NCBI GenBank assembly: GCA_052168235.1
Contig: JBQLZK010000117.1
Span: 1-11,354 of the forward strand
Length of the DNA stretch: 11,354 bases
DNA from: Thainema sp.
Lineage (GTDB): Bacteria > Cyanobacteriota > Cyanobacteriia > Phormidesmidales > Phormidesmidaceae
Reading direction: 5' to 3'
Below, one piece after another: positions 1 to 11,354 of this stretch; the first letter of the stretch is position 1; every line of letters starts with the position of its first letter. The position numbers and the translations under genes were made by a program. Under the pieces are notes generated by a model. The model had not been told where the DNA came from. It ran no database searches and saw nothing but the letters and a program-made list of their open reading frames with translations.

Positions 1-1206
1 TGGTTAGTCAAGAATTAATTGACGGGTAAAGTCGTTTCAACTTAATGCGTGCGTCCTCGGTGGTGAAGCGCCAATCAATCCACGTTTGCTGCTGATTGCG
101 GGTCTCTACCCAGGCTGAAACTTCACGTTGCAGGGGTTCAAATTCAGCGATGCGTCGGTCTAAACATTGACGAGCCAGAATACTCAACTCAATCTCGGCC
201 ATATTCAACCAACTGCCGTGCTTAGGGGTATAGCAAAATTCCAGGCGATTGAGAATGCGACGCGCCTCGGCCGGTTCAAAGGCTTTGTAGAGAGAGGCGG
301 GTGTATGGGTGTTGAGATTGTCTTGCACCACCGTGATTAGCAGGGCATCGGGATAATGCAGATCGACAACATCTTTGAGCAAATGAGCATAATCAACAGC
401 GGTGCGCTGTCGCGTCACCTCAACGTGTCGCCACCCCGCTATCGGTTCACATAGCATGAATAGATTGGCGGTGCCGTTGCGCTCATATCGAAAATCCTGT
501 CGCTGTGGCTGTCCCGGTTGTGCCGGCACTGGTGCGACGGTTTCTTTGACGAGCTGTTTCATCGCTTCGTCAAGGCAGATGATGGGGAAGTCAGGGTGAT
601 AGCGGCGCTGGTAAACTTCCAGCACGGATTCCATTTGGCAGACAAATTCGGCATTCTGTTCTGGCGGAATTACCCAGCAGTCTTGTTTCCAAGGCTGTAA
701 TTCGTTTTTTTCAGCGTTTGCCGAATGGTTTCATGACTCACGCTCTCAACATGGCCGAGTTGCACCATGTGACTTGCCAGCAAGCGCAATGTCCACCGCG
801 CCTGACCCGCCGGAGCCTCACTACAGACCAAGGCAATCAAATGGGCTTCTTGTTCGCCATTCAAGCAGCTTTGTTTGCGTCCACCCCCGGTGCGTCGCAC
901 TAATGATGCCTCCAGCCCGAACTCCACAAAGCGACGGCGGACGCGTTCGACCGTGCGAACCCCGACGTCGAGGGCCGTCGCAATCGCCTGATCTGACCAA
1001 CTGCCGTTGGGTTGATTGCAGTCGGCTTTGAGCAGAATGCGCGCACGGGTAATGTGATCCGCCGCGCGACGGCCCGTTGTCGCGAACTATCCTAAGTAAG
1101 TCCGTTCTTCAGCACTCAAATCCACGATGTATTTCTTGACCATGACCGAAAGTAAGAGGTGTTTTTCTTACTTTAGCTGGCCGTCATCTATTTGTTGACG
1201 CACCAG
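1..1206 (-). mobile_element. IS630-family insertion sequence (left edge at or just outside the window start)
   Basis: Imperfect TIRs: 1-25 TGGTTAGTCAAGAATTAATTGACGG vs reverse complement of 1181-1205 TGGTGCGTCAACAAATAGATGACGG (19/25). TA target dinucleotide at 1207-1208. Encloses an IS630 transposase. Confidence 0.9.
8..1143 (-). pseudogene. IS630 transposase (OrfA/OrfB joined by a -1 frameshift) with a premature stop in OrfA
   Basis: From ATG 1143 it reads MVKKYIVDLSAEERTYLG*FATTGRR...RARILLKAD...WTLRLLA...SHETIRQTLKK, with in-frame TAG at 1087-1089. The slippery A7C at 704-711 shifts to NELQPWKQDCWVIPP, then the DDE domain (CLDE, VQDNLNTH, YTPKHGSWLNMAEIE). Confidence 0.9.
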
Positions 1207-1344
1207 TAGGCAGTTAGAGAGTTTGAGCAGAGAGACGATGGTTGAACGCTTGAGCAGTAGGGGTTTTGAGCTTGTCTATATAGGGATTCAGGCTCAGTCC
1301 TCAGCATTTCAGGCTTAATTTAGTGATGTACCGCACTTGTCGAG

Positions 1345-2027
1345 GTGAGCTTGGTCATGGGTGGAGTTGCGATCGCAATTTATAAGGGCAGTGCCAAACT
1401 GTTCTTCAAACGGATGGCCCAAGCACTGGATATCCCGACTGAGAACGGCGAAGGGAAAGCGCTCAACGTTGACGATCAGAAAGATGAGCTGCTGGATAAT
1501 ATCGGCTCACACACACTGCTGATTTTGCCGGAGGCCAAGCGGCTTTCGGCATCAATTCGCTATTGGTTGGAAGATGCGATCGCAAATGGGTGTCGCGTCG
1601 TTATGTTTTCACCTGTGAACCTTGGCCGGGATATCTTTCTCAACCTGCTAGAGATTGAGCTGGAGCTGCCCAGTGATGCCGCAATTCGTCAGGTGATGGA
1701 GCAAGAGGCACAGCGACAAGGATTACAACTTTCCCGCGCAGAACTGGCCGAGTTGCAACCGCTGGCCGGACGCAACCCGATGTTGGCCAAAAGGTTGTCC
1801 GGCAGCGCAAGTTAGGCATCAAACACCAGAAGCCAGAACACACTCAATACATTGTGATCATGCCCGTCATCGTTGCCTGTCTGATGGCCTTTGGCATCGT
1901 GCGCTTTGTCGGCCTGGGTACGGATAACAGGTCACTGTATATCTTCGGCGGTGTAACGCTGGTGGCCGGAATGACGCTAAAACAGTTGGGTAGTGTCAGA
2001 GGCGCAAGGAAGCGGTTAGGGCAGTAA
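1345..2027 (+). pseudogene. 5'-truncated, frameshifted ATPase-like protein with C-terminal transmembrane segments
   Basis: ORF 1345-1815 has a degenerate Walker-B-like LLILPEAKRL and a lid-like LAGRNPMLA but no Walker A. The -1 frame after A4 at 1789-1792 continues KVVRQRKLG...YIVIMPVIVACLMAFGIVRFVGLG...LYIFGGVTLVAGM...RLGQ* to TAA 2025-2027. Family assignment is from recall. Confidence 0.65.
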
Positions 2028-2110
2028 AAGTTTTGCTCTCAAAATGAGGAAACTGCAAATTGTCCTTTGTAGATTAGAAGTACCACCATTTGCTTAGAAG
2101 GGGGTGCTCT

Positions 2111-2719
2111 ATGAGCAACAGCGAGAGTAAACCGTCTGAAGACCGTCCTTGGTTGAAAGGACTCATTTTCCCGATCCTGATTGCGCTGATTGCTGGAGGC
2201 ACCTCGCCCTGGTGGATTAAGTTATTCCCCGGTGGCAGCAATGCATCAACGAATCCACCCGGCACTGTAACAAATACAGATCGCTCTGTAATCATTGATG
2301 GGTCAGGAAACCAAGTGGACAATAGCGATCACTCGATTAATTTGGTTGGCGAAGGCAATCAGATCAACATTCAAAAAGAGTCAGAAGCCCGTTCTAGAGG
2401 GGAATTTGATATTCCTACTATTTCTGGAATGAGCTATCACGAGGCCCGTGCCAAGTTGGTTGATGAAGGATGGGTTCCTCAGACCCAGCGCCATTTCTAC
2501 GGAAATCAGCCTGACATGCAGTTTGGCAATGCCCCAACATTTTGGGATTTAGGATATTGGGAAATCGTAACTTGTTCGGGAAGTGCAGAAGCGTTCTGTC
2601 GGTTTGAGTTCGCTGACCCCAGCGGGCGGCTGGCTATTGAGACGGCTGGCATTGAAGATAAAAGTGCAGGAATGGAAGCCCAGGTGAATCGAGTCTTCTT
2701 TGTTGATGAGGAATTGTAG
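2111..2719 (+). CDS. Membrane-anchored hypothetical protein
   Basis: Likely ATG at 2111. Hydrophobic WLKGLIFPILIALIAGG segment, then an N/S/G-rich linker, then a globular C-terminal domain (MSYHEARAKLVDEGWVP...CSGSAEAFCRFEF) with a Cys pair. Confidence 0.75.
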   Translation: MSNSESKPSEDRPWLKGLIFPILIALIAGGTSPWWIKLFPGGSNASTNPPGTVTNTDRSVIIDGSGNQVDNSDHSINLVGEGNQINIQKESEARSRGEFDIPTISGMSYHEARAKLVDEGWVPQTQRHFYGNQPDMQFGNAPTFWDLGYWEIVTCSGSAEAFCRFEFADPSGRLAIETAGIEDKSAGMEAQVNRVFFVDEEL

Positions 2720-2761
2720 TAGTTTTCGCCAATTCAAGTTTCTGAATCTCACCTGAGAACA

Positions 2762-2813
2762 CGACTCAGACTTCTCATCTAACCCTTAAGCCAACTTCAG
2801 ATCCGACTCAGAG
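2762..2813 (+). promoter_or_regulatory. Putative tandem direct-repeat operator upstream of the repeat-protein gene
   Basis: YTYA-core heptamers at 2774, 2785, 2796 and 2807 (exact 11-bp period). CGACTCAGA occurs at both 2762-2770 and 2804-2812. Confidence 0.4.
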
Positions 2814-2893
2814 CAGGTTCAGGCTGGCCCTCCACTATAGGAATCAACAAAGGAAAGCAAACCACTTGATTCCGCCTAAGGAGGCCCCCACTC

Positions 2894-3313
2894 ATGAAAT
2901 CTCTATTCGCTAATCTTTCCATCCTCGCTATTGCTGCTGCTGTTGTTGCTCCCGCAGCCGGTGCCGCTGAACTGACTCCCCAAACCAAACTCAATGAGCG
3001 CTTTGAGCAAGAACGCATCGAAACTCTCAACCAGCTTACCGACCGTTTTGAAGAGTCCCGCGATCAAGTTCTCAACAAAGGTCTAAACGATCGCTTCAAA
3101 GATGAACGCATTCAAACCCTCAACAGCTTGACGGATCGTTTTGATGAGTCTCGTGACGAAGTACTCAACAAGGGCTTGAATGACCGTTTCAAGCAAGAGC
3201 GAATCCAAACCCTCAATAGTCTGTCGGATCGCTTCGAGCAAGAGCGGATTGAAACGCTGAATCAGCTAACAGATCGCTTTGACGATGCTCGTGATCAGAA
3301 CTTAGACAGCTAA
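2894..3313 (+). CDS. Secreted protein made of seven charged 15/16-aa helical repeats
   Basis: AGGAGG RBS at ~2879-2884. Sec-type signal peptide MKSLFANLSILAIAAAVVAPAAGA. Mature part is L-x-[DE]-RF-x3-R-x3-L[ND] repeated seven times. A hairpin follows the stop. Confidence 0.85.
   Translation: MKSLFANLSILAIAAAVVAPAAGAAELTPQTKLNERFEQERIETLNQLTDRFEESRDQVLNKGLNDRFKDERIQTLNSLTDRFDESRDEVLNKGLNDRFKQERIQTLNSLSDRFEQERIETLNQLTDRFDDARDQNLDS
2990..3310 (+). repeat. Coding tandem repeat, seven 45/48-bp units
   Basis: LNERFEQERIETLNQ / LTDRFEESRDQVLNKG / LNDRFKDERIQTLNS / LTDRFDESRDEVLNKG / LNDRFKQERIQTLNS / LSDRFEQERIETLNQ / LTDRFDDARDQNLDS. Confidence 0.9.
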
Positions 3314-3348
3314 TCCTTTCCTTTTCTCATCCATCCCGCTCCACTACT

Positions 3349-3378
3349 TCCCCCAGGTTCACGCTTGGGGGATTTGTT
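3349..3378 (+). terminator. Hairpin, probable intrinsic terminator of the repeat-protein gene
   Basis: TCCCCCAGG-ttcacg-CTTGGGGGA followed by TTTGTT. Confidence 0.6.
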
Positions 3379-3420
3379 CACCGATAAAGCTTGGAATCAG
3401 CTTGCTTTCCGTGATTCCAT

Positions 3421-3457
3421 CCCTCCTGCATTCACCTGTGGGAGGGTTCTTGCTTTT
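3421..3457 (+). terminator. Second GC-rich hairpin with T-rich tail
   Basis: CCCTCCTGCA-ttcacc-TGTGGGAGGG (with G-U pairs) followed by TTCTTGCTTTT. Confidence 0.55.
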
Positions 3458-3504
3458 AGCCGCTGAACGGGCATTCTGATTGGAAGACTTTCCCTTGAAT
3501 GCCC

Positions 3505-3632
3505 ATGATGGCTATCACCCACGCCGCGATCGCATCGGCTGGCGTTGCGCCCAACAACCCCCAGCACCAACCGAACTTACACCAGCGCCGCACAGTAAAG
3601 CGAGCGAACCGGTTGAATCTGCGATCGCTCTT
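3505..3632 (+). pseudogene. Collapsed gene remnant (membrane metal-dependent-hydrolase-like N-terminus plus a piece related to the fragment at 10994-11264)
   Basis: MMAITHAAIASAGV resembles the start of YdjM-like membrane hydrolases (recall). 3615-3632 is 17/18 identical to 11190-11207 and both encode ESAIAL. Confidence 0.4.
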
Positions 3633-4010
3633 CAATTCATTGGCACAATCACTTCGAAACACACCAGCTTCATTACTTCACATAGACAAGAATGAAAAGA
3701 TAAGATAAGATAGCACGCTCTCGTTCCAAAATTTGGGGGCATTCGGTTAACTCGACTATCTCGCAAGCTCAAGAATTACCGCCCTACCCTACCACTCAGC
3801 CCCATCACTCAAGCAATACAACCTTTACCCTCATACTTGGAGCTATAACTCCACCCCTATCTCAGCAGCAGATAAAAACGCAAACGCAGACGAATTAAAG
3901 CAAAGAGAACGGAAGAAGTCTGAAGAGATTCAAAGACTCATGTGCTCGGCAGCAGCCATACGCCCAAATACTGGAGAGTAGGGAGCAACGTTTTATCGAT
4001 CCGCTACACC

Positions 4011-4364
4011 ATGCGTTTAGAAGACCGACATCCCTCAAACTGCGATCTTGACCTGCTCAATCCAACAGACATCATTGAACACATGATTGACCTACGCCTA
4101 CAAATGGCTCAGCTGGAGCAGCAAGTGAAAGAGTTACAGCCAGCTTTCTTCGCCGCCTGTCTCACCTTCAATCGGGAGAGCATCGAACTCAAACGAGCCA
4201 CAATCAAACGCCGTCTCACACCTGGCAAATGGAGTTATGACCCCGAAATCACCGAGCACGAACACTTAGTCAAAGCTCTCAAGCGACAGTTCCAAAACGA
4301 CCATGACCCCGTCAGTGGTCGAGAGCTCATTTGGATCGTCAAGCTTCTTCTGGCTCAGACGTAG
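4011..4364 (+). CDS. Hypothetical 117-aa protein with coiled-coil segments, convergent with tniQ
   Basis: ATG at 4011 and protein-like composition with heptads (MIDLRLQMAQLEQQVKEL). Its 3' end overlaps the tniQ 3' end by 26 bp. Confidence 0.7.
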   Translation: MRLEDRHPSNCDLDLLNPTDIIEHMIDLRLQMAQLEQQVKELQPAFFAACLTFNRESIELKRATIKRRLTPGKWSYDPEITEHEHLVKALKRQFQNDHDPVSGRELIWIVKLLLAQT

Positions 4365-4893
4365 CTCCCATCTGTTCAAACGGTAACCAACAGCGTTCGC
4401 AACGACCAAGCGCCCACAAGCTGGGAAGTCGTAAGGCGGTTTGACAGGCTGGGCATTGAGTCAGAAAAGGCGCGTGGTGGCTCGGACAATCAACTAAATC
4501 AGCCCGTTGCCAACACCGACGATGAATCGGTTCCGCTCGATAGCACGCCGCACACAGACGGGTCGTGGGAGAAAGTGACCCGTTTGGCGGGAACAACAAC
4601 GGCGTCAGCTGTTGAGACGTCAGCTGCATCAGGTGGGCCAGTTGATCTAGTTGCGCTTCTGTTGGCTGACACCGTCGGGAAGGCGTTTCCCATGCCGTCA
4701 TTAACGCGCGATCACACGCCGTCTTAATCGCGACCGAAGATGAGCGATCGCAAGCCGATTCAGAAAGTAGTTCGCCCAGGGTCTGCCGACTGAGTTGATT
4801 GGCACGCCGGAAACGCCCCAAAAAGTGCGAGAAACTTTCATCCCGACAGGGCTCTACACGAAATATCCAAGGACGCAAGGGCGGACACCTCAT
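4339..4893 (-). CDS. tniQ: TniQ, short type V-K CAST-like form
   Basis: PWIFRVEPCRDESFSHFLGRFRRANQLS matches the V-K TniQ N-terminus. Zn-binding motifs RLCAACY...H...C..H, CPAC and CERC. Start overlaps the tnsC stop (ATGA). Confidence 0.93.
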   Translation of the reverse strand: MRCPPLRPWIFRVEPCRDESFSHFLGRFRRANQLSRQTLGELLSESACDRSSSVAIKTACDRALMTAWETPSRRCQPTEAQLDQLAHLMQLTSQQLTPLLFPPNGSLSPTTRLCAACYRAEPIHRRCWQRADLVDCPSHHAPFLTQCPACQTALRLPSLWALGRCERCWLPFEQMGATSEPEEA

Positions 4894-5681
4894 CGATACT
4901 CAGAGGCCACTTCTTCCAGGATGGTCTTCGAGATCCGGTTTTTTCCACGCTCCAGTGACGTAATCGCGGCGGTTCTTAAAACCATATCCAGCAAGCCAAT
5001 ATATCCCTGAGTTGTTGTGTTCAAAATCCGTTGCATCGGGACACTTGTGAGTTGTGACGGTTCTGGTAGTTGCAAGACGTGCTTCTCCCAAAGTCCCGTC
5101 GTGACTTTAAGCTGCTGGCTATTCAGCCGTTGCACCCGATGGCATGCCATAAATCGGTTATAGATTTGTTCGTCACGGCGCACTACCGCATCTAATCGGT
5201 CGGTGCCGACTAGGACGACCGCAATTTCTAGTTTGTCAAACACGTCTTGGATATCGGAAAACGTTTTCGGTCTTAGGCGATGGGCTTCATCAACAATCAA
5301 CAGCTCGACCTGGCAAGCCCTTAAGACCTGATACACCCGGCGGCGCACTTCGGATAGGGTGCCTCGGCTGAGCTGATATTGCAAGGCATCAAGTACCCCC
5401 TCAAAAAAGTCTCTGGGGCCGCTCTCTTGCGGGGCATGCCAATATAGAACCGGGACGATGGGTGGCTCGCCTGAACGCTCTTGGGCTGGATGATTCCATG
5501 CATAGGCCGTACAGGCAACCGATTTGCCCGTGCGAGAATCGCCCACCACCCGGCAAGCCTGTCGCGCCAACCGTTTACTATCCAACCAGCGGTGGAATGT
5601 CTCCATCGGCTCCACGGATACCACACACCGTTTTTGCAGTCGGGCAATCGCGGTGATGGCAAAGTCGTCATCGCTCATCAT
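4890..5681 (-). CDS. tnsC: TnsC (TniB-family AAA+ ATPase)
   Basis: Walker A GDSRTGKS, Walker B LLIVDEAH, plus IAVVLVGTDRLDAVVRRDEQ, GYIGLLD and C-terminal LEEVASEY as in V-K TnsC. ATG at 5681 follows GGAGG and overlaps the tnsB stop. Confidence 0.95.
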   Translation of the reverse strand: MMSDDDFAITAIARLQKRCVVSVEPMETFHRWLDSKRLARQACRVVGDSRTGKSVACTAYAWNHPAQERSGEPPIVPVLYWHAPQESGPRDFFEGVLDALQYQLSRGTLSEVRRRVYQVLRACQVELLIVDEAHRLRPKTFSDIQDVFDKLEIAVVLVGTDRLDAVVRRDEQIYNRFMACHRVQRLNSQQLKVTTGLWEKHVLQLPEPSQLTSVPMQRILNTTTQGYIGLLDMVLRTAAITSLERGKNRISKTILEEVASEYR

Positions 5682-7099
5682 CGACCCAACCTCCAATAAC
5701 CAGGGGCATCTTCGTAATATCGGACTTCAACATCCGGAACATCGTCATACGCGATCTCATCCTCATCCTCCTCTTCAATGTCCGTATTGACTTGGGACTT
5801 AGACGTAGATACAGGCTCGACTTCCGGTAAAACTAGTTGAGCCGAAGGCACAGGTACAGGCGGTTGAGCCGGAATCAATCCTTGAGAGGCTTGGCCATCG
5901 CGCCAGCGCACTTCCTCTAGAATGGCTTGATTGGTAATGAGACGGCCTTGGCGACGGAGGCGACGACTAATGGCTTTGGCTTCGGCCACCGACAGGCTCT
6001 CTGTCTCTAAGTCTTGGGCATGGGCACGAGCCAGAAAGAGATCTTTCCCATTCTCGTATTGGTACACCCAGATGGTCGTGATGTCTTGGGGGTTATAGCG
6101 AATCACCACTTTCTCTCCGGCATAACCCGCCAGGTGCTCGCCGCGATAGGTCACGTTCTGAAACTGTAGGTACCCCCCGCGATAGACGGTACGAGATTCT
6201 CGGCGCATTAAACAAATATCGAGTTCGCGTTCACTCAGCAGCGGCAGTTGAGCGAGGCAACCCGCTTGCCAGCGTTCGATACGACTTTGGTCACCCATGC
6301 GCGCATCCAGATTGCGATTGTAGCGATCTACGATGTAGCGCACCAAGATGCGTTCTAACGCCGTCAGGGTCAAGCTGGCAGTCGTCTCGGCGGCTTTGGA
6401 ACGCGATTGGGTGTTGCTGCCGGTATAGCCGGGTAAGGCCGAGAACACTTCACTATTGAAGGTGCCAAACGGGCGTTCCACAATACCACCGTCAGACGGG
6501 CGGCGGCGATGGCACAGCACAATCCCCAGTTCGTTCGCCACTTGTTCAATATGCAAGGAGTGGAATTCTTTGCCGTTATCGGTGTAGAGGTAAGCTGGAA
6601 TGCCGTAGGTGTCCCAACTATGGCTCAGTTCGTAGCCACTGCTGTAGCGTTTTGGCAGGATGGCGTGACGTAACGCTAGACACACGAGCACCGCACTCGG
6701 CGGCTCCATCCCCAAATGCAGACCCATGATGCAGCGTGAATAGCTATCGACTACGGTCGTCAGCCACGGGCGGCCCAATATTTCGCCGCTTTGATCCACC
6801 ACCAACACATCCACCTTCGTGTGATCCACTTGCCACACTTGGTTACTATGCTCAACGTCGATCTCTAACCCGCTACGCGTCTTGATCTGTAAGCGCGAAC
6901 CTCGCCATCCCACACTCCCAATCTGTTCCCGGCGACGCTTCTTTTCGAGCTCTGGGCGTAGCAATCGGTAGACGCTCATCCGGCCTGGATGGCTCTCTAA
7001 GCCCTGCTCAGAGGCCCGAGCACGTACCCGCAAGTACACTTGGGCCGGACTCAATCGTCGCCCGTCTCGATTTCCCTCTCGCCACGTCTCCACGATGTA
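5678..7099 (-). pseudogene. tnsB: TnsB DDE transposase, C-terminal 473 codons (gene interrupted)
   Basis: WQVDHT, RPWLTTVVDSYSRCIMG, LYTDNGKEF and GGIVERPFGT catalytic motifs. Mu-like C-terminal domain (YRGEHLAGYAGEKVVIRYNPQDITTI) and an acidic tail. Confidence 0.95.
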
Positions 7100-7138
7100 G
7101 GGGTACTGCAAGCGTAGCTGCAACGAAGTGCCATAAGC
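7100..7138 (+). repeat. Left terminal inverted repeat of the Tn3-family element
   Basis: GGGGTACTGCAAGCGTAGCTGCAACGAAGTGCCATAAGC. Confidence 0.96.
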
Positions 7139-7278
7139 CCAAAACGGCTGAGATATATAGGCTTCAGCCATCGATTTTTGCCGCTATAGCAACCCATCAA
7201 ACGCTTAAGGGATAAGTTTTGTTTATACCATCCTGCGTTATTTTACGCTCACTAGAGACGTGATTCTAGAGGCGTAAG

Positions 7279-10229
7279 ATGAAACGGACGTGGGAAAATC
7301 ATGAACTGGTTGAGCACTGGACAATCGATGAGGCAGATCAGCAACTGATTCGTCAGAAGCGTGGCATTAATCGCTTGGGCTTCGCGCTGCTGCTGAAGTT
7401 CTTTCAGTTGAAGGGGCGATTTCCTGAGAAGAAGAACGAGATACCGAGAGTGGTTCGTACTTTTGTCTCAGAGCAGCTGTCAGTGGATGAAAGAGACTAC
7501 GAGCAATATGACTGGCAGGGGCGAGGAATTAAGCGCCACCGGGTCGAAATCCGTAAGCTGTATGGCTTTCATCGGATGCGGATAAATGAGTTCGATAGCC
7601 TGCGTCAGTGGCTGATTGACGAGATTGTGCCACTGGCCGTTGATGAAAGACGACTCCAAGCAGTGCTCTACGAAGAGCTGAGAACCCGCAAGATTGAGCC
7701 GCCGAGCTATGCACAAATCGAGCGGCTGATTAATTCAGCTCACCATCAGTTTGAGAGCCAACTGTGCGATTCGATAGTTGAACAGCTGCCAGCTAAGTGT
7801 CGTCAGGCTTTGGATAGCCTGACCGGCCCGCAGTCAGATTCCTGGATTCTGGATGCCGATGAGATTCCGCTCAATCAGCTTAAACAGGAGGCAGGTGGTG
7901 TCGGCTTGAAGAGCCTGAAAGCAGAGCTATCCAAGCTCAAAACAATCGAGCAATTGGCGCTAGCCACAGACCGATTCAAGGGCCTGAATGAGCGCTTAGT
8001 GGATCGCTATCGGCAGCGGGTCGAAACCGAGTCACTCACAGAGATTCGGCGGCACCCTGACCCGATTCGCTACCTGTTGCTGTCGGCGTTCTGTTATCAG
8101 CGCTCGCAGGAGATCGTCGATAGCATCATTGAGTTGTTCATTCTGCTCGTGCATCGGCTGGAAAGCCGCAGCCGCAGGCGGGTCTCCTCCGAGATTGTCG
8201 CCACTGCCCAGGAGACTAAGGGGCATGATCAACTGCTGTACCACATTGCCGTTGCGGCGCTCGCACAGCCAGAGGGCACAGTGCAAGAGGTCATCTATCC
8301 AGTGGCAAACAAAACTCAGCTAGAGACGGTCGTCGAGACCTTAAGTGAGGGCGGTAAAGGCTTCAACGAACGGCTCCACACCAAGATGCGTCGTTCCTAT
8401 ACGCACTACTATCGCCGCCTGCTACCGTTAATTCTCAATGCCTTAGAGTTTCGCTCTGATAGCCTGAACTTGAAGCCGTTGCTGGCGGCTATCCAGCTGC
8501 TGAAAGCCTCCGCTGAACTGCCCAGCACTGAGCCTTACGCAGCCGAGACAGCCGTGCCGATGGATGGAGTGCTCAGCCCTGAATGGCAGGATGCGGTGAT
8601 GGTCATCGGCAGCAGGGAGAACCCGAGATTGACCGGGCCAGCTATGAGCTAGGTGTGTTGCGCACCGTGCGCGAAAAGCTGCGCTGTAAGGAGCTGTGGG
8701 TCGTCAGTGCTAAGCGCTATCGCAATCCCGATGATGACCTGCCCCAAGACTTTGAAGTGAAGCGAGAGCAGTACTATCAAGACCTTCAGCAACCGCTAGA
8801 GGCGAAGTCTTTTATTGAGCAGCTCCAGGGGGAAATGACAGAGGCACTCACTAAGTTTAATCAAGGTCTGCCTGACAATCCCAAGGTGAAGATTTTCAAT
8901 AATCGGGGTGGTTGGATTCACCTGACGCCGGTTGCCAAGCAGCCGGAGCCAGAACACTTAAAGGCATTGAAGCAAGAGATCACTCACCGCTGGTCAATGG
9001 TGCCATTGCTCGATGTGTTGAAAGAGACGGAAATGCGGCTTCAGTTTACTGAGCACTTTAAGAGTACAGGTAACCGAGAAACGCTTGCCCCGGACGAGTT
9101 GCGCAAACGGTTGTTGCTTTGTCTCTACGCGGCGGGCACTAATCTTGGCCTTCAGCGGATTGCTCACGGTGAGCATGGAGTCAGCACTCCTGACCTGCGT
9201 TATGTCCAGCGCAAGTTTGTCTCAAAAGCAGCTCTCTCTTTGGCGATTGGCGATGTGGCGAACGCTATCTTTCGTGTGCGGCTACCCCATATTTGGGGTG
9301 AGGCCACCACCGCCTGCGCCTCTGACTCGAAGCAGTTTGGTACCTAGGATCAGAATCTGATGACCGAGTGGCACGCCCGCTACAAAGGACGCGGGGTCAT
9401 GATCTACTGGCACGTCGAGAAGAATGCCGTCTGTATCCATTCGCAGCTCAAGCGCTGCTCTTCTTCTGAAGTGGCTTCGATGATTAAGGGCGTGCTTCGG
9501 CACTGCACCCAAATGTCGGTCGATAAAAACTATGTTGATACGCACGGCCAAAGTGAGGTCGGTTTTGCTTTTGCTCACCTGCTCGGTTTTCAGCTGATGC
9601 CCCGGATTAGAACCATTCAAAAGCAGACGCTCTATCTGCCAGAGAAAGGACAGAACCAGCAGTTTGAAAACTTGACGTCAATTATCAAGCGCCCGATTCG
9701 CTGGCAGCTAATTCGAGCCCAATATGATGCGATGATCAAGTTTGCCACTGCCCTCAAGCAGGGCACTGCTGACCCTGAAGTCATCCTCGCTCGCTTTACG
9801 CGCAACAACGCCAAGCATCCGGTTTATCTCGCTTTGGCTGAGCTAGGCAGGGCGGTGAAAACGATCTTTCTGTGTCATTACCTGCACGATGAGCGGGTCA
9901 GGCAAGAGATTCAGGAGGGCTTGAATGTCGTCGAGAATTGGAATAGTGCCAACGACTTCATCTTCTATGCCAAGAATGGTGACTTTACCGCTGCTCGGGT
10001 CGTTCTACAGGAGATCTCGATGCTGTGTCTACACCTGCTTCAGATCAGTTTGGTCTACATCAACACGCTGCTGATTCAGCAGGTGCTGTCTGACCCGGTT
10101 TGGATGCAGAAGATGGGGCCGGATGAGCTACGGGCGTTGACGCCGCTCATCTATGCTCACGTCAATCCCTATGGCATTTTTCGTCTGGACATGGCTGAGC
10201 GACTGCTGATTGAAGTGTTGGCTAGTTGA
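7279..10229 (+). pseudogene. tnpA: Tn3-family transposase TnpA with one frameshift and one nonsense codon
   Basis: DUF4158-like N-terminus (NRLGFALLLKFFQLKGRFP). Frameshift near 8600-8615 leads into EIDRASYELGVL...WVVSAKRY. TAG at 9345-9347 in [15 protein letters not shown] (likely W). Catalytic ASDS, VDTHGQS and LNVVENWN. About 983 aa if repaired. Confidence 0.95.
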
Positions 10230-10340
10230 TGCCTTAACTTTTTGCGATCGCTGATTCAATAGGTCAAAAGCTGTCTTTATAAATATAATGAAAACTTATG
10301 AAATTGCCCCTGATTTTCGATATTTTAGGGGCAGCGCTTC

Positions 10341-10379
10341 GCTTATGGCACTTCGTTGCAGCTACGCTTGCAGCACCCC
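10341..10379 (-). repeat. Right terminal inverted repeat of the Tn3-family element
   Basis: Reverse complement GGGGTGCTGCAAGCGTAGCTGCAACGAAGTGCCATAAGC, 38/39 identical to the left TIR. Confidence 0.96.
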
Positions 10380-10666
10380 ATGTAGCGTCGCCACTCTGCA
10401 CTGAGTTGCGATCGACCCTTATCGCTGCGCTCTTGTCGCACCACTCCAGCTAGCCCGTCCCGACGCCAGCGCTGCATCAGACGTTGCACACTCCTCACGC
10501 TGATGCCCAATCGCCTCGCCGCTCGCTTTTGCGCTTGACGATAATCTCCCTGCCCTTGGTGGCGCAGCAGCTCTTGAATCTCGCTTACCCGTCGCCGATC
10601 TCGCTCCGACAACTCCTCCACTATCAGCAGCGAGCACCCTGCTATCTTTGACGCCTTCTCCTCCAT
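10380..10666 (-). pseudogene. tnsB: TnsB N-terminal HTH part (gene interrupted)
   Basis: HTH AARRLGISVRSVQRLMQRWRRDGLAG...RSDKG. Joins in frame across the TSD to the C-terminal part (EWRRY|IVETWREGNR). Likely ATG at 10666. Confidence 0.93.
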
Positions 10667-10741
10667 CGCCTTCTCTCCCAACTCCTTCCATCAGTCAATC
10701 ACTTGCGCCGCTTTACTTGGTGCTTTATTTACTGAAATTTA

Positions 10742-10992
10742 CGTCAATTATGGCGATACTTTTAGGGCACATTTTTGATGGAATTGATACAATCCTTGAC
10801 TAGAAAGCCTTCTATCAATATTCCTAAACGTCATATAAATTGATACTTTTATAACTTTATTTGCGTCACTTTATTTGATACGCCATAGTCACTCTACATA
10901 AATCACTGTATCTCCCTCACAGTAATCGTTTTAGCCCTCTTACTACATGCCGCTTATCTCGGTATCAATGTCACTTAATTTGGTACGCGACA
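10742..10992 (-). repeat. Left end of the Tn7-like transposon with TnsB-binding repeats
   Basis: Minus strand begins TGTCGC at 10992. 18-bp sites: GTACCAAATTAAGTGACA (10969-10986), GTATCAAATAAAGTGACG (10864-10881), GTATCAATTTATATGACG (10829-10846) and GTATCGCCATAATTGACG (10742-10759). Confidence 0.85.
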
Positions 10993-10993
10993 G

Positions 10994-11264
10994 CTGCAGA
11001 TTGAATCGAGCGACAGTCCCAAACGTCTCACAGTGCAGGTTTCAGTCGCTGATCCAGAAGACTTGACAGTGAAGATGGGTGATCGTGTGGAAGCTGGCCA
11101 GCTAATTGCTGATCGCTCACGAGAACGGCAGCGGCTAGAGGCGCAACAGCAGCAGCTTTCCTTGGGCTCAGGCTACTGTCGAACAGGCGGAATCTGCGAT
11201 CGCACTTAAGCAGCAGGAAATTGCTTACCTTACTCAACTGTCGTCAATCACAACAATTAGATAA
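10994..11264 (+). pseudogene. Startless fragment of a HlyD/biotin-lipoyl-like coiled-coil protein gene (probable insertion target)
   Basis: LQIESSDSPKRLTVQVSVADPEDLTVKMGDRVEAGQLIADRSRERQRLEAQQQQLSL contains the V-x-x-GD-x-V-x-x-GQ half-lipoyl motif. After a frame change near 11165 it reads AQATVEQAESAIALKQQEIAYLTQL. Begins exactly at the transposon end. Confidence 0.7.
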
Positions 11265-11302
11265 CGGTGAAAGGTGCGATCGCAACTCCCAACTTCCCAA
11301 CT

Positions 11303-11328
11303 AAAAAGCCCGATCCGAAGACCAGGCT
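11303..11328 (-). terminator. Intrinsic terminator of a minus-strand transcript entering from the right of the window
   Basis: Minus strand AGCCTGGTC-TTCG-GATCGGGCT-TTTT: a cUUCGg tetraloop hairpin with a U-tract. Confidence 0.8.
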
Positions 11329-11354
11329 AGGAGGAGAGTAGAGGGAGCGCAGTA

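Follow-up and report, generated by a model that had tools for sequence, protein, structure and literature searches.

A TnsA-less, Cas12k-less tnsB-tnsC-tniQ module with a tnsP-like gene on a cyanobacterial contig very probably belongs to the PAST lineage

We analyzed a complete contig of 11,354 nucleotides, here termed the window, and found that it very probably carries a member of PAST, the TnsA-less and Cas12k-less Tn7-like cyanobacterial transposons that are the closest relatives of the type V-K CASTs (Hsieh et al., bioRxiv 10.1101/2024.11.13.623437; cited as Science 387, eadp1973, 2025 in PMC12669027). The minus strand reads from a single transposon end through tnsB and tnsC to tniQ, and a conserved small gene converges on tniQ from the plus strand. 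The first-pass annotation had raised the possibility of a CRISPR-less sister lineage of the V-K CASTs relying on another target selector, which is supported by the tree topology, the distribution of the small gene and the TnsC Walker B motif detailed below; the literature already describes such a lineage, namely PAST with TnsP. The window comprises the following features:

10993–11354, no strand assigned: host flank adjoining the transposon end, with a degraded, 5'-truncated gene fragment in the frame 10979–11206
10682–10992, minus strand: single, tnsB-proximal transposon end (the "left end" of the first-pass annotation), terminus 5'-TGTCGC followed by a 17-mer
10385–10681, minus strand: 5' part of tnsB with the N-terminal HTH domains (HTH_29, HTH_23 and HTH_28 matches)
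7100–10379, plus strand: Tn3-family element of 3,280 bp inside tnsB, delimited by inverted repeats and a target duplication
5678–7099, minus strand: 3' part of tnsB with the DDE catalytic core, the Mu-transposase C-terminal domain and the tail (rve and Mu-transpos_C matches)
4890–5681, minus strand: tnsC, AAA+ regulator of 263 aa (Pfam TniB PF05621, E 1.9e-33)
4339–4893, minus strand: tniQ, short form of 184 aa (ShCAST TniQ among solved structures, E 1.7e-31)
4011–4364, plus strand: tnsP-like gene, 117 aa, a conserved ORF convergent with tniQ
3314–4010, no strand assigned: non-coding stretch upstream of the tnsP-like gene, the position of telT in protelomerase-carrying relatives
1–3313, no strand assigned: DNA distal to the tnsP-like gene, which may or may not belong to the element, with three ORFs and an IS630-family copy
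1345–1815, 2090–2719 and 2894–3313, plus strand: the three ORFs, from the ORF list, without assigned function
about 1–1170, no strand assigned: IS630-family copy at the contig end, with homologues in the 80 related loci

The tnsB-tnsC-tniQ module proved to be genuine, as both the tnsB/tnsC and the tnsC/tniQ junctions are ATGA stop/start overlaps and all three products matched their ShCAST counterparts. Among solved structures, the 3' part of tnsB aligned with ShCAST TnsB at an E value of 2.2e-156 (query 1–464, chain 114–577), and TnsC matched ShCAST TnsC end to end with 1.9e-86, the next family following at 1.3e-4. The Pfam match of TniQ to PF06527 (E 3.3e-4) lay below its gathering score. Because all three proteins are full-length homologues of those of ShCAST (7M99, 7SVW, 8EA3 and others), the element is placed in the V-K/PAST superfamily and not with Tn5053 or Tn7 proper. 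The proteins had been described as divergent, which is inaccurate for the closely related TnsB and TnsC, whereas the underlying motifs are indeed clade markers: the Walker B of TnsC reads VDEAHRL, in contrast to the DEAD of V-K systems, and TniQ, which contains zinc-ribbon cysteines, differs from its V-K counterpart by the WE.PSRR motif (here WETPSRR) and a C-terminal tail. Neither the ORF list nor domain searches of the window yielded a tnsA-like ORF, in agreement with the earlier reading. As TnsA is missing from the window as well as from V-K CASTs, replicative (cointegrate-type) chemistry is expected. Eight HIP1 sites (GCGATCGC) in the window provide the signature of a cyanobacterial host, the host group of the PASTs. 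The closest identity in a scan of species representatives was 70–71%; TnsC shares 66–84% identity with the closest metagenomic relatives and 59% with P0053, a TnsC-family protein of L. ohadii.

At the transposon end, TnsB-site-like 17-mers are located at 10970–10986, 10865–10881 and 10830–10846 (read on the element strand), with weaker copies of the GTATC type further inward. A scan of the window revealed three GTAYCAAWTWWANTGAC sites against 0.46 expected, confined to 10830–10986 in a single orientation on the minus strand, and the related loci L005, L009 and L013 share this terminus type, TGTCGA followed by the 17-mer. Together, these observations corroborate the TGT end previously placed at position 10992, which resembles V-K CAST ends with their repeated TnsB sites. 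The GTAYCAAWTWWANTGAC site scan identified no second transposon end within the contig. The gene fragment in the flank (10979–11206) weakly resembles a barrel-sandwich hybrid domain (RnfC_N, E 1.9e-4), and the 5 bp of flank abutting the end read GCTGC, the target-site duplication predicted in the first-pass annotation.

The 4.3 kb downstream of tniQ, in which the first-pass annotation had seen no cas12k, tracrRNA, array or Tn5053-type resolvase, does contain an element gene: the ORF at 4011–4364 is a conserved partner gene. Its 3' end overlaps that of tniQ by 26 bp, and phmmer comparison of its product with ORFs that are placed and oriented alike in related loci gave E values of 1e-33 to 4e-40. 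The alignment of these small proteins contains 14 invariant columns, all 14 of which are kept in the window, and wherever the gene was found it directly follows tniQ on the opposite strand. The predicted structure of the monomer is all-helical with a mean pLDDT of 74, and a fold search using this model yielded no match, GapR-like folds included. Based on position, size class and lineage, with LoPAST lying outside the loci compared, we infer that this gene corresponds to the published TnsP.

According to the PAST preprint (bioRxiv 10.1101/2024.11.13.623437), the TnsB, TnsC and TniQ proteins of PASTs form one clade adjoining the V-K CASTs, and all PASTs have a small ORF after the operon and a single end. 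For LoPAST from Leptolyngbya ohadii, the same source describes TnsB binding to the repeated sites of the single TGT end, TnsC as the AAA+ adaptor, and TnsP as the partner of TniQ that replaces Cas12k and its guide RNA and is required for transposition. In that account, TnsP is a small protein that binds dsDNA irrespective of sequence, and a ring-shaped dimer is its predicted form. The other PAST boundary is a hairpin telomere made by the protelomerase TelT, which many copies carry; transposition occurs once two ends meet, either on a replicated telomere or by TelT bridging, and insertions accumulate near telomeres. The window shares with these elements the tnsB-tnsC-tniQ order without tnsA and cas12k, the small gene after tniQ and, as far as the contig extends, a single TGT end. 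The copy in the window would formerly have transposed in the LoPAST manner, and the DNA past the tnsP-like gene may or may not run toward a telomere. The PAST paper itself draws an analogy to Tn6022-type elements with TnsF, in which TniQ likewise serves as adaptor, there for a DNA-binding target selector that is a distinct protein bound non-covalently (Faure et al. 2023, PMC10293859). However, TnsF is an inactivated tyrosine recombinase targeting comM, whereas TnsP is small, helical and devoid of sequence preference, and the core proteins are unrelated past the level of the Tn7 family.

For comparison we used the best 80 of 221 relatives found by a scan, and labeled the two sides of the resulting trees as protelomerase and Cas12k side by the co-occurrence of protelomerase and the small gene within these 80 loci and not by the sequences of the PAST paper. 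The TnsC tree splits into 31 rows including the window and 47 rows, with an SH-aLRT of 100 on the branch parting the two sides, and splits with the same value place the window in sets of 27, 19 and 28 rows in the TniQ, TnsB and concatenated trees, respectively. In all four trees the window falls on the Cas12k-free side. Among the protelomerase-side TnsC rows, at least one of the two genes, protelomerase and the small gene, occurs in 27 of 31, which leaves four with neither. On the Cas12k side these two genes occur in 0/47 rows; Cas12k accompanies 15/47, the other 32 lacking all three genes. Counted by loci, the tnsP-like HMM matched 25 of the 31 protelomerase-side loci and none of the 49 on the Cas12k side, protelomerase genes were present in 15/31 and 0/49, and Cas12k in 0/31 and 15/49 (PF16684 was found in 3/3 protelomerases tested, NF038191 in 3/3 Cas12k proteins tested). 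Six protelomerase-side loci do not have the tnsP-like gene: L001, L024 and L028 stop short of its position, L029 is also devoid of tniQ, and L016 and L017 constitute one palindromic contig. The Walker B motif follows the same division, with DE[A/S]H in 31/31 protelomerase-side and DEAD in 47/47 Cas12k-side rows. When only loci having 9.5 kb or more upstream of tnsC are considered, the contig terminates 0.5–5.0 kb downstream in 13/14 protelomerase-side but only 5/27 Cas12k-side loci (Fisher p 5.7e-6), a pattern predicted by a telomeric position.

The exact place of the window within the protelomerase side leaves room for an alternative, which we consider unlikely, namely that the window, L001, L002 and short metagenomic contigs represent a separate, early-branching TnsP-bearing lineage that is neither telomeric nor protelomerase-linked. 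Such an element might have two ends and ordinary cargo, with TniQ (including its insertion) and TnsP serving a different target choice. At the base of the protelomerase side, a separate group (98 to 100) unites the window with L001 and L002, and an insertion of about 15 aa in TniQ (a 16-residue gap on the ShCAST side) is common to the window and L002 only, setting this subclade apart from other PASTs. When the TnsC tree was rooted on an outgroup of 24 more distant TnsC representatives, a single clade with an SH-aLRT of 87 united the window subclade and the remaining 28 rows, in a tree with many long branches. On the concatenate, the AU test did not reject a topology that groups the window subclade with the Cas12k side (log-likelihood difference 1.49, p 0.445), so that the basal branching order of this subclade is tentative. 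Further in line with a separate lineage, the 3.9 kb of contig beyond the tnsP-like gene contain the plus-strand ORFs and no protelomerase: HMM and tblastn searches gave nothing significant, the best E value of 0.069 falling on a repeat protein at 2870–3310. Apart from the IS630-family copy, the ORFs of 1–3313 had no homologues in the 80 loci. The contig ends inside that copy without a terminal inverted repeat, and no telomeric location is apparent from it. Within the non-coding stretch 3314–4010, two terminator-like hairpins follow the preceding ORF, and promoter-like hexamers lie at 3677–3711 (consensus scans only). Neither a Cas12k nor a protelomerase remnant was found there, and none of the 80 loci resembles this stretch at the DNA level. 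A protelomerase has not been seen in any member of the subclade, but L001 and L002 span only 2.7 and 2.3 kb, and the contigs of the subclade are too short to decide the matter. Against a two-ended element, the window has no second end; moreover, the missing telT does not disqualify it as a PAST, because telT is reported in only 15/27 PASTs, the other 12/27 being likewise without it (bioRxiv 10.1101/2024.11.13.623437).

Even less probable than a separate lineage, and in our view very unlikely, is a decayed but otherwise ordinary type V-K CAST that has lost its cas12k, tracrRNA, CRISPR array and right end or has them outside the contig. The core proteins are near those of ShCAST, and V-K cargo can put many kb between tniQ and cas12k, the distance amounting to 1.2 to 8.4 kb in the Cas12k-bearing loci. 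As 32/47 Cas12k-side rows have no Cas12k within 10 kb, absence from the window alone is weak evidence, and in the AU test on TnsC alone, a topology grouping the window with the 47 Cas12k-side rows was not rejected (log-likelihood difference 14.7, p 0.116). Nevertheless, the window lies across a branch with an SH-aLRT of 100 in four trees, on the side where no locus has Cas12k, and its DEAH motif and tnsP-like gene are foreign to the Cas12k side. The contig itself, which does not reach the far boundary of the element, contains no tRNA gene as target, no CRISPR-like tandem array and no remnant of Cas12k, the latter based on tblastn with 11 Cas12k proteins of related loci (best E 0.46 over the whole contig) and on an HMM of Cas12k run against all six translated frames (best E 1.3), so that the lack of cas12k and array noted in the first-pass annotation stands. 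An Rfam search of the contig gave no match at E ≤ 1, and DNA similarity to the Cas12k-bearing loci was absent outside the tns genes.

A Tn5053/Tn402-type element (tniA-tniB-tniQ with the serine resolvase tniR and a res site) or a minimal TnsBC-only cyanobacterial element of the CP000117.1 type, mentioned in bioRxiv 10.1101/2024.11.13.623437, would account for the missing tnsA and the TniB family membership of TnsC, but both are hardly credible and were ruled out by gene content and the ShCAST TnsC match far above the next family, as tniQ is present and no resolvase domain occurs in any window ORF of at least 100 aa.

Within the preferred assignment to PAST, the window copy is distinguished by the interruption of its tnsB, and the earlier description of a left end followed by coupled tnsB, tnsC and a 184-aa tniQ thus holds for the end, the coupling and the size of TniQ but not for an intact tnsB. 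The Tn3-family element is bounded by inverted repeats of 39 bp (7100–7138 and 10341–10379, one mismatch) and bordered by a 5-bp duplication, ATGTA, at 7095–7099 and 10380–10384. Scripted removal of the insertion and one duplication copy gave a frame reading through 567 aa, and the rejoined TnsB aligns ungapped with that of L008 at 62.6% identity over 486 aa. The 5' part matches the N-terminus of TnsB in 60 loci; the listed ORF 10343–10681 extends spuriously into the inverted repeat of the Tn3-family element. Since tnsB is split, the copy is presumably disabled at present and would not be able to move by itself, and as tnsC, tniQ and the tnsP-like gene look intact, the insertion appears to be recent. 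The Tn3-family transposase gene (7279–10229) is itself a pseudogene with a frameshift near 8583–8652 and an in-frame TAG at 9345–9347; the NCBIfam model transpos_Tn3 is spread over three ORFs (positions 2–429, 431–669 and 678–953 of 954), and Pfam detected DUF4158 and DDE_Tnp_Tn3 in this element.

The transposition genes tnsB, tnsC and tniQ all lie on the minus strand, and the features of the window are arranged as follows.

1-1170, minus: IS630-family copy at the contig left end (DDE part 8-634 and HTH part 670-1086, in different frames)
1345-1815: ORF of 156 aa with no Pfam or NCBIfam match and no Walker A motif
2894-3313: ORF of 139 aa with a signal-peptide-like hydrophobic N-terminus and a 93-nt (31-aa) unit, in which R, D, E and L are abundant, present three times
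4011-4364, plus: TnsP-like gene of 117 aa, convergent with tniQ, the 3' ends overlapping by 26 bp
4339-4893, minus: tniQ
4890-5681, minus: tnsC
5678-7099, minus: tnsB, 3' part
7100-10379: Tn3-family element within tnsB, 3,280 bp, compact, with a transposase and no other gene
10385-10681, minus: tnsB, 5' part
10830-10846, 10865-10881 and 10970-10986: three 17-mers GTAYCAAWTWWANTGAC in one shared orientation
10992/10993: border between the element, which starts at 10992, and host DNA, which reaches to 10993; terminus 5'-TGTCGC on the element strand
10979-11206: host gene fragment abutting the transposon end, with a weak barrel-sandwich hybrid match (RnfC_N, E 1.9e-4)

Both the tnsB/tnsC and the tnsC/tniQ junctions are ATGA overlaps, and Pfam and NCBIfam analysis of ORFs of at least 100 aa yielded the domains expected for tns genes. 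Among these ORFs, neither a TnsA nor a resolvase nor a Cas protein was detected, bearing out the first-pass annotation, which had reported neither tnsA nor a Tn5053-type resolvase. Its placement of the transposon end at 10992 is corroborated by three related loci (L005, L009, L013), where TGTCGA is followed directly by a related 17-mer upstream of tnsB, giving the same terminus. The three 17-mer matches in 11,354 bases compare with 0.46 expected, and three were reached in 1 of 200 shuffles; scanning the whole window with the 17-mer for a second transposon end returned no site outside 10830-10986. Carried to other loci, the 17-mer gave at least two upstream matches (at most 3 mismatches) in only 4 of 18 loci from the window's side of the TnsC tree, termed the protelomerase side; as the sites have diverged between loci, the terminus comparison alone was retained.

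The tnsB gene is split, a feature absent from the first-pass finding. The Tn3-family element interrupting it carries 39-nt inverted repeats starting with GGGG (7100-7138 and 10341-10379, one mismatch) and is flanked by the duplication ATGTA; the listed ORFs 5678-7171 and 10343-10681 extend into these repeats, and the extensions are spurious. Removal of the insertion and one duplication copy by script yielded an open frame of 567 aa, and the joined TnsB aligned gap-free across the junction with TnsB of the related locus L008 (62.6% over 486 aa). Since the reconstructed gene reads through and aligns without gaps, the insertion is the only visible lesion of tnsB. The match of the Tn3-family transposase to the Tn3 model falls into three segments (2-429, 431-669 and 678-953 of 954); its gene is broken by a frameshift near 8583-8652 and by a TAG codon in frame at 9345-9347. 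The copy in the window is inactivated by the Tn3-family insertion, which is itself a nested, decayed element. In a megablast search of the plasmid collection the sole match was 160 bp of the Tn3 transposase, in two Klebsiella plasmids.

Compared with all PDB sequences, the window TnsC aligned over its full length with ShCAST TnsC (E 1.9e-86), with VchTnsC as the second-best family (E 1.3e-4). The 3' part of TnsB matched ShCAST TnsB with an E-value of 2.2e-156, and TniQ matched ShCAST TniQ with 1.7e-31 and a 16-residue insertion in the window protein. At the level of the family, the window proteins thus show no strong divergence from their V-K CAST counterparts, and the earlier impression that they look divergent is only partly right, the motif differences named with it marking the clade.

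Cas12k gave no significant match in the window by HMM on six frames (best E 1.3) or by tblastn, and a search for CRISPR-like tandem repeats was negative, in agreement with the prior reading that cas12k and an array are missing from the 4.3 kb downstream. Weak tblastn matches of several Cas12k queries at about 3574-3954 (E 0.8-9), considered as a possible remnant, were rejected, as the six-frame HMM remained at E 1.3 or above; they are treated as chance similarity in an A-rich stretch. Likewise, HMM and tblastn searches of the window revealed no protelomerase remnant; the best match (E 0.069) fell on the repeat protein encoded at 2894-3313, probably through its coiled-coil composition. Rfam returned no match over the window at E≤1, and no tRNA genes were found there.

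Of 1,868 candidates from a database search with TnsC, 502 proteins reached E≤1e-10; the window's own TnsC is recorded there on a contig of 11,354 bases, which makes the window the complete contig. The closest TnsC relatives (84, 81, 78, 76, 72, 71 and 66% identity) are encoded on short metagenomic contigs, and the nearest database homologues are metagenomic for TnsC (P0002-P0008) and for the TnsP-like protein (P0121-P0124). From a TnsC-alignment scan of species-representative genomes we took the best 80 of 221 relatives as loci, L001 and L002 being the best matches (70-71% identity) and the source genome not occurring among them. All named relatives are cyanobacterial, the 'Enterobacteriaceae' MAG L021 and the 'Rhizobium' MAG L048 probably being binning errors. 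Clustering of the large non-Tns ORFs of these loci resulted in two informative families, namely Cas12k (NF038191, E down to 2.5e-289, 3/3 proteins tested) and the ResT/TelK protelomerase catalytic domain (PF16684, E 1e-31 to 8e-45, 3/3 tested). HMM searches over all locus ORFs detected Cas12k in 15 loci, all within L035-L079, and protelomerase in 15 loci, all within L003-L027; none of the 80 loci contained both.

All trees were calculated without L017, a duplicate of L016, and without ORFs under the length cut-offs. The TnsC tree (78 rows) placed the window with SH-aLRT 100 in a set of 31 rows, 27 of them with a protelomerase or the small gene and 4 with neither; of the 47 rows on the other, Cas12k side, 15 have Cas12k and 32 have none. 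The comparison of trees with cas12k co-occurrence proposed by the first-pass annotation gave 0/31 Cas12k rows in the window set against 15/47. The window set was also recovered with SH-aLRT 100 for TniQ (27 of 69 rows), the 3' part of TnsB (19 of 61 rows) and a concatenate of 1,017 columns (28 of 75 rows), from which L043 was left out because of its very long TnsB branch. Within this set the window, L001 and L002 form their own group with support of 98 to 100.

Approximately unbiased (AU) tests failed to reject the tested alternative placements and give the branch supports no further backing. For TnsC, constraining the window to group with the 47 Cas12k-side rows gave a log-likelihood difference of 14.7 (p 0.116), and for the concatenate, constraining its subclade to the Cas12k side gave one of 1.49 (p 0.445). 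The latter reflects that the subclade sits at the base of its side, so that its affiliation depends on the root. We therefore added outgroups to the TnsC tree, taking 24 full-length representatives (28-51% identity) from the 988 proteins that an exhaustive search returned at E≤0.001. In the resulting tree the 28 remaining rows joined the window subclade in one clade with SH-aLRT 87, a value that is not strong in a tree with many long branches. The full-length TnsC homologues P0136-P0145 (39-49% identity) lie between the protelomerase and Cas12k sides in this tree.

The alignments identify both motif differences named in the first-pass annotation, Walker B DEAH and TniQ WETPSRR, as real clade markers. 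Walker B reads DE[A/S]H in 31/31 window-side rows and DEAD in 47/47 on the other side, the position being mixed in the outgroup representatives (D, H, Q, N and other residues), and W-E-x-P-S is invariant or nearly so in TniQ of the window side. An insertion of about 15 aa in TniQ is common to the window and L002 alone.

The first-pass finding did not state a role for the ORF at 4011-4364, which is not filler. Homologues found with phmmer (E 1e-33 to 4e-40) each lie directly after tniQ on the opposite strand, and an HMM built from their 20-row alignment detected the gene in 25/31 protelomerase-side loci and in 0/49 Cas12k-side loci, even at E≤1. Among the six protelomerase-side loci without it, the contigs of L001, L024 and L028 stop before its position, L029 also lacks tniQ, and L016 and L017 are a single palindromic contig. 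None of the alignment's 14 invariant columns is changed in the window protein. A wider database search returned 14 homologues, 0 with a functional name. The AlphaFold model (mean pLDDT 74) consists of a long helix (18-69) and two shorter helices, for which a PDB fold search turned up nothing at E≤0.001. When TniQ was modelled as a complex with two copies of TnsP, different runs scored 0.56, 0.01 and 0.00, speaking neither for nor against binding.

This combination of genes corresponds to the protelomerase-associated transposons (PASTs). In a preprint, Hsieh, Fulop, Schargel, Petassi, Barabas and Peters (bioRxiv 10.1101/2024.11.13.623437) describe 27 such elements, Tn7-like and without TnsA and Cas12k, whose TnsB, TnsC and TniQ form one clade beside V-K CAST. 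They lie near contig ends with a single identifiable end, 15/27 with a protelomerase gene and 27/27 with the small ORF TnsP after the operon. For the element LoPAST, the same text reports that transposition needs TnsP, which binds dsDNA without sequence preference, that the protelomerase TelT resolves the telomere, that two ends are enough for movement, and that in an E. coli chromosome made linear, insertions pile up close to the telomeres. It also mentions a second Cas12k-less group with TnsB and TnsC only, from which the window is excluded by its tniQ. The journal version is Science 387, eadp1973 (2025), as cited in the reference list of PMC12669027, while the accessible text of Hsieh and Peters 2022 (PMC9881144) calls the TnsA-less clade 'predominated' by V-K CASTs and says nothing further.

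Among loci that extend 9.5 kb or more upstream of tnsC, the contig was found to stop 0.5-5.0 kb downstream in 13/14 protelomerase-side versus 5/27 Cas12k-side loci (Fisher p 5.7e-6). L016/L017 is the mirror-image contig JAHHHW010000042.1 of Pelatocladus maniniholoensis, resembling the 'mirror image' contigs that the preprint ascribes to replicated or read-through hairpin telomeres. On this contig, two mirrored tnsB-tnsC-tniQ-protelomerase-fragment copies surround two inverted IS4 copies. At L003, L011, L014, L015, L018, L022 and L027, protelomerase genes or fragments are located just outside the end, upstream of tnsB on the chromosome side, which would be expected if a newer telomeric element had inserted beside an older one and taken the place of the older one's telomere. 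The contig-end bias, the mirror contig and the outside fragments fit elements located at hairpin telomeres. For the window copy itself a telomeric location cannot be judged, as the contig left end lies inside the IS630 copy, a repeat at which the contig probably broke.

Taken together, the window element very probably belongs to the PAST lineage, so that the preferred reading of the first-pass annotation, a CRISPR-less sister lineage, was right, though for a lineage already described. The window holds a PAST-type copy from an early-branching subclade, and its 3.9 kb on the far side of tnsP contain no protelomerase gene; what is new here is this early-branching, naturally inactivated member, the family itself being known from 2024-2025. 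It is improbable that the window, L001 and L002, together with metagenomic relatives (66-92% identity, contigs under 10 kb), instead constitute a separate lineage that carries TnsP and branches early, at the base of the split between PAST and V-K, with a TniQ insertion of its own and without a link to protelomerase. If true, the form could be a non-telomeric one with two ends, standing nearer than the known PASTs to an ancestor whose short TniQ acquired Cas12k and TnsP as alternative partners. For the PAST assignment, the consequence is that a cyanobacterial tnsB-tnsC-tniQ module without Cas12k is not necessarily an incomplete CAST, and that a convergent small gene after tniQ, a DEAH Walker B and the WE.PSRR TniQ motif mark a telomere-associated sister family. 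This is of use for annotation and CAST mining; the window alone opens no new question.

At the host side, the fragment at 10979-11206 resembles a lipoyl-type domain from a membrane-fusion/HlyD-like protein, seemingly cut on its 5' side by the insertion, with the downstream part then degraded. At the distal side, the Atlas features of the ORF at 1345-1815 resemble AAA_22/TniB/MuB-type ATPases (a high score, taken as a lead only). A second TnsC-like gene was rejected for this ORF, given no Pfam match and no similarity to the window TnsC; the ORF could represent an ATPase gene, truncated at its N-terminal end, beside the IS630 copy. L008 carries an IS630 copy at 7019-7620 that is 68% identical to that of the window, and the HIP1 palindrome GCGATCGC occurs 8 times in the whole window against about 0.2 expected.
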